A DNA stretch of 29,068 bases, taken from assembly GCA_947176115.1 (NCBI GenBank), contig CAMWPK010000001.1, positions 1 to 29,068 on the forward strand, given 5' to 3'. Made by a program: the position numbers and the translations under genes. The notes beneath the pieces are model-generated. The model searched no databases. It was not told where the DNA came from and worked only from the letters and a program-made list of their open reading frames with translations. How positions within the stretch are numbered: position 1 is the first letter of the stretch; each line of letters opens with the position of its first letter. Of the stretch, positions 1 to 29,068 are shown piece by piece. Source of the DNA: an uncultured Clostridia bacterium. GTDB taxonomy: Bacteria; Bacillota; Clostridia; Christensenellales; UBA3700.

Positions 1-38
1 TTATTAGATAATGATAATATCAATAAGGGGAGTGGAAA

Positions 39-138
39 TGTTGATAAGTTATTTAATCGACCTATAATCAATAAAATTTAATAATTTTATGTTTATAAGT
101 ATGTTGATAAATAATTTTAGTTTTCCACATTGTCCACA
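39..138. promoter_or_regulatory. DnaA-box cluster in an AT-rich region downstream of dnaA; probable part of oriC
   Basis: TTTTCCACA (121-129) matches TTWTNCACA. TTGTCCACA (130-138) has 1 mismatch. Reverse-oriented TGTTGATAA occurs at 39-47 and 102-110, and TGTTTATAA at 90-98. The cluster lies next to the dnaA 3' end, as in Firmicute origins. Confidence 0.75.
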
Positions 139-214
139 AAAAGATATTTTTATTTATCTATTATGTCAATCGGTTATATATTTTTTATTATAAGCAGTTA
201 TTTTTTGCTTATAA

Positions 215-1570
215 TTATCTCTTTTGAATCATATTTTTTATGTCTTTAACTTGGTTGTTTATCAAGTTATCTTCTTTGATAAGGTCTTCTATCTTATCTC
301 TTGCGTACATAATAGTAGTATGGTCCTTTCCTCCAAAATAACTTCCTATAGAGGCTAGAGGTACTCCCATCATATCATAAATAAGATAAATAGCTATCTG
401 TCTTGCCATAACTATTTGCTTAAGTTTTTTCTTGCCTATTACGTCTTGCTTTTTGACGTTGTAGTAAGAGCAAGTAGCGTCTACAATGGTATCCATTGAC
501 AATATGTGAGTAGTGACGTCAATATCGTCTTTCAGAGCTTCTTTGATTATGTCGATACTGTTTGGTTCTTTACCAAGCAATTGACAGTAGAAAATTACCT
601 TTTGAAGAGCTCCTTCGAGTTCTCTTATATTGCTGTCTATCTTTTCCGCTATAAAATATACCACTTCTATAGGAAGATTTACGTTCTTATAAAAAGCCTT
701 CTTTTGAAGTATGGCAATTCTTGTTTCTAAGTCTGGAGTAGATATATCCACCGTAAGACCGCTTGCAAATCTTGACTGTAATCTTTCTTCTAAGAAAGTA
801 AGTTCCTTTGGATGACGGTCAGAGGAGAGAACTATTTGTTTTTTGAATTGATACAAGTCGTTGAAGGTGTGGAAAAGCGCCTCTTGAGTTCCCGTTTTGC
901 CAGCCAAGAATTGTACGTCGTCTATCATAAGTATATCGACGTTGCGATACTTTTCTCTAAATCTTCTATTTTGTTCGTTGTCTTTATTATTTTTAATACT
1001 GTCAATATAGTCGTTGACAAACTGTTCCGTAGTGCAGTAAATTATCTTGGCTTTTTTATTCTTTTTCAAGATTTCATTACCGATAGCGTTCATAATATGC
1101 GTTTTGCCAAGACCAACTCCTCCGTAAATAAAAAGAGGATTGTGCAAAGTACCGGGTTGTTCTGCTATAGCTTTTGCAGCGGCGTAAACTACTTGGTTGC
1201 TTTGACCGACGACGAATTTGTCAAATACAAAGTCTGAATTAAAAAAACTCTTGCTATCGATATTATCATTATTGACTTCTTCTTTGGACTCTTGAATATG
1301 ACTTTCATAGACTGATACTTCGTCGGGTGTGATAATTACAAAATCGGTTATGTAAGTATAATTGAGTTTTTTTATCTCTTCTAGAATAATATCTCTATAA
1401 TTGTTGTATATAGTATTTTTGGTAGATTTAAGAGGAGATACAATAATAAGTTTGTTATAAGCTACTGTCAGAGGCTGTAGCGAATTAAACCACATATCGT
1501 AGCTTACAGTGGATATTTTATTGGATATTCCTAACAATAATTCATTCCAAATTTTCTTACAATCTTCCAT
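215..1570 (-). CDS. dnaA: Chromosomal replication initiator DnaA
   Basis: Walker A GGVGLGKTH, Walker B LMIDDVQF, RLQSRF, RELEGAL and the domain IV motif GGKDHTTIMYA are present. Confidence 0.99.
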   Translation of the reverse strand: MEDCKKIWNELLLGISNKISTVSYDMWFNSLQPLTVAYNKLIIVSPLKSTKNTIYNNYRDIILEEIKKLNYTYITDFVIITPDEVSVYESHIQESKEEVNNDNIDSKSFFNSDFVFDKFVVGQSNQVVYAAAKAIAEQPGTLHNPLFIYGGVGLGKTHIMNAIGNEILKKNKKAKIIYCTTEQFVNDYIDSIKNNKDNEQNRRFREKYRNVDILMIDDVQFLAGKTGTQEALFHTFNDLYQFKKQIVLSSDRHPKELTFLEERLQSRFASGLTVDISTPDLETRIAILQKKAFYKNVNLPIEVVYFIAEKIDSNIRELEGALQKVIFYCQLLGKEPNSIDIIKEALKDDIDVTTHILSMDTIVDATCSYYNVKKQDVIGKKKLKQIVMARQIAIYLIYDMMGVPLASIGSYFGGKDHTTIMYARDKIEDLIKEDNLINNQVKDIKNMIQKR

Positions 1571-1576
1571 ACGACT

Positions 1577-1605
1577 ATTATAATATAAAAAGCAAAATAT
1601 TTCAA
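1577..1605 (-). promoter_or_regulatory. sigmaA promoter of dnaA, probably leaderless
   Basis: Minus strand reads TTGAAA-17 nt-TATAAT-6 nt-ATG, with no Shine-Dalgarno. Confidence 0.7.
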
Positions 1606-1613
1606 TAAAAATG

Positions 1614-1642
1614 TTGAGAAAATATCTAAATTATTGTAAAAT
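1614..1642 (+). promoter_or_regulatory. sigmaA promoter of recF, probably leaderless
   Basis: TTGAGA (1614-1619)-17 nt-TAAAAT (1637-1642)-6 nt-ATG (1649), with no Shine-Dalgarno. Confidence 0.65.
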
Positions 1643-1648
1643 ATATCT

Positions 1649-2728
1649 ATGTATATTGAGAGCGTTCAACTTAAGAATTTTCGCAGTTATGAGATTAAAG
1701 AAGTGACTTTCAAAGAAGGTCTTAATATTATAGTAGGACAAAACGCAAGCGGTAAGACTAATCTTTTGGAGAGTATTTATTGCTCTGGTATAGGTAAATC
1801 TCCGCGTACTAACAACTATAAGGAAATGATTAAGTGGGGCAACGATATTGCCTATATAAAGGTAGTTCTAAGAAAAAACAAGACACTAAATACCATTGAA
1901 TTTTCAATAGACAGTCAAAATAAAAAGAGAATAGCCGTAGACGGCATACCGCTTGTAAAGTTGGGAGAAATAATAGGTATACTTAATATAGTTTTCTTTT
2001 CGCCAGACGAAATGAAACTTATTAAGGAAAGCCCGCAGGAGAGAAGAAGATTTGCAGATATAAGTCTTTCTCAACAAAATAAAAAGTATTTTTATTCGCT
2101 ATCCAAATACAATAACATACTTACTCAACGTAACAAACTTCTAAAAGAACACCGCGACGTAAAGGCCTTGCCGGAAATGTTGTACGGATGGGACGTTCAG
2201 CTTGCCGAGCACGGCGCGTATATTATTCAAAAGCGCTATGAATTTATTGACAAAATTAAAGGCTTTGCCAAGAATATGCACAATGAATTGACGAGTAATC
2301 TCGAAGATTTAGAACTTGAGTACGAAAGTAAGGTAGAATACGGCGAAATTAAAGCCATGCAAGAGGCTTTTTTTGATAGATTAAGAAAAGACTTTGACAA
2401 GGACTTAAATCTTCTTTATACGTCATTTGGCGCGCACAGAGATGATATATCAATAAAAATAAACGGCATAGACGTACGCAAATTCGGATCTCAAGGTCAG
2501 CAGAGAAGCGTGGCATTGTCGCTTAAACTTGCAGAGATATATCTCTTTGAGAGCGAAGTGGGAGAAAAACCCGTGCTACTTCTCGACGACGTGCTCTCGG
2601 AACTCGACCCCGAGCGTCGTAGAAAACTTATGGAATTATCCAGCGGACTTCAAACTCTAATCACTTGTACCGATTTTGATATGGATATAGCGCATAATAG
2701 AATATTGATAGAAAAGGAAAAGAAATAA
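1649..2728 (+). CDS. recF: DNA replication/repair protein RecF
   Basis: NFRSY, P-loop GQNASGKTN, FSPDEM, GAHRDD, SQGQQRS and LLLDDVLSELD motifs are present. Confidence 0.98.
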   Translation: MYIESVQLKNFRSYEIKEVTFKEGLNIIVGQNASGKTNLLESIYCSGIGKSPRTNNYKEMIKWGNDIAYIKVVLRKNKTLNTIEFSIDSQNKKRIAVDGIPLVKLGEIIGILNIVFFSPDEMKLIKESPQERRRFADISLSQQNKKYFYSLSKYNNILTQRNKLLKEHRDVKALPEMLYGWDVQLAEHGAYIIQKRYEFIDKIKGFAKNMHNELTSNLEDLELEYESKVEYGEIKAMQEAFFDRLRKDFDKDLNLLYTSFGAHRDDISIKINGIDVRKFGSQGQQRSVALSLKLAEIYLFESEVGEKPVLLLDDVLSELDPERRRKLMELSSGLQTLITCTDFDMDIAHNRILIEKEKK

Positions 2729-3279
2729 TGAAGCATATAGGCACGCAAACGATAGAAACTAATAGATTGATATTGAGAAGATTCCAAGATAATGACGCGC
2801 AAAGTATGTATAATAATTGGGTTTCTAGCGACGATGTTACGAAGTATCTTACTTGGCAAAGTTATAAGAGCGTAGACGAGGCGAAAGAGAGAATAAATTT
2901 TTTGAAAGAAAATTATTTCAATGATAACTTTTACGATTGGGCAATCGTATTAAAAGAAATAGGCGAACCTATAGGCAGTATAGGAGTAGTAGATATAAAA
3001 GAAAATATCAACACCGTACATATTGGTTACTGCATAGGCAAAAAGTGGTGGCGTCAAGGTATTACTTCAGAGGCTTTAAGCGCCGTAATAGACTTTTTGT
3101 TTGACAAAGTAGAAGTAGATAGAATAGAGAGTAGACATAACATTCTCAATGTTAATTCCGGCAAAGTGATGCAAAAGTGCGGAATGAAATACGAAGGCAC
3201 TATGAGAAAGGCGGATAGAGATAATCAAGGTATTTGCGATACCGCTTATTATGCAATATTAAAGAGCGATAGAAGATAG
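2728..3279 (+). CDS. GNAT N-acetyltransferase, RimJ/RimL-like
   Basis: IETNRLILR, IGYCIGKKWWRQGITSEA and N..SGKVMQKCGMKYEG motifs are present. The start overlaps the recF stop (TAATG). Confidence 0.9.
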   Translation: MKHIGTQTIETNRLILRRFQDNDAQSMYNNWVSSDDVTKYLTWQSYKSVDEAKERINFLKENYFNDNFYDWAIVLKEIGEPIGSIGVVDIKENINTVHIGYCIGKKWWRQGITSEALSAVIDFLFDKVEVDRIESRHNILNVNSGKVMQKCGMKYEGTMRKADRDNQGICDTAYYAILKSDRR

Positions 3280-3283
3280 TATT

Positions 3284-3344
3284 TGTCATTTAGACTTGAG
3301 CGTAGCGGATAGGTTTAGATTTCTCGACTACGCTCGAAATGACA
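3284..3344. repeat. TGTC-tagged palindromic REP-like repeat, as an inverted pair with a degenerate left arm
   Basis: Right arm is AGATTTCTCGACTACGCTCGAAATGACA (3317-3344) and left arm is TGTCATTT..GAGCGTAG. It sits between convergent genes. Confidence 0.8.
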
Positions 3345-3354
3345 TATTATTATA

Positions 3355-3993
3355 TTATTTGAACTCTAACGTATTATTGGGATATTCATTTACAAATCTG
3401 CTCACAACGTCTATAATAAGTCCCCATTCATAATTATCGTAAGTCTTTTGTGTCTTTATTTTTTGTAAGTCAAAATTGAGAAATACAAACTTTATATTCT
3501 CGCTATAATTACTCCATAAAAAATCATTGAGTAAATCTGCGTTATAATGGCAATTTTCTATATTTTCAAATTCAACGCTGTTTTTCCCGTCAAGTTTATT
3601 ATATATATCGTTATAGAACCCTTTGAAAGTATAGTGACCGTATGAGGCGTAATTTGTTTTATCAATGACAATTTTATTGACGAATTCGCCTACGCAATTT
3701 TTGAAAGTCAAGGTGTTATTTGAGCTAATCAAAACCAATCCGTTTATAGCGCTGAATATTTCTTTCCATTTAACGTCGTCATAACTTTTGCCTTCTGTAA
3801 TTTTGCTTAAATCAAAGCCTATAACGACAAATTGAAAACCTATAGCTCTGTTTTGCCATAAAAATTCACGAAGATTATCTAAGTTATACTCAAGATTAGC
3901 AATATTAAATTTATTCATTAATTTATCATAAAAACCCTTATAAGTAGAGTTTCCATATGTAGCATAATCATTTTTATCAATAATTATTTCCAT
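3355..3993 (-). CDS. Tandem double barstar-like immunity protein
   Basis: Two similar halves are present: IIIDK..TYKGFY..YNLDNLREFLW..NTLTFK and IVIDK..TFKGFY..YNADLLNDFLW..NTLEFK. The motif resembles the barstar NLDALWD motif. Its SD (AAGGAG) overlaps the upstream RNase stop. Confidence 0.8.
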   Translation of the reverse strand: MEIIIDKNDYATYGNSTYKGFYDKLMNKFNIANLEYNLDNLREFLWQNRAIGFQFVVIGFDLSKITEGKSYDDVKWKEIFSAINGLVLISSNNTLTFKNCVGEFVNKIVIDKTNYASYGHYTFKGFYNDIYNKLDGKNSVEFENIENCHYNADLLNDFLWSNYSENIKFVFLNFDLQKIKTQKTYDNYEWGLIIDVVSRFVNEYPNNTLEFK

Positions 3994-4006
3994 TATTATA
4001 TTCTCC

Positions 4007-4570
4007 TTATTTCACTTGATAAAAAGTAGTTTCGCCATGGTCGGGCGAAAAGAACATTAGACCGTCATTTGAGTAAAACAACCTTTTGCTATTTCTTGCG
4101 CCTGATATATAATCTATATCGCATTCATACCAGATTCGTCCGTCTTGTAGCGGAAGAATAAATCTACTGTTATAATAGATATCTCCGCCAATCATTTTTC
4201 CAGGAGCTTTGCCAGCTAGGGTATTTTTTCTATAACTCCAACCATATATTTCGTTTGCTTGTTTTTTGGTTATATAGTAGTCAGGCAATTTATTATATAA
4301 AGTTAACCAAACATCTGGTGAGTCAAGACCTTTTTGTGATATAGTACCCACTGGCTTTACCTCAATATCTTTGTAAAAGCAGTCACAATTTGGATGAGCA
4401 GGTAGCGTAGGTTCGGTCTTTCTTAGAAATATTCTATATTTCCTAGAGTTGCAATCCCAACACGGGATTTTACAATTTCCTTGATGTTTATACTGTATAA
4501 ATTCTGACTTGTTCTCTTTTTGTTTTTTATTGGACAAGAAAAAACCAAGCACGTTTTTGAACGCACTCAT
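4007..4570 (-). CDS. Barnase-family ribonuclease toxin with an N-terminal MuF-like CxxC..HPNCxC domain
   Basis: The C-terminal ~110 aa align by eye with barnase (KLPDYYITK, GW, APGK.IGGDI, GR.WYECDIDY.SG.RNSKR..YS.DGL, DH), including the equivalents of catalytic K27, E73, R83, R87 and H102. The start is moved to ATG 4570, behind the SD AAGGAGGT. Confidence 0.88.
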   Translation of the reverse strand: MSAFKNVLGFFLSNKKQKENKSEFIQYKHQGNCKIPCWDCNSRKYRIFLRKTEPTLPAHPNCDCFYKDIEVKPVGTISQKGLDSPDVWLTLYNKLPDYYITKKQANEIYGWSYRKNTLAGKAPGKMIGGDIYYNSRFILPLQDGRIWYECDIDYISGARNSKRLFYSNDGLMFFSPDHGETTFYQVK

Positions 4571-4621
4571 ATTATACACCTCCTTGTGTAAATTTACAAT
4601 AGTATTTAGGGGAGTGAGAAT

Positions 4622-4650
4622 ATTGTATCACGTAAATTTATCAAATTCAA
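4622..4650 (-). promoter_or_regulatory. sigmaA promoter of the RNase-barstar operon
   Basis: Minus strand reads TTGAAT-17 nt-TACAAT, with an extended TGn. Confidence 0.6.
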
Positions 4651-4689
4651 TTTTATGTGACAGATTTTTTAATTGTTTTCGCTAATAGT

Positions 4690-4728
4690 GAGATTTCTCC
4701 ATTTCGCTTCGCTACAGTCGAAATGACG
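4690..4728. repeat. CGTC-tagged REP-like repeat, long variant
   Basis: GAGATTTCTCCATTTCGCTTCGCTACAGTCGAAATGACG. Confidence 0.85.
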
Positions 4729-4896
4729 AAAGAACAACGGTCAATGTGACGAAATGATTACGGATAGGCTATTTAATGACTATGCTAATAATGAGAGGAG
4801 AGGGAGCATAGCAAGTTAGTATCAGTGTCTAAAGAAAGCGTCGATTAGGCTTATTATAATAAATACAAATTAAATTCTAAATTTTCCTTAAATTAC

Positions 4897-4925
4897 TTGA
4901 ATATAAACATATAATATGATATAAT
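4897..4925 (+). promoter_or_regulatory. sigmaA promoter of gyrBA
   Basis: TTGAAT (4897-4902)-17 nt-TATAAT (4920-4925) with an extended TG. Further TATAAT copies occur at 4910, 4934 and 4942. Confidence 0.65.
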
Positions 4926-4949
4926 AATTTTATTATAATATTATAATCT

Positions 4950-4983
4950 TGCGTATGCGTGTACGCACGTGTGTGCGCGTGCA
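4950..4983. other. 34-bp perfect alternating pyrimidine-purine tract (candidate Z-DNA)
   Basis: TGCGTATGCGTGTACGCACGTGTGTGCGCGTGCA; the alternation was checked base by base. The Z-DNA role is inference. Confidence 0.7.
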
Positions 4984-5106
4984 GGCGTGAAAGCAAGATG
5001 ATAAGGAGACGATGAACAAGTGACGCAAGCAAAATTGCGTAAGCGATTTTTGCGATAAGGAGGATAAGCGTTACGCTCGTAGCAGAGTTACGAGCGTGTT
5101 GGTTAG

Positions 5107-7098
<1,992 letters not shown>

Positions 7099-7110
7099 TA
7101 GGAGGCTGAA

Positions 7111-9636
7111 ATGGAAGAGAAGAAAGATAATATTTTTGAAATGCTGGATAAGACCAACGTCGTAGAAGTAGACGCTATCAACGAGATGAAGACCTCCTTT
7201 ATTGCATACGCAATGGCGGTCAACGTATCAAGAGCTATTCCTGACGTAAGGGACGGACTTAAGCCGGTTCACAGAAGAATTCTTTACGCAATGAACGAAT
7301 TGGGTCTTACGTCCGATAAGCCTTTCCGTAAATGCGCGCTTATCGTCGGCGACGTGCTTGGTAAATACCACCCGCACGGCGATTCTTCGGTATACGACGC
7401 ATTGGTAAGACTTGCGCAAGACTTTTCTATTAGATGTACGCTAGTTGACGGTCACGGTAACTTCGGTTCTGTTGACGGCGACCCTGCGGCCGCGTATCGT
7501 TATACGGAAGCAAGACTTAGCAAGATTGCCGACGAAATGATAAGAGATATAGATAAAAAGACGGTAGACTTTTATCCCAACTTCGACGATACGAGAGAAC
7601 AGCCTGTCGTACTGCCGTCGAGATACCCCAATTTGCTTGTCAACGGCTCGGACGGTATTGCCGTTGGTATGGCTACGTCCATTCCTCCGCACAACCTCGG
7701 AGAAGTTATAGACGGTACTATAGCGTTGCTTGAAAATCCGGAGCTTGACGTTGACGGAATTATGGAATATATTCCCGCTCCCGATTTCCCCACAGGCGCG
7801 TATATTATGGGCGGTGGCGGAATAAAGAAAGCCTATCGCACGGGTAGAGGTAACTGTATCATAAGAGCAAGAGCTGAAATAGAAGAAAACGACCGTTCCG
7901 GCAAGTCTAAGATTATTATTTCCGAGATTCCGTATCAGGTCAACAAGGCTAAACTCATAGAGAATATGGCTGACCTTGTAAAGCAAAAGAGAATAGAGGG
8001 TATTGCAGACATTCACGAGCTCTCCGACAAAGAGGGTATGAGAATAGTCGTAGACGTCAAGAAAGACGCCAATCCGCAAGTCGTGCTCAATATGCTCTAC
8101 AAGCACACTCAAATGCAGATCTCTTTCTCTATGATAATGCTTGCGCTTGTAGACGGTACGCCAAAGGTACTCAATATCAAGCAGATACTTGAAGAATATA
8201 TCAAGCACCAAAAGTCAGTTGTTGTCAGAAGAACGCAGTACGATCTAGACAAGGCTTTGGAGAGAGAACATATTTTGCTCGGACTTGTCAAGGCTTTGAC
8301 CAATATAGACGAAGTCATTGAAACAATTAAGAAATCCAAAGACAGACAGTCGGCTATTGAAAATCTTATGAACGGCTTTGAACTAAGCGATAAGCAAGCC
8401 ATTGCAATTCTTGAAATGAGATTGCAAAGACTTACCGCTTTGGAAGTAGAGAAGATTCAGGAAGAACTTGCCGAACTTGAGAAGACGATTGCAGATTTGA
8501 GAGATATACTCGCTAAACCGCAAAGAGTAGTTGAGATTATAAAGACGGAACTTTTGGAAATCAAGAGCAGATACAACGACAAGCGCCGTTCGGAAATCAC
8601 CTACGATTATTCCGATATTGACATCGAAGATTTGATAGAGGTAGAGGACGTAATTCTTTCCATTACTCACAACGGTTATATCAAACGTATGCCCGTAGAC
8701 GAGTACAAGGCTCAACGCCGTGGAGGCGTGGGCATATCTGCGCACAAGACCAAGGAAGAGGACTTTGTAGAGAACGTAATCACCACGTCTACCCACGACA
8801 ATATCCTTTTCTTCTCCAACAAGGGTAAGGTATACCGCGCTAAGGGCTATCAAATACCTGAGGCGAGCAGAACTTCAAAGGGAAGAGCTATCGTCAACTT
8901 GCTCAATCTTGAGCCGGGAGAAGTTATCAATGCTTACGTGCCTGTACCTAAGGACAGCCAAGGCTTCTTGATGCTTGCGACAAAGCAAGGTCTTATCAAG
9001 AAGACGACACTTGACGAATACGTGCGTATCAACAACAACGGCAAGAAAGCCATCACCTTTGCAAACGAGGAAGACGAACTTATCGGCGTACAACTCACTA
9101 GCGGTCAAGACGAAATTATTATGGCGTCAAGCGGTGGCAAGTGTATTAGATTCAGCGAAGAGGACATCAGACCTACCGGCAGAACGAGTATGGGCGTCAA
9201 GTCAATCAAGCTCGACAAGGGCGAAGTAGTAGTGGATATGACCAAGGTCAAAGAGGACTGCGAAGTACTCACCATCACTGAGAACGGCTACGGCAAGCGT
9301 ACGGATATCAGCGAATACAGACTGCAAGGCAGAGCCGGTAGCGGTATCAAAGTCGGCGTACTCAACGACAAGACGGGTAACGTCGTCAACCTCAAACTCG
9401 TTCATCCGACAGAGGACGACGTAATGATTATCTCTGACAACGGTATTATCATTAGAATTAAAGCCGACGAAATCTCTAAGATAGGCAGAAATACTCAAGG
9501 CGTCAAAGTCATGAGAATGAAAGATAGCAATTCTAAGGTAGTAGCGTTCACTATCGTACCTCACCAAGAGGACGAGGAAACGGCAGACACGCAAAGCGTG
9601 GATACGGCATCGCAAAGCGAGATCTCCGGCAAGTAG
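7111..9636 (+). CDS. gyrA: DNA gyrase subunit A
   Basis: [29 protein letters not shown] and the GyrA-box QRRGGVG are present, followed by C-terminal pinwheel repeats. Confidence 0.99.
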
Positions 9637-9687
9637 TCGAGAATAACAACACGACTGACGGAGAGTAAAATAGCGAATAGCAATAAT

Positions 9688-9716
9688 AAATAGCGTATCG
9701 AAAGGTACGCTATTTT
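9688..9716 (+). terminator. Intrinsic terminator after gyrA
   Basis: AAATAGCGTATC-GAAA-GGTACGCTATTTT. Confidence 0.75.
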
Positions 9717-9790
9717 CTAAATTATAAAATTCGTGTCATAAAGAGTTTATACGGGTATTGACACTATATCGTACAATAAAAGTAAAAAGA

Positions 9791-9818
9791 AAAGTTTCGC
9801 TGTGGCGGGACTTTTTTT
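9791..9818 (+). terminator. Second terminator-like hairpin directly before the toxin SD
   Basis: AAAGTTTCGC-TGTG-GCGGGACTTT followed by a T run; the stem includes G-U pairs. Confidence 0.55.
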
Positions 9819-9832
9819 ATGGAGGAGAAAGT

Positions 9833-10423
9833 GTGAGAGAATTAGAAAACGTCAGAAATAGCATATTGCAGATATTCGACAGTGCTAGTTGGATACAATT
9901 TATCCATGAAGGATTATTACCGGCGTATACAAGCCAAGAAAAAGCAAAGAACGTAATCAAAGGGAATTTAAGTAGTCATTGCGCTATCTGTAGAAACATT
10001 AACAGGTGTTGTTTCCCTAAAAACAATATGCCTAAATATCCGTTACATCCAAATTGCCATTGCTATTTGTTAGATATTCCAAGACCGCAAGTGACGGCAG
10101 AATGTCCGGAAGAAAAATTTGAAAGATATATTTTTTCGCCTGAATATGTTGGTAATGGAAAAATACAGTTGTATACAAAGTGGGGGTATGGTAAAATTAA
10201 TACGAAATATCTTGTGAATGAACTTACAAGACAAGCTGATAAAAAATATTCAAACGGTGATTTTGAACTCGGTCTGTTAAACGAATACGGTCAGCGTATT
10301 TCTATTGTGACAGAGTTAAATCGATTAGACGGGAAAGGAATAGTAAAATTTTTGACGGGTTGGATGGTATATCCCGATGGCAAAATACAATTGACAACGC
10401 CTTATGGAGGAGAAGTAAAATGA
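9833..10423 (+). CDS. Putative polymorphic toxin: MuF-like CxxC..HPNCxC domain fused to a DUF6883-like domain
   Basis: CAIC..YPLHPNCHC is followed by PEEKFERYIF..GK..WGY..NEYGQR..TGWMV..LTTPY, recognised by eye as DUF6883-like. The start is moved to GTG 9833, behind the SD GGAGGA (9821-9826). Confidence 0.72.
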   Translation: MRELENVRNSILQIFDSASWIQFIHEGLLPAYTSQEKAKNVIKGNLSSHCAICRNINRCCFPKNNMPKYPLHPNCHCYLLDIPRPQVTAECPEEKFERYIFSPEYVGNGKIQLYTKWGYGKINTKYLVNELTRQADKKYSNGDFELGLLNEYGQRISIVTELNRLDGKGIVKFLTGWMVYPDGKIQLTTPYGGEVK

Positions 10424-10797
10424 AAGAATACGATTACGTTGAAGTAACAGTAGAGAAAGAAAAGTACGCCAAACAAGGAGTACACAAAGGAATGAGGGGC
10501 ACAATATTAGACCCTCGCAATATAGACGGTTGTTGGTTGGTATTTTTTGAAGACGACCCGTTTGGAACAGCAATAAAGGAAGAAGACTTGAAGTTAATTT
10601 ATGAAAACGTGAAAGAGCCAATTGAAATACTAGTAAGGGTAATAGTAGAAAAAGAAGAGTATGCTAAGCAAGGCGTACACAAGGGGATGCAAGGAATGGT
10701 GTATGATATTACAGCAGAGAATAATTGCTTACAAGTGTTTTTCACAGAAAACAAAAGTGTACTAATAGATATATTCGATTTGAGAGAAGTAAAATGA
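10420..10797 (+). CDS. DUF4926-like putative immunity protein with two tandem domains
   Basis: MKEYDYVEV..YAKQGVHKGMRGTILD..WLVFF, followed by a second YAKQGVHKGM unit. There is an ATGA overlap with the toxin stop. Confidence 0.72.
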   Translation: MKEYDYVEVTVEKEKYAKQGVHKGMRGTILDPRNIDGCWLVFFEDDPFGTAIKEEDLKLIYENVKEPIEILVRVIVEKEEYAKQGVHKGMQGMVYDITAENNCLQVFFTENKSVLIDIFDLREVK

Positions 10798-11000
10798 AAG
10801 AATACGATTACGTGGAAGTTATAGTAGAAAAAGAAAAATACGCAAAGCAAGGCGTACATAAGGGAATGAAAGGCACGATACTTGACCCAAGAAATATAGA
10901 CGGTATGTGGTTAGTAGTTTTTGAAAATCCAATCACACTCGCAGATGAACTTTTCGTGCCAATAAAAGAAGAAGACTTGAAATTTATTTTTGAAGGATAA
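10794..11000 (+). CDS. DUF4926-like putative immunity protein, single domain
   Basis: A near-copy of the first domain of the preceding gene, again with an ATGA overlap. Confidence 0.72.
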   Translation: MKEYDYVEVIVEKEKYAKQGVHKGMKGTILDPRNIDGMWLVVFENPITLADELFVPIKEEDLKFIFEG

Positions 11001-11021
11001 ACCTTTCTACTGAGTAGTAAA

Positions 11022-11117
11022 ATGAAAGAATACGATTACGTGGAAGTTATAGTAGGAAAAGAAAAATACGCAAAGCAAGGCGTACACAAAGGCATGCGAG
11101 GGGTAATATATGAGTAA
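11022..11117 (+). pseudogene. Truncated DUF4926-like copy (31 aa)
   Basis: Reads MKEYDYVEVIVGKEKYAKQGVHKGMRGVIYE*. It is not in the ORF track and stops 8 bp before a REP-like repeat. Confidence 0.75.
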
Positions 11118-11125
11118 ATGCTGTT

Positions 11126-11154
11126 GAGATTTCTCCACTACGGTCGAAATGACA
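11126..11154. repeat. TGTC-tagged REP-like repeat, short variant
   Basis: GAGATTTCTCCACTACGGTCGAAATGACA. Confidence 0.85.
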
Positions 11155-11178
11155 TTAAAATTTTAATTACGTTATATA

Positions 11179-11523
11179 TTATTTTAGCAAAAACAACGCT
11201 ACTACCGCGCAAAACGCAATCAATGCGGTGAAGCCTAGCGTAACGCTTTGTAGTATTATTTGCGTGACGGAGTGCCTGTCTATTTGGCGCAGACGGTGAA
11301 CGCTTTCGGCTTTGATTTTTTGCTCAAGTTGTTTCTCGTCGAGCTTTACAAGTTTGTAATACTTTTCCAAGCCTTTTACTCTGCCGACTTTGACAAAGCC
11401 CTCGGGGAGCGCGCCGATACTCTTCAACTTTTCTTCGCAAAGGCGAGTTTCTTCTTCGCTGGCAAGCATTAAGCCAAAATCAATTTGCTCTCCAAATTCG
11501 TCAAACGCTTTTATCTTTTTCAT
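11179..11523 (-). CDS. Hypothetical protein with a C-terminal membrane anchor
   Basis: SD GGAG before the ATG, and a hydrophobic C-terminus (IILQSVTLGFTALIAFCAVVALFLLK). Confidence 0.7.
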   Translation of the reverse strand: MKKIKAFDEFGEQIDFGLMLASEEETRLCEEKLKSIGALPEGFVKVGRVKGLEKYYKLVKLDEKQLEQKIKAESVHRLRQIDRHSVTQIILQSVTLGFTALIAFCAVVALFLLK

Positions 11524-11550
11524 TTTTTCTCCAAATTAATTAACTTAATT

Positions 11551-11589
11551 AGACCCATTCGACTCCGCTATGCTTCGCTCAGGGTGACA
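11551..11589. repeat. TGTC-tagged REP-like repeat, second subfamily
   Basis: AGACCCATTCGACTCCGCTATGCTTCGCTCAGGGTGACA has the same GACA end and an internal CGCT..CGCT; it is enclosed by a 12-bp inverted repeat. Confidence 0.7.
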
Positions 11590-11690
11590 TGATATATTTA
11601 GAATCTCTAATTAAGTTTAATAGCAACACTTAATTATCGGCTCTTATTATTTTTTATCAAATAGGGCACTTCGACTAGCTCTCGTCGGGA

Positions 11691-11729
11691 GAGATTTCTC
11701 CATTCCGCTACGCTACAGTCGAAATGACA
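11691..11729. repeat. TGTC-tagged REP-like repeat, long variant
   Basis: GAGATTTCTCCATTCCGCTACGCTACAGTCGAAATGACA, abutting the ROK gene stop codon. Confidence 0.85.
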
Positions 11730-12683
11730 CTATAATACCAACGCGGCCGCGCCGAGTATGCCCGCATCGTTCTTAAGGCTTGCAGTCTTAACGTCTACGG
11801 TAGGGTTGAATTTAGCGCCGAACCTGCCTTCGTTGACAGCCTTTTGAATTGGATTGGTGAGGTATTCCTTTTCGTTGCTGATTCCGCCTCCGATTAGAAT
11901 TGCTTCGGGGCAGAAGATATTGACTAGGTTGACAACTCCGCAAGATATGTAGCTAATATAATTATCTACTACTTCCTGACCGGCTTTGTCGCCTTGCTTA
12001 GCAGCCATAAAAGACGTTTTGCCGGATACTTGACCTTCTTCCTTAGCGAGTTTGTGCATCAAGCTGTCAGGGTTCTTATCCATAGCTTCTTTGGTCTGTC
12101 TGATAAGCGCAGTAGCAGACGCGTACGTTTCCCAACATCCGCGAGCTCCGCAATTACAAAGGGGAGCGTCTTTTGACATATTGATGACCATATGACCGCC
12201 TTCCGCGCCGGCGCACTCTCTTCCTTCAAAGAGTTTTCCGTCCATAACAAAGCCTGTGCCCACGCCTGTGCCTAGCGTTACGAAAATAACGTCCTTATAT
12301 CCTTTGCCTGCGCCAAATACTACTTCGCCAAGCGCGGCGCAATTTGCGTCGTTGTTTATGTAAATAGGCAAGTCATAATACTTTTTGAGCTCGTCTACTA
12401 CGGGGACTCTTTCCAAAGCTATGTTGTTGCTGTATCTTATTAGACCTTTTTTGGAATCGATAGAACCGGGTTGACCAATGCCGATACCGCGCACGTCCTT
12501 AATACTTATCTTTGCGCCTTCAATAACCAAGTCGATGACCTTTCTTATGTCCTCGCTTATGCTGTAGTCAGCCGTATATTTTTCCGTAGTGGGAATGGCA
12601 GTCTTGAAGATTATTTCGCCCTTTTGCGTAACAACTCCGCCCTTAATGCTCATACCGCCTACGTCAATTCCTATTAAATACAT
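11730..12683 (-). CDS. ROK-family sugar kinase (glucokinase-like)
   Basis: IGIDVGG, NDANCAALGE, TLGTGVG, EGGH and the CNCG..GCWE Zn motif are present. The start is moved to 12683, behind the SD AAGGGAG. Confidence 0.93.
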   Translation of the reverse strand: MYLIGIDVGGMSIKGGVVTQKGEIIFKTAIPTTEKYTADYSISEDIRKVIDLVIEGAKISIKDVRGIGIGQPGSIDSKKGLIRYSNNIALERVPVVDELKKYYDLPIYINNDANCAALGEVVFGAGKGYKDVIFVTLGTGVGTGFVMDGKLFEGRECAGAEGGHMVINMSKDAPLCNCGARGCWETYASATALIRQTKEAMDKNPDSLMHKLAKEEGQVSGKTSFMAAKQGDKAGQEVVDNYISYISCGVVNLVNIFCPEAILIGGGISNEKEYLTNPIQKAVNEGRFGAKFNPTVDVKTASLKNDAGILGAAALVL

Positions 12684-12794
12684 AATGAATTCTCCCTTTA
12701 TTGTATGCATATTCTTGCATTATATCTATTATACAATAAAAGCAACGTAAAAGCAAGATTTTATAATGAAGATTTTCTAGATGTAAGAATGGAT

Positions 12795-12823
12795 GAGATT
12801 TCTCGACTACGCTCGAAATGACA
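12795..12823. repeat. TGTC-tagged REP-like repeat, short variant
   Basis: GAGATTTCTCGACTACGCTCGAAATGACA; 12796-12828 is identical to 3317-3349 over 33 nt. Confidence 0.88.
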
Positions 12824-12857
12824 TATTAACGGAATGACGTAATACGTACGTCAAACA

Positions 12858-13562
12858 TCATACGTGAAATTTTTTCTTTAATTCAGAGATAAGCGTCTTT
12901 TTGCCAAGCAGACAGCAGAAGATAATAATAACCGTGGATACGCAAGTTGACACGATTGCCAGAACGGGATGTACGATTACTTTGCACGCATAGAGTATTA
13001 TCGGAAGGTATCCCAGCGCGGAGATTATCAAAGTATCAATTACAACGCCACTCCAATACTTGAGCGCAATAGCCGTATATATACCTGTCGTTATTGACGC
13101 GACTATCAGTATTGCCGGCAGACCGTAGTCCCATACCCAAGTAGCGGAGTATTGCGGAGCTTGTTTGTCAATTAAGTAATTGACCGCCAAAAGCACAGCA
13201 AGTATTCCCACGCCTTGCCAAAATATTTTGATGCCGATGCCGTTGTTGGAAAGAATAGTATTGGCAATGAGAATAAAACCGTAGATAGCCAATATGCCCA
13301 CGATTGCGAACCAGTATAGATGCGGAGTCGTGAGTAAATTTATAGGTATGCTCAATATGAATAGCGTCAAAGCAATACTGATATAGAGCTTTGTGATAGA
13401 GAACTTTCTCTTATTACGAATTGACGTCTTTTGCTTATCAGGGTATGCTTTGGGCGCTTCGTATGGCATATCGAGATTTTCGGGGATGTGGAGTTTCTCG
13501 TGGCAAAGCGGACAAATCTTGCTCTCGCACGTCACTTGTATATTGCAATATTTACAACGCAT
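12858..13562 (-). CDS. DUF6320-like zinc-ribbon membrane protein
   Basis: N-terminal CKYC..CPLCH followed by several hydrophobic helices; it overlaps the upstream gene. Confidence 0.75.
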   Translation of the reverse strand: MRCKYCNIQVTCESKICPLCHEKLHIPENLDMPYEAPKAYPDKQKTSIRNKRKFSITKLYISIALTLFILSIPINLLTTPHLYWFAIVGILAIYGFILIANTILSNNGIGIKIFWQGVGILAVLLAVNYLIDKQAPQYSATWVWDYGLPAILIVASITTGIYTAIALKYWSGVVIDTLIISALGYLPIILYACKVIVHPVLAIVSTCVSTVIIIFCCLLGKKTLISELKKKFHV

Positions 13563-14856
13563 TGTCCACCTCCCAAAAGTTCGACGTTACTTGCAAATCT
13601 ATTCCGTCTTCGCTAAGGCGTTTTGCAAAGAGCCTTTCTATATCAGTGTCGGTAATTCGTCTTGTAAAGGTAATGCACGCTTTATCGTTGCAAGTTATGA
13701 CGGATAGCGACAGCGGAGTAGTAGCGTTGGAAGTGATAGAAAAACTAGCGCTGTCCACGTATTCTTTCATACTGTCAGGCAAGTCCAAAACGCCGAAGTT
13801 GGACAAAGTAGCCGTCTTTTTTGCCTTTCCCCAAAACGTATTGGAAAAGTTGAAAAATATCCTTTTCAAAAATAGCGGAATAAATCGAACCAAAAAGAAT
13901 TTTTCCGCCCATACCGTAGTGGAAATCTTATCTCTAAGACGGTCCTTGTTGAGATCTCTTGAGATATTGGCATGCATAATTTCAATGAGTTTATCAAGCT
14001 CCATATCTTCATAAGGATTTGCGCCTACGCGGGAAAATAGCGAGAAATTGCGCAACGTCTTGGATGGGAATATCTTACGCAAATTTATTGGCACAAAAAG
14101 CTGGATATCGTTGGCATCATCAACCTTGTCTTTGATTTTGCTTTCATATATAGAGAGCATGAAGAGAGCGCCTAAGTATTCCGTCATTGTACAACCCTTA
14201 GCGTGACAAACGTTGAGAAGTTGCTTTACGTCGCAATACATGTGTATGATACCGTTGCCGGCGTTGTCGAATAAAATACCGTTGATATGGTATGCTTTTT
14301 TGCCTTGCAATTCCTTGATTTTGAGTTTAGAAAGGGGTACGCGCTTATAGTTTTTAAGAAAAGCGTCCTCAAGTTCTTCCGTAGTGACGGGAGAGCCGAC
14401 GGTGAGTATTTTTTGGTCGGAGTAGACGTCGTAGCCAAGCAAGTTGAGGTACGTGTATACCAACGACTTGACAAACTCTGACGCTCCTGTGGCGTCGCAT
14501 ATAGCGTGGAAGAAATCGCAAACTATTTGATTCTTGAAATAGCTTACTCTAAAGCAATAACCGTTGCAATTCTTGTCAGTGATTTTTTTTATGGAAACAG
14601 GGTCGAGAGGATAGACGCTCAGCTTTGAATTGTTTTGGTCAAAGTAGTACCAAAACACGCCTTTCATAAGTCTGACTTGATATCCGGGGAAACGACCTAT
14701 CGTCAAGGATAACGCTTCTTGCAAAACTTCAGCGTCTACCTCTTTTTTGAGATTGACACTTAGGCGGAAAATATTTTGGCTTTTTTTGTTGACGAGCATG
14801 GGATAAATCTTTGCAGAGTTATCCAATTTGCTCCAAGTTTCTAATGATTTTGCCAC
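13552..14856 (-). CDS. Alcohol acetyltransferase-like (condensation-fold) acyltransferase
   Basis: WSKLDNSAKIYP, an HxxxD motif (HAICD), VPINLRK.FPS.TLRNF and SNFG are present. The start is moved to GTG 14856, behind AAGGA, because a TTGCCA-17-TATAAT promoter overlaps the upstream ATG. Confidence 0.8.
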   Translation of the reverse strand: MAKSLETWSKLDNSAKIYPMLVNKKSQNIFRLSVNLKKEVDAEVLQEALSLTIGRFPGYQVRLMKGVFWYYFDQNNSKLSVYPLDPVSIKKITDKNCNGYCFRVSYFKNQIVCDFFHAICDATGASEFVKSLVYTYLNLLGYDVYSDQKILTVGSPVTTEELEDAFLKNYKRVPLSKLKIKELQGKKAYHINGILFDNAGNGIIHMYCDVKQLLNVCHAKGCTMTEYLGALFMLSIYESKIKDKVDDANDIQLFVPINLRKIFPSKTLRNFSLFSRVGANPYEDMELDKLIEIMHANISRDLNKDRLRDKISTTVWAEKFFLVRFIPLFLKRIFFNFSNTFWGKAKKTATLSNFGVLDLPDSMKEYVDSASFSITSNATTPLSLSVITCNDKACITFTRRITDTDIERLFAKRLSEDGIDLQVTSNFWEVDNAL

Positions 14857-14962
14857 GCGCGGTCCTTGAATTGATTTAAGTATAGACATTATACCATAAT
14901 ATATTCGCGTTGGCAACCCGCATTGCTTGCAATGGATAATATTACATAAATTTTATAAAACG

Positions 14963-15493
14963 TTATCTATTGCTCTTTTTGAATTTGCCTACGGGGAGTT
15001 TGCGAGCAAAAATAGCGTCAAGTTCTTCGCAGGTGCCTTGGGTAATATGCGCCTTGTTAATTACGTGGCATTGATTGGATGCAATATACGTAAAGTAGTA
15101 TTGAGGCGTAGATATGACTTTGTAAAAATACGTATAGTCGGCTTTGGTGTGACTGAAAAAACTCTCGTCGCGCTTTTGCAAGTGCTCGATACCGTCCTCA
15201 GTAAATCTGTAAATCTCTTTCGTAGTGTTTTGCAAAAACGGACTTGTCTTTCTTACAACGCTTTGAGCGTATGCGTTTAGGAGTATCAAAATGGGCGGAA
15301 ACAACACGCCGACGGCTAGCAAAAAGATGCCGGCGAAAACGTCTGAGCTATCTTCAGCCATTACTATGCCCAATGCGCCTATACCTATTATAACTAAAGA
15401 AATCGCAACGCAAATAATAATAACTTTTTTCATACTCATTTTGTTGAGCGCTTTTTGCGCGTTGACGTCCAACTGTGTCTTAAATTCTATCAT
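14963..15493 (-). CDS. YcxB-like membrane protein
   Basis: Two N-terminal TM helices, followed by Y.FTEDGI..YTYFYKVI..YYF..HVINK. Confidence 0.7.
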   Translation of the reverse strand: MIEFKTQLDVNAQKALNKMSMKKVIIICVAISLVIIGIGALGIVMAEDSSDVFAGIFLLAVGVLFPPILILLNAYAQSVVRKTSPFLQNTTKEIYRFTEDGIEHLQKRDESFFSHTKADYTYFYKVISTPQYYFTYIASNQCHVINKAHITQGTCEELDAIFARKLPVGKFKKSNR

Positions 15494-15629
15494 AGCCTTT
15501 TCCTTTACCTAAGCGTAGATTTATATCGCGTAGGCTTCAAAATACATTATATAAATTGGCGCGACAAAAGTCAATACGCAAATAGAGAATGATTTGCATA
15601 AACATGAATAGCTTATTGTAAAATATACT

Positions 15630-15872
15630 ATGCAAATTTACGAATTGATAATTATATTTTTGGTAGGCGCAGGACTTGGCGTTATTGCAAGATATATCAT
15701 GGGATATAAAAAGAAATATTCGCCTTTCGTCGCTATCAATATCCTATTGGGCGGAGTTATGTGCGTAATTTGTCATTTGCTTTGCGGTAGCAATACATAC
15801 GCCGTATTTCTAAGCGGGGTAGGCGGGATAATATTCAATTTCTTATTCAGTGTCTATAGATTAATCTTTTAA
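15630..15872 (+). CDS. Small membrane protein
   Basis: 80 aa with three hydrophobic segments, followed by a terminator. Confidence 0.65.
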   Translation: MQIYELIIIFLVGAGLGVIARYIMGYKKKYSPFVAINILLGGVMCVICHLLCGSNTYAVFLSGVGGIIFNFLFSVYRLIF

Positions 15873-15878
15873 TAGAAA

Positions 15879-15909
15879 AAAGGCGTATTTGTCATACGCC
15901 TTTATTTTT
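15879..15909. terminator. Terminator between convergent genes
   Basis: AAAGGCGTAT-TTGTC-ATACGCCTTT with A and T tails. Confidence 0.75.
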
Positions 15910-15911
15910 GT

Positions 15912-16073
15912 TTACAATTTAGTTATTATTACTTTAGTGTTGGGAAAATCTTTAATTTTACAAATAAACTTCTCGTCAATTTCAATCCCTAAGAAATTGT
16001 CAAAAAGTAAATCACGCAAATAATCTTCCAACATATGTAAATTTGCCAAATCGATTTTATTATCACTGTTCAC
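15912..16073 (-). CDS. Small hypothetical protein (53 aa)
   Basis: GTG start at 16073, behind a strong SD GAGGAGG. Confidence 0.6.
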   Translation of the reverse strand: MNSDNKIDLANLHMLEDYLRDLLFDNFLGIEIDEKFICKIKDFPNTKVIITKL

Positions 16074-16139
16074 GGTTTTTTTCCTCCTCTTTTTAGAATT
16101 TAACAATAATATTTTTTCTTTAGTACCCTTAATACTCTT

Positions 16140-16283
16140 CTAAATTACAAATTCAGTTGAGATTATGACTTTCATTCCATTAGTTAATTTAATTTTTATT
16201 TCGTTTTCCGAAAATACGCATGGATTTGAGATTTCAGTTTCGATTCCAACTTTAATTATCTCGAAAATCAATGGGTCTAACAT
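16140..16283 (-). CDS. Small hypothetical protein (47 aa), probable homologue of 25044..25265
   Basis: ATG at 16283 behind AAAGGAGGAG; it gives a gapless by-eye match to the 25044 protein. Confidence 0.62.
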   Translation of the reverse strand: MLDPLIFEIIKVGIETEISNPCVFSENEIKIKLTNGMKVIISTEFVI

Positions 16284-16462
16284 AATTACTCCTCCTTTAA
16301 TAGTATTAGCGTTGGTACCTTGCTTAATAAATAGTTTATCATACCCTGACACTGACAGTCCACCATAATAAGACATATTTCGCATAGAATAAATAAGAAT
16401 TGAGGATTTTTGATGTAGAAAAATGTCGAAAATTAGCGAATGAGAAAGGGGAAGAGAAATCA

Positions 16463-16903
16463 ATGACAGAATTTATGAAAATTTTTCAAGAATTGTTGGA
16501 CGATAATAATTTAACAATAAGGTCATTTAGTGAGAAATCGGGCATTCCTTTCCAAGTTCTGTATTCATATAAGAATCAAGATTATTATCCGACTTTAAGC
16601 ATTGCGGAGAAGATAGCAAATTACTTTGGCTGTTCTTTTAATTATCTTTTTGGAGTAGACGACTATTTGCAACGCGAAGATTTTAATCCAATGAATATCA
16701 GTCTATTTTATCCAAGATATATCTCATTGTTGGAAAAGAATAAGGTGAGCCACTACTTTTTGTACAAACGTATAGGGCTTAATAATTCTAGTATTACAAA
16801 ATGGAAGAGAGGAGCAATTCCCAAAGTTGAATCTTTGAAATTGATAGCAGAGTACTTTAACGTTAGTATTGACTATCTAGTAGGAAGAAGCGATAATTAT
16901 TAA
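16463..16903 (+). CDS. Double XRE-HTH transcriptional regulator
   Basis: Two HTH_3-like units are present (PTLSIAEKIANYFGCSFNYLFG and PKVESLKLIAEYFNVSIDYLVGRS). The start is moved to ATG 16463. Confidence 0.88.
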   Translation: MTEFMKIFQELLDDNNLTIRSFSEKSGIPFQVLYSYKNQDYYPTLSIAEKIANYFGCSFNYLFGVDDYLQREDFNPMNISLFYPRYISLLEKNKVSHYFLYKRIGLNNSSITKWKRGAIPKVESLKLIAEYFNVSIDYLVGRSDNY

Positions 16904-16907
16904 AAAA

Positions 16908-16936
16908 AGCAGGCATATCTTCACGATATGCCTGTT
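16908..16936. terminator. Terminator between convergent genes
   Basis: AGCAGGCATATC-TTCAC-GATATGCCTGTT. Confidence 0.75.
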
Positions 16937-16964
16937 GTATTTTGCAGAAATCGTTATAAATTTA

Positions 16965-17594
16965 TTATACTCTTGCGATTGCGTTGATTATAGACGCTAC
17001 GGCTTCGCCACTTGCCGTGGCATCACCGCTAGGAGCGCTGTCGCCACCTATCGAAGGTATCTTAAACCCATTGATAAACTGCCAGAAGACACCGCCTTCC
17101 TTTGCCACCGCTTCCATAAATTTGTTGAAGAGATTGTTGGTGACAAGCCAATTTGCAAAGGCGTCTTTTTGCGAATCTGCAATGACAGATTGCATAAAGT
17201 TGGCGTCTTTGAAAATATTGATTACGTATCCCATTAAAATCAATGCGACAAAGCCTACGAAAGCGTAGAAGAAACCTCCAAGGACTCTGTTGACACTGCT
17301 CAAAGGGGAGTCGGAAATTCTCTTGTTGACGACAAAGATAATCAAACTAAATATCGCGCAGGATATTATTGCTATAATCAATGCGCTGATACCCGACAAA
17401 ATTCCCGCATGGACGTCTTTCAATACAGGCGAAGAAGTGAGCGCTTTAGCAAGATACGGCGTAATAAATATCGTAAGCAAAGCAGTTCCGACGACAGCCA
17501 AAAGTCTAAGTAACGTCTTGACTATACCTCGCACTACGCCTACGATAAAGCATATCGCTAATACTATAATTGCTATGATAGATAATACTGACAT
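16965..17594 (-). CDS. CvpA-family membrane protein
   Basis: FIVGVVRGIVKT and NRVLGGFF motifs, four TM segments, and the SD AAGGAG. Confidence 0.8.
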   Translation of the reverse strand: MSVLSIIAIIVLAICFIVGVVRGIVKTLLRLLAVVGTALLTIFITPYLAKALTSSPVLKDVHAGILSGISALIIAIISCAIFSLIIFVVNKRISDSPLSSVNRVLGGFFYAFVGFVALILMGYVINIFKDANFMQSVIADSQKDAFANWLVTNNLFNKFMEAVAKEGGVFWQFINGFKIPSIGGDSAPSGDATASGEAVASIINAIARV

Positions 17595-17797
17595 AGATTC
17601 TCCTTATATGATTATGCCCGAAATTTTCTCGTTGATTACATTGTCATTATAATATTGTCAAGATTATATTGTCAATATAATTAAGGCTTATGTATTACAT
17701 TATATTTGTAGATTCTACAAAAAAGTACGTCAAAGTTTTTTGATATATTTGCAGGTCTTGGGTATAAAAATCCTAATGGGTGTAAACAATTACCACT

Positions 17798-18295
17798 ATG
17801 AAAAACTTGGTATTTTTATGTATAGGAACAACTAAAATCATTGGGGACAGCATAGGTCCCAAAGTGGGCGACAAGCTCAAAAATCAAGGCGTAAACGCAT
17901 ACGTATACGGCAATTCGCAAAGACAGGTCACGGCAATCAACGTCGATGATTACGCCAAAATGATAAAAGCCCGTCACAAAGACGATATCGTCATCGTAAT
18001 CGATTCGGCGCTTGGCAAGCTCAAAGATATCGGCGCAATTAAAGTCACGCAAAACGGTATTAAGCCGGGCGGAGCTTTCGACAAGAACAAAGAGCGAATC
18101 GGCGATATAGGTATACTTGCCGTAGTAGGCGACGCCGACGGCAACCGTATGCAAGAACTCAAAGACAGAGATGAAAATTTTATCTCTCATCTTGTGGATA
18201 AGGTAGCGGAATTTGCAAAGGGCTTGTTATTTAAGGCTGTAAGTCTTGGCGCAGTTCAAGGAGCGGAAACTCAAGAGCAAGTGTTTGTGTATTAA
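17798..18295 (+). CDS. yyaC: Spore protease YyaC (DUF1256) family
   Basis: FLCIGT..IGDSIGPKVG, VIDSALG, IKPG and IGDIGI motifs are present. Confidence 0.85.
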   Translation: MKNLVFLCIGTTKIIGDSIGPKVGDKLKNQGVNAYVYGNSQRQVTAINVDDYAKMIKARHKDDIVIVIDSALGKLKDIGAIKVTQNGIKPGGAFDKNKERIGDIGILAVVGDADGNRMQELKDRDENFISHLVDKVAEFAKGLLFKAVSLGAVQGAETQEQVFVY

Positions 18296-18501
18296 TCGCA
18301 TATGGGATTTTACTCATTCGGCGGGTATGGAAACGGGCAAAATATACTTATTTGATTTGTCTGATATCCCTACTCGCCGAATACTATATTTTACAAAAGT
18401 TATAGATAACATTATTGACTATTCTTTTATTATAATATATAATAATGTTGGCAATTTAATAATATATATAGTAAGCGAACACGTTTCGCTTGGAGGGAAA
18501 A

Positions 18502-20643
18502 GTGAACAAAAAAGCATTGTACACACGGATTGCGATTGTCGTAATTTTGGTTATAGTGATAATTACCTTTTTTTATTTTAGGTTCTTTAACAGTAAGACA
18601 GAGGAGATTGCGTATAGCAAAGGCGACGTCACAAGCACGGATTCGGGCATGGTGCAGAAGATTGAATCGGGTAAGATCGGAGCTTTGTATATAGAATCGT
18701 ATAAGGTCTACGCTCTCAAGTCAAGCGCGACGGAAGACGAATTAAAGGCGTTCTATAAAAATCCGACTAAGAAAGCCGACTACGTCGCAAATATCAGTTC
18801 CCGTCTTAATTTCGAAAATTATCTCGACGGTTTGCAAGATAGAATCGACGCGGGCGAGATAGAGGTAACGCTTCCGCAGTACGTCTTCAACGACCCAAAT
18901 TCGGGTATAAATATATCTTCGATAATTTTCCCGTTGCTTGCGTTGATAATCTGCGCGGTGGTTATCTTCATAATCTTCAGACAGAGCGCAAGTTCTAACC
19001 GTCAAGCTATGGACTTCGGTAAGACCAAGGCAAGACTTAATATGAACGTGTCGGTACGCTTTACGGACGTTGCGGGCGCAGAAGAAGAGAAAGAAGAGTT
19101 GCAAGAGATAGTCGAGTTCTTAAAAGACCCGCAAAAGTTTTTGGGGCTTGGCGCGAGAATACCAAAGGGCGTACTGCTGGTAGGTCCTCCGGGAACAGGT
19201 AAGACCTTGTTTGCAAAAGCCGTCGCAGGCGAATCCAACGTACCTTTCTTCTCCATAAGCGGTAGCGACTTTGTAGAAATGTTTGTAGGTACGGGCGCGG
19301 CGAGAGTAAGAGATTTGTTTAATCAAGCAAAGAAGAATATGCCGTGTATCATATTCATAGACGAAATAGACGCGGTCGGCAGACAAAGAGGATCGGGTCT
19401 TGGAGGCGGTCACGACGAGAGAGAGCAAACGCTCAACCAACTTCTCGTGCAAATGGACGGCTTTGAGAAAAACGAAGGCATAATTATTATGGCGGCTACC
19501 AACAGAGCGGATATTCTCGATCCCGCGTTGTTGCGTCCGGGCAGATTTGACAGACAGATATACGTCAACGTGCCTGACGTCAAGGGCAGAGAAGAAATTC
19601 TCAAAGTTCATTCGCGTAACAAACCTTTGGCGCAAGACGTATCCTTTAAGATACTTGCAAGAATGACGAGCGGATTTAGCGGAGCAGACCTTGAAAATCT
19701 TCTCAACGAAGCGGCTATACTTGCGGCAAGAGCAGGCAGAAGCGTAATCGTCATGGAAGACATCTTGGAAGGTATCAACAAGGTTATTGCAGGTCCGCAA
19801 AAGAAGTCGAGAATTGTCACCGACAGCGATAAGAGAATTACCGCATATCATGAGTCGGGTCACGCTATTATAGGCAAGTTGCTTGAAAATTGCGACGACG
19901 TTCAGGAAGTCAGCATTATTCCGAGAGGTATGGCGGCGGGTTATACTTTGACAAGACCGGAAAACGACGATTCGCATATCACTCGCAATAAGCTCATTGA
20001 TATGATTACTATGATGCTTGGCGGTAGAGCGGCGGAAGAGATAGTAATCAAGGATATTTCTACCGGCGCTTCCAACGATATTGAAAGAGCAAGCGATATC
20101 GCGAAGAAAATGGTAACTCAATGGGGTATGTCCAAGGCGATAGGCAATATGTATCTCGGCGGAGATAAAGAAGTGTTCCTTGGCAGGGATTACGGCACAA
20201 CTCATTCTTACAGCGACGATTTGGGCGGTATCATTGACAATGAAATCAAGTCTATTCTTGACAGTTGCTACACGAGGGCTTTGGAGATTTTGCAAGCCAA
20301 CCGTAAGATAATGGACAACATGGTCAAAGTTCTTTTTGAAAAAGAGACGATTTACACTGACGAAGTCAATATGCTCTTTGACGGCAAAACCGCCGACGAA
20401 GTAATAGCCTTTATTGACGAAAGACAGGCAAAGAAAGACTCATATAAAAAGAGCGAGGCTCCCAAGATAAATATCGTTGAGGAAAAGGTATTTGAAGAGG
20501 CTAAGAGCGAGAGCGCGCAAGTTGACGACACCGCGATAGAGCAGGCTTTCGACAATAAGGAAGATACTCAACCTCAAGAACAGAAAGCCGACGAAGAGCA
20601 AGAAAAATCGCAAGAGGAAGAGCAAGACCAACCAAAAGATTAA
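18502..20643 (+). CDS. ftsH: ATP-dependent zinc metalloprotease FtsH
   Basis: Two TM segments, [26 protein letters not shown] and the HExxH motif (HESGH) are present. The start is GTG 18502, behind GGAGG. Confidence 0.98.
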
Positions 20644-20657
20644 GAATAAGAAAGTAT

Positions 20658-20695
20658 AAAAAACGCCCCCGACATGACGTCGGGGGTGTTTTTTT
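20658..20695. terminator. Bidirectional terminator
   Basis: AAAAAACGCCCCCGAC-ATGAC-GTCGGGGGTGTTTTTTT. Confidence 0.85.
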
Positions 20696-20716
20696 GCGGT
20701 ATGCAAACGGCGTTGA

Positions 20717-21052
20717 TTAAAGTCTTTTTGTTATTTCTTGATAGTTCCATTCTTTGGCTTTTTTGCCTACTAGGAACCAATCGATAAATGCCCCTATTCC
20801 AAAAAATCCGCCGGTAATGAGTTTAAGCACTCCAAGACCTGCTTGTCCAAGCATAAATCTATCAATTCCAAGATAACCGAAAAGTATTGATACTACAGTA
20901 ACGGCGGTAGGATTTTTGAAATTGATTGTAGCAAGCAAGTTGTATTTTTCATCCGGACAATTTCTCATTGCGTCTTCAATATAAGCTCTTTTGTCTGCGG
21001 GGAAACGCTTGCCGTAGGCGTTCATAAAGTTTGCTATCCTTTGTTGGTCCAT
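20717..21052 (-). CDS. TM2-domain membrane protein
   Basis: LFGYLGIDRFMLGQ.GLG.LKL.T.G..GIG..IDWF motif. The start is moved to ATG 21052, behind AAGGAG. Confidence 0.88.
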   Translation of the reverse strand: MDQQRIANFMNAYGKRFPADKRAYIEDAMRNCPDEKYNLLATINFKNPTAVTVVSILFGYLGIDRFMLGQAGLGVLKLITGGFFGIGAFIDWFLVGKKAKEWNYQEITKRL

Positions 21053-21092
21053 TGTGATTCTCCTTATATATAAAAAGTTATTGATATACGAA

Positions 21093-21160
21093 ATATCGTA
21101 ATAAGTATACGATATGCAATATTGTTTGTCAACACTTTTTCGTATAAAATATACGAAAAA
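21093..21160. promoter_or_regulatory. Two palindromic operators, TCGTA-N7-TACGA
   Basis: ATATCGTA-7-TACGATAT (21093-21115) and TTTTTCGTATA-AAA-TATACGAAAAA (21136-21160). Confidence 0.7.
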
Positions 21161-21179
21161 GGCAATTATAGGGAGTAAT

Positions 21180-21500
21180 ATGGATATTCTTGCAAAAATT
21201 ATTGAATTGCGCAACCAAAAAGGGTGGACGGAATATAAGTTGAGCGTGGAGTCCAATATTCCGCAGACGACAATCTCTTCTTGGTTTAGAAAAAAAGTCC
21301 AGCCTTCCGTCGCGTCTTTGCAAGCAATCTGCAATGCGTTTGGAATTACGCTGTCGCAATTTTTTGCAGAAGACGGCGAGCCTTATCAGCTTACTCAAGC
21401 GCAAAGAAAATTGCTTGACGAATTTTCGTCGCTTACAATCAATCAGCAAGAAGCGTTGATTGACTTGCTTAAGTCGTTGCGGAGCGAAGATTATAAATGA
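21180..21500 (+). CDS. XRE-family HTH regulator
   Basis: GWTEYKLSVESNIPQTTISSWFRKKVQPSVASLQAICNAFGITLSQFF. The start is ATG 21180, behind GGGAG. Confidence 0.92.
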   Translation: MDILAKIIELRNQKGWTEYKLSVESNIPQTTISSWFRKKVQPSVASLQAICNAFGITLSQFFAEDGEPYQLTQAQRKLLDEFSSLTINQQEALIDLLKSLRSEDYK

Positions 21501-22039
21501 GTCTTGAATTTATCGGGCAAAATCTTGTCAAGGCGATTGACAAGAGGTCTAAAAACTATGAGAAAGAGTAGTAAATTGCATACTATCTCAACTATATAAA
21601 AGGCGAAGCCTCTGGTATATATGATAGCAAATCTTTTCCAGAAGTTGTTCCAAAATCCCGTCAAAAGTCCAGTATCTATCAGCGAACTTAATACTCCGAA
21701 AGACGCCGTCAAAGCCACTGCGGTAGCAGTAAGGATAAGACGGTTTTTTATTTTGGCTTTGCCTAGGAGCATAAATACCAAGGCTACGCATCCCCAATGA
21801 ATGAGGTAGGTTATTACCCAAGTATTTACGCCCCAAATCAACGTTTCTAAGGCTACGAAAATGTACGTGGCTATTATTCCGTAAAAGCCGAATACGTATC
21901 CGTATACACCGCAAAGCAAGGTGACTATCTCCACGTTGGGGATAAAAGCCAGCGCAAGTTTGCCTGCCTCTAGGGTGGCGGACATAATTGCTATCAGCGC
22001 AAGTTTAAGCGCTCTGTCGCGGTGCGGAGAAGGCGTCAT
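21491..22039 (-). CDS. ECF transporter S component, CbrT-like (probably cobalamin)
   Basis: LAFIPNVEIVTLL motif, about 5-6 TM segments, and position downstream of a cobalamin riboswitch. Confidence 0.82.
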   Translation of the reverse strand: MTPSPHRDRALKLALIAIMSATLEAGKLALAFIPNVEIVTLLCGVYGYVFGFYGIIATYIFVALETLIWGVNTWVITYLIHWGCVALVFMLLGKAKIKNRLILTATAVALTASFGVLSSLIDTGLLTGFWNNFWKRFAIIYTRGFAFYIVEIVCNLLLFLIVFRPLVNRLDKILPDKFKTHL

Positions 22040-22040
22040 A

Positions 22041-22511
22041 TCAGTCGAAAGTTATGTACGTGATTACGATAGTGCAGTTGGCTTTGACAGTCATCTGGCT
22101 TGCGCTTACGCCACTGTTGGTATAACTCTTACCTTTGTAGGTGATTTGTACGGCGTATTGAGTTACGTCAAAGTCCGCATCTACGTCAGTATAGATATAG
22201 ATATATTTTCCTCCGCCTTCTTGCAACTCGCCCACTTGAGTTAGATAAGCGCCGTAGCCGTAGTCTTGTGCGGTGTAGGTGAGTCTTCCCTCGCTTTGGA
22301 GATATTCGAGTATCGCCATAAGTCCGCTTGAGCTGTTGCCGGACGGAACTTTAGAGAGGTCAACGTAGTATTCTTGAGCGACGTCGCCGTCAAGAAGAAC
22401 AAGCGTCATTGTTCCTTGGGTGTCATTGCCGGGGTCAGCGCAAGCGAAGAGAGAGATCGCAAGCAATGATACGAGCAATATTGCAGTAATGAGTTTTGCA
22501 TACTTTTTCAT
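22041..22511 (-). CDS. Lipoprotein, DUF4430-like
   Basis: Signal peptide with the lipobox LFAC, a YGAYLTQV motif, and co-transcription with the S component. Confidence 0.75.
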   Translation of the reverse strand: MKKYAKLITAILLVSLLAISLFACADPGNDTQGTMTLVLLDGDVAQEYYVDLSKVPSGNSSSGLMAILEYLQSEGRLTYTAQDYGYGAYLTQVGELQEGGGKYIYIYTDVDADFDVTQYAVQITYKGKSYTNSGVSASQMTVKANCTIVITYITFD

Positions 22512-22544
22512 TTGAGTATACTCCTTTTGTTTATTTAATCGGTA

Positions 22545-22584
22545 GAGATTTCTCCATTTCGCTAACGCTACAGTCGAAATGACG
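22545..22584. repeat. CGTC-tagged REP-like repeat, long variant
   Basis: GAGATTTCTCCATTTCGCTAACGCTACAGTCGAAATGACG. Confidence 0.85.
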
Positions 22585-22698
22585 TCAACCGGTTATTTAT
22601 TAACTAACATATAGTACATATTAGCACTGATGACAATCTCAGTATAACGCAATTTTACTTGTAAAATCGCGTAGCGTCTAAAGATGGATTCTGCGTGG

Positions 22699-22724
22699 AA
22701 AATAAAAACGCCCCATAGGGGGCG
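22699..22724 (-). terminator. Riboswitch expression-platform terminator
   Basis: Minus strand reads CGCCCCC-TAT-GGGGCG-TTTTTATTTT. Confidence 0.72.
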
Positions 22725-22779
22725 GAATGACAAGCAAAACAGCGCTATGACTTGACTTCCCACCGAAATCCGTCTTTGA

Positions 22780-22945
22780 TATTGCAGGCAGGTCTCCTGA
22801 CTTACGGCTTCATACCTTGCGCTCTCTTCCCGATTTTTCAGTGACAACGAGCGTTCGTAGCCGATACAGTAGCGGGGGCTGTCGGAGATTTTCACACCGT
22901 TCCCTTTTTAATGTATGGCGATTGCCAAAACAACCTTACAATATT
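22780..22945 (-). ncRNA. Cobalamin riboswitch
   Basis: Minus strand reads AGGTT..TAAAAAGGGAACGGTGTGAAAATCTCCGACAGCCCCCGCTACTGT..CACTG..GGGAAG..AGTCAGGAGACCTGCC, the conserved B12-box pattern. The boundaries are approximate. Confidence 0.93.
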
Positions 22946-22996
22946 ATTTATTTTTGCTTATTATATATTAGTTTAGAGAAGTTTGTCAATGAATTT

Positions 22997-23374
22997 TCAG
23001 TGTAGTCTGCGCAAAATATCACTTGGGTCGTACTCAACTCCGTCAACTATGACAGGTTCGCCGGTTCTGGTCTTTTTGATCATATCGGCTTTGACCATTT
23101 TCTTAACTTCGCTGACGTAAGAACTTGTTTCTAGTACAGTTCTTACTTTTTCGCTGGAATCGGGTAGGCTCTTGAGGTCTTTTCCCAAATATATAGCAAT
23201 GGGATTATATACGATATCTTCTTTAATGGTCATTCTGAGTATCGTCATATACGTTTCGTTTACTCGTTTCATATATTTGTTGTAGTCGCTCTGAGTTTCT
23301 TCATCGCGACCTGCAAGTCTGTTCTTGGCTTTCTTAGCTAAAAAGTGCAAATTAGTATCATAAGAGGTTGGCAT
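22997..23374 (-). CDS. Hypothetical protein
   Basis: 125-aa ORF with the SD GGAG; no recognisable motif. Confidence 0.65.
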   Translation of the reverse strand: MPTSYDTNLHFLAKKAKNRLAGRDEETQSDYNKYMKRVNETYMTILRMTIKEDIVYNPIAIYLGKDLKSLPDSSEKVRTVLETSSYVSEVKKMVKADMIKKTRTGEPVIVDGVEYDPSDILRRLH

Positions 23375-23602
23375 TTAGTAATCTCCACATAAAGTTATTT
23401 TATTAAGTCGGGTATCATAAAATAATTATCGTTTGACATTCCTATGACACTATCATAGCGTTTTTGTGTCTAAATTGCAAGTATTTTGCAATATGTTTTG
23501 TACAAAATTACAAAAGTTTTCAATTTTCGTTCAAAATCGACACAATTCGCACTCATAATTATGCTAAAGTGGTAAAATTTTGCCTATTTAATCTTTATGA
23601 TG

Positions 23603-24043
23603 TCAGTTACTGCGACCGATAACAAAGTCAACGGAGCAATCGAAAATTTGCGCAAGTTTGACGATATTGTCTATATTGGGCATGCCAACTCCGTTTTTCC
23701 AAACGTAGAATCTTGCTTTAGAAATATTTTCATTTTTATATACACTGCTAGCTGACCGCTTAAAATAATTTAACAAAAAGGCAAGCCTTTCTGCAAAAGG
23801 CGGACACGGCATAAAGTCTGTGTTTTTAATCTCATCTTCTAGACCAAGTAAATAATCTGTTGAGCAGTTAAAGAAATCTGCAATTTTTACAAGACATTCT
23901 ATTGACGGAGTTCGTTCTTTATTCAAATAGCGAGATATAGTTGCATTTCCCATGCCTAAAGCGTCAGCTAGGTTTTTTGAATTAATGCCACGTTCAATAA
24001 GCAAATCGTTAAGGTTTTCAGCCAAATTAGTTAGAATATCCAT
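23603..24043 (-). CDS. Double XRE-HTH regulator, copy 3 of a tandem triplicate
   Basis: Two HTH_3-like units; a paralogue of the two upstream genes. Confidence 0.9.
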   Translation of the reverse strand: MDILTNLAENLNDLLIERGINSKNLADALGMGNATISRYLNKERTPSIECLVKIADFFNCSTDYLLGLEDEIKNTDFMPCPPFAERLAFLLNYFKRSASSVYKNENISKARFYVWKNGVGMPNIDNIVKLAQIFDCSVDFVIGRSN

Positions 24044-24045
24044 TC

Positions 24046-24489
24046 TTATCCTTTACTGCGACCAATAACAAAGTCAACAGAGCAATCAAAGATTTGCGCA
24101 AGTTTAATTACATTTTCTAAACTTGGTGAACTTACACCGTTTTTCCAATTGTAATATTTAGATTGAGTTATATCTCTATCGTGGTAAAGGTAATAAGCAG
24201 AACGGTTAAAATATTTTAACAAATATGCAAGTCTATCCGCAAATGGTGGGCAGGGTAGGAAAGTTTTAGGATATATCTCATCTTCTAAGCCTAATAAGTA
24301 GTCGGTTGAGCAGTTGAAATAGTCGGCAATCTTTACAAGGTATTTTACAGTGGGCACTCTACCTTTATTTACATATCGTGTGATTGTGGCTTCTCCCATA
24401 CCAAGGCTAACGGCAAAACTTTTTGCATTTATGCCATATTCAATAAGCAAATCGTTAAGATTTTCAGCAAAATTAGTTAGAATATCCAT
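24046..24489 (-). CDS. Double XRE-HTH regulator, copy 2
   Basis: The start is moved to ATG 24489 (MDILTNF), 1 nt after the previous stop. Confidence 0.9.
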   Translation of the reverse strand: MDILTNFAENLNDLLIEYGINAKSFAVSLGMGEATITRYVNKGRVPTVKYLVKIADYFNCSTDYLLGLEDEIYPKTFLPCPPFADRLAYLLKYFNRSAYYLYHDRDITQSKYYNWKNGVSSPSLENVIKLAQIFDCSVDFVIGRSKG

Positions 24490-24490
24490 T

Positions 24491-24934
24491 TTAACCCTTA
24501 CTGCGACCAATAACAAAGTCAACGGAGCAATCAAATAGTTTTGCCAGTTTAACAATATTGTCTACGCTGGGTACGCCAACTCCGTTCTTCCAACCATAAT
24601 ATCTAGCTTGGGATATATCAGTATTATGATATATGCTATACGAAGAACGTTTGTAATAATTTAATAAATAAGCAAGCCTTTCTGCAAACGGCGGACACGG
24701 CATAAAATCTGTATTTCTAATCTCGTCTTCTAGACCTAGCAAATAGTCTGTTGAGCAATTAAAATAATTTGCAATTTTTACGAGATAATCTATACTTGGA
24801 AGTCTTTCTCCATTCAAATAGCGTGTAATAGTAGAATTTTCCATACCTAGCGCAAGAGCAAGTGTTCTAGCGTTTAAGTTATTTTCAATTATTAAATCGT
24901 TTAAGGTTCCTGCAAAATTTGATAAAATACTCAT
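24491..24934 (-). CDS. Double XRE-HTH regulator, copy 1
   Basis: MSILSNFAGTLNDL..KIANYFNCSTDYLLG..KLAKLFDCSVDFVIGRS. Confidence 0.9.
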   Translation of the reverse strand: MSILSNFAGTLNDLIIENNLNARTLALALGMENSTITRYLNGERLPSIDYLVKIANYFNCSTDYLLGLEDEIRNTDFMPCPPFAERLAYLLNYYKRSSYSIYHNTDISQARYYGWKNGVGVPSVDNIVKLAKLFDCSVDFVIGRSKG

Positions 24935-24968
24935 AAAAATATATCCTTATAAGGTATTATGTGTCGAA

Positions 24969-24997
24969 TTGGCAAGATTTTGATTGCATCTTGCCAA
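24969..24997. promoter_or_regulatory. Candidate operator overlapping the promoter of 25044..25265
   Basis: TTGGCAAGAT-9 nt-ATCTTGCCAA is a perfect inverted repeat. It overlaps TTGCAT (24984-24989)-18 nt-TAGAAT (25008-25013). Confidence 0.6.
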
Positions 24998-25043
24998 CTT
25001 GATATGGTAGAATATAGACAATACAATTTAAGGAGAAAATCTA

Positions 25044-25265
25044 ATGAAATGCAAAAAAGAACTTACGAAAGATGAAATGGAAATGTATTTGCGCGCTGTT
25101 TTAGAAAAGACGGTTCATTCAAAAGATTTATTGGCAGAAATTTTGCCGTTGCTGGAGGAGTACTTTATTGCAGGGTTTGATTTGACTGACGAGAATATCG
25201 TAGTAGAAATGCTCAATAAGCAAAAATTCAGAATTATTATTGAAGAAATTAAAGAAGAGGAATAA
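25044..25265 (+). CDS. Small acidic hypothetical protein
   Basis: SD AAGGAG, its own promoter-like sequence, and a downstream terminator. Confidence 0.72.
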   Translation: MKCKKELTKDEMEMYLRAVLEKTVHSKDLLAEILPLLEEYFIAGFDLTDENIVVEMLNKQKFRIIIEEIKEEE

Positions 25266-25301
25266 TAAGTAAATTGATATAACGTATTAAGCAGAAAAAA
25301 T

Positions 25302-25333
25302 AAAAAGAGATAGGCGAGCGCCTATCTCTTTTT
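25302..25333. terminator. Bidirectional terminator
   Basis: AAAAAGAGATAGGCG-AG-CGCCTATCTCTTTTT. Confidence 0.85.
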
Positions 25334-25347
25334 GGTATTGCTTGTAA

Positions 25348-26301
25348 TTACTTGCTGAGAATTTCGTCAGCCTTGCCTGCGCAACCAAGTACGTTGACGA
25401 GCTTGTGCTTAACGATGTACTTGATATTTGCTCTTGCGTCGCCGAGATATTGTCTTGGGTCGAAGTGGTCCGGATGCTCTGTGAAGTGCTTGCGGATACC
25501 TGCGGTGCAAGCCATTCTGAGGTCAGAGTCGATATTTATCTTACATACTGCCATAGAAGCTGCTTGACGAAGCATTTCTTCAGGTACGCCGATAGCGTCG
25601 TTGAGCTTACCGCCGTTCTCGTTGACAATCTTTACGAATTCTTGCGGTACGGAAGAAGCGCCGTGGAGTACTATTGGGAACTGTGGCAATCTCTTGCTTA
25701 CTTCTTCAAGAATGTCAAAGCGAAGTTGTGGCTTTGTGCCCGGCTTGAACTTAAATGCGCCGTGGGAAGTACCGATAGCTATTGCGAGCGAGTCAACGCC
25801 TGTCTTTGCTACGAATTCCTCAACTTCTTCAGGACGGGTATAGGAGCTGTCTTCAGCAGATACCTTTACGTCGTCCTCAACGCCTGCAAGACGTCCGAGT
25901 TCGCCTTCTACGGTTACGCCGTGGTCGTGAGCGTACTCAACGACTTTCTTTGTCAATTCGATATTGTCCTTGAAAGAGTGGTGGCTACCGTCGATCATAA
26001 CGGAGTTGAAACCGCCGTCGATACAGCTCTTGCAAAGCTCAAAGGTGTCGCCGTGGTCGAGGTGAAGACATATAGGAAGGTGGCTTACTTCTTCAGCCGC
26101 TTCTACCATTTTGCGAAGATAAGTAGGATTAGCGTACTTTCTTGCGCCGGAAGAAACTTGAAGTATAAGCGGAGCGTTTTCTTCGGTAGCGGCTTCTACG
26201 ATACCTTGAATAATTTCCATATTGTTTACGTTGAAAGCGCCGATAGCGTAATGTCCGGCATATGCTTTCTTAAACATTTCTTTTGATGTTACGAGTGGCA
26301 T
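25348..26301 (-). CDS. fba: Class II fructose-1,6-bisphosphate aldolase
   Basis: AIGAFNVNN, LHLDHG, SVMIDGSH, AIGTSHG, VLHGAS and KINIDSD motifs are present. Confidence 0.96.
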   Translation of the reverse strand: MPLVTSKEMFKKAYAGHYAIGAFNVNNMEIIQGIVEAATEENAPLILQVSSGARKYANPTYLRKMVEAAEEVSHLPICLHLDHGDTFELCKSCIDGGFNSVMIDGSHHSFKDNIELTKKVVEYAHDHGVTVEGELGRLAGVEDDVKVSAEDSSYTRPEEVEEFVAKTGVDSLAIAIGTSHGAFKFKPGTKPQLRFDILEEVSKRLPQFPIVLHGASSVPQEFVKIVNENGGKLNDAIGVPEEMLRQAASMAVCKINIDSDLRMACTAGIRKHFTEHPDHFDPRQYLGDARANIKYIVKHKLVNVLGCAGKADEILSK

Positions 26302-26518
26302 AAATGACCTCCAAATTTTTTTGTCAAATAGATTTTAGCACAATACGGCTTAAATTACAACCTTTTTGCAATAATTTAGTTCCAAGGTTTTTCTGCGGTT
26401 GGGGCTAAGATACGTCGAAAAGTTTTGAACAGCTATTGACAAAATGCCAAGACGACATATTATAATAGATGTGTAGCGAGAAAGACAAACTCGAAATACG
26501 TCGTTTAAGGAGTAAATT

Positions 26519-28180
26519 ATGGATATATCCCAAATCAAATACGATATTAAATACAAAGCGGGCGGTAAGACTTTCGTCTGCCAAGATAATGAGTGTCAGC
26601 ATTTTTCCTTGACGGCTTGTATTATTGACGGAGTATTAAAGGTATCGCTGGATGCAAAAGCCAAAGTAACCTTTTTGAAATTCGATATACGAATGCCTTA
26701 TAGGTATAGCGAAAGCGATAGAATCTTTGTCAACGGCTACCAGAGTTGGACGGACAGCATGGAGTATGAGCCAAAGGGGCAAATGAAAGAATTGACGAGA
26801 TTGACCGAGTTTTTGGTCACAAAGACGGTATTGAAGGCAATAGGACTGCCCAAGGCGGGGGATATACTCTTTTGGAAGTATCCGAGAAAAAGCGGAGTTT
26901 TCTACGGCTGGTCGTACGGTTATGTACGCCGTGGCGAGGACGTGGAAATATTCGGGTCGTTGAATGAGCGCTACGGATATACGGTAGTTACTTTTGATTG
27001 CAACAATAATGAGGTCGTGATTTCCAAAGAACTGCAAGACGTAGTATACTTTGGAGAAAACAAGATGTTGGAACTTGCGCGTATATGCGGTAAATACGAC
27101 GAGGCTTTTGACGAATACTTTGATAAAATGGGCGTAAAATCCCGCGAGGATAAAAAACGATGCGGATATACTTCTTGGTATAATTATTACAACCGTATTA
27201 GCCAAGACATTATCAATCGCGATTTAGAAGCTATATCCAATCAAGATATTAAATTCGACTGCTTCCAAATCGACGACGGTTATCAGGAGAATATAGGCGA
27301 TTGGCTTATTACCGACAAAAATAAGTTTCCCAACGGCATGAAAGCCATTGCGGACAACATTCATTCTAAGGGTATGATTGCAGGATTATGGCTTGCGCCG
27401 TTTGCGGGCGTAAGGAAGTCCAAGTTGTTCAAAGAGCATCCCGAATGGTTTATCAAAGATAAGCATGGCAAGCCGTATAATACGGGACATAACTGGGGAG
27501 GCTTTTATTCTCTCGACATATACAACGAGGGCGCTAGGGAGTATATAAAACACGTCTTTGACGTGGTGCTTAACGACTGGGGTTACGACCTTGTCAAACT
27601 TGACTTTTTGTATGGCGCTTGCGTATTGCCTATCCACAACAAGACGCGCGGGGAGATAATGTGCGACGCTATGGAGCTATTGAGAGAGTGTTGTAAGGAC
27701 AAATTGATACTTGGATGCGGAGTTCCGCTCATGCCTGCTTTCGGCAAAGTGGACTATTGCCGTATAGGCTCTGACGTAGAACTGTCTTGGAAGAATACAA
27801 GACACAAGATAAGAGATGACGTATCCACTCCTCATACAATATGCAATACTATTTTCCGCCGTCATCTCAACGGCAGAGCATGGATGAACGATCCCGACGT
27901 ATTTATGCTGAGAGATTACAATATGAAAATGAGCTTTGAACAGCGAAAGCTCGTCGCTAAGATAAACTCGACTTTTGGCAGTTTGCTCTTTATCTCCGAC
28001 GACGTAAGCACTTACAATCAAGAGCAGAAAGACGCGCTCAAAGCCACTTTTGCGCAAAAGGATATTAAGATAATCTCTGCGGAATTTGTAGAAAAAGACG
28101 TAATGAAAGCGGTTTTTGAAGAGGACGGGAAGCCTATTACGCTAAAGTTCAACGTACGCAACGGAGAATACGTAATATAG
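26519..28180 (+). CDS. Alpha-galactosidase-like glycoside hydrolase, GH36
   Basis: GYQSWT, GYTSWYNYY, FQIDDGYQ, GLWLAPF, VKLDFLY, RIGSD and NDPDVF motifs are present. The substrate is not certain. Confidence 0.85.
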   Translation: MDISQIKYDIKYKAGGKTFVCQDNECQHFSLTACIIDGVLKVSLDAKAKVTFLKFDIRMPYRYSESDRIFVNGYQSWTDSMEYEPKGQMKELTRLTEFLVTKTVLKAIGLPKAGDILFWKYPRKSGVFYGWSYGYVRRGEDVEIFGSLNERYGYTVVTFDCNNNEVVISKELQDVVYFGENKMLELARICGKYDEAFDEYFDKMGVKSREDKKRCGYTSWYNYYNRISQDIINRDLEAISNQDIKFDCFQIDDGYQENIGDWLITDKNKFPNGMKAIADNIHSKGMIAGLWLAPFAGVRKSKLFKEHPEWFIKDKHGKPYNTGHNWGGFYSLDIYNEGAREYIKHVFDVVLNDWGYDLVKLDFLYGACVLPIHNKTRGEIMCDAMELLRECCKDKLILGCGVPLMPAFGKVDYCRIGSDVELSWKNTRHKIRDDVSTPHTICNTIFRRHLNGRAWMNDPDVFMLRDYNMKMSFEQRKLVAKINSTFGSLLFISDDVSTYNQEQKDALKATFAQKDIKIISAEFVEKDVMKAVFEEDGKPITLKFNVRNGEYVI

Positions 28181-28196
28181 AATAATTTTACAGCCT

Positions 28197-28226
28197 AACA
28201 ACGCGACCTGAAAGGGTTGCGTTGTT
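28197..28226 (+). terminator. Terminator-like hairpin after the GH36 gene
   Basis: AACAACGCGACC-TGAAAG-GGTTGCGTTGTT. Confidence 0.65.
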
Positions 28227-28434
28227 GTATTATACGTAAATTTTACATTAAAAGTTGTAATGTAAATATTAGATAAAATATTGACAAAACGCGCATAAAG
28301 GTCTTGATTTTGCCCATTAAAAATATTAAACTTAAGATACAAATATTTTTGCCAAAGAATATAAGGGAACGTAGGTTTATCACACAAAGTTTTTGTGAAA
28401 AATATAATACATAGACTAGGATAGAGGTGGCGGT

Positions 28435-29068
28435 ATGTTGAAGTTGACAAATATCAAAAAAGACTACGTCTTGAACGGCGGGGATACGGTTCCTGCGCTC
28501 CAAGGCATTGATTTGGAGTTTAGAGCGAGCGAGTTCGTATCAATTCTGGGACCATCGGGTTGTGGAAAGACCACTATGCTCAACATTATCGGCGGTCTTG
28601 ACAGATATACCGACGGCGACTTGTCTATCGACGGCATTTCTACCAAACACTATTCCGATGTAGATTGGGACGCATACCGCAATATCAGAATAGGTTTTAT
28701 TTTCCAAAGCTACAATCTTATATCCCACGTTGATATTCTCACCAACGTGGAAATGGCGCTTTTGCTCGCAGGCGTAAGTAAGCAGGAAAGACGTCAACGC
28801 GCAATCAAAGCTCTCGAGGACGTGGGCTTGGGCGAGCACATACATAAAAAGCCCAACCAACTCTCCGGCGGTCAAATGCAGAGAGTTTCTATTGCGAGAG
28901 CGCTTATAAACAATCCAAGTATTATTCTCGCCGACGAGCCTACAGGCGCGTTGGATTCAAGTACCAGTGTGCAGATAATGGAGATACTCAAAGAGATCTC
29001 TTACAACAAGCTCATTATTATGGTTACGCACAATCCTGAACTTGCAGAGCAGTACTCCAACCGTATAG
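28435..29068 (+). CDS. ABC transporter ATP-binding domain (MacB/SalX-like), runs off the window end
   Basis: Not in the ORF track. It translates to GPSGCGKTT, GFIFQSYNL, LSGGQMQR, LADEPTGALDS and MVTHN, behind the SD GAGGTG. Confidence 0.93.
   Translation, partial: MLKLTNIKKDYVLNGGDTVPALQGIDLEFRASEFVSILGPSGCGKTTMLNIIGGLDRYTDGDLSIDGISTKHYSDVDWDAYRNIRIGFIFQSYNLISHVDILTNVEMALLLAGVSKQERRQRAIKALEDVGLGEHIHKKPNQLSGGQMQRVSIARALINNPSIILADEPTGALDSSTSVQIMEILKEISYNKLIIMVTHNPELAEQYSNRI

Follow-up and report, generated by a model that had tools for sequence, protein, structure and literature searches.

Two putative toxin-immunity cassettes beside the gyrase genes of an uncultured Clostridia bacterium carry a Cys/His module related to the C-terminal end of phage MuF proteins

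Introduction

The closest described systems are the MuF polymorphic toxins of temperate phages, in which, as in the cassettes described here, a Cys/His end is combined with a variable C-terminal toxin and small immunity genes (Jamet 2017, PMC5576092; Zhang 2012, PMC3482391). They were named the 'MuF phage-capsid-like system' in Zhang 2012 (PMC3482391), where the list of MuF-linked toxins includes Tox-Barnase with Imm-Barstar. DUF6883 (BECR-Tox3), the downstream DUF4926 and N-terminal Phage_Mu_F fusions have also been described (bioRxiv 10.64898/2026.08.28.747851). Almost all muf genes (96%) lie in prophages or prophage remnants (PMC5576092), and the MuF protein of SPP1 binds the portal (PMC6316719).

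Here we analyse a stretch of 29,068 nucleotides (the window) in which two putative toxin-immunity gene pairs, toxA-immA and toxB-immB, adjoin the gyrase genes.

Results

Genomic context

The window contains housekeeping genes (dnaA, recF, GNAT, gyrB, gyrA, ROK, ftsH, fba and similar), and no phage genes were found among its ORFs. An earlier note, made from the sequence of this DNA, had described the system as phage-free and as flanking gyrBA. The first description is correct for the locus only, as contig C67 of the genome carries a cluster with a P22-like portal and capsid. The second is correct for this window but not as a general trait, since the position beside gyrBA is genus-specific, with two accessory slots that are patchily filled (5 of 22 species). 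Outside the source genus, the modules occupy other housekeeping blocks.

The upstream region of toxA (4571..4889, minus strand) ends where synteny with relatives resumes. It contains a promoter-like site (TTGAAT-17-TGnTACAAT, at 4650-4622) and one copy of a dispersed REP-like repeat (4691-4727); a REP-like repeat is also found at 11127-11153, after the truncated fourth immB unit. A terminator-like hairpin of gyrA (9688-9715) lies just before the toxB leader, a conserved stretch of ~110 nt (9720..9832, plus strand) that travels with the toxB module; in relatives it precedes toxB at both chromosomal slots. With blastn, homology to the modules of four relatives (L018, L019, L020 and L021) begins at window positions 9718-9724. 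The cassettes are accessory, and shift among a small number of intergenic slots within conserved housekeeping blocks.

The phage-like head cluster on C67 has a P22-like portal and capsid but lacks a MuF. In a relative, TerS and TerL are also part of this cluster, and 37 of 41 relatives have a single copy of the matching terminase type. The module is found in 8 of the 41, and there is therefore no informative correlation between head cluster and module.

The shared Cys/His module

toxA and toxB share a module of ~55 aa, in which a beta strand with a terminal His is followed by CxxC and then by P-x-H-P-N-C-x-C. The two copies align without gaps (14 of 40 positions identical, pairwise BLASTP E 4e-6), and the translations of the ORFs at 4007-4570 and 9833-10423 agree with the shared motif quoted in the earlier note. 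Beyond the motif the two proteins diverge, as was also noted, with a barnase domain (PF00545) in toxA versus DUF6883 (PF21814) in toxB. Across 70 aligned N-terminal domains (35 per architecture), C21, C24, H43, C46 and C48 are invariant, and at least 90% of the domains keep the His of the FIQYxH/WIQFIH strand. The candidate ligands are H29, C37, C40, H59, C62 and C64 in toxA, and H25, C50, C53, H72, C75 and C77 in toxB. The module is most likely a zinc knuckle.

In hhalign, the module alignment matches PF04233 domains from six proteins (four above the cut-off and two just below) with a probability of 98% and E 3e-13, over 37 columns only. PF04233 is by far the top family for the 70 members, 18 of which match it weakly (best E 0.0015). 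The module profile also retrieves proteins above the PF04233 cut-off (gathering score 29.6 bits), and the match spans PF04233 positions ~50-111. Residues 49-82 of toxB match PHROG 1657, head morphogenesis (E 0.0035), and the best BFVD matches are minor capsid proteins from Siphoviridae (473 and 497 aa). toxA and toxB as single sequences gave no match to PF04233 at E<=1, nor in the genome-wide scan. By these sequence comparisons the module shares ancestry with the Cys/His-bearing C-terminal end of phage MuF (SPP1 gp7 / Mu F), as had been proposed.

The helical MuF body (PF04233 positions 1 to ~50, with the region upstream of the domain) is absent, again as proposed: the CxxC is preceded by 36 residues in toxA and 49 in toxB, and ahead of the toxin domains the AF2 models show a single helix of low confidence, a strand and the knuckle. 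For both full-length proteins AF2 predicts one confident rigid body (pTM 0.84-0.85). Because of this high pTM, the models suggest that the module packs against the toxin domain, an arrangement also compatible with a structural or regulatory function.

The toxin domains

toxA (4007..4570, minus strand) is a predicted toxin of 187 aa, analysed by translation, Pfam, phmmer, AF2 and AFDB. It starts with ATG at 4570, with the ribosome-binding site AAGGAGGT upstream, and consists of a short N-terminal helix, the MuF-end module (~residues 20-70) and a barnase RNase domain (~82-187). The match to Pfam PF00545 has an E of 8e-5 (23.5 bits, cut-off 24 bits), many toxA homologues carry PF00545, and phmmer matches PDB barnase/binase with E 2e-25. 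In the phmmer alignment, toxA retains the catalytic WxE, two Arg and DH of barnase, the toxA/barnase pairs being WYECD-WREAD, GARNSKR-G(F/A)RN(S/A)DR and PDHG-TDHY. The AF2 model has a pLDDT of 89.5, and ribonuclease matches in AFDB reach a TM of 0.82. On alignment evidence, toxA has a true barnase domain with its catalytic residues intact.

toxB (9833..10423, plus strand) is a predicted toxin of 196 aa, analysed by translation, Pfam, AF2, Foldseek and PHROG. Its GTG start is preceded by GGAGGAG. An N-terminal helix is followed by the MuF-end module (~residues 18-83), which carries a helical insert of ~20 aa, and by a DUF6883/BECR RNase domain (~88-196). Pfam PF21814 (DUF6883) is matched with E 5e-5 (24.1 bits, cut-off 27 bits), and is present in many toxB homologues. 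The AF2 model has a pLDDT of 91.7. In Foldseek, the best solved structural match of the C-terminal domain is the CdiA-CT 6cp9_A (TMt 0.64, probability 1.0), and DUF6883 proteins in AFDB are matched with TM by hit up to 0.68-0.89. The C-terminal domain of toxB is a DUF6883 / BECR-Tox3 RNase with the BECR fold. Thus, the two toxins are not unrelated, as the earlier note had put it; both are RNases of the BECR fold (Zhang 2012, PMC3482391; bioRxiv 10.64898/2026.08.28.747851).

Putative immunity proteins

Each toxin gene is followed by a coupled, internally duplicated gene, as the earlier note had observed. The putative immunity protein of toxA is immA (212 aa; 3355..3993, minus strand), which consists of two ~106-aa repeats that arose by tandem duplication (42% identical, E 2e-26). 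The 13-nt gap between toxA and immA holds a Shine-Dalgarno sequence. Synteny is kept in a distant toxA homologue, which is followed by a 112-aa, single-unit homologue of immA (E 8e-7). No Pfam match to immA was found, and no PDB match with either the single sequence or a four-sequence profile. Weak leads from the Atlas point to Barstar (PF01337; feature score 0.82, structure TM 0.39/0.46), and immA is putatively barstar-like by position.

The immB array downstream of toxB has four copies of one unit. Two (D1 and D2), DUF4926-like (SH3/KOW-like), make up the putative immunity protein immB1 (125 aa; 10420..10797, plus strand); the others are its single-unit paralogue immB2 (68 aa; 10794..11000, plus strand) and a truncated fourth unit, a 31-aa remnant (11023..11118, plus strand). 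ATGA overlaps couple toxB to immB1 (at 10420) and immB1 to immB2 (at 10794). No Pfam match to the units was found at E<=10 (DUF4926 is PF16277). DUF4926 is the nearest of the Atlas clusters (score 0.88, 171 shared features), and the position of immB downstream of DUF6883 fits the published DUF6883-DUF4926 association. Co-folding of toxB residues 84-196 with immB1 gave a score of 0.78, whereas the best control scored 0.00; of 80 solved complexes, 58 attain the co-fold mark, as do 2 of 110 mismatched pairs. The co-fold supports binding of immB1 to toxB, and together with the immA-type synteny is consistent with the downstream genes acting as immunity genes.

In other genomes, toxB homologues are followed by single-unit genes of 67-68 aa. 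Relatives have arrays of two to three immunity genes, a solo immunity copy adjoining gyrA, and decayed toxins beside immunity arrays.

Family size and distribution

A profile search found 326 clusters at 50% identity, mostly of short proteins (60-300 aa) with the module N-terminal, at residues ~15-85. The module is thus the mark of a stand-alone family, as the earlier note had suspected, and was detected in 27 of 301 genomes of the class. The C-terminal domains are indeed swappable: among 66 extensions behind the module, 47 are of the DUF6883 type and 4 of the barnase type, with 14 further groups that include Tlde1. In two other proteins, with M23, the module is internal, and PG_binding is also among the peptidoglycan-acting domains to which it is fused. 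Judged by reading their sequences, the peptidoglycan-acting members also have no N-terminal signal-like sequence.

All homologue loci examined have housekeeping contexts, with no phage genes beside any of them, and neither 50,697 phage records nor IMG/VR yielded a relative of the module. The non-prophage setting described for the two modules is thus shared by the homologues examined, which are not always full-length MuF proteins in prophages. The toxins and their partners fit the polymorphic-toxin pattern, with a constant N-terminal module, variable C-terminal toxins, and downstream immunity genes with spares.

Discussion

The locus as a whole is probably best explained as two chromosomal toxin-immunity cassettes of the polymorphic type with a MuF-derived handle. 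Each toxin would be a cytoplasmic RNase, a barnase in toxA and a colicin-like BECR RNase (DUF6883) in toxB. The producer would be protected by a co-translated downstream protein that keeps each toxin harmless, with two barstar-position units in immA, and DUF4926-like units plus spare copies in immB. We infer that toxA and toxB are toxic to cells and are neutralised by these partners. The module would descend from the last third of the MuF domain, the helical body having been lost, and would be the constant handle of a stand-alone family in which C-terminal domains (RNases, Tlde1, M23 and unknown types) are swapped. Hydropathy shows no signal peptide or hydrophobic segment in toxA or toxB, and there are no secretion genes at the loci. 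The handle may bring the toxin into capsids by way of the portal or DNA, as MuF does, and these capsids could belong to infecting phages or to the conserved head cluster of the lineage itself (P22-like portal, no MuF). Capsid loading is the role that we prefer for the handle, tentatively and with more doubt than confidence.

The lack of a signal peptide or hydrophobic segment would also suit an intracellular toxin-antitoxin (TA) or abortive-infection (Abi) system, in which no export takes place, the module senses or decoys phage portal or head proteins, the RNase is freed and the infected cell dies. Toxin and partner are tightly coupled in translation, both toxins are RNases, like many TA and Abi systems, the accessory and patchy distribution matches that of defence islands, and the source protein of the module binds the portal in SPP1 (PMC6316719). 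However, 5027 PADLOC defence models gave no match, defence genes are absent near the loci examined, and the toxin-first order with spare or orphan immunity arrays is that of polymorphic toxin loci, not of TA pairs. The fusions to Tlde1, M23 and PG_binding, with targets outside the cytoplasm, also argue against such a system, which we consider rather unlikely. Alternatively, the module may have no role in trafficking or sensing, and be a structural or regulatory appendage (folding nucleus, autoinhibitory lid or nucleic-acid clamp) from a MuF-toxin ancestor. The toxins would then take effect only once the producer has lysed, or serve purely as locus-stabilising addiction modules. The single rigid body predicted for each protein and the loci without a linked secretion system agree with this, as does the title of Stiege 2003 (cited in PMC6316719), which calls SPP1 gp7 a DNA-binding protein. 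However, a fold-specific structural role is hard to reconcile with the presence of the same module before barnase, colicin-like BECR, Tlde1 and M23 domains, and a nucleic-acid clamp would be senseless for peptidoglycan enzymes, making an appendage distinctly improbable.

Decay has clearly occurred in some relatives. In P0151 (relative L021) an internal deletion takes out the CxC, L019 has an N-terminally shortened toxB without immunity, and P0233 and P0236 are toxin-immunity fusion chimeras. Such copies are what would be expected if the genes were leftovers of prophage MuF toxins, accidentally truncated at the N-terminus and in the course of being lost. However, the ~190-aa architecture, the invariant ligands and intact catalytic residues are kept across hundreds of clusters, the ribosome-binding sites and coupling in the window are intact, and neither the neighbourhoods examined nor the phage collections tie the family to phages. 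Accidental leftovers are therefore very improbable, and a stable, widespread family is supported.

Handle-bearing cassettes of this kind differ from the known systems in several respects. MuF proteins belong to a head-morphogenesis module and have ~300 aa or more, whereas toxA and toxB are short, lie in a housekeeping block away from portal and terminase (the portal cluster of the genome being on another contig, C67), and of the 112 positions of the PF04233 domain keep no more than the final ~40-55 residues. The barnase-barstar pair of Bacillus amyloliquefaciens (PF00545 / PF01337) resembles the toxA cassette in that the RNase domain of toxA is a close homologue of barnase and a gene in the inhibitor position lies directly downstream. 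Barnase is a Sec-secreted enzyme, whereas toxA lacks a signal peptide and has the MuF-end module in its place; immA, built of two tandem copies, shows no detectable similarity to barstar in sequence. In CdiA-CT/CdiI of Klebsiella pneumoniae 342 (PDB 6cp9), a BECR tRNase is bound and neutralised by its cognate immunity protein. However, toxB is only 18% identical to CdiA-CT, the immunity protein differs from immB, and CdiA-CT, a toxin of Gram-negative bacteria, relies for its delivery on a type V two-partner secretion filament. The toxin-partner associations themselves are not novel. As MuF-barnase-barstar and MuF-DUF6883-DUF4926 have already been published, only the truncated chromosomal form is new.

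Two RNase toxins with a common module

The window is a housekeeping stretch close to replication genes, in which dnaA (215-1570, minus strand), recF (1649-2728, plus strand) and a GNAT acetyltransferase gene (2728-3279, plus strand) are followed by immA and toxA on the minus strand, gyrB (5137-7098), gyrA (7111-9636), toxB with its immB array on the plus strand, and then a 114-aa ORF (orf114), ROK kinase, DUF6320, acyltransferase, ftsH, fba and other genes. dnaA and recF are divergent (215-2728) and 78 nt apart, with dnaN missing from the gap, an unusual arrangement for the dnaA-dnaN-recF-gyrB region. A cobalamin riboswitch is found at 22770-22954 on the minus strand (RF00174, 96 bits, E 5e-23).

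toxA (4007-4570, minus strand; ATG start with AAGGAGGT ahead and a promoter-like TTGAAT-17-TGnTACAAT) and toxB (9833-10423, plus strand; GTG start with GGAGGAG ahead) encode two RNase toxins with a common module derived from MuF, a phage head protein (Pfam PF04233; SPP1 gp7, Mu F). The two peptide strings quoted in the earlier note are exact in the toxA and toxB translations, and the motif they were said to share is real, with a gapless alignment of 40 residues, 14 of them identical (E 4e-6 for the pair). When 70 N-terminal domains are aligned, 35 from each architecture, C-x2-C and H-x2-C-x-C show no variation, and the His closing the FIQYxH/WIQFIH strand ahead of the motif is kept in at least 90%. 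Toxin B-type proteins have a helical insert of ~20 residues between this strand and CxxC. The ligand pattern suggests that the module binds zinc. AF2 models are confident (pLDDT 91.7 and 89.5, pTM 0.85 and 0.84 for toxB and toxA, respectively), and in both a small strand-knuckle-strand module lies ahead of the toxin domain.

Residues ~82-187 of toxA are a barnase: phmmer matches them to barnase/binase in the PDB (E 2e-25) in an alignment that pairs all four catalytic residues (Glu, two Arg and His), and AFDB ribonucleases are matched with TM up to 0.82. Residues ~88-196 of toxB are DUF6883, with Foldseek matches to DUF6883 proteins and to the CdiA-CT tRNase of K. pneumoniae 342 (6cp9_A; TMt 0.64, probability 1.0). 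DUF6883 is classed as a BECR-Tox3 RNase in a 2026 preprint, which also describes a conserved DUF4926 gene downstream and N-terminal Phage_Mu_F fusions (bioRxiv 10.64898/2026.08.28.747851). Thus, the BECR fold class in its broad sense takes in both toxins, and to call them unrelated, as had been proposed, is not strictly correct.

Relationship of the module to MuF

PF04233 has no match among the window proteins even at E<=1, and MuF is annotated on none of the 307 toxA or 115 toxB homologues found in Clostridia metagenome bins (E<=0.001). Weak PF04233 matches, far more numerous than those to any other family, are found in 18 of 70 family members. In a search of 1.84 billion representatives, the module profile picks up proteins scoring over the PF04233 cut-off (P0350, P0352 and P0379), and the module match spans PF04233 positions ~50-111. 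With hhalign, the module aligns with six PF04233-bearing domains, four of them over the cut-off, with 98% probability (E 3e-13) over the CxxC..HPNCxC core. Residues 49-82 of toxB match a PHROG 'head morphogenesis' family, and among viral structures toxB best matches 'minor capsid proteins' of Siphoviridae (473 and 497 aa), with both domains aligned. As these four lines agree (PF04233 matches, profile retrieval, hhalign, and PHROG and viral structures), the module is identified as the terminal piece of the MuF domain. The MuF helical body is missing from toxA and toxB, which by defining features are not MuF proteins.

A PDB sequence search with the module profile gave nothing meaningful, and PADLOC and NCBIfam have no match for any of the five toxin and immunity proteins. 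The sole PF04233 match in the source genome (contig C52) is an antisense artifact in a 1053-aa ORF with two stops, and the same artifact is present in a relative (G003); weak module matches on contigs C53 and C22 were discarded due to internal stops.

Distribution and C-terminal domains of the family

At E<=0.001, 326 clusters (50% identity) match the module profile, most members being proteins of 60-300 aa with the module close to the N-terminus. C-terminal extensions of at least 60 aa (n=66) comprise 47 of DUF6883 type, four of barnase type and 15 others in 14 small groups. Among the latter, P0349 carries a Tlde1 L,D-transpeptidase-like domain and is followed by a 182-aa gene. Two more proteins join the module to an M23 peptidase, one of them also having a PG-binding domain. 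Gut Clostridia commonly carry the family: of 301 genomes sampled evenly across the class, 27 have the module, mostly in open frames of 130-230 aa. With RNases and cell-wall enzymes among its members, it may shape gut strain competition or phage-host interplay.

Putative immunity partners

Both toxin genes have coupled downstream partners, one with a predicted complex compatible with binding, and these partners presumably neutralize the toxins in the producer cell. immA is a tandem duplicate with halves 42% identical (E 2e-26), and is homologous to a single-unit gene following a distant toxA homologue (E 8e-7). A homologue search with immA returned a single protein. No match to barstar was found with Pfam (whole protein and halves) or PDB (single sequence and profile). 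The immB array, in which genes are joined by ATGA overlaps, consists of immB1 with two units, immB2 with one unit and a 31-aa remnant, and has no Pfam match to DUF4926. Co-folding of toxB residues 84-196 with immB1 scores 0.78, versus 0.00 for the best of three controls; of 80 solved complexes, 58 score this high, as do 2 of 110 mismatched pairs, counts that hold only roughly here, where our own alignment was used. The model supports binding of toxB by immB1, and the predicted interface includes several toxin positions that are invariant or near-invariant (K95, Y99, K110, R155, G176 and T189).

Genomic slots and turnover

The toxB module is found in five of the 22 species of the genus, not counting the source species. 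Four of these five carriers have it in the gap from gyrA to the orf114-ROK genes, as in the window; the fifth (G018) has it in the GNAT-gyrB slot, which toxA-immA occupies in the window. This GNAT-gyrB slot is empty in another relative, G007 (327 bp). A leader of ~110 nt moves with the toxB module, homology beginning at window position ~9720 in every relative carrying it. Relatives also have immunity arrays of two to three genes, a solo immunity gene beside gyrA, decayed toxins and toxin-immunity chimeras. Such turnover is the usual behavior of polymorphic toxin islands.

Decayed or rearranged toxB relatives lie at L021:9337-9840 (minus strand) and L019:7991-8503 (plus strand), and include proteins P0233 and P0236. 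One has lost the CxC and the beginning of the toxin domain through an internal deletion and precedes three immunity genes, another is N-terminally shortened and has no immunity gene, and others are chimeras with the toxin C-terminus joined to an immunity unit. A gene for a lipoprotein-like protein of ~464 aa, with a signal-like N-terminus containing a Cys, lies beside the toxB module in the gyrA-side slot of four relatives (L017:8657-10051, minus; L020:2941-4332, plus; L021:6784-8178, minus; L019:8611-10005, plus), and is not in the window.

The ~100 nt just 5' of gyrB (5034-5135) are 72-77% identical to a stretch of the orf114-ROK gap in relatives (L019:10553-10653, L021:6196-6296 and L020:5895-6015), and may constitute a leader or regulatory element common to both places. 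A REP-like intergenic repeat, AGATTTCTC-N(6-24)-TCGAAATGAC, occurs in two forms of 27 and 37 nt, with window copies at 3317-3343, 4691-4727, 11127-11153, 11692-11728, 12796-12822 and 22546-22583 (all plus strand). Three of these are at toxin-module edges. The repeat was rejected as a module-specific cassette end, since the 1.38-Mb genome has 74 copies (versus 0 for a reversed control pattern) and the modules of relatives lack it at their edges.

In other genera, modules lie in different housekeeping blocks, for example 3' of hrcA-grpE-dnaK-dnaJ...rpsU or, in a diderm, in the truA/ruvAB gap, and no phage genes were found within 8-10 kb of those examined. The flanking of gyrBA noted earlier is thus a lineage-specific choice of slots and does not belong to the mechanism. 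Neither 50,697 phage records searched by tblastn nor IMG/VR searched by pattern and tblastn yielded a relative of toxA or toxB; the IMG/VR method needs conserved peptide words, and distant relatives could escape it. The module family is stand-alone, polymorphic and non-prophage.

A resident phage-like head cluster

The description of the system as phage-free holds for the genes of the window, none of which is a phage gene, but not for the genome, which has portal and putative capsid genes on contig C67. The source assembly (1.38 Mb in 174 contigs, 91% complete) gave no Pfam match to a portal or terminase (PF05133, PF04860, PF03354, PF03237), a result that was misleading, as the C67 genes were located by tblastn with the cluster of a relative (G022). 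In G022 the cluster (L035:8022-19076, contig C8) encodes a TerS-like protein, TerL (Terminase_6N + 6C), a P22-like portal, an acidic 215-aa protein, a 390-aa putative capsid protein and five more proteins including DUF7934. The source genome has the portal-to-DUF7934 part (C67, about 296-7663), with the portal gene at 5807-7663 on the minus strand, and the contig ends at the expected position of TerL. Identity with the G022 proteins is 35-83%, with 83% for the 390-aa protein and 80.6% for the portal, on par with core genes.

Exactly one Terminase_6N gene is present in each of five module-bearing relatives tested, and a single gene of this type is likewise carried by 37 of 41 relatives sampled across the order (21 of 22 species in the genus and 17 of 19 genera). 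The MuF motif is in no protein of the cluster, and no PF04233 protein was found in the cluster-bearing genomes examined. The cluster looks vertically inherited, and might represent a domesticated particle or a system like a GTA. It is a candidate vehicle for the toxins; its presence speaks neither for nor against this idea, as nearly every relative has it.

Possible function of the module

No other polymorphic toxin family is, to our knowledge, as poorly understood as the MuF toxins, whose route of delivery is not known to have been demonstrated. The natural minimal version described here, with a carrier of ~55 residues separated from the prophage, makes the delivery question directly testable: does the module alone bind portal or DNA and put cargo into capsids?

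We favor a reading in which the module would be a constant handle for toxin delivery, loading the toxin into capsids via portal or DNA, as has been proposed for MuF toxins (PMC3482391, PMC5576092, PMC6316719). This job is assigned to the handle tentatively, at less than even odds. The cell-wall enzymes that carry the module also lack an N-terminal signal-like sequence when read by eye, which argues that the module is concerned with moving cargo out of the cytoplasm, and not with RNA. The module could also be of use as a small tag for loading cargo into phage particles. A specific form of this reading, in which the module is a minimal capsid-loading tag and the chromosomal toxin cassettes ride particles of the lineage's own MuF-less head cluster, appears unlikely; the 'MuF' genes of this GTA-like delivery would be swappable toxin cassettes scattered over the chromosome.

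Alternatively, the module may act inside the cell as an abortive-infection sensor, which would be of a new type; we regard this as rather unlikely. That it is a structural or regulatory appendage of a toxin freed by lysis seems decidedly unlikely, and plain decay is very improbable: homologues of each toxin number in the hundreds in Clostridia metagenome bins, with the same length of ~190 aa.

Comparison with known systems

No publication was found in the literature searched on a carrier cut down to the zinc end, on the stable existence of the MuF-end module outside prophages, on its association with cell-wall enzymes as well as RNases, or on slot polymorphism around gyrBA. MuF-carried barnase with barstar (PMC3482391) and MuF-carried DUF6883 with DUF4926 (bioRxiv 10.64898/2026.08.28.747851) have already been published. 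Of canonical muf genes, 96% are in prophages or prophage remnants (PMC5576092), whereas modules of the toxA and toxB type reside in housekeeping loci in the contexts examined.

Follow-up and report, generated by a model that had tools for sequence, protein, structure and literature searches.

Barnase and barstar form a textbook protein pair, in which the Bacillus RNase carries a secretion signal at its N-terminus and the acidic helix of barstar, bearing D35 and D39, plugs the active site of the enzyme. To our knowledge, the natural biology of such pairs is poorly known beyond the secreted Bacillus enzymes, and earlier descriptions of MuF toxins tie them strictly to prophages and to delivery in capsids. 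Jamet et al. 2017 (PMC5576092) reported the MuF polymorphic toxins that temperate phages carry, and a Tox-Barnase with the MuF trafficking class, together with Imm-Barstar, was tabulated by Zhang et al. in 2012 (PMC3482391). The occurrence of DUF6883 with Phage_Mu_F and DUF4926 has also been described earlier (bioRxiv 10.64898/2026.08.28.747851). We analysed a stretch of 29,068 nt from an uncultured Clostridia bacterium (the window), in which a barnase-like gene and its partner lie among recF, GNAT and gyrB (Table 1). All sequence features listed in the original prediction were found where it had placed them. As the combination of MuF-barnase and Imm-Barstar has been known since 2012 (PMC3482391), the novelty of this cassette is lower than the original prediction had implied.

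Table 1. Features of the cassette and its flanks, in window coordinates
Feature	Position	Strand	Basis or remark
REP copy 1	3317..3343	(-)	also seen in relatives, at the empty site
Inserted cassette of 1384 bp, with both genes, the promoter region and the second REP	3344..4727	(-)	absent in G003
Immunity gene P0002, 212 aa (span includes stop codon)	3355..3993	(-)	two tandem predicted barstar-fold domains
Barstar-like domain 2, residues 104-212, helix motif ADLLNDFLW	3358..3684	(-)	model and HHalign
Barstar-like domain 1, residues 1-103, helix motif LDNLREFLW	3685..3993	(-)	alignment to domain 2
Immunity Shine-Dalgarno AAGGAG	4003..4008	(-)	overlaps toxin TAA (4007-4009)
Toxin gene P0001, 187 aa (span includes stop codon)	4007..4570	(-)	ORF reading and translation
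Predicted barnase RNase domain, residues 77-187 (110 C-terminal residues)	4010..4342	(-)	phmmer and fold comparison
Predicted mini-MuF zinc knuckle, residues 24-72	4355..4501	(-)	C37-x2-C40 ... H59-P-N-C62-x-C64, plus H29/C33
Predicted N-terminal helix, residues 4-18, not a signal peptide	4517..4561	(-)	model pLDDT 55-60
Toxin Shine-Dalgarno AAGGAGGT	4578..4585	(-)	read in sequence; 7 nt before ATG
Promoter-like TTGAAT (4650-4645)-17-TG-n-TACAAT (4627-4622)	4622..4650	(-)	9/12 consensus matches, plus TG
REP copy 2, long variant, inner end of insertion	4691..4727	(-)	repeat comparison

The proposed insertion next to gyrB was borne out by a relative with 99% identical core proteins (G003), in which the cassette is missing between GNAT and gyrB and a single REP is followed directly, at base resolution, by the homologue of window position 4728 onward. 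The cassette has a GC content of 31.1%, against 45% in gyrB/gyrA, and is indeed AT-richer than gyrBA as had been stated; the average over genome windows is 41.5±3.3%, and 0.47% of them are as GC-poor as the cassette. The neighbouring dnaA, recF and GNAT are likewise low, at 34-37%. We regard the cassette as a foreign, presumably horizontally acquired insertion between GNAT and gyrB. Of the REP claimed for each side, both copies are present, but they are generic genome repeats and not cassette-specific ends, the element being found genome-wide in 88 copies in 1.38 Mb. Their candidacy as transposon ends was rejected, as they belong to one genome-wide family, the two copies share the same orientation and no transposase lies nearby. 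Short read joints running from REP to REP (3345, 3351 or 3355 to 4689-4691, with sides of 20-38 nt) were discounted as evidence for an empty site owing to the same 88 copies. Independent sequencing runs revealed a third arrangement at the locus, which is without GNAT, and a search of 22 further species of the genus did not find the toxin.

Using phmmer, P0001 was matched to 35 barnase, binase and RNase entries of the PDB, with E values from 2e-25 for the best to 1e-19, those of barnase and binase lying between 2e-25 and 1e-22. Structure prediction, proposed earlier as a check, returned a full-length model (pLDDT 89.3, pTM 0.83) with a barnase fold, which aligned with barnase at Z 16.6 and an rmsd of 1.4 A over 105 residues with 47% identity (VIA-align). 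The Pfam score of P0001 itself for PF00545, 23.5 bits, falls just below the gathering cut-off of 24, and 20 of the 21 family members match this family, the best at 9e-14. The catalytic set of barnase had been claimed to be intact, and the phmmer alignment agrees, placing K27 at K102 (YITK), E73 at E149 (WYECD), R83 and R87 at R159 and R163 (GARNSKR) and H102 at H178 (PDH); E149 and R159 are near-invariant across the toxin family. In this RNase family Glu serves as the general base and His as the general acid, with Lys and Arg acting on the transition state. In the guanine-recognition loop (N58/R59/E60 of barnase) N134 is kept, while R59 and E60 are replaced by S135 and R136, and the substrate preference of the toxin may therefore differ. 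By homology, modelled fold and full catalytic set, P0001 is a predicted barnase-type RNase and would be expected to be enzymatically active. It is akin to barnase of Bacillus amyloliquefaciens (and to binase) in its RNase fold, in an identity of ~47%, in all catalytic residues and in the linkage of toxin and inhibitor genes; it differs in the changed R59 and E60 of the guanine loop and in having an N-terminal helix and a zinc knuckle in place of the Sec signal.

A 12-residue hydropathy scan of P0001 revealed no signal-peptide-like segment. Its highest N-terminal Kyte-Doolittle mean was 1.27, whereas values above 2.4 were obtained for 76 of 115 barnase homologues without a knuckle and for none of 12 knuckle-bearing ones, so that the hydrophobic segment and the knuckle are mutually exclusive. 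Since the signal peptide is missing we infer that the toxin is cytoplasmic and non-Sec, in line with the original prediction. This prediction had also placed a MuF-like Cys/His domain where the signal stands in barnase, and 5 of 21 family members do match Phage_Mu_F (PF04233), at 4.6e-7 for the best and always at profile positions ~61-112 of 112. P0001 itself gave no PF04233 match in the Pfam search and no match in PADLOC or PHROGs, while a prophage-borne family member matches PHROG head-morphogenesis families at 8e-12. The C, C, H and C of the knuckle are invariant in the family alignment (A6), and H29 and C33 are subfamily-specific. The toxin knuckle is homologous to the final ~45 positions of the Phage_Mu_F family of Pfam. 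The complete N-terminal MuF domain is missing, as the knuckle occupies residues 37-64, against 144-300 for full-length MuFs of the same bacterial order, and across the family it starts at ~20-110 against ~145-300. As only the last ~45 MuF positions are kept, portal binding is not to be assumed. Residues 23-70, taken as a segment of the longer model, gave only non-significant PDB fold matches, all with Z <3.

The coupled barstar of the original prediction was missed by sequence searches and came to light through fold and profile comparison. P0002 gave no match to Barstar (PF01337) in Pfam at E<=1, none in NCBIfam, none among PDB sequences with either the single protein or a profile, and none in PHROGs; a word-index search with a single immunity domain found nothing, and the sole PADLOC match was AbiEi, at E 0.036. 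When domain 2 was modelled alone (pLDDT 96.5), its top 18 PDB matches were all barstars, with Z 9.4-11.1 against 6.8 for the next best and an rmsd of 2.1-2.5 A over 86-89 residues; Foldseek compared it with barstar at E 0.06 only, with a TM of 0.71-0.76 by target. HHalign of the immunity profile (A3) with a canonical barstar profile (A5), which itself matches PDB barstar at 7e-21, gave 95.3% and E 2e-8 over 94 columns, and it aligned D35 and D39 of barstar with D50 and D54 of domain 2. Of 43 immunity-domain relatives, at least 90% have Glu where barstar has D39, and domain 1 carries D and E at the two positions. The two domains are 44% identical (A3; 46% in the smaller alignment A2), and fused double-domain orthologues of P0002 show 62-99% identity. 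The model of domain 2 is entirely folded as a barstar domain, and no HTH- or RHH-type Pfam match was obtained with the whole of P0002. As fold and profile comparisons agree, the barstar identity of P0002 is confirmed at this level, and the protein reads as two divergent barstar domains in tandem, with predicted RNase inhibition. It shares with barstar of B. amyloliquefaciens the inhibitor fold, with three parallel strands and four helices, and the acidic helix, and it departs from it in being a fused double domain which the Pfam Barstar model misses.

The toxin gene starts with the ATG at 4568-4570, preceded by the expected Shine-Dalgarno, and its ORF can be extended upstream to a GTG inside this element. 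The immunity gene starts with the ATG at 3991-3993, and its Shine-Dalgarno overlaps the toxin stop exactly as had been read. Toxin and immunity genes are thereby predicted to be translationally coupled, toxin first, in one operon, a difference from the B. amyloliquefaciens pair. The TTGAAT/TACAAT element of the original prediction is also present, although such promoter-like sites are common in this sequence (17 found against 9.7±3.8 expected) and the match alone is therefore weak. A diverged copy (L012) has the same promoter elements in matching positions.

A second knuckle toxin, a DUF6883 RNase encoded at 9758-10423, is located 5 kb from the barnase cassette; immunity-like genes form an array behind it, and toxin and array together span 9758-11115. 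The knuckles of the two window toxins share only 34% protein identity. Among short knuckle proteins in 151 genomes of the order, 2 carry barnase and 8 carry DUF6883. The sister module, with the same knuckle, is of the BECR-Tox3/DUF6883 and DUF4926 type (bioRxiv 10.64898/2026.08.28.747851), from which the barnase cassette differs in both the toxin fold family and the immunity family. One N-terminal knuckle thus appears combined with different predicted toxins, with their own immunity genes, the arrangement by which polymorphic toxins are recognised. The likeness to MuF polymorphic toxins extends to CxxC...HPNCxC directly upstream of the C-terminal toxin, to a small immunity ORF directly downstream and to the joining of one N-terminal module to different toxins. 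The family differs from them in keeping only the last ~45 MuF residues, in a protein of 165-270 aa, and in its location: the cassette is not part of a DNA-packaging module, most copies have housekeeping genes as neighbours, and head genes were not found in the assembly.

As for the toxin-antitoxin, abortive-infection and carrier-delivered effector roles left side by side in the original prediction, the data lean towards a polymorphic-toxin-type toxin/immunity pair, because the window holds an unrelated RNase toxin with the same knuckle, the toxin precedes the immunity gene, the immunity genes are duplicated, and the inhibitor is predicted to be stable and globular. We argue, with a probability of about one half, that the locus is a horizontally acquired polymorphic-toxin-type toxin-immunity cassette whose knuckle is most likely an adaptor or trafficking domain. 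If so, the first gene would yield a barnase-family RNase that lacks a Sec signal and is made in the cytoplasm, and the ribosome would reinitiate at the overlapping Shine-Dalgarno to produce the fused double barstar. The acidic helix of each barstar domain, with the equivalents of D35 and D39, would plug the active site of the RNase and protect the producer. The ~45-residue knuckle, corresponding to the C-terminal core of MuF, a phage head protein, would be the conserved 'address' module of the family, and we infer for it the role of an adaptor, most likely bringing the toxin to where it acts, in bacterial competition or in dealings with phages. Linked export or packaging machinery is missing, the neighbours are housekeeping genes and viral matches are scarce, which speaks against this explanation.

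The short module of mini-MuF, barnase and barstar was found in gut Clostridia, in no fewer than 80 species genomes, in most of which the toxin is followed by an ORF of 91-112 aa within -30 to +27 nt; in more distant family members a Pfam Barstar gene follows, and P0016 has two. Non-phage, housekeeping neighbours surround 22 of 23 family loci, and the single prophage copy is an opposite-strand moron inside a tail module. In the assembly itself (a MAG, 91% complete) portal, TerL, HK97 capsid and MuF were not found above cut-off; tblastn against 50,697 phage genomes yielded no toxin match, and across 2.9 million viral contigs there were only 4. That many chromosomal sites carry the two genes as a stand-alone module would equally be expected if the pair were an intracellular toxin-antitoxin or abortive-infection system, in which the RNase stays inside, a phage frees it from barstar, and the knuckle acts as a decoy or sensor for portal or head proteins. 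This is consistent with a toxin that has no signal peptide, with the promoter-like site of the cassette's own, with the tail-module moron, which is a usual place of prophage-borne exclusion genes, and with the binding of portal by MuF relatives (PMC6316719). The pair also resembles type II toxin-antitoxin systems with BECR-fold toxins (RelE/ParE class) in being a small, cytoplasmically made RNase/inhibitor pair on mobile DNA. We nevertheless consider this explanation rather unlikely. Neither P0001 nor P0002 fits a PADLOC model, the toxin having no defence-system match in PADLOC 2.0, and the family neighbours gave 6 single, weak or moderate defence matches in 91, with no defence-island signal. 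Furthermore, a trigger for RNase release is not evident, and in contrast to the RelE/ParE class the toxin gene comes first and encodes an extra N-terminal module, while the inhibitor is predicted to be a tight, stable globular barstar without the DNA-binding domain or the labile features of type II antitoxins, which autoregulate their operon.

The cassette is present or absent between near-identical strains and foreign in base composition; a related copy at another locus has a split, broken toxin gene beside an intact immunity gene, and the DUF6883 sister module is broken in G003. All this would suit a selfish or decaying remnant, namely a 5'-truncated prophage MuF-toxin gene kept by addiction and with no present role for the host, which we hold to be improbable. 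The short form, at 37-57% identity within the family, has kept its length, motifs and N-terminal extension across at least 80 species, a conservation that points to selection acting on a stand-alone protein; both genes are, moreover, intact here and in independent runs, with no indels and with no stops among the changes listed. That the knuckle is the homology arm of a silent recombination cassette, swapping toxin/immunity ends onto a full-length prophage MuF in the manner of orphan CdiA-CT/Rhs tips, would agree with its place at exactly the MuF/toxin junction of full-length MuF toxins and with the diversification of polymorphic toxins through recombination with stand-alone cassettes (PMC3482391), but it is highly improbable and was rejected on the cassette's own ATG, strong Shine-Dalgarno and promoter-like site, on the finding of no full-length MuF gene in this assembly and of none adjoining the cassettes, and on the knuckle DNA being too diverged for homologous exchange (34% protein identity between the window copies).

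The best-scoring metagenome relatives of barnase include a distinct subset without a signal peptide and with a 45-residue phage-head remnant in its place. This knuckle-barnase form is widespread in gut Clostridia, mostly outside prophages, and is gained and lost between near-identical strains. Since MuF toxins were so far placed strictly in prophages, a phage-free short form raises the questions of what the minimal MuF targeting element is and by which route the toxin reaches its target. Such questions on the toxin family can be tested, since cultured carriers exist among the related loci (Muriventricola aceti H5_61 and one Oscillospiraceae isolate). P0002 adds a predicted barstar branch which current family models miss and, as a natural tandem barstar, may be useful for studies of stoichiometry and specificity. 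A speculative and doubtful extension is that the mini-MuF knuckle serves as a minimal capsid- or portal-docking tag, by which a chromosomal toxin lacking its own phage would ride into the next host inside the heads of any compatible phage multiplying in the cell, or would sense incoming head proteins and, on release from barstar, bring about abortive infection. If this were true, a host-encoded RNase family of gut Clostridia would make use of the interface at which phage heads are assembled.

The toxin protein P0001 matches barnase and binase over residues 87-183 in sequence alignment (E 2e-25 to 1e-22), and K27, E73, R83, R87 and H102 of barnase align with its K102, E149, R159, R163 and H178, which bears out the intact catalytic set claimed in the original prediction. 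The AlphaFold model of P0001 (pLDDT 89.3) likewise has the barnase fold, superposing on barnase with Z 16.6 and an rmsd of 1.4 A over 105 residues. The Pfam Ribonuclease model scored 23.5 bits on P0001, marginally below its 24-bit cut-off; it was matched at E <= 0.01 by 20 of 21 relatives, and its cut-off was exceeded by all nine relatives scanned one by one. Barnase R59 and E60, which take part in guanine recognition, correspond to S135 and R136 in P0001, so that the base preference of the P0001 RNase may differ from that of barnase.

Residues ~25-72 of P0001 form a Cys/His segment, the knuckle or mini-MuF (C37-x2-C40 ... H59-P-N-C62-x-C64), whose four C/C/H/C positions are invariant across the 15 modules aligned. 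Pfam Phage_Mu_F did not match P0001 itself; it was matched by 5 of 21 relatives (best 4.6e-7, one above cut-off), always over profile positions ~61-112 of 112, and for a prophage-borne relative there were matches to PHROG head-morphogenesis and minor-head families (8e-12). Full-length MuF proteins of the same order have the knuckle 144-300 residues from the N-terminus, the short toxins at 29-67. Judged from these match positions and this placement, the module is by sequence the C-terminal core of MuF alone, with ~150-200 N-terminal residues absent, and the label 'MuF-like' is right, though limited to that core. Elsewhere in the genome, contig C52 carries a weak Phage_Mu_F match (2065-2223, minus strand; E 5e-4, profile positions 56-111) with two stop codons inside, which may be a MuF remnant. 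In keeping with the non-Sec RNase that had been proposed, no signal-peptide-like segment was found in P0001, the top 12-residue hydrophobic window in its first 45 residues being 1.27. Among the top-scoring barnase relatives in a set of 1.8 billion representatives, N-terminal hydrophobicity exceeded 2.4 in 76 of the 115 that lack the Cys/His motif and in 0 of the 12 that have it, from which knuckle and signal peptide look like alternatives.

The immunity protein P0002 contains a ~105-residue domain twice, the copies being 44% identical in a 43-sequence alignment and 46% in a smaller one. By sequence it had no match in Pfam, NCBIfam or PDB, and a profile search with its domain yielded 38 relatives, mostly single-domain and none with a precomputed Pfam domain. 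For a model of domain 2 built with these 38 relatives (pLDDT 96.5), the best 18 PDB fold matches (Z 9.4-11.1, rmsd 2.1-2.5 A, 86-89 residues) were barstars without exception, and the one after them scored Z 6.8. Canonical barstars lie after more distant mini-MuF-barnase genes, and a profile of 37 of them matches PDB barstar at 7e-21 and the P0002 family with a probability of 95.3% (E 2e-8). In profile-profile alignment, D35 and D39 of barstar correspond to domain 2 residues D50 and D54; at least 90% of 43 relatives have Glu at the D39 position, where domain 2 has Asp. In domain 1 the D35 and D39 positions hold Asp and Glu. Barstar fold, profile homology and D35/D39 equivalents together identify the immunity gene, on sequence and model, as a divergent barstar, duplicated and fused, with predicted inhibitory binding, and the coupled barstar is thereby upheld despite the missing Pfam match. 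Both halves are kept in fused orthologues (62-70% identity), and in one relative a pair of separate barstar genes takes the place of the fused gene.

Positions of the toxin cassette, the second toxin module and associated elements (window coordinates unless a locus is named)
Feature	Position	Strand	Remark
Toxin ORF P0001	ATG 4568-4570, stop 4007-4009	-	187 residues
Immunity ORF P0002	ATG 3991-3993, stop 3355-3357	-	212 residues
Shine-Dalgarno upstream of toxin ORF	4578-4585	-	AAGGAGGT
Promoter-like sequence upstream of toxin ORF	4650-4622	-	TTGAAT-17-TG-n-TACAAT
Second toxin P0007	9758-10423	+	knuckle CAIC...HPNCHC and DUF6883 RNase-like domain
Second module, toxin and immunity-like array	9758-11115	+
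REP copies	3317, 4691, 11133, 11708, 12802
Mini-MuF-barnase and barstar pair in prophage L119 (= L097)	7854-8776	opposite

Both the toxin Shine-Dalgarno and the overlap at the gene junction, where the AAGGAG of P0002 contains the toxin stop codon, were found in the sequence as described. The promoter-like sequence is present too, and the same elements occupy equivalent positions in a diverged cassette copy of another organism (L012); as a promoter the match is weak on its own, since this AT-rich stretch has many such sites (17 observed versus 9.7+-3.8 in shuffles). In the closest relative compared (G003), whose dnaA, recF, gyrB and gyrA proteins are 99% identical to those of the window, the order is recF-GNAT-REP with the gyrB leader 20 bp further on. 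The sequence after its single REP follows the second REP (4691-4727) in the window, which places the insertion at 3344-4727. It comprises both genes of the pair, the promoter and one REP, and has direct REP copies as borders; this empty site confirms the proposed insertion between recF-GNAT and gyrB with a REP on each side. GNAT adjoins gyrB in four more distant species as well, and a search of 22 other species of the genus did not return the toxin; judged by phyletic pattern, gain of the cassette is likelier than loss. The AT-richness also held, with 31.1% GC in the cassette versus 41.5+-3.3% in same-size genome windows, 0.47% of which are equally low. The REP-like hairpin family (GTCATTTCGAsyGTAGysrAG; 88 copies in 1.38 Mb of the genome, 0 in a reversed-pattern control) is a genome-wide element with no cassette specificity, and REP-REP recombination could lie behind gain or loss of the cassette. 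Short and long REP variants occur, frequently at the borders of variable segments. In contigs from independent public runs (X1, X2) the cassette is present with 21 differences and is free of indels (coding changes listed: 4 synonymous, 4 missense, no stops); in them recF abuts the immunity-gene end, GNAT and the first REP (window 2716-3353) being replaced by 11 nt. This third arrangement shows the adjacency to be no artefact of assembly and the recF-gyrB gap to be a site of variation. Within the gyrB leader, a variable ~100-150 nt segment (5025-5176) is missing or replaced in G003, X1, X2 and another run, X8, and is 72% similar to a stretch elsewhere in G003 (locus L031, 10536-10709), which suggests a further small repeat element. 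The dnaA (-) and recF (+) genes (window 215-2728) are divergent with a 78 bp gap and without dnaN between them, an arrangement also present in five related species.

A second toxin module lies after gyrA. The stop codon of its toxin P0007 overlaps the immunity start as ATGA, and a small immunity-like unit (MKEYDYVEV...YAKQGVHKGM) is then repeated 3-4 times, first as a two-domain gene, next as a one-domain gene and last in truncated form. The G003 counterpart of this toxin is broken (L031 9325-10096): ~127 bp including the knuckle are gone, and what is left forms an in-frame fusion with one immunity unit. Between gyrA and the toxin remnant, G003 has ~1 kb of additional DNA, which contains a Cys-rich ORF of 174 aa (8630-9154, minus strand). 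Knuckle matches occur in 18 of 151 genomes of the order, where the short knuckle proteins carry barnase (2) or DUF6883 (8). A shared N-terminal module on different predicted RNases, each with a putative immunity gene, is the signature of a polymorphic toxin system.

A species-genome scan returned at least 589 barnase relatives. The best 80 belong to Clostridia of gut or rumen origin, almost all of them with the knuckle, and in the majority of the 80 a toxin ORF of 165-270 aa is followed by an ORF of 91-112 aa at -30 to +27 nt. The two nearest genes per side, scanned at 23 loci (91 proteins), were housekeeping genes (SmpB, pyruvate kinase, RNase R, SpoIIE, TilS and others) and two integrases. 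PADLOC matches among the 91 were six singletons, and PHROG structural matches came from one locus only (L097 = L119), a siphovirus-type prophage with the cassette on the opposite strand between tape-measure and tail genes. Portal, protease-capsid, head-closure and tail genes were found in this prophage, and a MuF gene after the portal was not seen. A search of 50,697 phage genomes gave no relative and one of 2.9 million viral contigs only four, and in the window's own assembly (a MAG, 91% complete) neither portal, TerL and HK97 capsid nor MuF was detected above cut-off. Next to these contexts stands the reading of the pair as an intracellular abortive-infection or toxin-antitoxin module whose knuckle senses phage head proteins, which we consider unlikely. 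L012 (387-1620) is a related cassette that lies elsewhere, with aspartate kinase as its neighbour, and in which the toxin gene is split between knuckle and barnase domain (an 84-aa knuckle ORF with HLNCDC and a 99-aa barnase ORF) and the double barstar is intact and 70% identical; that the cassette is a selfish, decaying remnant appears more doubtful still. A silent recombination cassette is very improbable.

For Tox-Barnase, Zhang et al. (2012) gave MuF as one of the trafficking modes and Imm-Barstar as the immunity protein, with capsid-packaging genes marking MuF-type systems (PMC3482391), and a 2026 preprint noted DUF6883 together with Phage_Mu_F and DUF4926, so that the parts are known. 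MuF toxins were restricted to temperate phages and prophages in the study of Jamet et al. (2017; PMC5576092), whereas the short form here is mostly phage-free. We found no description of this short, mostly phage-free form, its prevalence or the divergent tandem barstar in the literature searched. For the MuF protein gp7 of SPP1, portal binding brings gp7 into the procapsid (PMC6316719). The original prediction of an expressed toxin-antitoxin, abortive-infection or carrier-delivered RNase stands in all its sequence features and in part in its interpretation. The most likely reading, with a probability of about one half, is a polymorphic-toxin-type pair, in which the RNase would be made without a Sec signal, the coupled double barstar would neutralise it immediately, and the knuckle would serve as an adaptor or trafficking module of the family.

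Follow-up and report, generated by a model that had tools for sequence, protein, structure and literature searches.

The 29,068-nt stretch of DNA analyzed here, referred to as the window, stems from an uncultured gut Clostridia bacterium with a small genome and carries, behind gyrA, a small gene of toxin type followed by a string of short immunity-type genes. The main features of this locus are the following:

9833..10423, + strand: toxin gene, 196 aa, GTG start behind GGAGGAG, product ending in GGEVK before the stop (ORF, RBS, homologs and AlphaFold model)
9977..10063, + strand: Cys/His motif of the MuF stub, H49 C50 C53 C59 ... H72 C75 H76 C77, invariant or nearly so in 43 homologs
10097..10420, + strand: BECR-fold RNase-like toxin domain (DUF6883 / BECR-Tox3), aa 89–196 (Pfam, VIA-align and carrier survey)
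10412..10439, + strand: junction copy 1, toxin stop overlapping the imm1 start (ATGA), 28-mer without mismatch
10420..10797, + strand: imm1 (D_W), two-unit immunity gene, 125 aa, product ending in LREVK before the stop (ORF, model and complex prediction)
10420–10605, + strand: imm1 unit 1, short-loop type
10621–10794, + strand: imm1 unit 2
10786..10813, + strand: junction copy 2, imm1 stop overlapping the imm2 start (ATGA), no mismatch; likely right-hand crossover of the swap discussed below
10794..11000, + strand: imm2 (S), one-unit immunity gene, 68 aa, long-loop type, 97% protein identity to a sister-strain gene
11014..11041, + strand: junction copy 3, without stop overlap, one mismatch
11022..11117, + strand: 31-aa remnant ORF, matching a two-unit immunity gene over its first ~80 nt (sister alignment; scar at ~11101–11107)

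The core motif E(K/E)YAKQGVHKGM occurs four times in the array, in the two-unit gene, the one-unit gene and the 31-aa ORF, at the places where the original prediction had located it. Repeat analysis returned a 142-nt repeat in three copies (100/84/64%) and a 68-nt core in four. The N-halves of the units are alike and their C-halves differ; what chiefly separates unit 1 from unit 3, the unit of imm2, is an indel loop: short ED-DPFGT in the former, long ENPITLADELFVP in the latter. The junction that had been noticed at the toxin/imm1 and imm1/imm2 boundaries, with a close variant ahead of the fourth core copy, is a 28-mer found with 0, 0 and 1 mismatch, and at both gene boundaries it indeed carries the overlapping stop and start of the proposed ATGA coupling. 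This 28-mer gave 0 matches in 100 dinucleotide-preserving shuffles and none elsewhere in the 1.38-Mb genome. Scanning 9600–11600 for promoters and terminators returned promoter-like sites in about the same number as in shuffles. The EVK ending of imm1 was considered as a captured toxin tail and rejected as proof, as two-unit genes of two related genomes, G014 and G013, have the same ending where no unit follows; the tail is thus native to the two-unit gene type and does not prove a copied toxin end.

From N- to C-terminus, the toxin consists of a helix modeled at low confidence, a stub with the MuF-type Zn motif and a BECR/DUF6883 domain, and its AlphaFold model reaches a pLDDT of 90 and a pTM of 0.84. 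Homologous proteins of the same build, ~190–200 aa long, form more than 100 clusters in uncultured Clostridia. Pfam PF21814 (DUF6883) matches aa 91–190 of the window toxin at E 3.5e-5 with 24.4 bits, below the curated cut-off of 27. Among aligned homologs, 42 of 43 match the family at E ≤ 0.01 (best 3.5e-9), and many homologs at 50–76% identity carry a precomputed PF21814 assignment. Recognizing the fold took VIA-align, since Foldseek against the PDB, with a probability of 1.00 and a TMt of 0.65, gave no match at E ≤ 0.001. In VIA-align, toxin aa 89–196 align best with 6cp9_A, the CdiA-CT of Klebsiella pneumoniae 342 (Z 8.1, rmsd 2.5 over 102 aa), followed by 6vek/6cp8 (CdiA-CT EC3006, Z 6.3–6.5) and then by RelE/ParE, BrnT and colicin D, indicating that the C-terminal domain adopts a BECR fold. 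Residues conserved in this domain across the 43-homolog alignment are K95, K110, Q154, R155, W177, Y180 and T189. An RNase activity is predicted from the modeled fold together with the conservation of K95, K110, Q154, R155, Y180 and T189.

The carriers of the toxin domain offer a broader view of its context. An exhaustive search with toxin aa 86–196 yielded 353 representative clusters, and each of the best 150 matches listed has the domain at the C-terminal end of the protein or close to it. Carriers range from ~120 to 3420 aa, the long ones including Rhs-repeat proteins of 904–3420 aa that were confirmed with Pfam. Such a C-terminal position in varied carriers is what one usually sees for the tip domain of a polymorphic toxin, and the polymorphic-toxin context suggested by the original prediction is borne out by the Rhs proteins that end in this domain. 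Independently, a computational prediction in a 2026 preprint (bioRxiv 10.64898/2026.08.28.747851) describes DUF6883 as a BECR-Tox3 profile, with a DUF4926 gene downstream and with fusions to Phage_Mu_F.

The N-terminal part of the toxin matches PHROG head-morphogenesis families weakly and at their C-terminal ends only (E 0.0035 and 0.018), which indicates a MuF stub rather than a MuF domain. Phage_Mu_F (PF04233) was matched by 2 of the 43 homologs at E about 0.003, and the window toxin itself has no Pfam match to this family. In BFVD, the viral structures that match the toxin model best are minor capsid proteins of 470–500 aa (E 1.5e-5). A search of the toxin for a signal peptide, a known trafficking or secretion domain or a full MuF domain found none. 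Similarly, searches for SPP1 portal, Phage_portal and HK97 capsid genes gave no match in the genome to which the window belongs, which is 91% complete, and the search of this genome for a full MuF domain returned only one weak, stop-interrupted MuF-like stretch on contig 52. If the 196-aa toxin acts between cells, its delivery route is the question raised by a MuF stub without a secretion signal. The stub might conceivably be a working tag for targeting to capsid or portal, with chromosomal mini-toxins being loaded into the phage or phage-like particles of another element and delivered to rival strains, a scenario that we regard as very unlikely. If it were true, the immunity strings would be the trace of strains of a gut commensal, one without a linked secretion system, fighting each other by means of particles.

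The imm1 model (pLDDT 89.6) consists of two small SH3/KOW-like barrels and matches tandem KOW, SH3 and Tudor domains. Searching AlphaFold DB clusters with the two-unit model returned mostly generic tandem SH3/KOW proteins, along with two proteins that are 46–49% identical to unit 1. The DUF4926 (PF16277) HMM matches imm1 at E 0.1 with 12.4 bits against a cut-off of 29.1, imm2 has no match, and the same HMM gave no match in a whole-genome scan of G000. Matches to DUF4926 were obtained for 11 of 33 two-unit homologs, the best at 9.8e-8, and a small gene directly downstream of the DUF6883 gene, the place of DUF4926 partners, is present here. The DUF6883 and DUF4926 names, originally assigned by eye, can accordingly be kept at the level of the family through the homologs, with the window proteins themselves below the Pfam cut-offs. 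The immunity proteins gave no match to a DNA-binding family.

The pairing of the toxin with the unit genes, which the original prediction had proposed to probe by co-folding, is favored by complex prediction. The whole toxin together with the 125-aa imm1 protein scored 0.70, compared to 0.48 for the best of three controls, a narrow margin of +0.22; in that control the toxin was replaced by an unrelated protein. The score passes the mark for such predictions, which 58 of 80 solved complexes but only 2 of 110 mismatched pairs attained, counts that are approximate since our own alignments were used. Three runs had at least 91% of their contacts in common, with a partner pLDDT of at least 87. In the predicted interface, unit 1 residues 28–51, which include the indel loop separating unit 1 from unit 3, face toxin residues K95, Y99, K110, R155, G176 and T189. 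Immunity units placed in this modeled way on the conserved toxin face (K95, Y99, K110, R155, T189) would cover what is presumably the active face and block it. Residues 11–27 form the motif that is most conserved among the units; this motif lies outside the predicted interface and resembles a glycine-rich KOW hairpin; it may be structural. Comparison of the loop type of the first unit, short or long, with the predicted interface residues of the toxin at 8 loci revealed no pattern.

In this genus, the locus occupies a slot of variable content between gyrA and a conserved block formed by orf114, a ROK kinase gene and orf234. Two mini-toxin genes flank gyrBA in the genome of the window. The slot between gyrA and orf114-ROK is used in 7 of the 22 other genomes of the genus that were searched (G014, G022, G007, G013, G003, G005 and G001) and in the contigs of sister strains, and G002, which has no orf114 there, carries it between gyrA and ROK. 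Relatives hold 0–6 units, in arrangements such as these:

G014: one two-unit gene
G022: four separate units and one more beside gyrA
G013: one single unit and two doubles, with a toxin 3′-end fragment between them
G054: three two-unit genes with a 561-nt period
G028: two singles

Copy-number variation driven by recombination, which had been proposed along with a check in related genomes, is thus seen among the relatives. The three two-unit genes of G054 cluster together in the unit tree. Tandem amplification does occur in the family, as in G054, but it probably did not make the array of the window.

The lesions of the relatives speak further to the pairing. Every toxin copy without evident lesions has at least one unit directly behind it, and damage is seen in those copies that no unit follows or that carry an internal deletion: the G007 toxin is N-truncated and carries G176D, the G013 toxin lacks aa 77–108 and carries W177C, and in G003 a toxin piece is fused in frame to a unit. 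Units without any toxin are present in G005, G002 and G001, those of G001 adjoining a toxin C-end fragment, and toxin 3′-end fragments lie between immunity genes in both G013 and G001. Units without a toxin are observed, whereas an undamaged toxin without a unit is not, just as a toxin–immunity pair predicts.

The history of the array becomes clearer upon comparison with sister strains. Six sister contigs, from at least five independent assemblies, carry gyrA, a 196-aa toxin, the one-unit gene S, a 131-aa two-unit gene D, orf114 and ROK. The sister toxin is 76% identical to the window toxin, and the imm2 protein is 97% identical to the product of the gene directly behind the sister toxin. Window positions 10784–11101 correspond to sister positions 484–801 at 94% identity, a span that comprises the junction, the one-unit gene, the spacer and the first 80 nt of the two-unit gene. 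After 11101 the window lacks ~340 nt and then resumes at sister position 1141, with 11107–11526 being 97% identical. Identity up to the start of D followed by the ~340-nt gap indicates that the 31-aa ORF is what a deletion has left of the 5′ end of a two-unit gene. The original prediction had rightly seen a truncation in this piece; the alignment with the sister assigns it to a two-unit gene and not to a single unit. The gyrA gene is 94–98% identical to that of the sister, and between gyrA and the shared downstream part lies a stretch of markedly lower identity:

9458..10784, + strand: divergent segment comprising the gyrA 3′ tail, the intergenic region, the toxin and imm1, ~70–79% identical to the sister vs 94–98% in the flanks

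Within this segment, positions 9458–9802 are ~70% identical to the sister and the toxin DNA is ~76–79% identical. Strains of the same species consequently carry different toxin alleles in front of shared downstream immunity genes, the arrangement by which effector displacement is recognized.

A comparison of the units points in the same direction. Over the first 43 codons, unit 1 and unit 3 differ with a dS of about 1.3 at a dN/dS of 0.06, and the closest relatives of each unit are found in other genomes, not among its neighbors in the array. In the tree, unit 3 joins the single of the sister (93/88), unit 2 joins a second unit of G013 (100/99), and unit 1 is nearest, with weak support (80/62), to short-loop units of G003, the sister, G014, G013 and G001. 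The saturated dS and the grouping with other genomes indicate that the near-identity of the N-halves stems from purifying selection and not from recent copying. The resemblance of the N-halves and the divergence of the C-halves, as originally described, thus stand, and recent copying as their cause does not. Against this saturated background, the identity of the junction over ~30 nt suggests that it marks a likely crossover. For imm2, dN/dS is 0.15.

Taken as a whole, the locus is likely to be a chromosomal locus of polymorphic-toxin type, with a BECR toxin and DUF4926-type immunity, whose array was built by cassette swap, orphan retention and deletion. Most likely, homologous recombination exchanged the resident toxin allele for a diverged cassette of toxin and two-unit immunity gene. 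On the left, the crossover would have occurred in the 3′ end of gyrA and the right one in the ~30-nt junction of toxin end and immunity start that is common to all cassettes. The resident one-unit and two-unit immunity genes would then have stayed downstream as orphans, and a later deletion of ~340 bp would have cut the last two-unit gene down to the 31-aa stub. We infer the direction of the swap, which the two alleles do not fix. In this course of events, imm2 is probably an orphan immunity gene from the displaced toxin allele, and the retained orphan would protect against the toxin of the sister strain.

The original prediction read the array as an accordion. Spelled out, such a local origin would have recent unequal crossing-over within the lineage generate the units, with the junction as the repeat boundary and a copy number that breathes in situ. 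Three identical or nearly identical 28-nt junction copies would fit such a process, the perfect stretches of 30–40 nt between copies could support RecA recombination, and true amplification within a genome is seen in G054. The dS of 1.3 between units 1 and 3 speaks against it, as does the kinship of the units outside the array, unit 3 being 97% identical to sister S and unit 1 grouping with short-loop units of five other genomes. Furthermore, 10784–11101 is collinear with S-D of the sister. Four units as local accordion copies did not hold up, each grouping with other genomes, and we consider this origin quite unlikely; cassette swap and deletion fits better. A join of two co-occurring strains at the shared junction in a chimeric metagenome assembly is extremely unlikely. 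In its favor, the genome is a MAG of 174 contigs, 91% complete and 1.38 Mb in size, the join point would be a 30-nt repeat, and sister-form contigs are common in mouse-gut runs, three of which connect 10135 to 10784 through a different sequence. None of the public runs contains as much as half of the words sampled from the stretch; contigs cover parts of it and no single run the whole array, and contigs from RNA libraries among these runs cannot show transcription. The imm1 stop, however, is already overlapped by the start of a further unit, which makes three or more units real in that strain. All sister contigs are 6% different from the half with S and the stub and lack its 340-bp deletion, so that this half is not simply the known sister allele. 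With the divergence among the copies, an assembler at usual k would also not mix them up. An assembly artefact of the array, named in the original prediction as a possible refutation, was checked and is unlikely in view of copies that are 64–84% identical and not collapsed, of exact contigs in run X1 for 9754–9996 and 10497–10671, the latter bridging unit 1 and unit 2, and of the second half of the array occurring at 94% in at least five independent assemblies.

The alternative that bears on function rather than on origin is an intracellular toxin–antitoxin or abortive-infection module, in which a RelE-like RNase is held by a labile partner, the extra units serve as spare or anti-addiction antitoxins and nothing is transferred between cells. 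Given a toxin without export features and a 91%-complete genome in which no portal or capsid gene turned up, an intercellular role is putative and an intracellular toxin–antitoxin or defense role is a live rival. The BECR fold is common to RelE/ParE, the toxin is small, chromosomal and devoid of an export signal, and orphan antitoxins are known in toxin–antitoxin biology. On the other hand, the partner is located downstream and is an SH3-like barrel in which no DNA-binding domain was found. The same domain ends Rhs and other large carriers, and phage proteins resembling minor capsid proteins match the toxin model. An allele swap with retained immunity genes is moreover the signature of intercellular toxins (PMC5361080). 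Taken together, the SH3-like partner downstream, the related domains carried by Rhs proteins and the pattern of swapped alleles argue for an intercellular toxin, and we consider the intracellular module unlikely.

Comparison with known systems places the locus among previously described types. The systems predicted in the preprint, BECR-Tox3/DUF6883 with DUF4926 (bioRxiv 10.64898/2026.08.28.747851), are alike in the toxin domain family, the small downstream partner family and the link to MuF. Their toxin domains are C-terminal fusions to Phage_Mu_F, whereas the window toxin has a stub of ~45–65 aa, lies in a non-phage locus and is followed by a partner array of one- and two-unit genes. In the MuF polymorphic toxins of temperate phages (Jamet et al. 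2017, PMC5576092), as here, an N-terminal part derived from MuF precedes a variable toxin at the C-terminus, and a small ORF for immunity comes directly after the gene. Unlike in those phages (PMC5576092), there is here neither a full MuF domain nor a head-morphogenesis or portal neighbor, and the locus has a fixed place on the chromosome, with gyrA on one side and a sugar kinase gene on the other. The CdiA-CT BECR tRNases of Kp342 and EC3006 (6cp9, 6cp8, 6vek), although the best structural matches of the toxin domain, share only 15–19% sequence identity with it, are carried by CdiA (type V secretion) and have immunity proteins unrelated to those of the window. In RelE/ParE type II systems, the antitoxin has a DNA-binding domain and is usually encoded upstream; here, the partner is encoded downstream and is a tandem SH3/KOW barrel.

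The closest parallels for the array itself are the V. cholerae T6SS immunity arrays, explained by sequential effector displacement (PMC5361080), and the esaG/tsaI arrays of T7SS, with recombination between tandem immunity paralogs (PMC9484751). As in the window, non-identical immunity paralogs follow one toxin, the toxin allele varies by strain, old immunity genes are kept and the recombination joints lie at conserved gene boundaries. The window differs from these arrays (PMC5361080, PMC9484751) in its protein families, in having no linked secretion system and in units that are also fused in pairs. The toxin–immunity pairing has already been predicted in the literature, immunity strings built by displacement are known from other systems, and the locus is a well-documented case of DUF6883/DUF4926 that adds no new principle. 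It does offer a clean natural example of how an immunity string is built, with the parental-type arrangement kept in sister strains, for a toxin family known only by computational prediction. A testable pair and its cross-pairs are defined by the two alleles, with either toxin, W or S, set against the immunity proteins D_W, S and D_S. For annotation, the lesson is that near-identical 5′ halves of such units reflect strong purifying selection and not recent duplication.

Toxin cassettes have sites on both sides of gyrBA, because the window itself harbors a second toxin with a MuF-type stub and the relative G018 carries its cassette between orf183 and gyrB.

Window 3355-4579, minus strand: second MuF-stub toxin, on the far side of gyrBA from the immunity array.
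G018:C43 (locus L019), 5906-6879: DUF6883 toxin and two-unit immunity gene.
G018:C43 (locus L019), 6879-6920: remnant of the start of another unit, directly after the two-unit gene.

The second MuF-stub toxin displays 33% identity to residues 43-85 of the 9833-10423 toxin and is followed by a 212-aa double partner. In G018, the DUF6883 toxin and its two-unit gene occupy the orf183|gyrB slot and not the gyrA slot. The remnant behind them, which reads TGATTATGTTGAAGTAATAGT... and has its first codons deleted, provides further evidence for array erosion.

A different form of array was observed in the relative G054.

G054:C62 (locus L023), 4520-6274: three two-unit immunity genes behind one toxin, with a 561-nt period.

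The units of this locus cluster within their own genome (100/99 and 95/100), so the locus is a true tandem amplification, in contrast to the array of the window.

Toxin genes that may be disrupted were also detected.

G003:C1 (locus L025), 6022-6693: 204-aa ORF encoding protein P0108.
G000:C52 (locus L035), 2065-2223, minus strand: weak Phage_Mu_F match (E 5e-4, positions 56-111), in the genome of the window.

In the ORF of the relative G003, a piece of the toxin (residues 64-145) is in frame with an immunity unit, and the P0108 protein cluster is present on 34 contigs; the ORF may represent either a toxin that has decayed or a stable fusion. Contigs of two runs, one of DNA and one of an RNA library, leave out 128 nt inside the sister-form toxin gene, at window positions 9918-10047; this length is not a multiple of three. 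Some strains appear to carry a broken toxin ahead of an intact one-unit gene. Two stops break the Phage_Mu_F-like stretch; it may represent a third MuF-stub gene, now dead.

The final ~175 nt of gyrA (window 9458-9632), encoding the acidic C-terminal tail, share only 72% identity with the sister strain, and the gene outside this stretch shares 94-98%. On its left side, the swapped segment seems to end inside gyrA.

The array is directly followed by a short repeat.

Window 11121-11157: short palindromic element.

The element is a high-copy dispersed repeat: in four metagenome runs, the depth of contigs climbs to 18-270 in the bin 11117-11195, versus ~3-8 beside it, and the contigs display many different loose ends on either side of the element. 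The deletion that left the 31-aa stub of the final immunity gene has its end point a few bases before this element.
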